A stretch of DNA of 41,570 bases from IMG/VR virus record IMGVR_UViG_3300045988_048710. The stretch is one strand, 5' to 3'. The position numbers were made by a program, and so were the translations under genes. Below are positions 1 to 41,570 of the stretch, piece after piece. The stretch is from a virus. Within the stretch, counting starts at the first letter, position 1, and the number at the start of each line of letters is the position of its first letter. Below the pieces are notes generated by a model, which did no database searches, had not been told where the DNA came from, and was given only the letters and a program-made list of their open reading frames with translations.

Positions 1-119
1 GATTGATACTTTTCACCGTCGCTGTCATTTTTTCTCCTTAGTTCGCCAAAATATTGGCTTCGAATTCCGTCATGTCTCCGTACACAGCTTTCTCTTCCGG
101 GCTCCATCCCTTCTTCGCC
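1..119. repeat. Terminal direct repeat, copy 1 (circular-assembly overlap or terminal redundancy)
   Basis: nt 1-119 identical by eye to 41452-41570 (gattgatacttttcaccgtcgctgtc...ccttcttcgcc). Confidence 0.9.
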
Positions 120-772
120 GTAGTGCCGGACCGTGCAATTTCGAGACGATCCCAGGTTATCCCTTTGTACCCGGAAGCCATGCACTCGGTGATGAGCTGT
201 GCTACATTCTCGGCGCCATGCTCCTTAGTCTTTGCCTTTGCGATGGATACGAGGCTCTTCAGCCCTGTCTCTGTGATAGGGCTCCCCTGCTCTCGTCTGG
301 ATGTAATCCACTCAGAGAGCTTATCCGCTACCTCCCTGACTACGCCGAGGGTCTGCAGTGCGTCGGATGTAGCTTCCTCGACCGTAAAGGGGGTAGGGGG
401 ATTCTCTTTTACATTTGCATTTGCATTAACATTTACATTTACATTAGCTAGGCTTTGCTTCGCATCTTCTGTAGCGTCGCTAGGGTTTGCTACAATTTGC
501 TTCGCACTTTTTGTAGCGTCGCTAGACTTTGCTACAGCTTTGCTTGCTTTTGCTGTACCGCCGCTGCGTCCCGCTTCTCTTCTCTGGATGTTCGCATCGA
601 TCTGCGGCTTCACCAGAGTCAGGAAGACCTTCGCCATCGGAGTCTCTGCTTCTTCCTCTCCATCAAATGCATATCTGCACAGCGAAGCAATGCAGGCTTT
701 GCATTCTTCCGGATCCATATCCAGCAGTGCATCCGCGAAACTCTTGTAAAATACGAAGCTCTGATTAGCCAT
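38..772 (-). CDS. Replisome organizer / DnaD-like replication initiation protein
   Basis: ATG at 772 (MANQSFVFYKSFADALLDM) overlaps the upstream stop by 8 nt. The N-terminal FxFYKSF motif and the C-terminal ASGYKGITWDRL region resemble phage replisome organizer/DnaD-like domains. A low-complexity NVNVNVNANANV linker and internal 42-bp repeats are present. Confidence 0.5.
   Translation of the reverse strand: MANQSFVFYKSFADALLDMDPEECKACIASLCRYAFDGEEEAETPMAKVFLTLVKPQIDANIQRREAGRSGGTAKASKAVAKSSDATKSAKQIVANPSDATEDAKQSLANVNVNVNANANVKENPPTPFTVEEATSDALQTLGVVREVADKLSEWITSRREQGSPITETGLKSLVSIAKAKTKEHGAENVAQLITECMASGYKGITWDRLEIARSGTTAKKGWSPEEKAVYGDMTEFEANILAN
453..536. repeat. Two tandem 42-bp repeats (plus a partial third) inside the replisome organizer gene; candidate origin iterons
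   Basis: 453-494 and 495-536 share about 36/42 nt. Each contains the near-palindrome GTAGCGTCGCTAG. An AT-rich hexamer run (acattt/gcattt x6, about 411-447) lies next to them. Confidence 0.45.
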
Positions 773-1067
773 TGATCGCAAACTCCTTGTACTTGTCCTC
801 ATTCAGTGCTCTTGCGGCTTCCACGTCCGGGTCCCCTCGGAGTTCCGGATGCTCTGCCTGTACCTTCTGTCTTGCTCTTCGGACCGACTCCATGTTGGGG
901 GCTCCGATCTCCTTTGCCCTGCGGAAGAACTCCGCTGCGGACATGTCAGACGGAACGCCCAGTGCCTCGATCACGCATGAGTAGAGGACATTGTCACTGT
1001 TCCTCGTGTACGGCTTCTCACGCAGCACCGCCTCCACGTACTTCTTGACCTCTTTCAGCTTTTCCAT
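765..1067 (-). CDS. Hypothetical early protein (100 aa)
   Basis: Clean ORF MEKLKEVKKYVEAVLREKPY, coupled to neighbouring genes. No motif recognised. Confidence 0.6.
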   Translation of the reverse strand: MEKLKEVKKYVEAVLREKPYTRNSDNVLYSCVIEALGVPSDMSAAEFFRRAKEIGAPNMESVRRARQKVQAEHPELRGDPDVEAARALNEDKYKEFAING

Positions 1068-1623
1068 ATCCTGCCTCTCTGTAGACTGCTGTCATCCTTG
1101 CTATCTCATCTGGAGTCCTCGGATCGATTCCGCACTCTTCTGCCTCATGAATTGCTCCATCGATGAGCTGCGCCATCTCCTCCGTGTTGTAGGTATGGCT
1201 CCCTCTCACGACCCAGTAGATCGCAAGAGGGGTCCCATCCTGCAGATGAACCACACGTCCGGACGGCTGGTAGTGCTCGTTTTCGCACCTTGTCCAGTCG
1301 AAGGACATCGGTTTCACGGACCAGTCGAGGACTCCATCTGTGTAGCTGTTCTGTCCATATTCCTTGAGGATCCAGTTGTGCTCTTCTGTCTTGCTGACTT
1401 TCTTCGCTGCAGCAATCTGACTGCAGAGCGTCCAATAGTAGGCGTTGGCCTCCTGTGACCTGTCTTTCCGGAAGGGCTTCAGCACCACCTTCAGGATTTT
1501 CTCCTTCAGCGTCTCCACGTTTGCCGGTGACTCCTCAAGCTCCAGCGTGACCAGAGTCTTACGACTGGGGAACTCCTGCTGTATGCTCCTGATTGTTCCT
1601 TTCATTTGCAGTTCCATTTTCAA
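1018..1623 (-). CDS. NinB/Orf-like recombination mediator (putative)
   Basis: KPFRKDRSQEANAYYWTLCSQIA and GSHTYNTEEMAQLIDGAIHEAEECGI parallel the lambda NinB pattern (RSLDQNRKLWACLGDVS; STSRMRVGEFAELLELIQAFGTERGV). Start is uncertain (1623 or 1605). Confidence 0.4.
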   Translation of the reverse strand: MKMELQMKGTIRSIQQEFPSRKTLVTLELEESPANVETLKEKILKVVLKPFRKDRSQEANAYYWTLCSQIAAAKKVSKTEEHNWILKEYGQNSYTDGVLDWSVKPMSFDWTRCENEHYQPSGRVVHLQDGTPLAIYWVVRGSHTYNTEEMAQLIDGAIHEAEECGIDPRTPDEIARMTAVYREAGYGKAERGQEVRGGGAA

Positions 1624-2302
1624 GGTTCCTCTGTATCTTGCTCATGAAGTCCGCATAGGACTTCTTTGTGACCTTCGGCCACATCCGGAAGGCTGAAAAG
1701 CTCTTCATGTCCCCGCTGCAGTGCTTGTTCCACATTGCTTCGATCATCGCAAGTTCAAGCTCGTTGCAGTACGCTGCATCCATGTCCCATCGGAAGACTT
1801 CCTTATTTTTCATAGACTCGTTGACTACTACGACGTGAGTAATTGTTCCATCTACCACATCAAGCTCAGTCACACGGAAGCGGTCGTGGCACTTGCCATC
1901 GTTTGTCACATTCACCTTGTCTCCACCCCAGACCATGGTAGTAGGAGCCGTGTAGAGCTCTCTTCCGATGCCCCAGTTGAAGCAGGCCCGCTTGAAGCTG
2001 TCTGACGCCAGTCCCTTCTCTTTCTCCGTGTTGGACTCCGTTCCGGTGTCTTCCTTGGAGATCCATTGCTTCTTCTGTTCGTCCCAGATCGAGACGATGC
2101 AGTTTGCATTGTCCCGTCCGTGACTCCGCTGCCAGTTCATCGGGCCGACTGTCTCATCGAGGATGTTCTGATCAACCCTTGCATCTTTGTAGAAGAGGAG
2201 CATCACGCCGCTTTTCACCTTTCCGTCCTTCTCTGACCGGATTACTCTTGCCACTCGGACATCGATTTCATCCGGGCGCAAATTGCGAAACATTCTTCCC
2301 AT
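1559..2302 (-). CDS. Rad52/Sak-family single-strand annealing protein
   Basis: LRPDEIDVRV N-terminus and KGLASDSFKRACFNWGIGRELY are typical of Rad52/Sak-type phage annealases. It sits next to Gp157-like and NinB-like genes. Confidence 0.7.
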   Translation of the reverse strand: MGRMFRNLRPDEIDVRVARVIRSEKDGKVKSGVMLLFYKDARVDQNILDETVGPMNWQRSHGRDNANCIVSIWDEQKKQWISKEDTGTESNTEKEKGLASDSFKRACFNWGIGRELYTAPTTMVWGGDKVNVTNDGKCHDRFRVTELDVVDGTITHVVVVNESMKNKEVFRWDMDAAYCNELELAMIEAMWNKHCSGDMKSFSAFRMWPKVTKKSYADFMSKIQRNLENGTANERNNQEHTAGVPQS

Positions 2303-2314
2303 AGTTTTGTCTCC

Positions 2315-2800
2315 TTACTGGATCCTCAGTGCTTCCGACTGTTCCAGATGTGCAAACGTAAGCTTCTTTCCTTCCTTCAGTGCTGCCGAAATGCTCTTTC
2401 TGTCTATCTTCGGATCCTGCTGAATCAAGTACTTCTTCGGGATTTTGTCGCTGTCGATTACGACCGAAGGGGCATTCTTCTGGATCCGGAAGCTGAAGAG
2501 CTGCGTCTTGAATTTAACCTTGCCGGTCATGGTCATGGCGTTCTGCAGGGACTTCTTCATCCGGTCCGTGTTGGTCTCGATTGCTTTCTTCCGGGCTGTG
2601 AGCCGCTCAATCTCTGCGCTGATGCCTTCCGCATCCGCTGAGAGCTGCCGGATCACCTTTGCGTACCCATCTGCCTTGATCTCGATCTCGCCACCGATGG
2701 CCTCCATCGTGTCCTTCAGGACATCCGGTTCTACGTCCGGATCCTCTGCCATCTCCAAAAGCTGCAGATACTCATCAGTGAGCTGATATAAGCTTTCCAT
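2315..2800 (-). CDS. Siphovirus Gp157-family protein
   Basis: MESLYQLTDEYLQLLEMAEDPDVEPDVLKDTMEAIGGEIEIKADGYAKVI is the classic Gp157 N-terminus. The internal ATG at 2800 is preferred over ORF start 2854. Confidence 0.65.
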   Translation of the reverse strand: MESLYQLTDEYLQLLEMAEDPDVEPDVLKDTMEAIGGEIEIKADGYAKVIRQLSADAEGISAEIERLTARKKAIETNTDRMKKSLQNAMTMTGKVKFKTQLFSFRIQKNAPSVVIDSDKIPKKYLIQQDPKIDRKSISAALKEGKKLTFAHLEQSEALRIQ

Positions 2801-2951
2801 TTTCTTCCTCCTCTTTCTCTGCGTTGGCCATGCAGTCACCGCAGATGTATGCATACTCGCCTTTGATCCTTGTGTGTGCCCCGTGCGGGACAGGGATCTT
2901 GATATCGCCCCGGGTGACTCCGATCGGAGTCCCGCAGATGAAGCACCTCAT
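2775..2951 (-). CDS. Small zinc-ribbon-like protein (58 aa), not in the ORF track
   Basis: My translation is MRCFICGTPIGVTRGDIKIPVPHGAHTRIKGEYAYICGDCMANAEKEEEENGKLISAH, with CxxC...CxxC. The ATG overlaps the upstream stop (ATGA type). Confidence 0.4.
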   Translation of the reverse strand: MRCFICGTPIGVTRGDIKIPVPHGAHTRIKGEYAYICGDCMANAEKEEEENGKLISAH

Positions 2952-3142
2952 GGTGCCACCCGGAAGGAGAGGTACTCTCCTCCGTCCTTCTTTACCGTGA
3001 CGGTCATCCCGCCAAGGTCTGAGTAATCTGCCTTGATATAGGAGCCATTCGCCGACTGCATTATGTACTTCAGATCATCCATGAGCCGCCCGACAAACTC
3101 GTCCATCAGATCCTTCGGAATTGCATCTACTATTCTTTCCAT
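2948..3142 (-). CDS. Hypothetical early protein (64 aa)
   Basis: ORF MERIVDAIPKDLMDEFVGRL in the operon context. Confidence 0.5.
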   Translation of the reverse strand: MERIVDAIPKDLMDEFVGRLMDDLKYIMQSANGSYIKADYSDLGGMTVTVKKDGGEYLSFRVAP

Positions 3143-3172
3143 GCTATAATCTCCTTGCTAAAGCTGTTTTTT

Positions 3173-3206
3173 GGCTGTCCGCATGCCCGTGCGGATGGCC
3201 TTTTTT
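3173..3206 (+). terminator. Stem-loop with a T-run only in the + direction, antisense to the surrounding - strand operon
   Basis: ggctgtccgca-tgcccg-tgcggatggcc followed by tttttt on + strand. On the - strand it is followed by an A-run. Confidence 0.4.
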
Positions 3207-3429
3207 ATGCAACATCTTCGCCGCAGTAGCGCCTGCGGTACTTCCGCTTCCTCTTCTCTTCTGCTCTCTCACGTCTTTCCTTCTCCTCCATGCAGATCGC
3301 TCCGGAGAAGCAGAGGATCGCGAGCATCAGAAGCGTTACCCCGATGCAGTGGGCTCCGAAGATCGCCTCTGCAATCACTGCATATGCTGCGCAGGTCACT
3401 CCTGCCGGTCCAAAAACTCTTTCCATCAC
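3205..3429 (-). CDS. Small membrane protein (74 aa)
   Basis: Hydrophobic core GVTCAAYAVIAEAIFGAHCIGVTLLMLAILCF followed by a basic tail EEKRKRKYRRRY. Confidence 0.5.
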   Translation of the reverse strand: MMERVFGPAGVTCAAYAVIAEAIFGAHCIGVTLLMLAILCFSGAICMEEKERRERAEEKRKRKYRRRYCGEDVA

Positions 3430-3644
3430 TTGCCCTCAAAGAAAAGCTTCATGTCATCTGCTTCGAAATGGATCACCCGGTTCAGGGCGACCAGTTCATC
3501 CCGTGTCCATGTCCCGTCCCGCATCCGCTTTCTGTAGGTAGATGCGGGGATCTTCGTCTTACGGACGAGATCTCCGGTTCCAAGCCCCGCAAGAGCTGTC
3601 CGGGCCCGGATCGCATCCGCGAAGGTTGCAGTGTGCTTATTCAT
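3426..3644 (-). CDS. Small HTH DNA-binding protein (72 aa)
   Basis: LAGLGTGDLVRKTKIPASTYRKRMRDG is helix-turn-helix-like. ATGA-type coupling to neighbours. Confidence 0.5.
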   Translation of the reverse strand: MNKHTATFADAIRARTALAGLGTGDLVRKTKIPASTYRKRMRDGTWTRDELVALNRVIHFEADDMKLFFEGK

Positions 3645-4083
3645 ACTTCTTCCTCAGCCATTCGCAATACTCAAATCCCAGCCCTGCGTTTGAAATCAGA
3701 GAAATAAGTGCCTCGTGCTTCGCGCTTCTTCTCATTTCCGCTGTACGGCTATTCTCTACGTCTGTTCCCATAAACGGTTCTCTGCTGTCAGCAGCGTGAT
3801 TGAACAGGAGATTTTTCAGATCCTCGAACTTCGAATCTTTCTCCGTATCTGGAACATCCTCCGTTTTCTTCTCCGGTTCCCCTGCGAGGAAGAAATCATC
3901 AAGAACTCTCTTTGTTTCCGCAGCTGCAATTGCGCAAGCTTGGATTGATGTCCCGATGGGTACGGTTGCAACCAACGTCGTAGTAACTACGTCGGAAATT
4001 GCGCTTGCAAGCTGCGCTTTGGAGATCATCGTCTTTTCATTTCCGAGCTTCTCCTCTAATTTTTCAAAACTGTGTTTATTCAT
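3637..4083 (-). CDS. Hypothetical early protein, paralog B of a tandem pair
   Basis: Internal ATG at 4083 (MNKHSFEKLEEKL). Shares ISKAxL, VLDxFF, DLKxLLF, AGL..YCxW and a terminal YE with the upstream gene. Confidence 0.55.
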   Translation of the reverse strand: MNKHSFEKLEEKLGNEKTMISKAQLASAISDVVTTTLVATVPIGTSIQACAIAAAETKRVLDDFFLAGEPEKKTEDVPDTEKDSKFEDLKNLLFNHAADSREPFMGTDVENSRTAEMRRSAKHEALISLISNAGLGFEYCEWLRKKYE

Positions 4084-4477
4084 AGCCCTTCTCCTCCTTC
4101 CAAGCGCAATACCTAGCTTCCAACCCCGCATCTCTGACCAGACCGAACAGAGCGTTAAACTTGCCATATGCCTCCTCCGAATGTTCTGCTGCGTACTGCT
4201 CTACCGCGAGATGCGCCTGCTCAAAGAGCAGATCCTTGAGCGCCATCAGCTCTGTCTTTTCTGCAGACTTCTCAGCATCCGGCTCCTCTTCCTTTTTCTC
4301 CGGGAAGAATTCATCAAGGACCTTTAACATCTCCATTGACGCATTAAGTATTCCTGCGGTCTCGTTTTCCGGCTCCGAGGCAGCATTTGCGATTCTGCTG
4401 CAGACCTTGATGAGGTCTGCTTTGGAAATCTCTGCCTTCTCCTTGCTGACCTTCTCCTTCCACTCTTCGTAATCCAT
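4076..4477 (-). CDS. Hypothetical early protein, paralog A of a tandem pair
   Basis: MDYEEWKEKVSKEKAEISKADL...VLDEFF...LKDLLF...AGLEARYCAWKEEKGYE. Confidence 0.6.
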   Translation of the reverse strand: MDYEEWKEKVSKEKAEISKADLIKVCSRIANAASEPENETAGILNASMEMLKVLDEFFPEKKEEEPDAEKSAEKTELMALKDLLFEQAHLAVEQYAAEHSEEAYGKFNALFGLVRDAGLEARYCAWKEEKGYE

Positions 4478-4490
4478 TTCTGTCCCTCCT

Positions 4491-4538
4491 TCGCTACAAC
4501 TGTGTCGTTTTCGCTACAACTGTGCCGTTTTGGCTACA
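4491..4538. repeat. Two 20-bp direct repeats TCGCTACAACTGTG(T/C)CGTTT plus a partial third
   Basis: 4491-4510 and 4511-4530, then tggctaca. They resemble TTTCGCTATAATCGTAGCGTTTT at about 7662-7686 and the CGTGTCAACT arm repeats at attP. Confidence 0.5.
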
Positions 4539-4744
4539 TTCTTAGCAAAAAAAATACGCTCACGATCGCTTTTAGATAAATGAAGAGCTTTGCATAATCC
4601 CTCTATTTCAGGTGCAGAAAACTCTCCTATACCGCGTAAACGATTGTAAAGCGTAGGTCTACTAATGCCAGATTTCTTGGCGATTGATGACATCGTCATC
4701 CCGCTGTTTCGAATTTCTTGATTTAATGCAAAAAAGTCAGTCAC
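4514..4744 (-). CDS. Cro-like / early lytic HTH regulator
   Basis: GTG start preceded by AGGAGG. MTMSSIAKKSGISRPTLYNRLRG is an HTH. Divergent from the CI-like repressor. Confidence 0.65.
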   Translation of the reverse strand: MTDFFALNQEIRNSGMTMSSIAKKSGISRPTLYNRLRGIGEFSAPEIEGLCKALHLSKSDRERIFFAKNVAKTAQL

Positions 4745-4785
4745 GAGTTTTTCCTCCTTTCTGTGCCATTTTGTCCCGCATGTTT

Positions 4786-4814
4786 AATGTACAGCCTTCG
4801 CCCCGTTATGTCAA
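4786..4814 (-). promoter_or_regulatory. Candidate early lytic promoter
   Basis: On - strand: TTGACA (4809-4814), 17-nt spacer, TACATT (4786-4791), about 40 nt upstream of the cro-like GTG. Confidence 0.5.
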
Positions 4815-4835
4815 CATCTTTTTTCAAAATGTTGA
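4811..4835. promoter_or_regulatory. Operator palindrome TCAACAT-N11-ATGTTGA spanning both -35 boxes
   Basis: Perfect 7-bp arms at 4811-4817 and 4829-4835. Each arm overlaps the -35 hexamer of one divergent promoter. Confidence 0.55.
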
Positions 4836-4860
4836 TAAGCTGACACATATGATATAGAAT
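4832..4860 (+). promoter_or_regulatory. Candidate repressor (lysogenic) promoter
   Basis: TTGATA (4832-4837), 17-nt spacer, TAGAAT (4855-4860), just upstream of the GGAGG RBS and ATG 4881. Confidence 0.5.
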
Positions 4861-4880
4861 TGTGTATGGAGGAAGAAAAA

Positions 4881-5201
4881 ATGAATATCTATGAAAGAAT
4901 ACGTCACCGACGTGAACAGCTAGATATGTCTCAAGAAGAACTGGCTAGTAAAATCGGATATAAGGATAGAACTGCCGTTTCAAAAATGGAAAATGGACAA
5001 CGGCAAATCAAACAAAGCATGATTGTAAAGCTTGCGGCTGCTCTCGACACCACCCCATCCTATCTAATGGGCTGGGATAAGGAAGATGACGATGCAACGC
5101 TAAGTGACAGACTGCTGACAAGGTACAGGGAGCTCGACGATCTGGATCAGGCGATGGTACGGAGGCTTCTGAAGTGTGATGAAGATTTCAATAAAGTATA
5201 G
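4881..5201 (+). CDS. CI-like XRE-family repressor
   Basis: ATG 4881 after GGAGG. MNIYERIRHRREQLDMSQEELASKIGYKDRTAVSKMENGQRQ is a canonical XRE HTH. Divergent from the cro-like gene. Confidence 0.8.
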   Translation: MNIYERIRHRREQLDMSQEELASKIGYKDRTAVSKMENGQRQIKQSMIVKLAAALDTTPSYLMGWDKEDDDATLSDRLLTRYRELDDLDQAMVRRLLKCDEDFNKV

Positions 5202-5302
5202 GAGGGGGAATGTCATAGCACCGAGTAGAAACTTCATAGCACATTATAATAAAACATCAAAAATGATATCGTATGTGATACTATTATCAGGTAGGAGGTC
5301 TT

Positions 5303-5572
5303 GTGTCCAAAAGAGATAAGTTATTAAAAAAATTCTTTGCGGAAAAGCCACCGGTAGATATAACATGGGCGGAGCTTTCTGCCGTTTCAGATATTTTTGG
5401 GTGTGTCGTAACTGAGAGAACCAATCACCGGGCAGTTGTTCACCCCAATGACCCGAAGTGGATTTACCCCGTTCCGGTACATGCGGAAGGCCATCCGATC
5501 AAGAGAGCATATATTGTAGAACTGCGAAAGAAATTTCTTGAACTAAACCCGGAGGTGTTAAATGAAATATAG
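5303..5572 (+). CDS. hicA: HicA-family toxin (long N-terminal variant)
   Basis: GTG start after AGGAGG. KLLKKFFAEKPPVDITWAELSAVSDIFGCVV..NHRAVVHPNDPKWIYPVPVHAEGHPIKRAYIVEL matches the HicA/YcfA pattern. It overlaps the following hicB by 11 nt. Confidence 0.6.
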   Translation: MSKRDKLLKKFFAEKPPVDITWAELSAVSDIFGCVVTERTNHRAVVHPNDPKWIYPVPVHAEGHPIKRAYIVELRKKFLELNPEVLNEI

Positions 5573-6026
5573 TTATAGCATTTCTAAAGAATTAATAGAG
5601 GGAACTGTGTATTGGGTCGCCCGGTGTCTTGAAATAGATACAATTATCGGGCAGGGAGTTACACAGGAAGAGGCTATTGCGGAATTGGAAGAAAATGAAG
5701 CAACATGGCTTGCTATGGCTCCGGAAGTTGGAATTGAAATTCCAGAGCCCAAAATTGCCGTAGCTTCACCAAAATACAGTGGGAAGTTCATGCTCAGAAT
5801 TTCGCCAAATATGCACAAGGTAGCAGCCACTCACGCCAAGGAACAAGGCATTAGTCTGAACCAGTATATTTCAGACGCTACCACCTATTACAATTCCTAT
5901 AATGACCGCATGAAAAATGCAGATATATATGCTTCTGTCGAGTCAAGATCATTCTCTGCGGAATACTGCAACTCATCTCATGCACAGGTCATTGTTCACG
6001 ATTTCAACTCAAGAAAGGAAATGTGA
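5562..6026 (+). CDS. hicB: HicB-family antitoxin with RHH domain and an extra C-terminal tail of about 45 aa
   Basis: The N-terminal fold motif (VYWVARCLEIDTIIGQGVTQEEAIAELEEN) and YSGKFMLRISPNMHKVAATHAKEQGISLNQYISDA are typical HicB. The tail NSYNDRMKNADIYASVESRSFSAEY... extends beyond the RHH. Confidence 0.7.
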   Translation: MKYSYSISKELIEGTVYWVARCLEIDTIIGQGVTQEEAIAELEENEATWLAMAPEVGIEIPEPKIAVASPKYSGKFMLRISPNMHKVAATHAKEQGISLNQYISDATTYYNSYNDRMKNADIYASVESRSFSAEYCNSSHAQVIVHDFNSRKEM

Positions 6027-6030
6027 TCTT

Positions 6031-6408
6031 ATGTTGAGCCGCTATGATTCTCACGTGGTAAATGTTCACCTGATTAACAGACTGTCTGCGGATGAAAAAA
6101 TCAATATACATCCTTGCCTTCAGCATCAAATCCATTCGTTTGAAAATGGATGTATAACCGGGATGTTCCGTATTGTTATTTCTTCTCCAGATGAAAAAGA
6201 GATCCCAGAAAACGGCAAAAGATTTTATATCGTATATGAGTTGTCTTTTTCGGCTGCAAGTTCTGATAAGGATGCTGATATATCAGATCTTATTTCCGAT
6301 GCTGCACCAATCGCATATAGCGAAATAAGAGCAGGAATTGACGCAATGGTTGGTCTTTCCGGGATGGCACGTGTTGCATTACCTTGCAGCTTTGATCAAT
6401 TCGTATAA
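6031..6408 (+). CDS. SecB-like chaperone (putative third TAC component)
   Basis: ATG 6031 lies 4 nt after the hicB stop. The C-terminal APIAYSEIRAGIDAMVGLSGMARVALPCSFDQFV parallels SecB [34 protein letters not shown]. Size is 125 aa. Confidence 0.5.
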   Translation: MLSRYDSHVVNVHLINRLSADEKINIHPCLQHQIHSFENGCITGMFRIVISSPDEKEIPENGKRFYIVYELSFSAASSDKDADISDLISDAAPIAYSEIRAGIDAMVGLSGMARVALPCSFDQFV

Positions 6409-6446
6409 CTTTTTTGGTCTACAGCAAATGACAGGCAAATAAAAAA

Positions 6447-6499
6447 CCGCCCGGTGTTGGCGCACCGGGCGGATCCGCTCCGAAGAGCAGTATTTTTTT
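6447..6499 (+). terminator. Terminator hairpins after the TA cassette
   Basis: ccgcccggtg-ttggcg-caccgggcgg (6447-6472), flanked by an A-run upstream. Then gctc-cgaa-gagc followed by tattttttt. Confidence 0.55.
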
Positions 6500-6591
6500 G
6501 ATCCTATGGGAAGAATCATACATATACTATCATCTCCGGAGCGCCAATTCAAACGGCGCTATTTTTGCGCCCATTTTCAGGAGGTGTATGA

Positions 6592-7614
6592 ATGAAAGTA
6601 ACGAAATTACCAAGCGGAAATTATAGATGTCGCGTATACGTAGGGAAGGACGCTTCCGGGAAAAAGAGGTGGAAGTCGATCACCGGACCGGACAAGAAGA
6701 GGGTAGTGCTGGAAGCCAGTAAATTTTCCGTAGAGCGGGACGCAAGCGCTCCCGTCGTTGATACTGCATCCTTCAAGCACGCAGCCGACACGTTTTTGGG
6801 CTCCCACGAGTCTGTGCTGAGCCCTTCGACCTATCGAGCATATAAATGCTTTCTGAGGATCTACGAGAGCAAATTGCCCCTATTCTGCGAGAAATCCATA
6901 TATACCATTTCTACTGCGGATCTGCAAATGGTCGTGGACTTCTTCGTGCGGCAAGGCCTGAAGCCGAAAACCATCCGGAATTACTACGGTTTCGTGTCTG
7001 CGGTCCTTGTCAATGCCGGGATCAATGTCCGGCCCCCAAGACTTCCGCAGAAGGAACGCCCGGAAATTTACATACCGGATGAGGCTACCGTGCGGAAGCT
7101 CCTCCAGCTTGTAGAAGGAACAGAACTGGAGATCCCCGTCCTGCTGGCAGCGTTCGGCCCGCTCCGTCGTGGAGAAATCTGTGCCTTGTCGATGGATGAC
7201 ATCAAAGACGGAATATGCCATGTTCATCACGATCTCGCGCAGAACGCAGACGGAGAGTGGGTGGTTAAAGCCCCAAAGACCTACTCTTCCGACAGATACA
7301 TTGAGCTTCCTGCCTTCGTGGTAGATACAATCAATCGGAACGGTTCCATCACAAGTCTTACTCCGGATCAGATTTCGTGGAAGTTTTCCGACGTCTTGGA
7401 GCAGAACGGTCTTCCACATTTCCGGTTCCACTCTCTCAGGCATTTCTGCATCAGCTACCTGCACAGCATCGGTATCCCGGATGTGTATATCATGCAGAGA
7501 TCCGGGCACTCTACGGCGACCGTACTCCGGGCCGTCTACACGCATACTCTGCAGGACCGTTCAAAGACAGAGACGGAAAAAATCCTCGGGAAGTTTTCCT
7601 CTTTCAGAGAGTAA
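6592..7614 (+). CDS. int: Tyrosine integrase (phage integrase family)
   Basis: N-terminal arm-binding-type MKVTKLPSGNYRCRVYVGKDASGKKRW. Catalytic LRRGEI, FRFHSLRHF and GHSTATVLRAVYTH give the R..HxxR..Y signature. Confidence 0.9.
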   Translation: MKVTKLPSGNYRCRVYVGKDASGKKRWKSITGPDKKRVVLEASKFSVERDASAPVVDTASFKHAADTFLGSHESVLSPSTYRAYKCFLRIYESKLPLFCEKSIYTISTADLQMVVDFFVRQGLKPKTIRNYYGFVSAVLVNAGINVRPPRLPQKERPEIYIPDEATVRKLLQLVEGTELEIPVLLAAFGPLRRGEICALSMDDIKDGICHVHHDLAQNADGEWVVKAPKTYSSDRYIELPAFVVDTINRNGSITSLTPDQISWKFSDVLEQNGLPHFRFHSLRHFCISYLHSIGIPDVYIMQRSGHSTATVLRAVYTHTLQDRSKTETEKILGKFSSFRE

Positions 7615-7640
7615 TTTCGTGTCAACTTTTCGTGTCAACT
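7615..7640 (+). repeat. attP arm-type repeat pair (TTTCGTGTCAACT x2)
   Basis: Tandem 13-bp units at 7615-7627 and 7628-7640, immediately after the int stop. Confidence 0.6.
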
Positions 7641-7702
7641 CTGCCGCTAAAACGGTGCTTTTTTCGCTATAATCGTAGCGTTTTCGATACGGCCTGAGCA
7701 CT

Positions 7703-7748
7703 GAAAACCCCCGTAAATTCAAGGTTTTCTTGAACTTACGGGGTTTTC
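7703..7748. terminator. Long imperfect hairpin between int and the attP core
   Basis: gaaaacccccgtaaattcaag / cttgaacttacggggttttc form a stem of about 19 bp with one mismatch and one bulge. An A-run and a T-run lie at the stem ends. Confidence 0.5.
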
Positions 7749-7755
7749 TCATTCA

Positions 7756-7780
7756 CTGGGCTAGTAGGATTCGAACCTCA
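7756..7780 (-). other. attP core: 3' end fragment of a tRNA gene (T-loop plus acceptor 3' strand)
   Basis: The - strand reads GAGGTTCGAATCCTACTAGCCCAG. It has the GGTTCGAATCC T-loop signature, then TAGCCCA-G, reminiscent of Firmicutes tRNA-Gln ends (from memory). No D or anticodon arm lies upstream, so it is not a full tRNA. Confidence 0.6.
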
Positions 7781-7822
7781 TTGGTTTACATTAAAAACGT
7801 TGAAAGAAAAGGATTTTTCACA

Positions 7823-7848
7823 CTCCGTGTCAACTCTCCGTGTCAACT
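7823..7848 (+). repeat. attP arm-type repeat pair (CTCCGTGTCAACT x2)
   Basis: Tandem 13-bp units at 7823-7835 and 7836-7848, with the same CGTGTCAACT core and orientation as 7615-7640. Confidence 0.6.
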
Positions 7849-7851
7849 CCA

Positions 7852-8022
7852 TCAGAAGTGCTTCGCTTGCCGGATCTCCTCCATGACTTCATTATACTTC
7901 TCTGGATGTAGAAATTTGATTTCGTCCATGAGGGATCCGACGATCTCCAGAAACTCCGGAAGATCAATATCGGAGCATGCTGATATAAATTCGTTGCTTG
8001 ACTTAACCTCCGGAAGCTTCAT
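7852..8022 (-). CDS. Hypothetical small protein (56 aa), last gene of the accessory operon
   Basis: ATG 8022 after AAGGAG, one nt after the upstream stop. MKLPEVKSSNEFISACSDIDLPEF. Confidence 0.5.
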   Translation of the reverse strand: MKLPEVKSSNEFISACSDIDLPEFLEIVGSLMDEIKFLHPEKYNEVMEEIRQAKHF

Positions 8023-8023
8023 T

Positions 8024-8332
8024 CTACATCTCCTTATAGATTGACTGATAAGTCTTTGCGGCTGCAATTGCTTCAATCTGCTTCTTCTCTGCGTAGCTGC
8101 AGATCTCCTGCATAGCTTCACTGAAGCATCCCTCTTCTTTCTTCTTCTCAATCACCTTGCTAAGAGCTTCGTGCAGCCTTGTAGCGTGTGTTCCTTCCTC
8201 TGCACTGATGGTTGCAAGGGTCGATGCGACTCCCGGCATCTTCTCCTTCAGTGCTGCCGCCCACTTCGCATAGTGCTTCATATCCTCGATCTCTTCGTCG
8301 ATCTGGTCGAGGAATGCATTGATCTGATCCAT
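8024..8332 (-). CDS. Hypothetical helical protein (102 aa), possibly a ferritin-like four-helix bundle
   Basis: GGAGGG RBS. EEIEDMKHYAKWA and AEEGTHATRLHEAL (ExxH) suggest a ferritin-like half-site, but this is weak. Confidence 0.55.
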   Translation of the reverse strand: MDQINAFLDQIDEEIEDMKHYAKWAAALKEKMPGVASTLATISAEEGTHATRLHEALSKVIEKKKEEGCFSEAMQEICSYAEKKQIEAIAAAKTYQSIYKEM

Positions 8333-8341
8333 ATGCCCTCC

Positions 8342-8791
8342 TTATGCCAGTTTGACGATGCATCCGGATACAAGGTTTACCGTTCCGGCTGCTGCGCCCT
8401 CTGCGCCTATGAGGAGCTGGATCCGCGTAGGTTCCTGACAGCAGCACGTAGCCAGGTATCGGACCGTCCCTGTTTCCATGACGGAATCCCCGACTGCAAG
8501 GGTCTGCGTCCTCTTTGTTTCCTGCAGAGGAATGCCGTTCTTCGCCATCTGGAGCGATACATCTCCTGCCGCTGTCGCATTGATGTTGACGGCGAATTCG
8601 ATCTGGTAGAGACCGCCGTGCTCAATCTCGATTGCAGCGGGCAGGACCTTGACGGAGGCTCCGGTGTCGGTGACTTCCGATCCAAGCAGGTTGAGCGCTG
8701 CCACAGCGCTTCCGATAGTCTGCGCAGCAGTGTTGTAGAACTGCGCAGAGGATTTATAGTGTGGGTTTTTAAGACAGTTACAATTTGCCAT
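8342..8791 (-). CDS. C1q/TNF-like (BclA C-terminal domain-like) protein with CCC motif
   Basis: The GGLYQIEFAVNINATAAGDVSLQMAKNGIPL...TVNLVSGCIVKLA pattern resembles the BclA C-terminal jelly-roll. N-terminal MANCNCLKN and internal ATCCCQEP are Cys clusters. Confidence 0.45.
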   Translation of the reverse strand: MANCNCLKNPHYKSSAQFYNTAAQTIGSAVAALNLLGSEVTDTGASVKVLPAAIEIEHGGLYQIEFAVNINATAAGDVSLQMAKNGIPLQETKRTQTLAVGDSVMETGTVRYLATCCCQEPTRIQLLIGAEGAAAGTVNLVSGCIVKLA

Positions 8792-8845
8792 TGTGTATTA
8801 CCTCGTATGAAAGACCCCGCCGCCATACAGCGGCAGGGCGTACAG

Positions 8846-9451
8846 TTAGTTGTAGTTTCCGCAGCACGGAGACGGGTTGTACGGATACACTCCGTATGCG
8901 TAGGGATTCGTTCTCGGAATCCCGCACATTGCCGCCTGAAGCTGAAGCTGATTGATCTGGTTCTGCATGTCAGCCATGCGGTTTCCAGCAATCGCATCGA
9001 GCACCTTCTGCACCTGTGCAGTGGTGGTCTGATTGATCGAAGCAGTGTTGATAGCACCCTCGTACTTCACACCATCAATTGCTCTTTGTGTATCGCAGCA
9101 ACACTTCTGCATGTCCGTGAAGCCAGCATTAACCGCTGTTTCAAGATCTCTGATCTCTCCAAGCGTGTTATAGTTGGCATCCTTGACAGCTCCGGTCGTG
9201 TCATACACGCCCTGACGGACTGCATCCGTGATCTCGTTGTTCTGTCTTTCGAGCGCCGCAAAATCGGTCGATCTCTGGACATCTCCAACGGTTGCGCCAC
9301 GATCTCCGGTTTTCCCGCCGAAAAGACCGCCACCGCCACCGATTGCGAGCAGGATCAGCAGTGCAAAGATCCACATACCGCCGCCGCAACCACCGGCACC
9401 TTCATTTCCCATAACGGCTGCCATATCAGCCGGGGACATTGTTCCATCCAT
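8846..9451 (-). CDS. Membrane-anchored Cys-rich protein (201 aa)
   Basis: GGAGG RBS. TM segment GMWIFALLILLAIGGGGGLFGG, then a Q/N/T-rich helical region with KCCCDTQ and a C-terminal YPYNPSPCCGNYN. Confidence 0.6.
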   Translation of the reverse strand: MDGTMSPADMAAVMGNEGAGGCGGGMWIFALLILLAIGGGGGLFGGKTGDRGATVGDVQRSTDFAALERQNNEITDAVRQGVYDTTGAVKDANYNTLGEIRDLETAVNAGFTDMQKCCCDTQRAIDGVKYEGAINTASINQTTTAQVQKVLDAIAGNRMADMQNQINQLQLQAAMCGIPRTNPYAYGVYPYNPSPCCGNYN

Positions 9452-9518
9452 AATTTACCTCCTTATGTCATGGAATCCGGGCCGATAAGACCGTTTATAA
9501 GATAGAAGTCTGCGCAGA

Positions 9519-9767
9519 CTATCTAAACAATTTACTCAGGGTTTGTAGGATACCGCCCCTGTTTTCTTTTAAAGGTGTGAGAATTATGTCAGGGTCAATT
9601 CCCATCTCGCGGCATTTGTTGTAAAATGCTTTCTGAGGGCCGTATAGTTTGGCTTCTCTCAGTGCCTCCTGCAGTATGCCGGGGTTATTCTGGATCTGTG
9701 ATATCAGCTCTTCCGGTGTTTTCTCCGGATTTCTGGGCTTCCTGTCTGGAAATAGCGTGCTGGACAT
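9519..9767 (-). CDS. Hypothetical protein (82 aa)
   Basis: ATG 9767 lies 9 nt after AAGGAGGG. It overlaps the 3' end of the upstream ORF by 83 nt in another frame. Confidence 0.5.
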   Translation of the reverse strand: MSSTLFPDRKPRNPEKTPEELISQIQNNPGILQEALREAKLYGPQKAFYNKCREMGIDPDIILTPLKENRGGILQTLSKLFR

Positions 9768-10062
9768 CTGCAAGTTCCCTCCTTAAGGCGTCAAACTCAT
9801 TCCTCGTAATCGTGTCGCTGGGAGTCTCTACTTTTACAAGATCGAAGGTGTATCGGATCTTCGGTCTTCCGGTTATCTCTCCGACATTTGAGACAATGTA
9901 TACACGGTCCTGCTCATCATCAAATACCGCCGCTGTCGTTTCTGGCGGAAGATTGACCTGCTCCGCACCGCTTGCACCGGTGCATCGAAGCAACTCATTC
10001 TGCTGTCGCATCGCCCCGTAGTACGGATACATCGGATACCCATTCATCATATTTCTTGACAT
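9685..10062 (-). CDS. Hypothetical protein (125 aa), first gene of the accessory operon
   Basis: ATG 10062 after GGGAGGTGAG. MSRNMMNGYPMYPYYGAMRQQNE, with a Tyr/Pro/Met-rich N-terminus. Confidence 0.6.
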   Translation of the reverse strand: MSRNMMNGYPMYPYYGAMRQQNELLRCTGASGAEQVNLPPETTAAVFDDEQDRVYIVSNVGEITGRPKIRYTFDLVKVETPSDTITRNEFDALRRELADVQHAISRQEAQKSGENTGRADITDPE

Positions 10063-10087
10063 AATTCTCACCTCCCAAAAATAATTT

Positions 10088-10150
10088 TATGCATTAAAAT
10101 TGCATACGTCTTTTGTGGTTTTTTCTTAAAAACACCAAATCTTTTTGGTG
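10088..10150. promoter_or_regulatory. Divergent control region with two perfect inverted repeats
   Basis: TATGCA-N7-TGCATA (10088-10106) and CACCAAA-N4-TTTGGTG (10133-10150), between the - strand operon start and the + strand XRE gene. Confidence 0.45.
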
Positions 10151-10179
10151 CTCAACCAAAATAGGAGGAAAAAATAGGA

Positions 10180-10755
10180 ATGAGTAGGCGAATATCTGAT
10201 AATCTTGTATCTGTTTTGCACGAGTCGCGTGTTTTGTCTGGGACCACGCAGAAAACTTTAGCTGATTCTTTGCATAAATCAGTCGCGACGATTCAGTACT
10301 GGGAGACCGGTACAGTGCAGCCGCCGTTCTGGGCTGTCGTGGAATGGATCGAGACATGCGGATATAATCCTCTTCGCTTCTACTTAAATTACCTGTATCC
10401 GGACAAGTTCAAGCATATCTGGAGCGACGATCCGCAGAAACTTCGCAGTGCCATAGCAGAGTATTATCTTTCTGCTGCTCCGGATTCTGAAGTTAAGAAG
10501 ATGGCATACAGCATCTTCGGGCCAACCGGCTCCTCATGGCAGGGACAGGTGGATGAAATCTGCGCCGGGAATCAGTTGCCGATCAGTGCCCGGATTGATG
10601 TTGCAGAGGTCATATACTCGAAGTATTGCATGGCAAGAGATACCGGGACCATTCTGCATCCCGATATGGTGCAGCCTGATATGGACAATCTGAGATCCTC
10701 GATTGATGCATGTAAGAAAGCAGTGATAGATGGCCACACGGAATATTGCGCATAA
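10180..10755 (+). CDS. XRE-family HTH regulator with an uncharacterised C-terminal domain (191 aa)
   Basis: LSGTTQKTLADSLHKSVATIQYWETGTVQP is an HTH. It is one of only two + strand coding blocks, the other being the lysogeny module. Divergent from the accessory operon. Confidence 0.7.
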   Translation: MSRRISDNLVSVLHESRVLSGTTQKTLADSLHKSVATIQYWETGTVQPPFWAVVEWIETCGYNPLRFYLNYLYPDKFKHIWSDDPQKLRSAIAEYYLSAAPDSEVKKMAYSIFGPTGSSWQGQVDEICAGNQLPISARIDVAEVIYSKYCMARDTGTILHPDMVQPDMDNLRSSIDACKKAVIDGHTEYCA

Positions 10756-10758
10756 AAA

Positions 10759-10814
10759 GAGCGCCCCGGAGGAATGAGGGCGCTCATAAACCGCAGCATG
10801 TGCTGCGCGGTTTT
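10759..10814. terminator. Convergent terminator pair (late operon end / XRE gene end)
   Basis: gagcgccc-N11-gggcgctc with an A-run upstream gives a T-run on the - strand. ccgcagca-tg-tgctgcgcgg followed by tttt serves the + strand. Confidence 0.6.
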
Positions 10815-10927
10815 CAGTTGTGATTGTGCCATCCGGTTATCGCCGCGATGGCACATATCGCTCCAAGAATTCCGATGCCAATTGTTGTTACGGCAAGGAG
10901 CGATATCGTACAGATGATTTCTGACAT
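10814..10927 (-). CDS. 37-aa hydrophobic peptide after the endolysin, not in the ORF track
   Basis: My translation is MSEIICTISLLAVTTIGIGILGAICAIAAITGWHNHN. The ATG overlaps the endolysin stop by 1 nt. Confidence 0.4.
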   Translation of the reverse strand: MSEIICTISLLAVTTIGIGILGAICAIAAITGWHNHN

Positions 10928-11625
10928 CATTTCTTTATGTAATCGAGGCACACCCAACCGCCAATATTGGTAAGCTTGCCCCAGCCGCCTTTCTCAGCTT
11001 CAATGCTCACGACCATGCCAGCAGGGAGCCGGAAGTCCTGATCTCCGATCTTCATCACAGGATTCTCTGTCCCTGCTCCGGTCCTTACATTCAGATAGCT
11101 GCTGACCTTGACGATCCCTGCGTACTGCTTCACTTTTCGTGCCTCTTCCTTTCCAGATCCTTTGTACCGGAGGGCCTTCTGCCATCCTTTTGAGTAGACA
11201 TAGTAGCTCCGGACGCAAATCTCACGCCCCGTCTGGTCTCCGGTCTTGCCTCCGGTTGCACGTCCTCTCTCGTTGATGCTTGCGTGGACGATCTGACCAT
11301 TTCCGATGTACATTGCGACGTGGTACTGTTCGTTCAGCAGGATGTCGCCTCTGCAGAGCCCGGCCCCTGTTGCAAAGTCCACAGTGGATGTGACATCCCG
11401 GAAGCCGTTCTTCAGCATCGCCTGTCGCATGTTCCCCGTATAGGTGGCCCCTGCCTTAACCAGTGGCACTCCTGCCTGATCCCATGCTGTAATCAGAAAC
11501 GAGGAACAGTCATAATCGGGCCCCCATCTCTTTGTCTGGTCGTATCCATGAGAAGGATCCTTCGCGATCTTGAGGGCCCACTGTATAGCTTTATCTATTG
11601 TCATTGCTGCCATTGTTGCCGTCAT
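10927..11625 (-). CDS. Endolysin: NlpC/P60-type peptidase domain plus C-terminal SH3-like binding domain
   Basis: GPDYDCSSFLITAW (Cys) and QYHVAMYIGNGQIVHAS (His) are NlpC/P60-like. The C-terminal GIVKVSSYLNVRTGAGTENPV...GGWGKL...GWV is SH3_3-like. ATG 11625 after AGAGGGAAAGG. Confidence 0.8.
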   Translation of the reverse strand: MTATMAAMTIDKAIQWALKIAKDPSHGYDQTKRWGPDYDCSSFLITAWDQAGVPLVKAGATYTGNMRQAMLKNGFRDVTSTVDFATGAGLCRGDILLNEQYHVAMYIGNGQIVHASINERGRATGGKTGDQTGREICVRSYYVYSKGWQKALRYKGSGKEEARKVKQYAGIVKVSSYLNVRTGAGTENPVMKIGDQDFRLPAGMVVSIEAEKGGWGKLTNIGGWVCLDYIKK

Positions 11626-11941
11626 ATGCCTTTCCCTCTGCAATATGCATTCCCTTTACTGCAGCCTCGATTAGTACGCGGATCTGTTCCTGTGTTACCG
11701 AAATATTATTTTTAGCGCACCAATCAGCAATGAGCTCTATAGCCTTGGCTCTTCGTTCATCTCCGGTCTTCTGCCAGAAGAGCTGCTGCACAGCATATAC
11801 TGCCTGCCTGACATAATTCTCAAGCTGCTCCGTCTTCGTAGCTCCGACCTTCTGCCGGATCCAAGGGAGCAGATAGCCGCAAAGCAGAAACCCTGCAAGC
11901 ATCAGCGCCAGCCTGACAATTTCCATTACCATCTCATCCAT
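11591..11941 (-). CDS. Holin, LL-H-like
   Basis: An N-terminal TM (IVRLALMLAGFLLCGYLLPWI) is followed by AVYAVQQLF...GDERRAKAIELI...ISVTQEQIRVLIEAAV, typical of LL-H family holins. Directly upstream of the endolysin. Confidence 0.6.
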   Translation of the reverse strand: MDEMVMEIVRLALMLAGFLLCGYLLPWIRQKVGATKTEQLENYVRQAVYAVQQLFWQKTGDERRAKAIELIADWCAKNNISVTQEQIRVLIEAAVKGMHIAEGKAYDGNNGSNDNR

Positions 11942-12218
11942 TTCCTTCATCCTCACTTTCTACCGGATCCAATCCGGCCTTAAAATCTTCGAGGCGCTGC
12001 TTCTTCTCCTGCCTCGTCTCGAAGAAGCTCTTCAAAAAGTACCCAAGGCCCACGCCAAGGATGCAGCCCACCCATTTCTCGCCAAGCTCCTCGTAACCTT
12101 CTACGCCAAGCATCGCCAGAAGGTACGGCATCATACCGCCCACGAGCCCAGCGATCAGCATCACTGTCACCCATCTTTTGGTATAGGTAGCCTTACTCCT
12201 GATGTGTCTTCTCTTCAT
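11934..12218 (-). CDS. Two-TM membrane protein (holin-like)
   Basis: WVTVMLIAGLVGGMMPYLLAML and WVGCILGVGLGYFLKSF segments with a charged C-terminus. Confidence 0.5.
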   Translation of the reverse strand: MKRRHIRSKATYTKRWVTVMLIAGLVGGMMPYLLAMLGVEGYEELGEKWVGCILGVGLGYFLKSFFETRQEKKQRLEDFKAGLDPVESEDEGNG

Positions 12219-12495
12219 GAGCTTCCCCCTTTACCTCATCAATCGCTCTCCATGCTGCCTTGATCGACTGCTGCATCTTGATGATGTTGTCATGGTCCTC
12301 ACGCTGCATCTTGTCAGATGCTTCCTGCCTCCCCTTCATTTCTGTCATTATGGTCAAAAGGTTGTCGATCTTGAGAGTGAGAGTCGTTATGTCAGAAGTG
12401 CTTTCCTTGATGCTGTTTTTGTTCGCTACATAAACGGAGAGAAAAAGCGCTGCACACGTGCAGACAAGAGAAATCCAATCCTTCGATACCATCAT
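12193..12495 (-). CDS. N-terminally anchored coiled-coil protein of the lysis cassette
   Basis: A TM (WISLVCTCAALFLSVYVA) is followed by a heptad-like region. Confidence 0.5.
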   Translation of the reverse strand: MMVSKDWISLVCTCAALFLSVYVANKNSIKESTSDITTLTLKIDNLLTIMTEMKGRQEASDKMQREDHDNIIKMQQSIKAAWRAIDEVKGEAHEEKTHQE

Positions 12496-12500
12496 TCACC

Positions 12501-13127
12501 TCATGCAATTACTGCAGTTTCTTTCTTTCTATCCCCAAGGTACGCAATTCCTGTCAGCGGGACGTTTACAAGGAGTGATCCGTCATAGGAAAATGTCTGA
12601 TCCCCCATGATAATTCGCAGAGGATACGGGTTTGGAAGCGCCGACTGCTTCGTCAGCTCCTCGATTTTCGCAACAGCCTCCGTTGCTCTGGACAAAATAT
12701 CCCGGAATCCGGACAGATCATCATCACTTGCATAATCATCTTCGTTGTAGAGCTCATTTCTTGTGAGCAAATAGTTTTCGAAGGAAGAGATGCTCTCGTT
12801 CGCGGCCGACTGCAGAGTGATTGTCATCGTCACCTGCCCGGAAGTGGATGTCAGCGCCGGTGGGACCGTATACACTACTTCGTTGATGTTCTTTCCGTCA
12901 GAGTCTTGCGATACAGATGCATTATCGTAGATGACTTTCCCGTCTGGCTTGACGGCCTTGATCGACACGATGGCTACGCCTGATGTATCGAAAGGCCTGC
13001 CCTGATTCATCAGGATAAACCGCAGCACGCGAGAATTCGCATCATTCTGCATGACAAGGACTGTATTTGTTTTTGACGGCCTCGCAAAGTCGACGACCAT
13101 ATCGTAAACAACATTCATAGGTTCCAT
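12501..13127 (-). CDS. BppU-N-like tail / receptor-binding accessory protein
   Basis: DANSRVLRFILMNQGRPFDTSGVAIVSIKAVKPDGKVIY resembles the BppU N-terminal domain pattern. Confidence 0.5.
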   Translation of the reverse strand: MEPMNVVYDMVVDFARPSKTNTVLVMQNDANSRVLRFILMNQGRPFDTSGVAIVSIKAVKPDGKVIYDNASVSQDSDGKNINEVVYTVPPALTSTSGQVTMTITLQSAANESISSFENYLLTRNELYNEDDYASDDDLSGFRDILSRATEAVAKIEELTKQSALPNPYPLRIIMGDQTFSYDGSLLVNVPLTGIAYLGDRKKETAVIA

Positions 13128-13155
13128 AGGTATTCCCCTTTCTGATTAAGTGTAA

Positions 13156-13188
13156 GAAAAAAGAGGGCGCCTTTATAGGGCACCCTCT
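13156..13188 (-). terminator. Rho-independent terminator after the giant gene (contains motif copy D)
   Basis: The - strand reads AGAGGGTGCC-ctataaa-GGCGCCCTCT followed by TTTTTT. Confidence 0.65.
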
Positions 13189-13193
13189 GCAGG

Positions 13194-22100: not shown

Positions 22101-23786
22101 TATAAGTTTTCTTGCCCGCGCATTGTGGTTCTTAAAGATATCCCAGAACTTATCTGCAGACGCAATCTCAGTTGCAACTTCAATGCCTGCGCTGGTGAGT
22201 GCGTTTGTCATAGCCTTCTCCTGCGTCTGATTCTTGTCTGCAATGTTCTGACTGATAGAGGAAGCGTATGCATTCGCTCCGAATGGAGCAAGGGAAAGAG
22301 CACTTCTTCCAATTCTCGCCGCAACCCCTGATCCGCTTACAGCTCCACCAAGTGCTCCGGTTTCCCAGGATTCGGCAGAAGACATTCCGGCCGCATACAA
22401 GCCTCCAAGCAGCTTACTCTTCTGGTTGATGGCATTTTGTGTCGTAGACTGGTAATCCGTAGTTGCATTCGATGCTCCGAAGGCCACAGAGTTTACGTTC
22501 ATCGGGGACTTCTTATCCCGATATCCGCCGCCGTAATACTTTGCGGTCTCTCCGATTGCTCCGATTCCTGCATACGGGTTCAGGGTAAGCGCAGTTGCTG
22601 TGTTCTTGATCCCGCCGAGAATATTCTTTGCCGTGCTGTCCTGATGCACATTGTTGTAAGCTTCCTGCTTCTGCTGCTGCCTGTTGCTGTAATCATCGAG
22701 TTCCTTCCCATAGTAGGAGAGGTCATCAATATCATTATCGCTCAGACCGTATTTCTTCTTGACTGACTCACGGAAGGAATCTGCATCCTTCTGCGCCTGT
22801 TCTCCGAAATCGGTCTGAATATTGCTGGCAGACTCCGCAAGACCGGAGCTCCTCTGCATCTTCGCCTCAGATACCATCGAGTTGTACCTGCTGATATCTG
22901 TTCTGAGAGAGTCGCTGTTGTTCTTCCCTTTGGTCTTGAACACGTTTTCTGCATATTCGAGCTCCTGAGAATATGTCCGCTTTCCACTCTTGCTCGCCTC
23001 TTCCGCAGCCTCCTTGTCAGCCTGCTCCTGATCGTTCATCCCTTGCCACGTGCTGTACGTAGCATCATTAACGCCATATTTTTTCTTGAACTGGTCAGCA
23101 AGATTCTGCGCTTCCTGCTGGCTCTGCTTTGTCTTTCCTGTGATGCCGTTCAGGATTCCACCCGTGCTCTGTGTTTCCCCGATCTGAGAGAGCTCCTTCT
23201 TCTGCTCATCAGTGATTCCGGAATATGAATCCTGTGCAGCGAGAGCCTGCTGAGCACGATACGCCTTATACCCTGCCATCAGGTTCTTATATGCCTCATC
23301 GTCCACAGAATTTTCCTTCTTGAACTGGTTTGCCATATAATCCGATGTTGTATAGCCGCTGTATCGATCTCCTCCAGACGGAGTCATAGACTGTGCTGTG
23401 TAAATGTTCTCAAGTGCCGACTTTTGTGCAGTGCTTGCATTGCGATACATGTTGGATGCATCGATATCGCCCTGAGTGAATCCGTTCTGCAGGAGCCGGT
23501 TATTCCGCTGTTCCTCCATTTCTCTCTGATACTGCAGATATTTCTGCTGTGCCTGCAGGTTTTTCATGGCCTCACGACCAGCAATTGCAGCGGCATCTGG
23601 ACCGTTCTGCGCAATATCGGCATATCTCTGATTTACCTGTGCAGCACGAATAGACTGCTCCTCCTCAGAAGGAACAGCCCACGGCTCATAAGTAAAGCTT
23701 TCGCCTTCTTTTTTTCTGCGCTTTTCAATGTCGTCCACCGCCGAATTGATTGCTTTAAATGCTCTTGTTGCTGCCGAATATGCCAT
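13194..23786 (-). CDS. Giant 3,530-aa mosaic virion-associated (polyvalent / ejected) protein
   Basis: Single uninterrupted 10,593-nt ORF in the structural gene block. It contains repeated KKKYG(V/L)xD motifs, Gly/Ala-rich hydrophobic segments, an AT-rich cassette, a YHGT...YFT ART-like signature and a long C-terminal region. Confidence 0.8.
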   Translation of the reverse strand: MAYSAATRAFKAINSAVDDIEKRRKKEGESFTYEPWAVPSEEEQSIRAAQVNQRYADIAQNGPDAAAIAGREAMKNLQAQQKYLQYQREMEEQRNNRLLQNGFTQGDIDASNMYRNASTAQKSALENIYTAQSMTPSGGDRYSGYTTSDYMANQFKKENSVDDEAYKNLMAGYKAYRAQQALAAQDSYSGITDEQKKELSQIGETQSTGGILNGITGKTKQSQQEAQNLADQFKKKYGVNDATYSTWQGMNDQEQADKEAAEEASKSGKRTYSQELEYAENVFKTKGKNNSDSLRTDISRYNSMVSEAKMQRSSGLAESASNIQTDFGEQAQKDADSFRESVKKKYGLSDNDIDDLSYYGKELDDYSNRQQQKQEAYNNVHQDSTAKNILGGIKNTATALTLNPYAGIGAIGETAKYYGGGYRDKKSPMNVNSVAFGASNATTDYQSTTQNAINQKSKLLGGLYAAGMSSAESWETGALGGAVSGSGVAARIGRSALSLAPFGANAYASSISQNIADKNQTQEKAMTNALTSAGIEVATEIASADKFWDIFKNHNARARKLIVDYLVRAGIEGSEEVVGDIADNFMDAVNNGKNSDYNQSVRDYMMQGMSKDEAKKQSTKDQISEAARDFAVAALSGAMGAGIATASGYANDAYNSKTMFDGYTKEDYAQWAEGLDTDPTHYKNASTAQSAEMAKSLAEKMAQEDNATPRQKRELYEYYQDMQNTEMEAAAESEEKENRKDKIEGIKNKVGSFFGRNEAAEGQQAAEHTNTVESSDTQKTAMVEPQNVPEEHRTQSTDIEPNDAYAKMAAAQNGEELRNAYQEAVHSTNKDTREHADSDLQIVSGMLQKRGISEEEIESAKISTEDAYAAGYSGQEISENVPAAVKIAYNDGQKRAIEDRARQTLEARDSVKRTAAKQITDGARTIIEANYKDGMNASAYNDVVSSAINAGRTGMSYENYLKKAGSSVSIVGEDLAKKAYAAGLQVSVNDAVKEVARSMSEKTGVKTFGTGTFTDARSNTSEAFSGASVMQAVAKMTGLNVVLTDQNFREGENGYYKSGNSTIYINSERAENAASTLFHEVGEFASVWNQKEYAGVVSDIMKTSQDVLGTRTFNNIRQKYVNAYLGEEGKTDADVDKEMANDLIYQFLGNEKGMNKLMDQIDQNHGYKEAKSIKQKLADWVGHMVESIKNFLSDLNPNSYQRKMAEANLQNYEELQDAIVKSIANAEKSYSEAKAQSQQDVATDESAKRKSIEVLPDTINDDIEDNIRNFGDMKPVIDVPNNAFERGEKKLSEQVKEYFLENSNNGIVYGNVIGDVDIVAGIKSDIAHGVGRMKAMAFYAVPETIKKGVIVDYQKNRKQRGYDSLLLAAPIRIQNEAGNFENAVEMVAINRSNTDVQKFYFHEAFIINEDESLFKNGRPNRSLPVNDSSSSVYSIARRLIKGNGEGNSVNVDSDTKRMSKQIQEVQDEIADTKEKRDLTGDEKIEKTEDFIAVHNLTMDQLMKDINMGGFPSPSIAIIRSAMQHTRYGDVSVIFNRDTIDPERSKANKVYGGDAWTPTFPGIEYDVNEDKYYSVMHSVDDAMKGKVPEYLRAEAKRFNTPGMNSTAEKGGVDAVVEKAKDNYGMKAAYLASKGETIEDQVHQKEVRKYDDEKANRFDKMEEAIAPVEDEFLKDRSVLSARDMLQKYGGQIQQAYEAYAETVPEDQKKRWTGRVKRANEKAFFAHNIIDDITNAIDYYNNGNESHTENERDTAAIEKQIDSKVDPEGYDAWLRETYDGLIRDEGIYNGKDPFTASGTRKSFRQMHYAVTLENIVRAMNEAGAKAVGTFGGISAVREEAVKDFSSVAEMHQNEGMLRTMNQDEYRNMEGEYINQIRQISHRIARSGQNSLIQDDNAADAILDAVRTRKTAAGIEKALKSYGMNVYEGVGNDILNLMHKISEMPTEYFEAKPQRAVGLDEIAMVVAPDTITKEQTRTLNENRIPLQTYEAGNEDARHQVIEDLQDVRFSRPVQDSEGRNLSEGQQEFFKDSKLKDEYGRLLVMYHGTPQGGFTVFKPDISYFTANRDYAEEYARASSGNSRVNYTHDPEHKVYEVYLNAKKPFDTRDPKVRKVWEQEFFGKYSRTPLTDRGLLDWTDGYDIWDFIDDNDLDYDAVLLDEGSVPNGNGGTRWRGISYTVRDKNQIKNVDNKTPTDDSDIRRDIGIDDYVTDQELWSDYYDTKKSLIEVLRSGNEILKHSDIDKTAVRRIAREIKEQYHSNIDVNELSENLAKVFRYAQGQNYIDYDDLATVISEVASPVIDGSVTKVGAEEFKQFKNALQGVTYNLDSKQEAEVVSAFGSWGNFRKAIPGVKFTRDGSGVSLDGVWSTLVQETGYVLDMDTSSNDMPLALVDAYNSMKPEYQNAFGEDATQAAQDVAMEIVARYYQYSAGQEKLKLKAKQKQELLDQARRMAASNAEYRKKIKQEYQKRYEAELSKVKQSGGRSEPVSKQVAKLRARNARTVASIREEQRRKDELRRLRTPVKNIMDMLTSPTDKKHVPAFVQTPVLQLAAAFDFVPQTVRETADGKFSIRILESRDINADGSYSYKWRTIRADSREDAIAQYKKAMDENGLGSAENKSWQERLWAVQNLYQQDESDDWFERSELKQGLDKELGEKLGKILRDNQGMLSIAQLSSSELRTLNEVVRNVLHAVNQINRMYSKPSQHVSDIAHMVMDRTTSGVKGRREHFKPVATLVDTLTLDHAVAETYFHGIFGGKETDPITKTLYRAEDQKSRDIHQAQDYMADVCDRLATEKEMESWMNETKNYYGLDLTTTQIMSLYELSKRPDAQQHKIGGFVADESNREKVSGQRIPVHLTNEQIKEITDTLTPQQKQMADAMQYYLAHQCAEQGNETCMQLYGYEKFVDEHYFPMTTDKNTIATRDSNVTQGAINAIKNSGFTKDITPEADNPLVLRDIFMVYVDHVAQMATYHAWAAPLQDLIRFFNYNEKAYVEREDGQKFAFRNSVKDAIDYYYGKKGQEYFVKLISSINDREKSSFVGGNFYDMLTGHAKTAATLGNGRVIIQQPTAIFRAGEMISYEYLNAGIVGKYRKEAAELRDRTSDIFWLKNQGNIDGYITQSLVSTITGVKTTREKILDFAGKPASKADEITWAAIYRAVYAEQVDKLGEGKIGTKEFEDAVNDRYSDIVRRTQVYDSVITRSQFMRSPDTKNRMMSAFMAEPVKTYNMILRDMIDISQAEDERQVKKAKAHLVRVTAPVLLITHVINAAAMSFADAFRSAGDPDDEDKNFLRRFMDAMGFGNWLDEDASFGDKLKEFLNGNLVDNMDLLSNIPMVAQYWDATKEGVKSVLGESTYSSDSDLSMSGVKNFFKAVKAIVNPSEKMTTYGKVAALTRAFSDLSGYPLYAAQRDVVAIYNTLLGRTIEQLPVLQKTTKYTPKRQAKLDVYTAALESGGDYKKAVEDAVAQGNDYKAISSGISDTYKNTYLALKETNPNEAIKMKNRLVTLYVYLSDKAGTNKDKTTSEKTKYYSDNIDKWK

Positions 23787-23795
23787 ACTATTCTC

Positions 23796-25247
23796 CTATT
23801 TATTCTTCGAATATTTCTTCACAAGGTTCTGGAAGGTCGTTGTGTCAGTCTTGATTCCGTTTCTGTTGGCAAGGCTTGCAAGCTCATACGAGTTCTTGTT
23901 CGTTGCGGCCCATCTTGCGAGAGTGTCAAACTGCTGATCACGGTCCATTTCGCTGAATCTGTCCAAATCATTCGTAGACAGGTGATTGCCATCCGCAGAC
24001 GTTGCTCCATAATTTGATCTCACCGTTGAACTGTATGTGTTCTTGGCAGGAGTTGCGACCTTCGCGGACGATCCCGATCCGCCGTCAGAAGAGGAGTTGG
24101 TGGAACTGTTTGTTTTGCTCCACCCGGTCGCGTTGCTCCAGTTGTTCGAGACGCTGTTGTTCGCAGTCGCACTGTTCGACAGGCTGTTCGCCCAGTTCTT
24201 GCTGTCTGTGTGGCTGTTGGTGTCGCTCCAGCTCTTCGTGTCGGTCGAACTGTGGCTCCAGTTCTTGCTGTCCGTCTGACTCTTGTTCCATCCCTGCTGC
24301 TGGCTGTTCGCCCAGTTCGTGCTGCCGGTATTGGATGCGTTCGACTGCTCTGCATTTCTTTCGTTCCAGTACTCCTGATTCCAGTAGTTCCGGTCGCTCT
24401 GGTACTTGCTGTAGTCAAAATTCCGCTCGGTATCATAAGCAGACTGGTCAAAGCTACGGTCTTGCTGCCAGTCAGAGACATTGTTCCGGTACTGCTGATA
24501 CTCGTTGTTGTAGGCAGTATTCGTGAGGTTGTACTTGTCCTTGAGATCCTCGCCCTCTGCTTTCCATTCCTGATATGCCTGATTGCGGAGCTCCGGGATC
24601 ACGTTATTCAGCTGTTGCAGGTAGTTCTGGTACTGCTGCTGCGCTGCTGTCTGAGCATAGGAAGATCCGTACCCGCCGGTCAGCTTTGCAGCCTGCCCCA
24701 TCGTGTCCTGCATCGCAGTCCTCCCCTGCTGTCTATACTGGTCACGATACATGCGGTACATCGGATCCTCGTTGAAGTTGTACTTGAAAGGATCTCGCCC
24801 CATGAGGGAGTTGTACAGATTCTCCAGTTTGTCCTGATAGGATGACTGAAAAGGCCCCGGCTTGTTATTCAGCGTATTCTGAAGCCGGTCATACGTCTGC
24901 TGTACCTGTGGGGACTGCTGCCATTCCTTTGAGTACTTGTCGCGGTTTGCCAACGTGTTCTGATCAACCGTTCCGGAAGCCCAGGATTTTCCCGCAGTGC
25001 TGGAATTTGATCCGCCCTGCGTCTGGCTTGTGGATCCACTCTCCCCGTAGGTCTCAGAGTGGGACCCGCCGACCGTACTCGTTTCGGAGTGGGATCCTCC
25101 TTCCGTATGTGATGTGGTATTGGAAGAGCTTCCGCCCCAAGACCGGCCGGAGCTGCTGGTCTGCGAAGTGCTTGCGGACTGGCTCCCGCCGTTTGTGCTC
25201 GAACCGGAAGTAGTAGAAGAATTAGTTTTGCTATTACTTTTCGCCAT
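23796..25247 (-). CDS. 483-aa low-complexity S/T/N/Q/W-rich protein (candidate internal virion protein)
   Basis: Ser/Thr/Gly-rich N-terminus, Q/N/Y-rich centre, DSKNWS-type repeats and a globular-looking C-terminus. Its stop lies 10 nt before the giant gene start. Confidence 0.7.
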   Translation of the reverse strand: MAKSNSKTNSSTTSGSSTNGGSQSASTSQTSSSGRSWGGSSSNTTSHTEGGSHSETSTVGGSHSETYGESGSTSQTQGGSNSSTAGKSWASGTVDQNTLANRDKYSKEWQQSPQVQQTYDRLQNTLNNKPGPFQSSYQDKLENLYNSLMGRDPFKYNFNEDPMYRMYRDQYRQQGRTAMQDTMGQAAKLTGGYGSSYAQTAAQQQYQNYLQQLNNVIPELRNQAYQEWKAEGEDLKDKYNLTNTAYNNEYQQYRNNVSDWQQDRSFDQSAYDTERNFDYSKYQSDRNYWNQEYWNERNAEQSNASNTGSTNWANSQQQGWNKSQTDSKNWSHSSTDTKSWSDTNSHTDSKNWANSLSNSATANNSVSNNWSNATGWSKTNSSTNSSSDGGSGSSAKVATPAKNTYSSTVRSNYGATSADGNHLSTNDLDRFSEMDRDQQFDTLARWAATNKNSYELASLANRNGIKTDTTTFQNLVKKYSKNK

Positions 25248-25305
25248 CGTTTTCTCCTTGAAAATAAAGACAATTCCTTAGTTCATTGTGGAGAAATGAA
25301 GGCGT

Positions 25306-25340
25306 AAAAAATAGGGCACCCTCTTCCGAGAGGCCCTATA
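25306..25340 (-). terminator. Rho-independent terminator (contains motif copy C)
   Basis: The - strand reads TATAGGGCCTCT-cgga-AGAGGGTGCCCTAT followed by TTTTTT. Confidence 0.65.
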
Positions 25341-25357
25341 CATGTGTCATGTTAATG

Positions 25358-26059
25358 CTACCACTTGTATGTGTATCCGCCAGTAACCTCACCGTTTCCA
25401 TCACCGCAGTACTGACTTCCCATATTATCGTCGATTCCTCCGGTCGTCCGACGAAGCGTAATGGTACCTTCGTCGTAAGCCGCTTGAAAGTACTCTGTCC
25501 TTGATCCATGTGTAGTGAGATTGTAAGCACTAGGATCTGCCTGCACTGCTTTTATTCCTGCGCTGAATTTCGACTCACCAAACGCAGTATACTGTGCTTC
25601 CGTGTAGAATCCGTACCCGTTCGGATTTGCTTTTACGTCCTCACGGCCCTGCAGACGACCCGCATTGTAGGCTCCGCTCTGGTCTACGATTGCTTCCGTA
25701 TAATACCCGTCTGTGATGTCGTAATTCTCCTGCCCGGCACCGCCGTTCGTTGTGATCGATACTATTGCAGGAATCTTAATAGATGCAACGCCATCATTGA
25801 ACTTGTTCTGCGCCAACACCTCAATCGCTGCAGCAATGCCCGCCGGTGAGTTCTCTTCCGGTGTGACACCCAAACTCTTCAGCTTGTTCACCAGCGTGTC
25901 AACACCATCCTGAAAAGACTGCTGCATGGTCTCGATCTGTTTGTCCAAGGTCGTTGCATTGTCTTTCATGTAGACCGCTTCTGCTTTCGTGACAGGATAG
26001 ACCTTGTTGCCGTCCTTGTCAGTCAAATCTTGTATATAAGCTTTTATTGTTTCTGGCAT
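25358..26059 (-). CDS. Tail fiber / receptor-binding protein (233 aa)
   Basis: N-terminal DKDGNKVYPVTKAEAVY is a motif common at fiber N-termini in Firmicutes phages. GGGAGGG RBS. Confidence 0.5.
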   Translation of the reverse strand: MPETIKAYIQDLTDKDGNKVYPVTKAEAVYMKDNATTLDKQIETMQQSFQDGVDTLVNKLKSLGVTPEENSPAGIAAAIEVLAQNKFNDGVASIKIPAIVSITTNGGAGQENYDITDGYYTEAIVDQSGAYNAGRLQGREDVKANPNGYGFYTEAQYTAFGESKFSAGIKAVQADPSAYNLTTHGSRTEYFQAAYDEGTITLRRTTGGIDDNMGSQYCGDGNGEVTGGYTYKW

Positions 26060-26234
26060 ATTTCCCTCCCTAAATCCCCGGCTATTGCCGGGGATGATTA
26101 CTAATTGATAAAGATGCCTATTCCTGCTCCGCGAACCACAAGTACATCGCCTTTTTTAGGTCGCGAAGCAAAACACTCTTTAAAAATATTGACCTTTTTT
26201 TCATGGATTCAAATGCTTGCTTAACTCCATTCTC

Positions 26235-26621
26235 TTATTTTAAAATTATGAAGGAAGCAACATCAAAATAAGATGTATATTGTGGCGCTGATGGAGTCCA
26301 CGTTATCTTTTCACCTTTTTTAACATCTGCAAATATACCCAGTTTATAATTTACGTTGTAAGTGCAACCTGCATATATTGTCTTTCCAGTTCCTTCATAC
26401 TTGAATGCCCCACCACTAAACGATCCGCCTCCTTCTAGATATACAAATGCACAATCTTCCGGAGCTATAAACGTGGATACCCCGGTATTGTGATCATGAG
26501 TAATACAATTCAATCGCTGTAATGGCGATGTATCGTATGCATTAGATGCGCTAATTGGATGTCTTACTTTATCGGGGTCAATGCCATTACCCCCTCCCCC
26601 ACGACACGGATAGAAGCTCAT
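26235..26621 (-). CDS. Hypothetical beta-rich protein in an AT-rich island (128 aa)
   Basis: MSFYPCRGGGGNGIDPDKV... The surrounding DNA (about 26100-26640) is visibly more AT-rich than its flanks. TAATG coupling to the upstream gene. Confidence 0.55.
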   Translation of the reverse strand: MSFYPCRGGGGNGIDPDKVRHPISASNAYDTSPLQRLNCITHDHNTGVSTFIAPEDCAFVYLEGGGSFSGGAFKYEGTGKTIYAGCTYNVNYKLGIFADVKKGEKITWTPSAPQYTSYFDVASFIILK

Positions 26622-26755
26622 TATACAAGCTCCTCTCCGAACAGCAGAAGGTACTGCTCTCTCACGGCTGCTTTGTACTGCTCATCTACATCCTCGATGG
26701 TCTTAGACCCACGATAGATGCATCTTGCCAAAATACGTGCCTTTGCTTTGCTCAT
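26621..26755 (-). CDS. XkdX-like small tail-associated protein (44 aa), not in the ORF track
   Basis: My translation is MSKAKARILARCIYRGSKTIEDVDEQYKAAVREQYLLLFGEELV, which resembles the XkdX pattern (Y..G..T.EDV...Y....G). Confidence 0.4.
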   Translation of the reverse strand: MSKAKARILARCIYRGSKTIEDVDEQYKAAVREQYLLLFGEELV

Positions 26756-26767
26756 GTTCGTCCCTCC

Positions 26768-27085
26768 TTATGCGATCAGATCAGCCATAGCGTCCTCAAG
26801 GTCGCTTACTCTCTGCTCCAGAATTTCCTTTTCTGTCAGGTCTCTGACTGTGAATCTCGCTACGATCTTACCGTCCGTACCAAGCTCTACCTGTGCTCCG
26901 GTATATACCACTTCGGTGACAGGCTCACCATCAAAAGTTCCACCGATGAGGTTGTCCGCTACTTCGAACTGTGCCTTGATCGCGTCCAGCGCCGCGAAGG
27001 TGGTTGCATCGAAAACCAGAGTGTTGATAGTAGAAGTATCGCGAAAGTCGAAAGTTTTTCCATTTTTGAACGTCAGTGTTTTCAT
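26768..27085 (-). CDS. Hypothetical tail-fiber-associated protein (105 aa)
   Basis: ATG 27085 (MKTLTFKNGKTFDF) after AAAAGGAGAAAAA. Follows the fiber gene. Confidence 0.55.
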   Translation of the reverse strand: MKTLTFKNGKTFDFRDTSTINTLVFDATTFAALDAIKAQFEVADNLIGGTFDGEPVTEVVYTGAQVELGTDGKIVARFTVRDLTEKEILEQRVSDLEDAMADLIA

Positions 27086-27101
27086 AGTAGTTTTTCTCCT
27101 T

Positions 27102-28592
27102 TTAATTTCTGACTGTAACACACACATCAAATGCACTTTCCTGTGCATCGAATGTTACCGTGCAAGTTCCTGCTGTTGCTGTTACGCTAGTCGGCGAAAT
27201 TCCGTAAACTGTCGTCCACGGAGTTATCAGGGAATTTTCCGTAATGCTCGCATCTTTGAAAGTCAGCGTCCCGCCGGAAGCCGTGAGAGACTGCGCAGGA
27301 AGAACTTTTGATATGCCGCCAAGTTTCCCCTCAAGCGCTGTAAGCAATTCGCTGATCACTTTGTTCTGCAGAGGATTAGTACTCGTTGTGGAAAGCTCTG
27401 AGTCAACAATCGTTTTATTAGCTCCACTTTCAATCCCGTCGAGTTTATCATTGATCGTAGTGATCTGCGCATCGATAACTTTATTCTGGACTGGATTCGT
27501 GCTGGTCGAAGATAAAGCAGTATCGACGATCGTCTTATTTGCCCCCTCCTCTATTCCATTAAGTTTCTCGTTGATTTCGACGATGGCTTTATTGACTACC
27601 TTGTTCTGGACTGGATTCGTGCTGGTCGAAGATAAAGCAGTATCGACGATCGTCTTATTTGCCCCGGCGTCTATTCCATCAAGCTTTTCGTTGATCTTGG
27701 CAATGGCTTCATGGACTGCCTTACTCTGGACTGGATTTACGCTGGACGGTGACAGCGCAGCATCTACTACAGTCTTGTTGGCCCCTTCTTCAACCCCATC
27801 AAGCTTGTTCTTGTCGGCGGACGACATCAAGCCATTTGCTGATGAGTTTGCCGTATCCGTTGACGGAACTCCAAGCTTCCTTCTTGCATCCGCAGCCGTA
27901 GCTCCTCCGGTACCTCCATGTGCCACAGATAATGTTCCGGAGATCCCGACAGAAACATCTTTTGTTCCGTCGAAAGAATATCCTCCTTCAAGTTCGAGAC
28001 TTGCAGTGATTTTCCTCCCCTGAGAAAGCTTGGACGCAGCAACAGCTGTACCTTCATAAGGAAGTGCCCCGACCATCTCAGCAGTGTAGTCTCCGTCCGG
28101 AGGAGTGACCGCTCCGCTTCTTCCGTTCCACGAATTAACTCCTGCGGAAGACACGCTGTTTCTCGCTATATCTGCCCAGTATTTCGCGTTGTTGGTGTCT
28201 GTGCCGACCTTCTCCGTACTCGATGGGCCGACTGCCCACGACTTGGCAACAGATGCAGCAGAGGTGGCGTTTCCTTCTGATATGTCAACGGATGTTTTTA
28301 CCTTCGCAGCGTCATCAGCACTTTTTTTAGCACTCTTGGCAGACGAAATAGCGGACTCAGATTTTTCTGCCGCCAAGGAAGCAGACTGCTCTGCAGAAGC
28401 GTTTGCTTTCTCAGCACGGTCCGCATAGCTTGCAGACGCTTCCTTGTCCGCATCCAGATCCTCCTTCGTGGCCTTGATCGTATCAATGTACTGATCAATC
28501 TCTTTCTTTGCTTCAGCCCCGGAGAAATCAAAACGCTCGACTTCTCCCCTCTTTCCACGTCTTGCATAGATATCTTTAATTGATTTGCTCAT
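27102..28592 (-). CDS. Tail fiber with four 40-aa tandem repeats
   Basis: The Ala/Ser-rich N-terminal coiled region is followed by four copies of LDGIExGANKTIVDxALSSTSTNPVQNKV. Confidence 0.8.
   Translation of the reverse strand: MSKSIKDIYARRGKRGEVERFDFSGAEAKKEIDQYIDTIKATKEDLDADKEASASYADRAEKANASAEQSASLAAEKSESAISSAKSAKKSADDAAKVKTSVDISEGNATSAASVAKSWAVGPSSTEKVGTDTNNAKYWADIARNSVSSAGVNSWNGRSGAVTPPDGDYTAEMVGALPYEGTAVAASKLSQGRKITASLELEGGYSFDGTKDVSVGISGTLSVAHGGTGGATAADARRKLGVPSTDTANSSANGLMSSADKNKLDGVEEGANKTVVDAALSPSSVNPVQSKAVHEAIAKINEKLDGIDAGANKTIVDTALSSTSTNPVQNKVVNKAIVEINEKLNGIEEGANKTIVDTALSSTSTNPVQNKVIDAQITTINDKLDGIESGANKTIVDSELSTTSTNPLQNKVISELLTALEGKLGGISKVLPAQSLTASGGTLTFKDASITENSLITPWTTVYGISPTSVTATAGTCTVTFDAQESAFDVCVTVRN
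27318..27812. repeat. 120-bp tandem repeats inside the fiber gene (about 4 copies)
   Basis: For example 27481-27545 and 27601-27665 are nearly identical (ctggactggattcgtgctggtcgaagataaagcagtatcgacgatcgtcttatttgcccc). Confidence 0.8.
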
Positions 28593-28828
28593 TCTGGTAC
28601 CCCAATTGCAATTACTGATGTTTCCTTCAAAATATCACCCGGATAGATTCCGTTTCTGCCGACAGCTTCCTCTGATGTCGCTGTCTCGCTCTGAGCAGAT
28701 GTTTTCTTGTACGCCGTAAAGAAAGCATTCAGTTTGTCTGCCGTGTCTGCAATCCACGAATCCACCACCGCAAGATTCCGCCTGCTTGTATCCTTATTTA
28801 AGGTTGGCCGCTCAATGATAATATCCAT
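28589..28828 (-). CDS. Hypothetical structural protein (79 aa)
   Basis: Internal ATG 28828 (MDIIIERPTLNKD). ATGA coupling to the fiber gene. Confidence 0.5.
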   Translation of the reverse strand: MDIIIERPTLNKDTSRRNLAVVDSWIADTADKLNAFFTAYKKTSAQSETATSEEAVGRNGIYPGDILKETSVIAIGVPE

Positions 28829-30818
28829 TGTTTCGCTCCTCGCTCGTTGTCTCCAGAGTGATGGCCAGAGTGTAAATCCGCACTGCACCATGTCCGATGA
28901 ATTTCAGCCGGAAGTGATCACACTGCGGAGGGAACATTGCAAGGCTCTGGGATGATAAGGAATCATTTCCTCTCAGCGTCCCAGCATCCGTATATACCTG
29001 ATCGTCATAGGAGATCTGTACTTTGATCTCAGATCCGAAAGGGATGTATGCCCGAAGCGTCAGCCGGTTGACCCTCTTGTGATCCGGATACTCGAATCCG
29101 ATGTCTCCGGTTTCGCACCACCATTCCACATACTGCTCATCCGGAATTCTGCTCTGGAAAATAATGTTGTCGTTTGCTCCGATGCCGTAGATCCTCGTTC
29201 CGTCTGTCCCGTAGATCTGCCCGGATTCTGATGCTGTGAACATGGTGTACTGTACGTTCGAATCGTTCTTGTGCCAGATCCCACGCTCCATGTCGTAGAT
29301 CATGTTGACCGCATGGCCGAGATTGGTTTGCATGGACATGTAGTACTTTCCAAGACACCCGGAAGCCACTGCGGAATAGAAGATTGTCCCTCTTGGGAAT
29401 GCATCAGATATAGAAGACGGAGTGCTGCCATCATACACACAGATATCAGCTGCAGACTTGTATACAAGATATTCATTTACGATTGCAAGGGACTTTTCAG
29501 ATCCTTTCTGTACACCTCTGCAGGTATGCGTAGACAGCTGGTACTCCGAAGGTGCTGCGCCGAAGATCTTCATGATGCAATTTTCCTTGAAGAACGTCGG
29601 GTATCCCTGATAGGATACGCAGCCGGTCCATGCCCCCGGTTCCCCGACAGACAGCGCATACGAATCAGTCGAGATTCCCTGATAGCAATACCAGTTCTTG
29701 AAGTCTCCCAGTTTGGAGGCATAGATTTCATTGGTAGAGTTGCCCTTTGCATCCTCGCCGTAGTGGCACCCCCACACGCGGTTGTTGGAAACACAGACCA
29801 TATCGAGTGTCGGGATCTTCCGTTCAAAGGAAAGCGTCCAGATCGAGTCTGTCGTGACCGTCTTTGATACCTCCGGGAGGATGCCATTGATGATTATGTA
29901 GTCATCCTCCATCTTCAGGATGACAGATCCCTCGTTGATGTCCGGAAGGTCCGAATTCATGTAAACCGCATCACCTTCTGAGAAATGCTTGGTCAGCTCT
30001 CCGCCCGGTACGCTGATCTTGATGTAGTTGGTCGTGGCCGCTTCCCATGTAGAAAGATATCCTACATAGATGTAGAGGCCCTCTCTTCCGGATGCCGTGC
30101 AAAGCCAGTAGTCACCGGAGTTTGGATTCTTCGGAGCTTCCTTCCCTGCCGTAGCCGGAAGAGCTTCCCCGTCCGCATCTGTGATGCTGTATGTGATCGT
30201 GATCCCGGAAGGTGCTTCATACTTGGAATTGATTTTTCCAACATCCTCCGGATTGCTCAAGTTGACATAGACTCCTGCAGGGAAAGCAACGACATAAGCG
30301 CCGAAGCGGATAAGCTGCTGTTCTGAAGTGTCATCCTCCTCGAAGTAATTCCCCAGATCGAATTTTTTACTGCCGTAGTACAGAACATGGTTGCAGAGAT
30401 AGGTGAGGTTGTTCCCCGTCAGCGTGATTCCGCGAATTGCCATGTTGTCGATCTGCTCGTACAGATCGGTTGCTACGTCTGGAGTCTGAGCGGTTTTCGA
30501 CTGTACATGTGATCCGTCCGCATTCGTGTCCACCTTGTATTTTGCAGAAACGTGCTTTTTGATCACCTCATACAGCTTGTCTTGGTATTTCACACGGTCT
30601 CCCACCTCGTAGGTGTGGGAATCCGGATCCCACTTTGTGAACAGCTCCACCAGAAGAGCCCGAGGCTTTCGTGGAGTGAGGAGAGGATATCCATCCGAAG
30701 TCAGGTTTTCCTCGTCGTACATCTCACCTGCACCGATCCTATAGTTGTGGTTATACCCAAGCCACGTGTCGATCATGGCCCTTGTGTTGTTGTCGTCTGC
30801 TTGCTGTGGTAAAAACAT
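28812..30818 (-). CDS. Large tail structural protein (nozzle / tail tubular B-like, putative)
   Basis: 668 aa, immediately after the adaptor-sized gene. The central region looks like repeated beta-strands (VWGCHYGED...IYASKLGDFKNWY...). The call rests on size and position only. Confidence 0.4.
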   Translation of the reverse strand: MFLPQQADDNNTRAMIDTWLGYNHNYRIGAGEMYDEENLTSDGYPLLTPRKPRALLVELFTKWDPDSHTYEVGDRVKYQDKLYEVIKKHVSAKYKVDTNADGSHVQSKTAQTPDVATDLYEQIDNMAIRGITLTGNNLTYLCNHVLYYGSKKFDLGNYFEEDDTSEQQLIRFGAYVVAFPAGVYVNLSNPEDVGKINSKYEAPSGITITYSITDADGEALPATAGKEAPKNPNSGDYWLCTASGREGLYIYVGYLSTWEAATTNYIKISVPGGELTKHFSEGDAVYMNSDLPDINEGSVILKMEDDYIIINGILPEVSKTVTTDSIWTLSFERKIPTLDMVCVSNNRVWGCHYGEDAKGNSTNEIYASKLGDFKNWYCYQGISTDSYALSVGEPGAWTGCVSYQGYPTFFKENCIMKIFGAAPSEYQLSTHTCRGVQKGSEKSLAIVNEYLVYKSAADICVYDGSTPSSISDAFPRGTIFYSAVASGCLGKYYMSMQTNLGHAVNMIYDMERGIWHKNDSNVQYTMFTASESGQIYGTDGTRIYGIGANDNIIFQSRIPDEQYVEWWCETGDIGFEYPDHKRVNRLTLRAYIPFGSEIKVQISYDDQVYTDAGTLRGNDSLSSQSLAMFPPQCDHFRLKFIGHGAVRIYTLAITLETTSEERNNGYYH

Positions 30819-31297
30819 CAAAGTACCTCATGCCGAAGCATATGTTTCATTGGACTGTCCGGCTGATGGGACCGGTTGTAAAACTGCTGAAAGGCAAGAT
30901 ATGCATTGTTGAATGCTTCTGTTGCCACGTTGTAGCGCCGGGAGTCGTTGTTGTTGTATGCAATCCGCTGGTCCAGATAATAGAAGTAAACATCTGTGTA
31001 CGGATCCGGAATGGCAAGCTCAGAATCCAGTGTGAACTCTTCATCCTCCATTTCGTTCGTAATATGCAGCGTCCCGTCATCGTCAACATACATCCAGCTT
31101 GGGAGATGCAAGCCGCCGTCGCTGTCCACCCATAGGCCTTCTCTCTTGATTTCAGAATCCTTGTATCCGTCGTACTTTGAGAAGACTTCCACTTCTGCCT
31201 GCTTCTCGATCTTCCGAAGCCACAGGAGTTTCAAATCATTCTGCACGGAATTCGTTCTCTCTGCGTCATACTGCTGTATCAGCTCTGATACTGTCAT
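30818..31297 (-). CDS. Head-tail adaptor-like protein (159 aa, putative)
   Basis: ATG 31297 after AGGTGA. Lies between the capsid genes and the large tail protein. Confidence 0.4.
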   Translation of the reverse strand: MTVSELIQQYDAERTNSVQNDLKLLWLRKIEKQAEVEVFSKYDGYKDSEIKREGLWVDSDGGLHLPSWMYVDDDGTLHITNEMEDEEFTLDSELAIPDPYTDVYFYYLDQRIAYNNNDSRRYNVATEAFNNAYLAFQQFYNRSHQPDSPMKHMLRHEVL

Positions 31298-31349
31298 TTC
31301 TTTCACCTAAAAACAGGGAGCAGGTTTCCCCTGCCCCCTGCAAACATCT

Positions 31350-31601
31350 TTAAAGATTCTTGGATTTCTCTGCGAAGTCACTGGTCATCTTCTCGATGAA
31401 CTCGTCCGCCCGGTCCTGCTCTTCCTCGCTGTGCCGAAGAACCTCAGCGATAGGTTCCGGAACCTCTACCTCGACGCCTCGCTGAATCTTGAAAACTCTG
31501 CCATTTACAGATGCAATGACAAAGTTCTCTTCTCCTCGCGGAGCTTTCGGAAGCTTGACTGTTACCTTCTTATCCCATGGATCTCGTCCTGTTGTAGCCA
31601 T
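31350..31601 (-). CDS. Hypothetical head-associated protein (83 aa)
   Basis: Directly downstream of the major capsid gene. MATTGRDPWDKKVTVKLPKAPRGEEN. Confidence 0.5.
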   Translation of the reverse strand: MATTGRDPWDKKVTVKLPKAPRGEENFVIASVNGRVFKIQRGVEVEVPEPIAEVLRHSEEEQDRADEFIEKMTSDFAEKSKNL

Positions 31602-31613
31602 CGTTCCTCCTTA

Positions 31614-32651
31614 TTAGTTCGCATCATCCGTCTTGGAGAAGAAAGAACCGGTCTCTACGCGGACCATTCTTTCCTGATAAAGGATCTTTGCTCCCTCGGA
31701 GCCCTTCCAGCCTACTGTAGATCTCTGATCCAGAGGATCCGCTGTACCTGCAGAACCACGCTGCTTCACGATGACCTCAAGGTTCTCCGCAGACGGATCA
31801 ATGATGCCGTATGCGTCCTTGCCGAGGAAAACAGCGCCGTATACGCAGGTGTCTGCTGCGCAGCCGTCGGTAGTTCCCTTCCAGATCTTGGTCTCCGTGT
31901 TCTCGATGAAGCGGACACCGTGAAGCTTGCCGATCTCACCGTTGTAGATCTCGCCGGGCTGTGCGTACTTATGTACGTCAAGCCAGTCAGAGGACTGACG
32001 AAGGTCATAGGCCTGCGAAGGATGAATGATCGCTACATAGTCGCCGTTGATCTTCGGAGCGTGCTGCTTCTTCAGGAAAGTAGCAGCCTGATTGACAAGC
32101 TCAGAAGTCAGTGTATCTGCTGCTCCGAGCGTTGCTCTGGAGGTCTTAGCTCCAGCATAGATGACATTTGTTCCGGTGATAACCTCGTTGCGGATAACCG
32201 TATCCATGGTGTCACCGGCCTGAGCACCGTGCTCCTCAGTAACCGCAGTGATGATGGGGTCCACTGCCTCAAGCTCCAGACGATCGGAGATCGTGGTGTA
32301 GTCGCCGTACTGGTTGATCTCACCCTCGATCTTGATCATGTCTACCTTGTTACCGTCAGGAGTCACACCCTCAGTCAGTGGAGTCATAGCCTTGGCGTAG
32401 GTCTTAAACTTCCGCCACTCAACTTTGTTGCCGCCATTCTTCGGGAGAGACTGCTTCTGACCGAACTGCGCGAAGTAGTGCTCATTGCGGGCGTTCTGCA
32501 GAAGAGATGTCTTGTAGAACGTCTTCATGGTCGGGGACAGATTGTTCCCGGTAGTTGCTGCAGTGGTTACGTTTGTGTTCGGGTTCGGGTCTACAAACAT
32601 CTGCAGATCAAAGTGGATTGCCGAATCCTTGACGATGATGTCGTTTTTCAT
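31614..32651 (-). CDS. Major capsid protein (HK97-fold, N4 gp56-like family by resemblance)
   Basis: Size and position fit. GDYVAIIHPSQAYDLRQSSDW...GEIGKLHGVRFIENTE is typical of this capsid family. The N-terminus carries HFDLQMF/V, a Prp-type cleavage motif. The start is 32651 or 32657. Confidence 0.75.
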   Translation of the reverse strand: MKNDIIVKDSAIHFDLQMFVDPNPNTNVTTAATTGNNLSPTMKTFYKTSLLQNARNEHYFAQFGQKQSLPKNGGNKVEWRKFKTYAKAMTPLTEGVTPDGNKVDMIKIEGEINQYGDYTTISDRLELEAVDPIITAVTEEHGAQAGDTMDTVIRNEVITGTNVIYAGAKTSRATLGAADTLTSELVNQAATFLKKQHAPKINGDYVAIIHPSQAYDLRQSSDWLDVHKYAQPGEIYNGEIGKLHGVRFIENTETKIWKGTTDGCAADTCVYGAVFLGKDAYGIIDPSAENLEVIVKQRGSAGTADPLDQRSTVGWKGSEGAKILYQERMVRVETGSFFSKTDDAN

Positions 32652-32664
32652 TTTCATTTCCTTC

Positions 32665-33567
32665 CTAGAACGTAATCCTCTCACCAGACTGCGCTCTCAT
32701 CTTGATATCCTCAATCTGTTTCAGGGTAAGCTTGGAAGGATCTACGCCGGTCGCTGCACCTGCCTGCTGGCCACCGGCTCCGTTCTCTGCGGGCCGTTTC
32801 ATGCCGGACTGGATGGCGTTGCTCATCTTCTGCTGTGTACGTTTCACAGCGTATCCCATGGCTCCGCTCATAATTTCGTCTCTGTGGACAGCTTCATATG
32901 CAATCTGCAACGCATTCGGAAAACCGGATGACTGGAGTGTGGCTACCATGTGCCCGAACTGAGCGTCTCCCATCTCTGTATCCAGATCGAAGTCCGGATA
33001 CATCTGCTTGAGCTGCTCGCCTTGCGCCTGAATAGCGTCCCACTCTCTCTGCTGCTCTGCCTGCTGAGCCTGCGACTTGTAGTAAGCGTTCTGCCTCTCC
33101 ATGTCGTGCATGTGCCGAAGGTCTTCAATTGACATGCCTCTGTCAAAAGCTTCCTTCTGCAACGCCTGATCATCGTTCATCACCGCCCTTGTCAGGGCAT
33201 CGATGGGAATTCCACCGTCTTCAGCAGGTGCGATGCCGTACCTCTTGGCGAGAGCCTGCACCATCGGATCGATGGCGTTGACCTTGCCCTGCAGGTCCGA
33301 CTGATTGCGGAACCTCTTATTTACGGCATCGCGTACAGACTTGCTGTACTCCTTCTTGTACTTACCTTTGATCAGCGAGTCCCATGACTCTTCCGGAGGC
33401 TGACCCTCTCCGTCTGCAGATGCGGTCTGCTGTGCTTCGGCTCCTGCTGGATCCTGTGCACCCGTGTCGGCAGTGACGACTGCGGAAGTATCCGCTACAG
33501 CTGCTGTTTCGCCTCCGCCATCTTCTGCGAAAAGCTGAAGACGGAAGGCATGTAACATATAGGGCAT
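32665..33567 (-). CDS. Scaffolding protein with L27-like N-terminal cleavage motif
   Basis: Lies between the protease and capsid genes. Helical, Q/E/A-rich sequence. The N-terminus is MPYMLHAFRLQLF/AEDGGG. Confidence 0.65.
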   Translation of the reverse strand: MPYMLHAFRLQLFAEDGGGETAAVADTSAVVTADTGAQDPAGAEAQQTASADGEGQPPEESWDSLIKGKYKKEYSKSVRDAVNKRFRNQSDLQGKVNAIDPMVQALAKRYGIAPAEDGGIPIDALTRAVMNDDQALQKEAFDRGMSIEDLRHMHDMERQNAYYKSQAQQAEQQREWDAIQAQGEQLKQMYPDFDLDTEMGDAQFGHMVATLQSSGFPNALQIAYEAVHRDEIMSGAMGYAVKRTQQKMSNAIQSGMKRPAENGAGGQQAGAATGVDPSKLTLKQIEDIKMRAQSGERITF

Positions 33568-33611
33568 ATTGCTCCTTTCATCATCTGCGGTAGGTCGCGA
33601 CCCTTATACGC

Positions 33612-33944
33612 TTATACTTTCACATTTCGCTTCGATAAAATAGGGCACCCTGCCTCTGCAATAGACACATACTTCGGAAAGGCCTCTTGCACGCCACGAA
33701 AGCCTGTCAGTATGGTCTGGAAGGCCTTCACAGCTTCTGCTCCCATACCACGCACCCATGCAGAGCCGGACTCCAGATTGAAGTCATACCGGTCTGTCAC
33801 AGATGGCATCCTTGCCGCAAGTGTCTGGATGAGAGTAGACAAGGATGCGCAGACAATGTCATTTCCATAGCCTGCGTATCCTGCATGCCCGTCTAGGCGG
33901 ACTTCAAAAGCGTCTTCAGTTCTGTAATATGTGATCTTTGTCAT
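33612..33944 (-). CDS. prp: Prp-like (ribosomal-processing cysteine protease family) prohead protease
   Basis: LDGHAGYAGYGNDIVCASLSTLIQTL matches the Prp His/Cys signature (GHA...DIVCAAVS). ATGA overlap with the portal stop. Confidence 0.7.
   Translation of the reverse strand: MTKITYYRTEDAFEVRLDGHAGYAGYGNDIVCASLSTLIQTLAARMPSVTDRYDFNLESGSAWVRGMGAEAVKAFQTILTGFRGVQEAFPKYVSIAEAGCPILSKRNVKV
33640..33651 (-). promoter_or_regulatory. Motif copy B (AGGGTGCCCTAT on - strand)
   Basis: Lies in the last codons of prp, about 75 nt upstream of the scaffold ATG. Confidence 0.4.
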
Positions 33945-35944
33945 GACGGATTCGTGGTCTGAGCGGTCTGCTCTCTTGCGTTTTTCGTGATTGCAGACTC
34001 ATCTGCTGTGCTTGTAGGCATCTTGGTTGTCCCGTGTGGGGTCCCTTCCTGCGCATTCAGGTTCTGGTTGATTTGATCGGACATCTGGCCGGACATGTTG
34101 TACTGTCCACCGGAGAGCTGATCAATCATCTCAGAGAGCTGGAGCATCTGCTGCTGCATCTGGAGCATTTGCTGGTACATGCCGCCGTTCTGCTGTACCT
34201 TCTGCAGCACGGATTGCTTTCCCTGAAAGTCCATCATCTCAAGGCAGGCAGATACCTGATCCGCGTACTGAGGGTTAAAGAAGCCTGCGTTGTAGAACTG
34301 CATTGCAAGCTCGTTCTGTGAGAGCCTGCTGTAGGAAGAGGATTTCTCTGCTTCTACCTTCACGTCGAAGGCAGGAACCCGGTATCCCATGTCGATTCCA
34401 AATTCTGTGCCCTGATCCTGCGGCTGAAGCCCGGCGTTCGAGTACTGGACAAATTCCTGTTCCCCCTGCTCTCCCGTGATCCGGAACTGCCTCGGCATAG
34501 AGTAGAACTGCCTGATCAGTTCAATCACCATGGTCACGATTTCCTTGTGCGCATCGAAGGTTGTGTTGATCTGGTCTCTTGAAGTCTTTCCGGAGCTCTC
34601 TTGCATTGCTGCAATCGCGGATGCTGCAGTCACGCCGCTCTGAGTGCCTCCGTTGTTGGCATCGCGGTTTCCGGCGGTCTCCTTCATCTCGTTGATCTTG
34701 TTCTCAAGGATTGAGATATAATTGCTGTTCACCATCGTGGGTACATTGATCGGCTGTATGGAGTCCTGCCCCATGTTGCGGTCCACGTGGACAATAAGCT
34801 TGTTCGGATCGGCAAATTCCTCTTCGTTGACTCCGCCGTCATTGCGGACGAGGTACCGGGGAGAGCAGACATGCTGTGCGTTCTTCTCGAAGGCGTTGTT
34901 GAAAATATCGATGGAAGCCTGCGCATTCTTGCAGACATCGATGAAGCCGAATCCCACCGGCATTCCTGCCTCCGGGAAAAGCACATCGAATACAAAGGGA
35001 TATTTCCCATGATCGTACAGACCACGTTCTGCCATGCTTGGACCGGTGACCACATTGACCACCTGTGTGACAGGGAGTCCTGTCTGCGGATCCAGAAGAG
35101 CGTTCCCGTTCTCATCAAATACAGGCTGCTCCTGCGGCTCCGTAGGGGGATTCACGTCATTTTCTGTCGCATAAAGGACTGTGTCCCCGACAAACTTGCA
35201 GTACTGCAGCGTCATCCTGCCATTCACCGGCTTCTTGTAGTACCAGTCGATAACCGCAGTCTTTCCTGTCGTGTCGATCGTTTCGTCGTACATGTATTTC
35301 TTGAGGATCGTGTCACTGGAGGCAGAGAGCTGCTCCGCAACCTGCGGGTAGGCCTGCTTCAGCGTGTCGTTGTCAACAAGCTCCACCGTAAAGATGTTCT
35401 TGCTCTTCTGGATGTCCTTGATACCCGGCTCCCAGAAGATCGAGAGCAGATCCACGTTCTCGATGGAGATGTCTCCGAGGCCGTTGAGCTTGCTCTGATC
35501 CCAGTAGACACCAAAGCAACCGGTGCCGTTCTTGAGCTTGTACCATACTTCATCCGAGTAGACTTTCCGGTATCCGATCTGATCCATCACTACGGGGATG
35601 ATGGAAGACAAGCGCTGTGCTTCCTCTACGTCCCCCGGCTCTCTTGGCAGGATGTCGCTGTCCGGAAAATTGTCCATAAAATCCGCATGCTTGCTGATGA
35701 CCGTATTGAAGAGCCACCCAGACGCAGGCTTCGGATCATCCATCGTCTCTTCCGTCTGCATCAGGTCCCAGTGACGCATCTTCCACCACTTTTCGTTGCG
35801 CGTGATCTTGTCTTCGAGGCGCTGCTTGCCCTGCTTGTACTTCCGGAGCACCTCGTATGCATTGCGGACCTGCTCCTTGCCAATCGGCTGTACCGGCTGC
35901 ACGGGCCCCTCCGGCTGCTGTGTGATGTCAATGATATCTGCCAT
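33941..35944 (-). CDS. Portal protein
   Basis: 667 aa immediately after TerL. N-terminal LRKYKQGKQRLEDKITRNEKWWKMRHW and a Q-rich C-terminal tail. Confidence 0.8.
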   Translation of the reverse strand: MADIIDITQQPEGPVQPVQPIGKEQVRNAYEVLRKYKQGKQRLEDKITRNEKWWKMRHWDLMQTEETMDDPKPASGWLFNTVISKHADFMDNFPDSDILPREPGDVEEAQRLSSIIPVVMDQIGYRKVYSDEVWYKLKNGTGCFGVYWDQSKLNGLGDISIENVDLLSIFWEPGIKDIQKSKNIFTVELVDNDTLKQAYPQVAEQLSASSDTILKKYMYDETIDTTGKTAVIDWYYKKPVNGRMTLQYCKFVGDTVLYATENDVNPPTEPQEQPVFDENGNALLDPQTGLPVTQVVNVVTGPSMAERGLYDHGKYPFVFDVLFPEAGMPVGFGFIDVCKNAQASIDIFNNAFEKNAQHVCSPRYLVRNDGGVNEEEFADPNKLIVHVDRNMGQDSIQPINVPTMVNSNYISILENKINEMKETAGNRDANNGGTQSGVTAASAIAAMQESSGKTSRDQINTTFDAHKEIVTMVIELIRQFYSMPRQFRITGEQGEQEFVQYSNAGLQPQDQGTEFGIDMGYRVPAFDVKVEAEKSSSYSRLSQNELAMQFYNAGFFNPQYADQVSACLEMMDFQGKQSVLQKVQQNGGMYQQMLQMQQQMLQLSEMIDQLSGGQYNMSGQMSDQINQNLNAQEGTPHGTTKMPTSTADESAITKNAREQTAQTTNPS

Positions 35945-35953
35945 GCTCTTCTC

Positions 35954-37357
35954 CTATCCATGCGGGATGAATTTTGCCCGCTGCTTCTTTATCCTCTGGT
36001 TGAGAGGATCATCCTTGATCTCAACCTTTACTTCTTTTCGCTGCGGCTTGATCGGCCTGCTCATGCACTCGTACCGGACTTCGTCGGCCACATGATCCTC
36101 TTGTGTCGTGTCGATGTCCTCTACCTTGTGCTCGTCATACACAAGCAAAGGGATCGTCCGTATAAAAGCCTTACAGTTGCGGAAGATGTACATCATGGGG
36201 ACTCCGTTATCATCAAAAGCAAGACGATAATGCACCTGCATCCACCCGGCGATCCGCTCGTGATCTCCCTTGTCAAAATAGATTTGATGCTGCGCAGCTA
36301 CATCCGCTACGCTTTCCCCACTCTCTGCGTTCCATATAGCAGGATCTGCTACGCCGAAGATCCGCCTACCCTTGAGCCATGGGTGCTGAGTCTCGATCTC
36401 ACGGATGCGCTTAAATTGCTCCTGCGGGGTCCATTTCACGCCTTCGTTCGGCGTCTGCGTGCATCCGTACAGCTCAAGGATGCGGTACAGCCTCCCGTCG
36501 TAGTCCACAGCCCACCACGCGCAGGAGAAAGGTTTGCTGTAACCGAAGTCGTAGCTCCTGCAGATTGTCCACCCTATCGGGATATCGAAGGGCTCGATCA
36601 CATGCGTCCACTGCCTGTCCTCGTAGTGCTCCGGATCATCCCGGAATTCCTCAAAGACCTGACCGCTGAAGACATCCCATTCACCGTCCAGCCATGCCTT
36701 CCGTAGCTTCGGAGGGAGCGCTTCCAGACTCTTGATGTATCCCGGATCTCTCTTCATGAGGACTGTGTTGTCGGTCAGCTTCGCCTGCGTGAAGCTGTAG
36801 TCTTCCGGGTACTCGCCGGGCAAATACTTCTTGTCGATGAAGATCCGCTTGATGTACTGGTGCCCCACGCCTCCGGGGTTGCAGGTGAGATAGATGCGTT
36901 TGGGATGGTCATTTGCGCCTCTGCAGCACGAGTAAATCATTTTCAGCTCTTCCTCTGTCCACTGCGTCGCCTCGTCTATAAAAATGACGTCCCACTCGAT
37001 ACCCTGCGTCTTGATGACCAGCTCATCCGTGCGCTGCGCAAATACAAATTCGATCACGGAGCCGGTATTGAACGTCAGGCGCTTCTCCTGCTTGGAGTAC
37101 TTCGCCACCTTTGCGCCCACAAGCTCCCCCACAAGGGTCTGGATGTGGTTCTTTTCGAGGTCAGGGTACTTCCGCCGGAAAATGGCGATCTTGATCCCCT
37201 TGTGCTTAAAGGCCAAGAGCTTCGCCTTTGTCTGGATGGACCAGCTCTTGCCTCCGCCTCTTGCGCCTCCGTAGCCTACGATCTTGTGGTGATCGAGGAG
37301 GAATTTTTTCTGCTTCTCCGAAGGCCTGCCGATGATGAGCTCAGTCTGCATACTCAT
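35954..37357 (-). CDS. terL: Terminase large subunit
   Basis: Walker A GGARGGGKSW, Walker B-like VIFIDEA, and a C-terminal nuclease-region D/E residues. ATG 37357 overlaps the terS end. Confidence 0.9.
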   Translation of the reverse strand: MSMQTELIIGRPSEKQKKFLLDHHKIVGYGGARGGGKSWSIQTKAKLLAFKHKGIKIAIFRRKYPDLEKNHIQTLVGELVGAKVAKYSKQEKRLTFNTGSVIEFVFAQRTDELVIKTQGIEWDVIFIDEATQWTEEELKMIYSCCRGANDHPKRIYLTCNPGGVGHQYIKRIFIDKKYLPGEYPEDYSFTQAKLTDNTVLMKRDPGYIKSLEALPPKLRKAWLDGEWDVFSGQVFEEFRDDPEHYEDRQWTHVIEPFDIPIGWTICRSYDFGYSKPFSCAWWAVDYDGRLYRILELYGCTQTPNEGVKWTPQEQFKRIREIETQHPWLKGRRIFGVADPAIWNAESGESVADVAAQHQIYFDKGDHERIAGWMQVHYRLAFDDNGVPMMYIFRNCKAFIRTIPLLVYDEHKVEDIDTTQEDHVADEVRYECMSRPIKPQRKEVKVEIKDDPLNQRIKKQRAKFIPHG

Positions 37358-37790
37358 CACCGTCTTCGTACCGGATCACGATCTCTGTGCTCTGCGCAGC
37401 TTCCGGAGTGCATCCGTAGTACTCTGCCAGCTTCTGGAGCGCTGCCTGCACATCACTGACTCTTCGGGTCTTCTTCTTGATCCCCCATGATCCATCTGCG
37501 CATCTGCCTTCTTCGATGTCCGTCAGCTCTCCGCTTGCGATCTCCTTGAGCTTCTCGATGATAAAGGCACGCATAGAGGCAGCATCGTCTGCGGTTTTCT
37601 CGATGACCTTGCCCTGAATCTCGTCATACCTTGCCCTTATATTGCCCTGCTGAAAGAGCCTGCACGCCTTCTGAGTGATCGTTTTCTCTTTCATCTTTGA
37701 CGTGTCATATGCGGCCCGATATGCTGCGGACTGGTTCCCTCCGTTCCTTATGAGCTCTTGTACAAATTTTTCCTGCTTTGCTGTAAGCAT
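37341..37790 (-). CDS. terS: Terminase small subunit
   Basis: MLTAKQEKFVQELIRNGGNQSAAYRAAYDTS is the canonical small terminase (Terminase_2-like) N-terminus. Confidence 0.85.
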   Translation of the reverse strand: MLTAKQEKFVQELIRNGGNQSAAYRAAYDTSKMKEKTITQKACRLFQQGNIRARYDEIQGKVIEKTADDAASMRAFIIEKLKEIASGELTDIEEGRCADGSWGIKKKTRRVSDVQAALQKLAEYYGCTPEAAQSTEIVIRYEDGDEYAD

Positions 37791-37798
37791 AGTCTCCT

Positions 37799-37851
37799 TG
37801 CCCTATAACCTATATTTTGACAAGGAAAAGGCCCACTTTATAGGGCACCCT
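37799..37851. promoter_or_regulatory. Motif copy A plus 10-bp inverted repeat upstream of terS
   Basis: TGCCCTATAA (37799-37808) and TTATAGGGCA (37838-37847) are perfect inverted arms. ATAGGGCACCCT lies at 37840-37851. Confidence 0.5.
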
Positions 37852-37898
37852 CTGTGATACAAAAGGAAAAGAGGACCGGGAAAATCCCGATCCTCTCT

Positions 37899-41570: not shown

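What the first reader, a model, noticed from the sequence alone, without database searches (positions are those of the whole stretch)
5303..6408. Prophage-borne three-gene HicA / HicB / SecB-like toxin-antitoxin-chaperone (TAC) cassette
Three tightly packed + strand genes lie between the repressor and the integrase. The first is a HicA-like toxin. The second is a HicB-like antitoxin whose RHH domain is followed by an extra tail of about 45 aa (encoded about 5889-6026). The third, 4 nt later, is a 125-aa protein whose C-terminus aligns by eye with the SecB C-terminal helix region. Tripartite TAC systems are best known from the M. tuberculosis HigBA-SecB-like locus. In those systems the antitoxin carries a C-terminal chaperone-addiction extension. 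As far as I recall, HicAB-linked versions have been noted in bacterial chromosomes. A TAC in the lysogeny module of a Firmicutes-type phage would point to a lysogen-expressed abortive-infection, exclusion or stabilisation function. The SecB assignment is the weak link.
Basis: partly seen in the sequence, partly recalled or inferred. Interest (0 to 1): 0.7.

Follow-up and report, generated by a model that had tools for sequence, protein, structure and literature searches.

The report
Phage HicA/HicB toxin-antitoxin with SecB-like chaperone
A temperate phage of gut Clostridia carries, between its repressor and integrase genes, a three-gene toxin / antitoxin / SecB-like chaperone cassette, a type of system already known from other bacteria and prophages, so this is a well-supported but fairly ordinary new example.

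Summary
Three tightly packed + strand genes sit between an XRE repressor and a tyrosine integrase: 5303-5572, 5562-6026 and 6031-6408.

- **Gene 1** is a divergent HicA. It is below Pfam's cut-off by itself but clearly homologous to Pfam-positive HicA toxins, and the catalytic His is kept.
- **Gene 2** is a HicB with an RHH domain plus a tail of about 48 aa. Two-gene relatives lack this tail, and it is predicted disordered.
Its AlphaFold model (pLDDT 89.7) has SecB and the M. tuberculosis SecB-like chaperone as its top PDB matches. Profile-profile comparison with Pfam-positive SecB proteins gives 96% probability. Some relatives at the same position pass Pfam SecB.

Across 73 non-redundant HicB loci, a SecB-like downstream gene occurs only beside long-tailed HicB (18/33 vs 0/40).

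HicAB-SecB toxin-antitoxin-chaperone (TAC) systems have been validated experimentally. Prophage TACs placed after the repressor are known anti-phage systems. I therefore call this a new member of a known kind.

Chaperone dependence and any defence role remain inferred. One natural relative lacks the chaperone gene but keeps the toxin and the tailed antitoxin.

The parts
4860..5201 (+). XRE/cI-type repressor (context). It lies immediately upstream and is co-oriented with the cassette.
   Evidence: Pfam HTH_3 60 bits and HTH_31 44.5 bits. A divergent Cro-like HTH gene lies at 4514-4744 on the minus strand, and divergent promoter-like sites lie at 4786-4860.
5263..5283 (.). Conserved imperfect palindrome TGATATCGTATGTGATACTAT, 20 nt upstream of the g1 start. 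Probably the HicB (RHH) operator, overlapping an extended -10-like TGnGATACT. This role is inferred.
   Evidence: Inverted repeat I1. The block is invariant in L001, L018 and L005 while the surrounding intergenic DNA has diverged.
5303..5572 (+). g1: HicA-family toxin, 89 aa, GTG start. Putative catalytic His42 in the motif TNH.
   Evidence: Pfam HicA_toxin 16.2 bits (below cut-off) and PHROG 8887 'toxin' at 1e-5. Of 33 syntenic upstream proteins, 22 hit HicA_toxin. hhalign 99%, phmmer up to 50 bits. His42 nearly invariant.
5562..6026 (+). g2: HicB antitoxin, 154 aa. N-terminal HicB domain (residues 1-56), linker, RHH DNA-binding domain (about residues 71-106), then a C-terminal tail.
   Evidence: Pfam HicB 54.6 bits over residues 71-106. 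PHROG HicB-like. AF2 secondary structure. Top Foldseek matches are HicB structures 6g1c, 6hpb, 6g26 and 4p78.
5880..6023 (+). C-terminal extension of HicB (residues 107-154), a candidate chaperone-addiction (ChAD) segment.
   Evidence: Absent from 105-121 aa homologues. Residues 119-154 have pLDDT 31-36. F/W/Y content is 14.6% against 7.5% in the core. Identity to L001 is 24.5%, against 72% for the core. It occurs only with a SecB-like gene downstream.
6031..6408 (+). g3: short SecB-like chaperone, 125 aa, with four beta strands and one long helix. The second C-terminal helix and the acidic tail of export SecB are missing.
   Evidence: No hit in Pfam, NCBIfam, PHROGs or PADLOC. AF2 pLDDT 89.7, pTM 0.82. 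All 21 top Foldseek PDB hits are SecB, Rv1957 or two Streptococcus proteins of unknown function (2o2a, 2hng), with TM 0.6-0.68. Top BFVD hits are phage 'SecB' proteins, TM 0.77. hhalign 96.3% against Pfam-positive SecBs. Family profile against PDB SecB gives E = 5.4e-8.
6447..6472 (.). GC-rich hairpin after g3. Its U-run lies on the minus strand only, so it looks like a terminator for leftward (antisense) transcription, not for the cassette.
   Evidence: Terminator scan and the sequence.
6592..7614 (+). Tyrosine integrase (context).
   Evidence: Pfam Phage_integrase 34.5 bits. 56% identical to the integrase of prophage L001, which abuts tRNA-Pro.
7618..7847 (.). attP-like region (context). It holds two pairs of CGTGTCAAC repeats flanking a hairpin and a 13-nt match to a tRNA T-arm.

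Best explanation
The cassette is a tripartite toxin-antitoxin-chaperone (TAC) operon of the HicAB type, carried as a low-GC 'moron' in the lysogeny module of a temperate phage of gut Clostridia.

**Shown by sequence or structure analysis**
- g1 is a HicA-family protein that keeps the catalytic histidine.
- g2 is a HicB with an N-terminal toxin-binding domain, an RHH DNA-binding domain and a roughly 48-aa disordered, aromatic-rich C-terminal extension.
- g3 has the SecB fold and belongs to a SecB-like clade found only downstream of long-tailed HicB genes.
- The three genes are translationally coupled and co-oriented with the repressor.

**Inferred by analogy with characterised TACs (M. tuberculosis HigBA1-SecB^TA; Methylomonas HicAB-SecB^TA; E. 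coli prophage HigBAC and CmdTAC)**
1. In the lysogen, HicB dimers bind the conserved palindrome upstream of g1 and neutralise HicA.
2. The HicB tail makes the antitoxin prone to aggregation and to protease attack unless a tetramer of the SecB-like protein holds it.
3. When the chaperone is titrated away, HicB is lost. The most likely titrant is unfolded structural proteins of a superinfecting phage. Proteotoxic stress or loss of the prophage could have the same effect.
4. Free HicA then cleaves mRNA and arrests the cell. This aborts the infection and protects the lysogen population, and so the resident prophage.
For: **Gene anatomy.** Overlap and spacing are given.

**HicA.**

**HicB and its tail.**

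**SecB fold and homology of g3**
- AF2 model built only from Pfam-negative family members: pLDDT 89.7.
- Foldseek top hits 1qyn, 1ozb, 1fx3 and 5mtw at probability 1.0.
- An HMM built from the g3 family alone hits downstream genes of other long-tailed HicB loci. Among these, L036, L028 and L075 pass Pfam SecB's gathering score.
- The iterated HMM scores E. coli SecB at 27.3 bits.
- hhalign 96.3%, E = 1.9e-9. PDB SecB E = 5.4e-8 and Rv1957 E = 7.6e-4.

**Tail and chaperone go together**
- Genomes: 18/33 long-tailed against 0/40 short-tailed HicB loci have a SecB-like gene next door, Fisher p = 1.9e-8.
- Viral contigs: 9/12 against 0/12.
- Window against L001: tail 24.5% and chaperone 38% identical, while toxin and HicB core are both 72%.

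**Lysogeny-module position and conservation.** XRE / HicA / HicB / SecB-like / integrase recurs in L001-L004 and L125. Cassette GC is 41.5% against 49.9% for the window.

**Literature**
- HicAB-type TACs exist and one is validated, including transfer of its ChAD (PMC3581621, PMC5105189).
- ChAD is bound in extended form by a SecB^TA tetramer (PMC6377645).
- Prophage HigBAC lies in the variable locus downstream of cI. There the chaperone senses a phage structural protein (bioRxiv 10.1101/2024.02.24.581848). CmdTAC is described in PMC11618068.
Against: - No experiment exists for this cassette or for any close relative.
- g3 itself gets no hit in Pfam SecB, NCBIfam, PHROGs or PADLOC.
- A small g3-family profile does not reach SecB in PDB sequences. 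Single-sequence hhalign is weak. The SecB assignment therefore rests on the fold model, transitive profiles and synteny.
- g3 lacks the second helix of SecB, so its oligomeric state and client groove may differ.
- In L005/L006 (two samples) the chaperone gene is cut after about 8 codons. An intact HicA with its His and a tailed HicB remain. Either dependence is not absolute, or a chaperone acts in trans, or that toxin is silent.
- 15 of 33 long-tailed HicB loci have no recognisable SecB-like neighbour. Some of these sit at contig ends.
- The contingency counts are not phylogenetically independent.
- The anti-phage role is analogy only.
Confidence: 0.8

Rival explanations
1. Same three-part TAC biochemistry, but the selected function is stabilisation of the element (addiction or post-segregational killing) and not defence. 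Cells that lose or excise the prophage lose the labile HicB-chaperone pair and are arrested by the longer-lived HicA.
For: - The cassette persists as a stand-alone chromosomal remnant beside tRNA-Pro with no repressor or integrase. This is seen in L018 and L121-L124, which come from several MAGs. Such persistence is expected of an addictive module.
- TAC systems are often found on plasmids and in horizontally acquired regions (PMC3581621).
Against: - Persistence of a remnant is equally expected for a useful defence gene.
- The characterised prophage TACs act in phage defence (bioRxiv 10.1101/2024.02.24.581848; PMC11618068).
- The fast divergence of chaperone and tail fits a sensor under arms-race pressure better than a simple addiction module does.
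- The two functions are not exclusive.
Confidence: 0.25
2. g3 is a SecB-fold phage chaperone with its own clients, such as virion or secreted proteins. It is linked to an ordinary two-component HicAB only by position, and the HicB tail is a neutral linker remnant.
For: - Solitary SecB genes exist in phages, for example phiCD119 (PMC3581621) and 'SecB' proteins of metagenomic Siphoviridae.
- The L005/L006 variant keeps HicAB without g3.
- 15 long-tailed HicB loci lack a SecB-like neighbour.
Against: - In this sample the SecB-like gene is never found beside a short-tailed HicB: 0/40 and 0/12.
- The gap to HicB is -35 to +60 nt throughout, and 4 nt here.
- The gene lies in the lysogeny module, far from the structural genes.
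- Tail and chaperone diverge in parallel.
Confidence: 0.08
3. The cassette is a decayed, non-functional remnant: the toxin is inactive and the genes are drifting.
For: - g1 is below Pfam's HicA threshold.
- Its motif is TNH, where most relatives have GG[NKS]H.
Against: - All three ORFs are intact and conserved at protein level in relatives whose modules are down to 25-72% identical, with synteny and start positions kept.
- The catalytic His is retained.
- The AF2 model of g3 is confident.
- The upstream palindrome is conserved.
Confidence: 0.05

Closest known systems
Mmet-TAC of Methylomonas methanica MC09 (HicA Metme_2813 / HicB Metme_2812 / SecB^TA), validated in Bordes et al. 2016 (PMC5105189)
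   Same: - HicA toxin, RHH-type HicB with a C-terminal extension of about 40 aa (residues 119-159 there, 107-154 here), and a SecB-like chaperone downstream in one operon.
- ChAD sequences are reported as highly variable, as are the tails here.
   Different: - Proteobacterial chromosome there, temperate phage of Clostridia here.
- The chaperone here is shorter (125 aa, no second helix) and is not detected by Pfam SecB.
- No experimental data exist here.
M. tuberculosis TAC: HigB1-HigA1-SecB^TA (Rv1955-1957), PDB 5mtw (PMC6377645)
   Same: - Same three-part logic: the antitoxin's C-terminal ChAD is bound by a SecB-like tetramer.
- The g3 model superposes on Rv1957 (TM 0.63), and the family profile hits Rv1957 (E = 7.6e-4).
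   Different: - The toxin-antitoxin family differs: HigBA (a ribosome-dependent RNase and an HTH antitoxin) there, HicAB here.
- Rv1957 is 181 aa and can replace export SecB. g3 lacks the C-terminal helix and tail.
Prophage-encoded anti-phage TACs of E. coli: HigBAC (lambdoid prophage, downstream of cI) and CmdTAC (bioRxiv 10.1101/2024.02.24.581848; PMC11618068; PMC9519451)
   Same: - Carried by a temperate phage.
- HigBAC occupies the variable locus just downstream of the repressor, as this cassette does.
- The SecB-like chaperone stabilises the antitoxin through a ChAD.
   Different: - The toxins differ (HigB RNase, CmdT ADP-ribosyltransferase) and the host phylum differs.
- Defence and chaperone-based sensing are shown there and only inferred here.
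- PADLOC models do not detect this cassette.
Canonical export chaperone SecB (E. coli 1qyn, H. influenzae 1fx3/1ozb)
   Same: - Four-stranded sheet plus long helix.
- These are the best structural matches (TM 0.65-0.68).
- The helix region of canonical SecB carries an LFPY motif; g3 has IAYSEIRA at the equivalent place.
   Different: - No second helix and no acidic SecA-binding tail.
- 10-12% sequence identity.
- Encoded with a toxin-antitoxin pair in a phage.
- No direct Pfam match.
Two-gene HicAB systems of Clostridia and of Paenibacillus larvae phages
   Same: Homologous HicA and HicB cores.
   Different: The HicB ends 7-21 residues after the RHH domain, and no SecB-like gene follows.

Membership tests
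Toxin-antitoxin-chaperone (TAC) system | Toxin, antitoxin and chaperone genes are co-oriented and tightly linked in one operon | tested here: met
   g1 and g2 overlap by 11 nt, the g2-g3 gap is 4 nt, and each gene has an RBS. The same order is found in L001-L004, L007, L009, L018 and L125.
Toxin-antitoxin-chaperone (TAC) system | The third gene is homologous to SecB | tested here: met
   AF2 plus Foldseek. hhalign 96.3% against Pfam-positive SecBs. Family profile against PDB SecB gives E = 5.4e-8. A direct Pfam hit is absent.
Toxin-antitoxin-chaperone (TAC) system | The antitoxin carries a C-terminal extension that two-component homologues lack | tested here: met
   Alignment A4: the core ends at residue 106, short homologues end 7-21 residues later, and the protein here has 48 more.
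Toxin-antitoxin-chaperone (TAC) system | The extension co-occurs with the chaperone gene across relatives | tested here: met
   18/33 against 0/40 in genomes, p = 1.9e-8. 9/12 against 0/12 in viral contigs. The counts are not corrected for phylogeny.
Toxin-antitoxin-chaperone (TAC) system | The extension makes the antitoxin aggregation- or degradation-prone, and the chaperone binds it specifically (chaperone addiction) | not testable with these tools
   Only indirect support: the tail has pLDDT 31-36, is aromatic-rich and co-diverges with the chaperone. Counter-indication: the chaperone-less natural variant L005/L006.
Toxin-antitoxin-chaperone (TAC) system | Toxin neutralisation requires both antitoxin and chaperone | not testable with these tools
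   Needs co-expression assays.
HicA toxin (Pfam PF07927) | Score at or above the Pfam gathering threshold | tested here: not met
   16.2 bits against a cut-off of 27 for g1 by itself. However, 22 of 33 syntenic homologues match at E <= 0.01, and g1 is 99% (hhalign) and up to 50 bits (phmmer) related to them.
HicA toxin (Pfam PF07927) | Conserved catalytic histidine after the first helix (G-x-x-H type motif) | tested here: met
   His42 is nearly invariant in alignment A7. The motif here is TNH; most relatives have GG[NKS]H.
HicB antitoxin (Pfam PF05534, RHH type) | Pfam HicB domain above threshold, and an N-terminal HicB fold | tested here: met
   54.6 bits against a cut-off of 21. The AF2 N-domain is beta-beta-beta-alpha, and the top Foldseek hits are HicB structures 6g1c, 6hpb, 6g26 and 4p78. 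Probability reaches 1.0 but E is only about 0.02.
SecB (Pfam PF02556), canonical export chaperone | Score at or above the Pfam gathering threshold | tested here: not met
   No hit even at E <= 10 for g3. Relatives at the same position pass: L028 42.4, L075 40.6, L026 31.5 and L036 26.8 bits.
SecB (Pfam PF02556), canonical export chaperone | SecB fold: four-stranded antiparallel sheet followed by a long helix | tested here: met
   Strands at residues 2-16, 27-38, 41-51 and 65-77, helix at 84-109, pLDDT 89.7. TM 0.65-0.68 to 1qyn, 1ozb and 1fx3.
SecB (Pfam PF02556), canonical export chaperone | Second C-terminal helix and acidic tail that contact SecA | tested here: not met
   The protein ends 16 residues after the first helix. 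I therefore file it as SecB-like (the TA-associated type), not as an export SecB.
SecB (Pfam PF02556), canonical export chaperone | Homotetramer (dimer of dimers) | not testable with these tools
   Only monomer prediction was available.
Prophage-encoded anti-phage TAC (HigBAC / CmdTAC type) | Carried by a temperate phage in a lysogen-expressed accessory locus | tested here: met
   It lies between the repressor and the integrase and is co-oriented with the repressor. GC is 41.5% against 49.9%.
Prophage-encoded anti-phage TAC (HigBAC / CmdTAC type) | Protects against phage infection, with the chaperone sensing a phage protein | not testable with these tools
No PADLOC model matches.

The most novel reading that the evidence does not exclude
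The g3 family would be a minimal, Pfam-invisible SecB-like clade (about 125 aa, single helix) specific to temperate phages and prophage remnants of gut Clostridia. It would act as the phage-sensing subunit of a HicAB abortive-infection system. Its fast co-divergence with the HicB tail would reflect an arms race. The natural chaperone-less locus (L005/L006) would show that chaperone addiction can be bypassed or supplied in trans.
Probability: 0.3. Interest if true: 0.5.

Novelty: new member of a known kind. Interest (0 to 1): 0.3.

Why it matters
The finding extends the TAC family. TACs are so far best known from Mycobacterium and from E. coli prophages. This adds HicAB-type cassettes in temperate phages of human-gut Clostridia.

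It also shows that current family and defence-system libraries (Pfam, NCBIfam, PHROGs, PADLOC) miss the chaperone completely and the toxin partly. Such cassettes would be annotated as 'HicB plus two hypotheticals'. The g3-family alignment could seed a model to find them.

If the cassette does mediate exclusion of other phages, it is one more determinant of phage-phage competition in the gut. None of this changes the current understanding of how TAC systems work.

Tried and rejected
- **Library scans of g3.** Pfam, NCBIfam, PHROGs and PADLOC gave nothing. phmmer against PDB sequences gave only noise.
- **Small g3-family profile (A2) against PDB sequences.** No SecB; only chance hits to AP-3 mu and VirC2.
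- **hhalign of the g3 family against single SecB sequences.** Too weak to use (P = 0.05 and 0.006).
- **Word-indexed homologue search for g3.** Only 3 near-identical proteins.
- **Exhaustive HMMER search for g3.** It added only two 125-aa relatives (P0044, P0048) and an 81-aa fragment (P0043). The long proteins P0042, P0045, P0046 and P0047 had many matched stretches. P0042 and P0046 were read and are tandem-repeat proteins, so I rejected all four as spurious.
- **GenBank phage collection.**
  - DNA search of the locus: no match.
  - tblastn with g3 and with a Pfam-positive relative: no match.
  - tblastn with HicB: only two-gene HicAB phages.
- **IMG/VR scan with the g3 family pattern.** Nothing. 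The scan with HicB did recover viral TAC loci.
- **Downstream genes of long-tailed HicB loci missed by the SecB-like HMM.** I re-tested these with hhalign. Only L109 (50%) and L104 (5%) showed any hint, and the rest are unrelated.
- **Structure of g1 and of complexes.** AF2 of g1 with an alignment, and of a chaperone-tail complex, could not be run under the tool's input limits.
- **attP core as a tRNA 3' end.** Only a 13-nt T-arm match was found, and ARAGORN found no tRNA in the window. I leave this as a weak note.
Full report
**1. What is in the sequence**

The region 5303-6408 holds three + strand genes.

- g1: 5303-5572, GTG start, 89 aa, with AGGAGG 6 nt upstream.
- g2: 5562-6026, 154 aa, overlapping g1 by 11 nt.
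- g3: 6031-6408, 125 aa, starting 4 nt after the g2 stop.

The mechanical ORF for g3 begins at 5917. Homologues start at the position equivalent to 6031, directly after their HicB stop.

On the left lies an XRE repressor (4860-5201, HTH_3 60 bits), with a divergent Cro-like HTH gene. On the right lies a tyrosine integrase (6592-7614). The rest of the window encodes Sipho_Gp157, Erf, large terminase, portal and an internal virion protein. This is therefore a temperate-phage genome.

The integrase is followed by an attP-like region and then by accessory and lysis genes on the other strand. This is the excised gene order, not that of an integrated prophage.

The cassette has 41.5% GC against 49.9% for the window, which is typical of an acquired 'moron'.

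**2. Gene 1 is a HicA**

By itself g1 is below Pfam's threshold (HicA_toxin 16.2 bits, cut-off 27). It matches PHROG 8887 'toxin' at 1e-5.

I collected the genes upstream of HicB relatives in 33 loci. Of these, 22 match Pfam HicA_toxin (best E = 7.6e-11). g1 scores up to 50 bits against them by phmmer. Its small clade aligns to the rest with 99% hhalign probability.

His42, at the place of the catalytic histidine of HicA, is nearly invariant. The local motif here is TNH, where most relatives have GG[NKS]H.

**3. Gene 2 is a HicB with an extra tail**

Pfam HicB scores 54.6 bits over residues 71-106.

An AlphaFold model built with 19 homologues gives these elements:

- an N-terminal beta-beta-beta-alpha domain (residues 5-56);
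- a linker;
- two RHH helices (82-95 and 99-123);
- a tail, residues 119-154, with pLDDT 31-36.

The best PDB fold matches are HicB structures (6g1c, 6hpb, 6g26, 4p78). Their E-values are weak (about 0.02) because the model is a floppy multi-domain monomer.

In the alignment the conserved core ends at residue 106. Homologues of 105-121 aa stop 7-21 residues later. This protein and a subset of relatives carry 40-80 further residues that are not alignable except among close relatives.

**4. Gene 3 is SecB-like**

No family library recognises g3, and its sequence relatives are few. Four independent lines nevertheless place it with SecB.

(a) *Fold.* I built an AlphaFold model from 12 family members, none of which has a Pfam SecB hit. 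It has pLDDT 89.7 and pTM 0.82, with four strands and a long helix.
- Its 21 best PDB matches are all E. coli or H. influenzae SecB, the M. tuberculosis TAC chaperone Rv1957 with its ChAD peptide, or two Streptococcus proteins of unknown function (2o2a, 2hng). TM-scores are 0.6-0.68 at probability 1.0. The next hits, hot-dog thioesterases, have TM about 0.3.
- In the viral structure library the top hits are two metagenomic Siphoviridae proteins named SecB, with TM 0.77 and 0.65.

(b) *Synteny.* The gene after the long-tailed HicB in L009/L010 has a Pfam SecB hit at 4e-10.

(c) *Profiles.*
- An HMM of the g3 family alone hits the downstream genes of other long-tailed HicB loci. L036 (26.8 bits), L028 (42.4) and L075 (40.6) pass Pfam SecB's gathering score of 26.
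- After iteration the HMM scores E. coli SecB at 27.3 bits.
- hhalign of the g3 family against five Pfam-positive relatives plus E. coli SecB gives 96.3% probability, E = 1.9e-9, over g3 residues 41-125.
- A profile of 24 HicB-linked third genes hits PDB SecB 1fx3 at 5.4e-8, 1qyn at 5e-6 and Rv1957 at 7.6e-4.

(d) *Linkage to the tail.* See section 5.

g3 ends 16 residues after the first helix. It therefore lacks the second helix and the acidic tail of export SecB. I call it SecB-like and not a SecB.

**5. The tail and the chaperone belong together**

A scan of one genome per species with the HicB alignment gave 78 loci. Together with the loci fetched earlier, there were 73 non-redundant HicB genes.

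| HicB tail after the GISLNQ motif (RHH domain) | SecB-like gene directly downstream | No such gene |
|---|---|---|
| at least 35 residues | 18 | 15 |
| shorter | 0 | 40 |

Fisher's exact test gives p = 1.9e-8. These counts are not corrected for shared ancestry.

In IMG/VR viral contigs the figures are 9 of 12 long-tailed and 0 of 12 short-tailed.

Between the window and prophage L001, module identities differ sharply:

| Module | Identity, window vs L001 |
|---|---|
| Toxin | 72% |
| HicB core | 72% |
| HicB tail | 24.5% |
| Chaperone | 38% |

Tail and chaperone thus diverge together and faster than the rest. This matches the published description of ChAD sequences as highly variable and partner-specific (PMC5105189).

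**6. Regulation**

A palindromic element, TGATATCGTATGTGATACTAT (5263-5283), lies 20 nt before g1. It is invariant in three relatives whose surrounding intergenic DNA has diverged. It is the obvious candidate for the HicB RHH operator, and it overlaps an extended -10-like motif. This is inference.

No terminator separates the repressor gene from the cassette, so read-through from the repressor promoter is also possible.

The hairpin after g3 (6447-6472) has its U-run on the minus strand only.

**7. Where else it occurs**

- The same XRE / HicA / HicB / SecB-like / integrase module is found in integrated prophages next to tRNA-Pro (L001-L004). It is also found in a close relative of this phage (L125).
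- In Clostridium sp. CAG:508 (L018) and in four further MAG assemblies whose organism names were not retrieved (L121-L124), the three genes stand alone beside tRNA-Pro. They have no repressor or integrase, and sometimes another prophage's lysis genes follow (L018, L121-L124).
- More distant versions sit next to serine recombinases (L007, L010, L020).
- In L005/L006, from two independent samples, homology to g3 stops after about 8 codons at a junction with host DNA. HicA (with its His) and the tailed HicB remain intact. This is the main observation that does not fit strict chaperone addiction.

**8. Comparison with what is known**

- TAC systems are defined as a type II TA pair of the HigBA, MqsRA or HicAB family plus a SecB homologue in one operon. 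The antitoxin carries a variable C-terminal ChAD extension (PMC3581621, PMC5105189).
- A HicAB-type TAC from Methylomonas methanica was shown to be functional, with its ChAD at HicB residues 119-159 (PMC5105189).
- TACs occur in seven phyla including Firmicutes, and often on prophage regions, plasmids and islands (PMC3581621).
- E. coli prophage HigBAC lies in the variable locus downstream of cI. It defends against siphoviruses by recognition of the lambda major tail protein. CmdTAC defends against T-even phages (bioRxiv 10.1101/2024.02.24.581848; PMC11618068).

This cassette meets every structural criterion of a TAC that could be tested. What differs is the combination: a HicAB-type TAC, a Clostridia temperate phage, and a very short and divergent chaperone. 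No published or library record of this particular family was found.

**9. Verdict**

The cassette is best described as a new member of a known kind of system.

- Confidence that it is a HicA / HicB / SecB-like TAC operon: about 0.8.
- Confidence that its selected role is exclusion of other phages, as opposed to element stabilisation: about even.

Interest is modest. The result is a clean annotation gain and a candidate gut-phage defence module, not a new mechanism.

Noticed in passing
window 7618-7847: attP-like region just after the integrase. CGTGTCAAC occurs twice at 7618-7639 and twice at 7826-7847 (5 copies in the window against 0.21 expected). These repeats flank a 15-bp-stem hairpin (7709-7743) and a 13-nt match (7766-7778) to the T-arm of the tRNA-Pro that abuts the integrase in relatives. 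They are probably arm-type integrase sites around a tRNA-derived core.
   Followed up: partly
window 6447-6472: The strong GC hairpin after g3 has its T-run only on the minus strand. It should therefore stop leftward (antisense) transcription, not the TAC operon. How the operon terminates before the integrase gene is unclear.
   Followed up: no
L005 4480-4632 and L006 (same junction): Natural variant in which the SecB-like gene is cut after about 8 codons by a junction with host DNA (the end of an FtsW gene). An intact HicA and a tailed HicB remain. It was seen in two independent samples.
   Followed up: partly
L018 2742-3847; L121-L124: The three-gene cassette stands alone in Clostridium sp. 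CAG:508 (L018) and in four further MAG assemblies (L121-L124) beside tRNA-Pro and a MatE gene, without repressor or integrase. In L121-L123 the lysis genes of another prophage follow. It looks like a retained prophage remnant at an integration hot spot.
   Followed up: partly
L125 6001-6333 (protein P0002): A close relative of this phage carries a 15-residue in-frame deletion (SPDEKEIPENGKRFY) in the chaperone. The deletion covers the loop and the start of the fourth strand.
   Followed up: no
window 13194-23786 (minus strand): A single 3530-aa ORF lies in the late region. It is very large for a 41.6-kb phage and was not analysed.
   Followed up: no
window 8024-9451 (minus strand): Accessory genes next to the attP-like region: a rubrerythrin-like protein (8024-8332), a weak BclA C-terminal-domain-like protein (8342-8791, 23.9 bits, below cut-off) and a Gly/Cys-rich 201-aa protein with no family (8846-9451).
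   Followed up: no
window 3637-4477 (minus strand): Two adjacent early ORFs (3637-4167 and 4076-4477) have similar acidic sequences and similar C-termini (…GLGFEYCEWLRKKYE and …GLEARYCAWKEEKGYE). They match no family and may be paralogues.
   Followed up: no
window 5303-6408: The cassette has 41.5% GC and the adjacent repressor gene 43.3% (4860-5201). The integrase has 51.9% and the whole window 49.9%. The lysogeny-module left part seems compositionally distinct.
   Followed up: yes

Follow-up and report, generated by a model that had tools for sequence, protein, structure and literature searches.

A conserved accessory operon of temperate phages of gut Clostridia with a possible membrane-tethered role at the host envelope

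Morons and lysogenic-conversion cassettes such as lambda bor/lom, HK97 gp15 and the S. aureus immune-evasion cluster comprise one or a few genes and are limited to related phages. The operon described here (g1 to g6) shares their position between lysin and att site and, like them, has its own promoter and flanking terminators; it differs in comprising five or six genes conserved over highly diverse phages and types of recombinase, in having a dedicated regulator and in encoding no product related to a known conversion or exclusion protein. A second comparison is architectural. TNF-superfamily ligands and C1q-family proteins are membrane-anchored or stalked trimers with a jelly-roll head, and the operon follows the same logic of membrane anchor, extended stalk and C1q/TNF-like head. 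Here, however, anchor and stalk (g3) and head (g4) lie on separate polypeptides, the head has no visible signal peptide, the charge bias of g3 would place the stalk in the cytoplasm, and the sequence link is a generic C1q fold signal only.

In the window, meaning the whole 41,570-nucleotide stretch analysed, six minus-strand ORFs run from 10062 down to 7852, facing a plus-strand gene for an XRE-family regulator (10180–10755), at the end of a temperate gut phage and between its lysis genes and attP, at the coordinates given in the first-pass annotation. The strong GGAGG-type ribosome-binding sites claimed for all six genes hold for five (GGGAGG, AAGGAGGG, AAGGAGG, AAGGAGGG and AAGGAG), g4 having a weaker GAGG. 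The convergent terminator pair proposed after the late operon at 10759–10814 folds as two hairpins at 10759–10813 (−30.5 and −34.6 kcal/mol, z = −3.6 and −3.2), each with a U-run behind it, on the minus strand for one and on the plus strand for the other; folding thus indicates a pair that ends the late/lysis operon (minus) and the XRE gene (plus) and insulates the accessory operon. At the far end, a strong bidirectional terminator 3′ of g6 (7709–7743; 15-bp core stem, z = −7.1) is predicted to end both the operon and the convergent integrase gene, and sits within attP. A GC-rich minus-strand hairpin between g3 and g4 (8814–8839; 11-bp stem, −22 kcal/mol, z = −2.3) may serve for attenuation or mRNA stabilization.

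The attP region (7618–7849) was delimited by repeats and by the breakpoints of integrated copies. A repeat finder placed two copies of the arm-type direct repeat CGTGTCAACT at either end, and a tRNA T-loop-like GGTTCGAATCC precedes the end of the core near 7756; divergence between integrated copies and the window begins right after ...CCTACTAGCCCAG. Host genes lie downstream of g6 in L116, L120 and L122, making the operon the last element before host DNA in integrated copies. One of these, L116, carries nonsense mutations in the XRE gene and g4, and two other integrated copies are intact.

The divergent control region (10063–10179) spans 117 bp from the g1 ATG at 10062; the 108 bp given previously applies only from an upstream GTG at 10071. 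It contains two overlapping −10 boxes and the two perfect inverted repeats described earlier, IR-A (CACCAAA-N4-TTTGGTG, 10133–10150) and IR-B (TATGCA-N7-TGCATA, 10088–10106), both of which we read by eye directly in the sequence, a repeat finder giving looser versions only. The g1 −10 box (TAAAAT) occupies 10084–10089 on the minus strand, and the plus-strand XRE promoter (TTGACA-18-AATAAT) extends from 10056, inside g1, to 10085. These elements indicate that the operon is transcribed leftward from its own sigma-A-type promoter. The regulator (191 aa) combines an N-terminal HTH (HTH_3, 24.1 bits against a cutoff of 23) with a C-terminal domain of ~120 aa that has no known relative, and in the PDB its profile finds HTH domains only (HigA, 1.5e-6). 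We propose that it binds both inverted repeats and would repress the operon and its own gene until the C-terminal domain senses a signal, since IR-B overlaps the −10 box of g1 and is situated a short way downstream of that of the XRE gene. In L031 and L032, where the XRE protein is 54–55% identical, the inverted repeats differ in sequence, and such joint change of repeats and regulator is the pattern expected of paired operators and repressors. Full-length relatives of the regulator are divergent to the cassette in L015, L029 and L031–35 and lie beside an integrase in L079–L088, the place that would be expected of a CI-type repressor.

Comparison across ~110 independent related loci, drawn from more than 100 uncultivated phage contigs, revealed homologues of g1, g2, g3, g4 and g5 in constant order, with sequence conservation reaching down to 15–50% identity. 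The conserved unit is g1-g2-g3-g4 plus one variable last gene, either a g5-like half-ferritin or, in most phages, the unrelated family DUF7841 in the place of g5, which revises the six-gene set first proposed. The cassette always closes the late-gene strand, coming after late or lysis genes, and usually has terminators on both sides; next beyond it lie convergent tyrosine integrases, serine recombinases or host genes. The late genes upstream vary, with a giant polyvalent protein or collagen-domain proteins just before the cassette. It also occurs in contigs of 81–141 kb with no integrase nearby and, in one case, beside a D5 primase. MAG titles for cassette contigs name Clostridia hosts, some contigs are binned to Faecalibacterium, and in UniProt its relatives are labelled as myo-, sipho- and podoviruses. 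Cultured phages gave no match, and 50,697 deposited phage records yielded one unannotated fragment only.

The view of a separate transcription unit with its own regulator gains backing from 61 distinct relatives. A strict scan detected terminator-like hairpins before g1 in 49% of them, against 17% of control segments, and 3′ of the final gene in 64%. In 46 of the 61, a TAnnnT −10 box stands 26–34 nt ahead of the g1 start. Direct repeats, differing between lineages, are present upstream of the −10 box. Two kinds of regulator accompany the cassette: a divergent XRE protein, or a small sigma-region-4/LuxR-like protein whose gene lies just upstream and which appears to replace XRE in most relatives, probably as an activator. 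Such a small HTH gene precedes the cassette in ~46 loci; in L005, examined in detail, it starts 7 nt past the holin. Late-gene direction, the HTH gene abutting the holin in L005 and the 81–141 kb contigs fit a late or virion function too.

The hallmark protein is g3 (201 aa; 8846–9451, minus strand), whose family comprises 2,828 clusters at 90% identity and 1,102 at 50%, none of the latter with a functional name. An acidic N-tail is followed by one Gly-flanked transmembrane segment (residues ~26–43; mean Kyte–Doolittle 1.8 over 19 residues), a helix of ~120 residues that carries an invariant CCC, and a Tyr/Pro/Cys-rich C-tail. The structural model places the helix at 55–176 with low confidence (pLDDT 61), and neither PDB nor BFVD holds a relative. 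g3 thus seems to be a single-pass membrane anchor with a long helix. Charge bias favours a cytoplasmic C-terminal part, the bias being modest and weaker in distant homologues, in only 49% of which K/R residues are more numerous after the transmembrane segment than ahead of it.

The head candidate, g4 (149 aa; 8342–8791, minus strand), matches Pfam BclA_C at E = 5e-5, under the Pfam cutoff (23.6–28 bits for g4 and its homologues, against 38), and a profile of 20 homologues matches structures of the BclA C-terminal domain (8.8e-6) and cerebellin C1q. These profile matches identify g4 as a C1q/TNF-like (BclA C-terminal-like) domain that stands alone. g4 and its homologues align at ~1e-5 with the C-terminal jelly-roll domain of the exosporium glycoprotein BclA (PF18573; PDB 1WCK, 2Z5W and 3TWI). 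Unlike BclA, they are free-standing at 134–169 aa, never part of a larger protein in related loci, without collagen-like stalk or exosporium-targeting N-terminus, and are phage-encoded beside a membrane-anchored helical protein. g4 also carries Cys clusters, which to our knowledge BclA does not.

The two upstream products are less distinctive. g1 (125 aa; 9685–10062, minus strand) begins with a disordered N-terminus rich in Tyr, Pro and Met, continues with a small beta domain and a long helix, and ends in a disordered tail; its AlphaFold2 model (pLDDT 70.5) places strands within 25–74 and the helix at 87–117. A profile search recovered 180 homologues, with no relative in the PDB and with BFVD matches confined to uncultivated-phage proteins, mostly uncharacterized. 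g2 (82 aa; 9519–9767, minus strand) is a small helical protein with its own ribosome-binding site, sharing 83 nt with the 3′ end of g1 in a different frame, an overlap conserved in relatives. Its C-terminal motif FYxxCxxxG(V/I)DPxxIL is conserved in 19 lineages; it weakly resembles STI1-DP and XPC-binding domains and has no relative in the PDB. Several gene callers overlook g2.

The half-ferritin g5 (102 aa; 8024–8332, minus strand) narrowly passes the Rubrerythrin cutoff (23.7 bits against 22.8) and carries a single E...Y...ExxH ferroxidase half-site, with E14, Y21, E46 and H49 invariant in 11 homologues and matches to BfrB (2e-4) and symerythrin (9e-4). Source databases name such proteins 'rubrerythrin' or 'encapsulated ferritin', the latter given by one database to a 102-aa member of the 90%-identity cluster of g5. 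Like EncFtn and other ferritin-like di-iron proteins, g5 has ~100 aa, a two-helix-like form and ferroxidase half-site spacing; it differs in falling far under the NCBIfam cutoffs (18.3 bits against 125), in being an optional last gene and in that no encapsulin-type targeting peptide or dedicated shell gene was seen with it. g6 (56 aa; 7852–8022, minus strand) weakly matches phrog_17454 and occurs only in close relatives of the window phage and two more divergent loci (L031 and L022). Overall, the protein descriptions of the first-pass annotation stand, with g4 resembling BclA_C, g5 resembling rubrerythrin and g3 having one hydrophobic segment and Cys clusters.

Our preferred reading, to which we give a probability of roughly 0.4, is an autonomous accessory operon that is conserved in temperate phages of gut Clostridia and encodes a membrane-tethered complex acting at the host envelope. 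g3 would be tethered to the cytoplasmic membrane through its N-terminal helix and form a long coiled-coil stalk. The g4 head, probably trimeric, might dock on this stalk, perhaps via the Cys clusters of both proteins, the g3–g4 complex and the trimer being guesses; g1 and g2 may serve as adaptors, and g5 could bind iron at a dimer interface. No N-terminal signal peptide was seen on g1, g2, g4, g5 or g6 in translations read by eye.

The alternative that survives best, although we consider it unlikely, is a very-late structural module in which a g3 stalk and g4 tip, with g1 and g2, form a virion fibre or decoration whose timing the HTH or XRE protein sets. Phage fibres and needles can be tipped by C1q/TNF-like knobs, the Sf6 needle knob and PRD1 P5 being examples. 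Together, g3 and g4 would resemble the P22/Sf6-type tail needle, a trimeric coiled coil that in Sf6 ends in a TNF-like knob; the window phage has a P22-like portal. The position of the cassette, always on the late strand directly after tail or lysis genes, suits such a module, as do the HTH start 7 nt past the L005 holin and the tail-fibre-like repeat proteins preceding the cassette in 134–141 kb contigs. Conservation is highest in the membrane-proximal part of g3, with more variation in g4 and g1, a gradient like that of phage fibres, and in one protein a tape-measure fragment is joined to the g3 C-terminal half, although this single fusion may be an assembly chimera. Against this reading, terminators separate the cassette from the late operon, the window regulator resembles a repressor and g3 has a genuine hydrophobic segment. 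The pair differs from the needle in the transmembrane-like segment of g3 and in a gene position outside the late operon. No sequence or fold match to the needle was found, nor any structural PHROG match (the best, g4 against a minor tail family, having E = 0.053), and the phages that carry the cassette differ widely in their late genes and bear myo-, sipho- and podovirus labels. Homology to tail-fibre or lysis accessory proteins would have contradicted the first-pass annotation; no product matched a tail, lysis or defence family and g1, g2 and g3 matched no solved structure, in line with its statements that none has a standard phage function and that the gene set fits no described system.

Expression in sporulating lysogens, adding an exosporium-like layer that alters spore properties, is improbable. 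The likeness of g4 to the BclA C-terminal domain points that way, together with the Cys clusters and Tyr/Pro-rich tails in g1, g3 and g4, the ferritin/rubrerythrin-like g5, weak matches of the small HTH protein to GerE and SigH-type proteins and the Clostridia hosts named in MAG titles. Yet there is no collagen-like region and no match to a spore-coat or exosporium family in Pfam or NCBIfam, and the −10 boxes (TAnnnT with TG extensions) are of sigma-A type, unlike sigma-E or sigma-K. The cassette also occurs in large phage contigs and in contigs binned to Faecalibacterium, for which we know of no report of sporulation.

We regard as more improbable still an accessory role in lysis or release, with g3 a holin-like protein or antiholin with a large soluble domain and the other products exiting via the lysis lesion. 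T4 holin T has a layout similar to that of g3, with its one Gly-rich transmembrane segment and ~155-aa soluble domain; the cassette adjoins holin and endolysin genes, and its partner proteins have no visible N-terminal signal peptide. However, a complete holin (Phage_holin_6_1 family in relatives) and an endolysin are already encoded in the window, no product matches a lysis family, in L001 the cassette comes after a giant tail-region protein and lysis genes are absent from the vicinity, and the C1q-like and ferritin-like proteins would be left unexplained. A chance ORF set or decaying remnant, suggested by the L116 stop codons and the frequent skipping of g2 by gene callers, is refuted by conservation of order and sequence over ~110 loci, invariant functional residues in g3 and g5, a ribosome-binding site on every gene and the two intact integrated copies.

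The first-pass interpretation is therefore partly supported: the label of lysogenic-conversion or defence cargo was not borne out, the cassette always being oriented with the late genes. Given this orientation, the small HTH gene preceding the cassette in ~46 loci, the large contigs without a nearby integrase and the place of the XRE family beside integrases elsewhere, a lytic-cycle function appears as plausible as a lysogen-expressed one. On our preferred reading of a membrane-tethered complex, the products would be neither a virion part nor lysis proteins, and at the host envelope they would either block competing phages or remodel the envelope late in infection.

The genes g1-g4 and a variable last gene form a conserved phage cassette with its own promoter signals, terminators and adjacent regulator gene, in which g4, g5 and the HTH domain can be placed in fold families. 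The window is a temperate phage genome, whose minus strand encodes terminase, a P22-like portal, capsid and tail proteins and a polyvalent protein of 3530 aa that contains a PBECR5 domain; after the tail and polyvalent genes come holin-like ORFs and an NlpC/P60-ELLD endolysin (10927-11643, minus strand), and a tyrosine integrase gene occupies 6592-7614 of the plus strand. Between endolysin and integrase, we recovered all six minus-strand ORFs at the coordinates of the first-pass annotation: g1 (9685-10062), g2 (9519-9767), g3 (8846-9451), g4 (8342-8791), g5 (8024-8332) and g6 (7852-8022). Every gene has a ribosome-binding site, five of them strong as had been claimed for all six and that of g4 weaker. 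The polyvalent protein is a single ORF (13194-23786, minus strand) carrying a PBECR5 nuclease domain, a giant protein alongside a P22-like portal, and ART-PolyVal and PBECR3 domains occur in its relatives as well. Directly between the endolysin gene and the terminator pair described below, a 47-aa ORF (10814-10957, minus strand) with a hydrophobic core may encode a small lysis-associated membrane protein.

Earlier annotation had described a separate operon with a dedicated regulator, and this view stands, on the promoter signals, the terminators and the adjacent plus-strand XRE gene (10180-10755). The divergent region, previously put at 108 bp, measures 117 bp when counted from the g1 ATG, and both inverted repeats reported there are present with perfect arms: CACCAAA-N4-TTTGGTG (IR-A, 10133-10150) and TATGCA-N7-TGCATA (IR-B, 10088-10106). 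A near-consensus XRE promoter, TTGACA-18-AATAAT, spans 10056-10085, and on the opposite, minus strand g1 has a -10 box, TAAAAT, at 10084-10089, so placed that the two -10 boxes overlap; IR-B overlaps the g1 box and begins just past the XRE box. At 10759-10813, two well-folding hairpins have U-runs on both strands and can thus terminate the late operon as well as the XRE gene, and a further hairpin with a 15-bp core stem (7709-7743) follows g6. The operon thereby has, at the level of sequence signals, the own promoter and flanking terminators that characterize a moron.

The two repeats are putative palindromic operators in the XRE gene's own control region, and the XRE protein would bind both, shutting off both divergent promoters, a model supported by two related loci (L031 and L032), in which different repeats accompany a 54-55%-identical XRE protein. 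Its HTH_3 domain falls just over the Pfam cutoff (24.1 bits versus 23), and a profile search of solved structures returned HigA, XRE and HipB HTH domains at 1.5e-6 and weaker; nothing matched beyond the HTH, and no S24 peptidase C-terminal domain of LexA/CI-type self-cleaving repressors was detected. Full-length relatives of the protein adjoin the integrase in other phages, the usual place of a CI-type repressor. A second, short XRE-type gene (4860-5201, plus strand) lies at the divergent early-gene switch of the window and is probably the main lysogeny repressor, and in relatives a 106-108-aa HTH_3 gene shares an operon with the integrase.

Similar signals recur beyond the window. With a strict scan for terminator-like hairpins, we detected any hairpin in 49% and a strong one in 39% of 61 distinct regions upstream of g1, and in 64% and 53%, respectively, after the last cassette gene, compared with 17% and 5% in control segments. 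A TAnnnT box, often TG-extended, lies 26-34 nt 5' of the g1 start in 46 of these 61 regions. A sigma-K-type promoter (AC-N16-CATAnnnTA) partly matched by eye 5' of g1 in the window and was dropped because relatives show the TG-extended TAnnnT boxes instead. In many lineages the box is preceded by short direct repeats of their own, which resemble activator sites and are candidate binding sites for a small HTH protein of ~70-80 aa, encoded just upstream of the cassette in ~46 loci and giving weak sigma-70 region 4, LuxR or GerE-type matches. These repeats are lineage-specific and are found 3' of the upstream terminator and 5' of the -10 box (L046, L019, L063, L106 and others); examples 5' of g1 are GGGCAG in four copies and GAAATACAG and ATAAGTAGCCGAT in two copies each. 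In both loci inspected (L001 and L005), a terminator separates the small HTH gene from g1, and that of L005 begins 7 nt past the holin gene. In the window, L015, L029 and L031-35, the divergent XRE protein, with its ~120-aa C-terminal domain, replaces the small HTH gene.

We then compared cassette loci, 21 from genomes, 80 from viral contigs and others obtained by exact look-up. Relatives of g3 number 2828 at 90% clustering, with 1102 representatives at 50%, nearly all of ~200 aa; the clusters are almost entirely metagenomic, many of them human-gut, and none has a functional name. Iterative searches of all ORFs in these loci revealed one recurring order, g1, g2, g3, g4 and, in last place, DUF7841 (58 ORFs) or a g5-like gene (28 ORFs), with g6 confined to close relatives of the window phage and two more divergent loci, L031 and L022. 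Host names in the titles of metagenome-assembled genomes are Oscillospiraceae, Oscillibacter, Faecalibacterium, Lachnospiraceae and other Clostridia, and the few bins assigned to Bacteroidota and Succinivibrio seem to be binning noise. A search of 50,697 deposited phage records gave a single g3 carrier, the unannotated 6.7-kb GenBank entry MT837517; considered as a cassette-bearing small phage or satellite, it proved to be a linear scaffold fragment with the usual cassette-then-integrase layout. We also sought close relatives of the window phage lacking the cassette through the endolysin, and the three close relatives found all carry it. The first-pass annotation could match the gene set to no described system, and the literature indeed holds no paper that mentions DUF7841 or describes the set.

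The cassette is invariably the final block of the late-gene strand, followed by a convergent tyrosine integrase, a large serine recombinase (L027 and L040), host genes or, once, a D5-type primase (L096). In 81-141-kb contigs that encode dUTPase and NrdG, g3 and a g4-like ORF come after tail-fibre-like repeat proteins with no integrase nearby. Spanning phage lineages, recombinase types and genome sizes, the cassette is therefore under strong selection. The large g3-bearing contigs (L069, L075, L090, L093 and L101) are apparently AT-rich; in the two inspected, L069 and L093, the g4-like ORF is 3' of g3 and short ORFs lie 5' of it, which may be g1-like and g2-like, and the g3 of L093 is interrupted by an in-frame stop that could reflect stop-codon recoding or decay. 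In L031 and L032 (IMG/VR UViG_3300045988_059305 and _053778), g3 is 98-99% identical to that of the window, compared with 54-55% for XRE and g1, 39% for g2, 71-72% for g4, 51% for g5 and 43% for g6, a mosaic that points to recent recombination within the cassette.

Integrated copies of the window phage bear out the predicted position beside attP: the att core comes after g6, and host genes (patatin, AraC, UxuA) come next, placing the cassette at the extreme end of the prophage. The attP region (7618-7849) carries an arm-type direct repeat, CGTGTCAACT, twice at 7618-7641 and twice at 7826-7849, flanking a core with a tRNA T-loop-like sequence, GGTTCGAATCC, at 7767-7777; integrated copies part from the window sequence right after ...CCTACTAGCCCAG, at ~7756. 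ARAGORN detected no whole tRNA gene in the window or at an integrated junction, leaving the T-loop-like fragment alone, and a tRNA gene at attP was rejected. In the integrated prophage L116 (= L121), the host flank ~150 nt past the att core (12200-12500) retains the arm repeat of the integrase side as a 23-nt copy, GTGACACGAAAAGTTGACACGAA, which may be a relic of an earlier integration. This prophage has in-frame stops in both the XRE gene and g4, and the integrated copies L120 and L122 are intact; with stop codons in just one of three copies, we discarded a decay trend.

In agreement with the earlier view that no product resembles a standard phage function, none matched a structural or lysis family in Pfam or PHROGs, the best structural PHROG being a minor tail family for g4 (E = 0.053). 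PADLOC-DB 2.0 defence models gave nothing better than E = 1e-3 against the cassette, all generic HTH or helical models. The g3 protein has an acidic N-tail, a single Gly-flanked hydrophobic segment and, in a low-confidence model, one long helix (residues 55-176). It is most conserved in its membrane-proximal part, and a mid-helix CCC motif is nearly invariant; K/R residues are commoner on the C-terminal side, which modestly supports a cytoplasmic C-terminal part. Neither a sequence search of solved structures nor a fold search with the long-helix model found anything, and its PHROG match, phrog_16490, is a family without annotated function. One 387-aa protein of the representative library, P0378, combines a tape-measure fragment (residues 22-296) with the C-terminal half of g3; it may be a genuine fusion or a chimeric assembly.

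The likeness of g4 to C1q and the BclA C-terminal domain, proposed at first pass, is supported by a profile of 20 homologues, which finds BclA C-terminal-domain structures in the PDB at 8.8e-6 to 2.5e-5 (profile positions 17-120) and, with a score that a triple fusion inflates, cerebellin C1q at 5.7e-7. Pfam BclA_C scores for g4 (23.6 bits) and its L001 homologue (28 bits) compare with a cutoff of 38. Judged from these profiles, g4 is a free-standing C1q/TNF-like jelly roll with Cys clusters. In every case its ORF stands alone, at 132-192 aa by longest-ORF calls, with no collagen-like stalk N-terminal to the domain, and no g4-like domain was found within the tail-fibre proteins of the same loci.

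The N-terminus of g1 is disordered and rich in Tyr, Pro, Gln and Asn, and the protein also contains a small beta domain and a ~30-residue helix. Sequence and fold searches identified no PDB relative, the fold search returning XRCC4-like head-plus-stalk shapes at E = 0.1; its BFVD matches are all uncultivated-phage proteins, most of them uncharacterised, and phrog_21718, which it matches, is likewise a family without annotated function. The g2 product is small and helical, its C-terminal motif is conserved, and a sequence search of solved structures found nothing similar. The two genes overlap by 83 nt in different frames (9685-9767), and overlaps of 38-100 nt recur in distant relatives; a ribosome-binding site dedicated to g2 suggests that the two are translationally coupled and that g2 does not arise by frameshifting.

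The ExxH motif noted earlier in g5 is confirmed and belongs to a ferritin-like E...Y...ExxH set. Residues E14, Y21, E46 and H49 are invariant in 11 homologues and align with helices A and B of BfrB, a pattern that, by alignment, is that of one ferroxidase half-site. The Pfam Rubrerythrin score exceeds its cutoff by a narrow margin (23.7 versus 22.8 bits). The 102-aa protein has one ExxH rather than the two half-sites of a four-helix bundle, so a complete di-iron site would need a dimer. Databases name it rubrerythrin or encapsulated ferritin, and it fell short of the specific EncFtn models (NCBIfam TIGR04535, 18.3 bits versus 125; EncB, 17 versus 90); the cassette contains no encapsulin-type shell gene. 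That g5 and g6 are a split DUF7841 gene (102 + 56 = 158 aa) was rejected at a profile-profile probability of 0.6%, g5 being ferritin-like; g5 and DUF7841 are unrelated. Against solved structures, DUF7841 itself matched nothing, with PqqC at E = 0.27.

Among known systems, we file the cassette as an autonomous phage accessory operon. It resembles morons at the lysin-att junction in position and autonomy, BclA C-terminal domains in fold, anchored TNF/C1q-type trimers in layout and encapsulated ferritin in the half-site, each a likeness without membership. We consider a role at the host envelope to the phage's benefit, for example blocking rival phages or late envelope remodelling, the leading explanation at a probability of roughly 0.4, because very different phage types share the cassette, g3 is strongly constrained and its partners have no visible signal peptide. 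The g3 protein would form a membrane-tethered coiled-coil stalk that g4 caps as a trimer; g1 and g2 might assist assembly, and g5 is predicted to bind iron. More tentatively, the cassette may represent a new class of phage system, in which a dedicated regulator would turn on a membrane-tethered trimeric g3 stalk topped by a free C1q/TNF-like g4 head and built together with a prion-like adaptor (g1) and the small helical g2; coupled to a redox or iron-binding accessory, this complex, distributed over many lineages of gut Clostridia phages, would act on the host envelope or rival phages unlike any described exclusion, lysis or conversion system.

The same genes might instead build a very-late virion fibre, as their co-orientation with the late genes, the holin-adjacent HTH gene, the occurrence in large contigs and the gradient of variability would suggest; the terminators and the transmembrane segment fit such a fibre poorly, and we regard it as unlikely. 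Conversion of the spore surface would account for the mix of BclA-like, Cys/Tyr-rich and ferritin-like products, yet the promoters are sigma-A-like and sporulation is not known for some hosts, making this improbable. An accessory function in lysis, which explains the position and little else, is less probable still. Conservation excludes chance or decay, to which we give next to no weight.

The hosts concerned, Oscillospiraceae, Lachnospiraceae and related bacteria, are numerous in the human gut and difficult to study, and the cassette is under strong selection in their phages. As a compact, well-defined gene set with clear regulators, it is directly testable; an understanding of its role would bring annotation to a large part of the gut virome's dark matter and could reveal a new phage route of action at the Gram-positive envelope.
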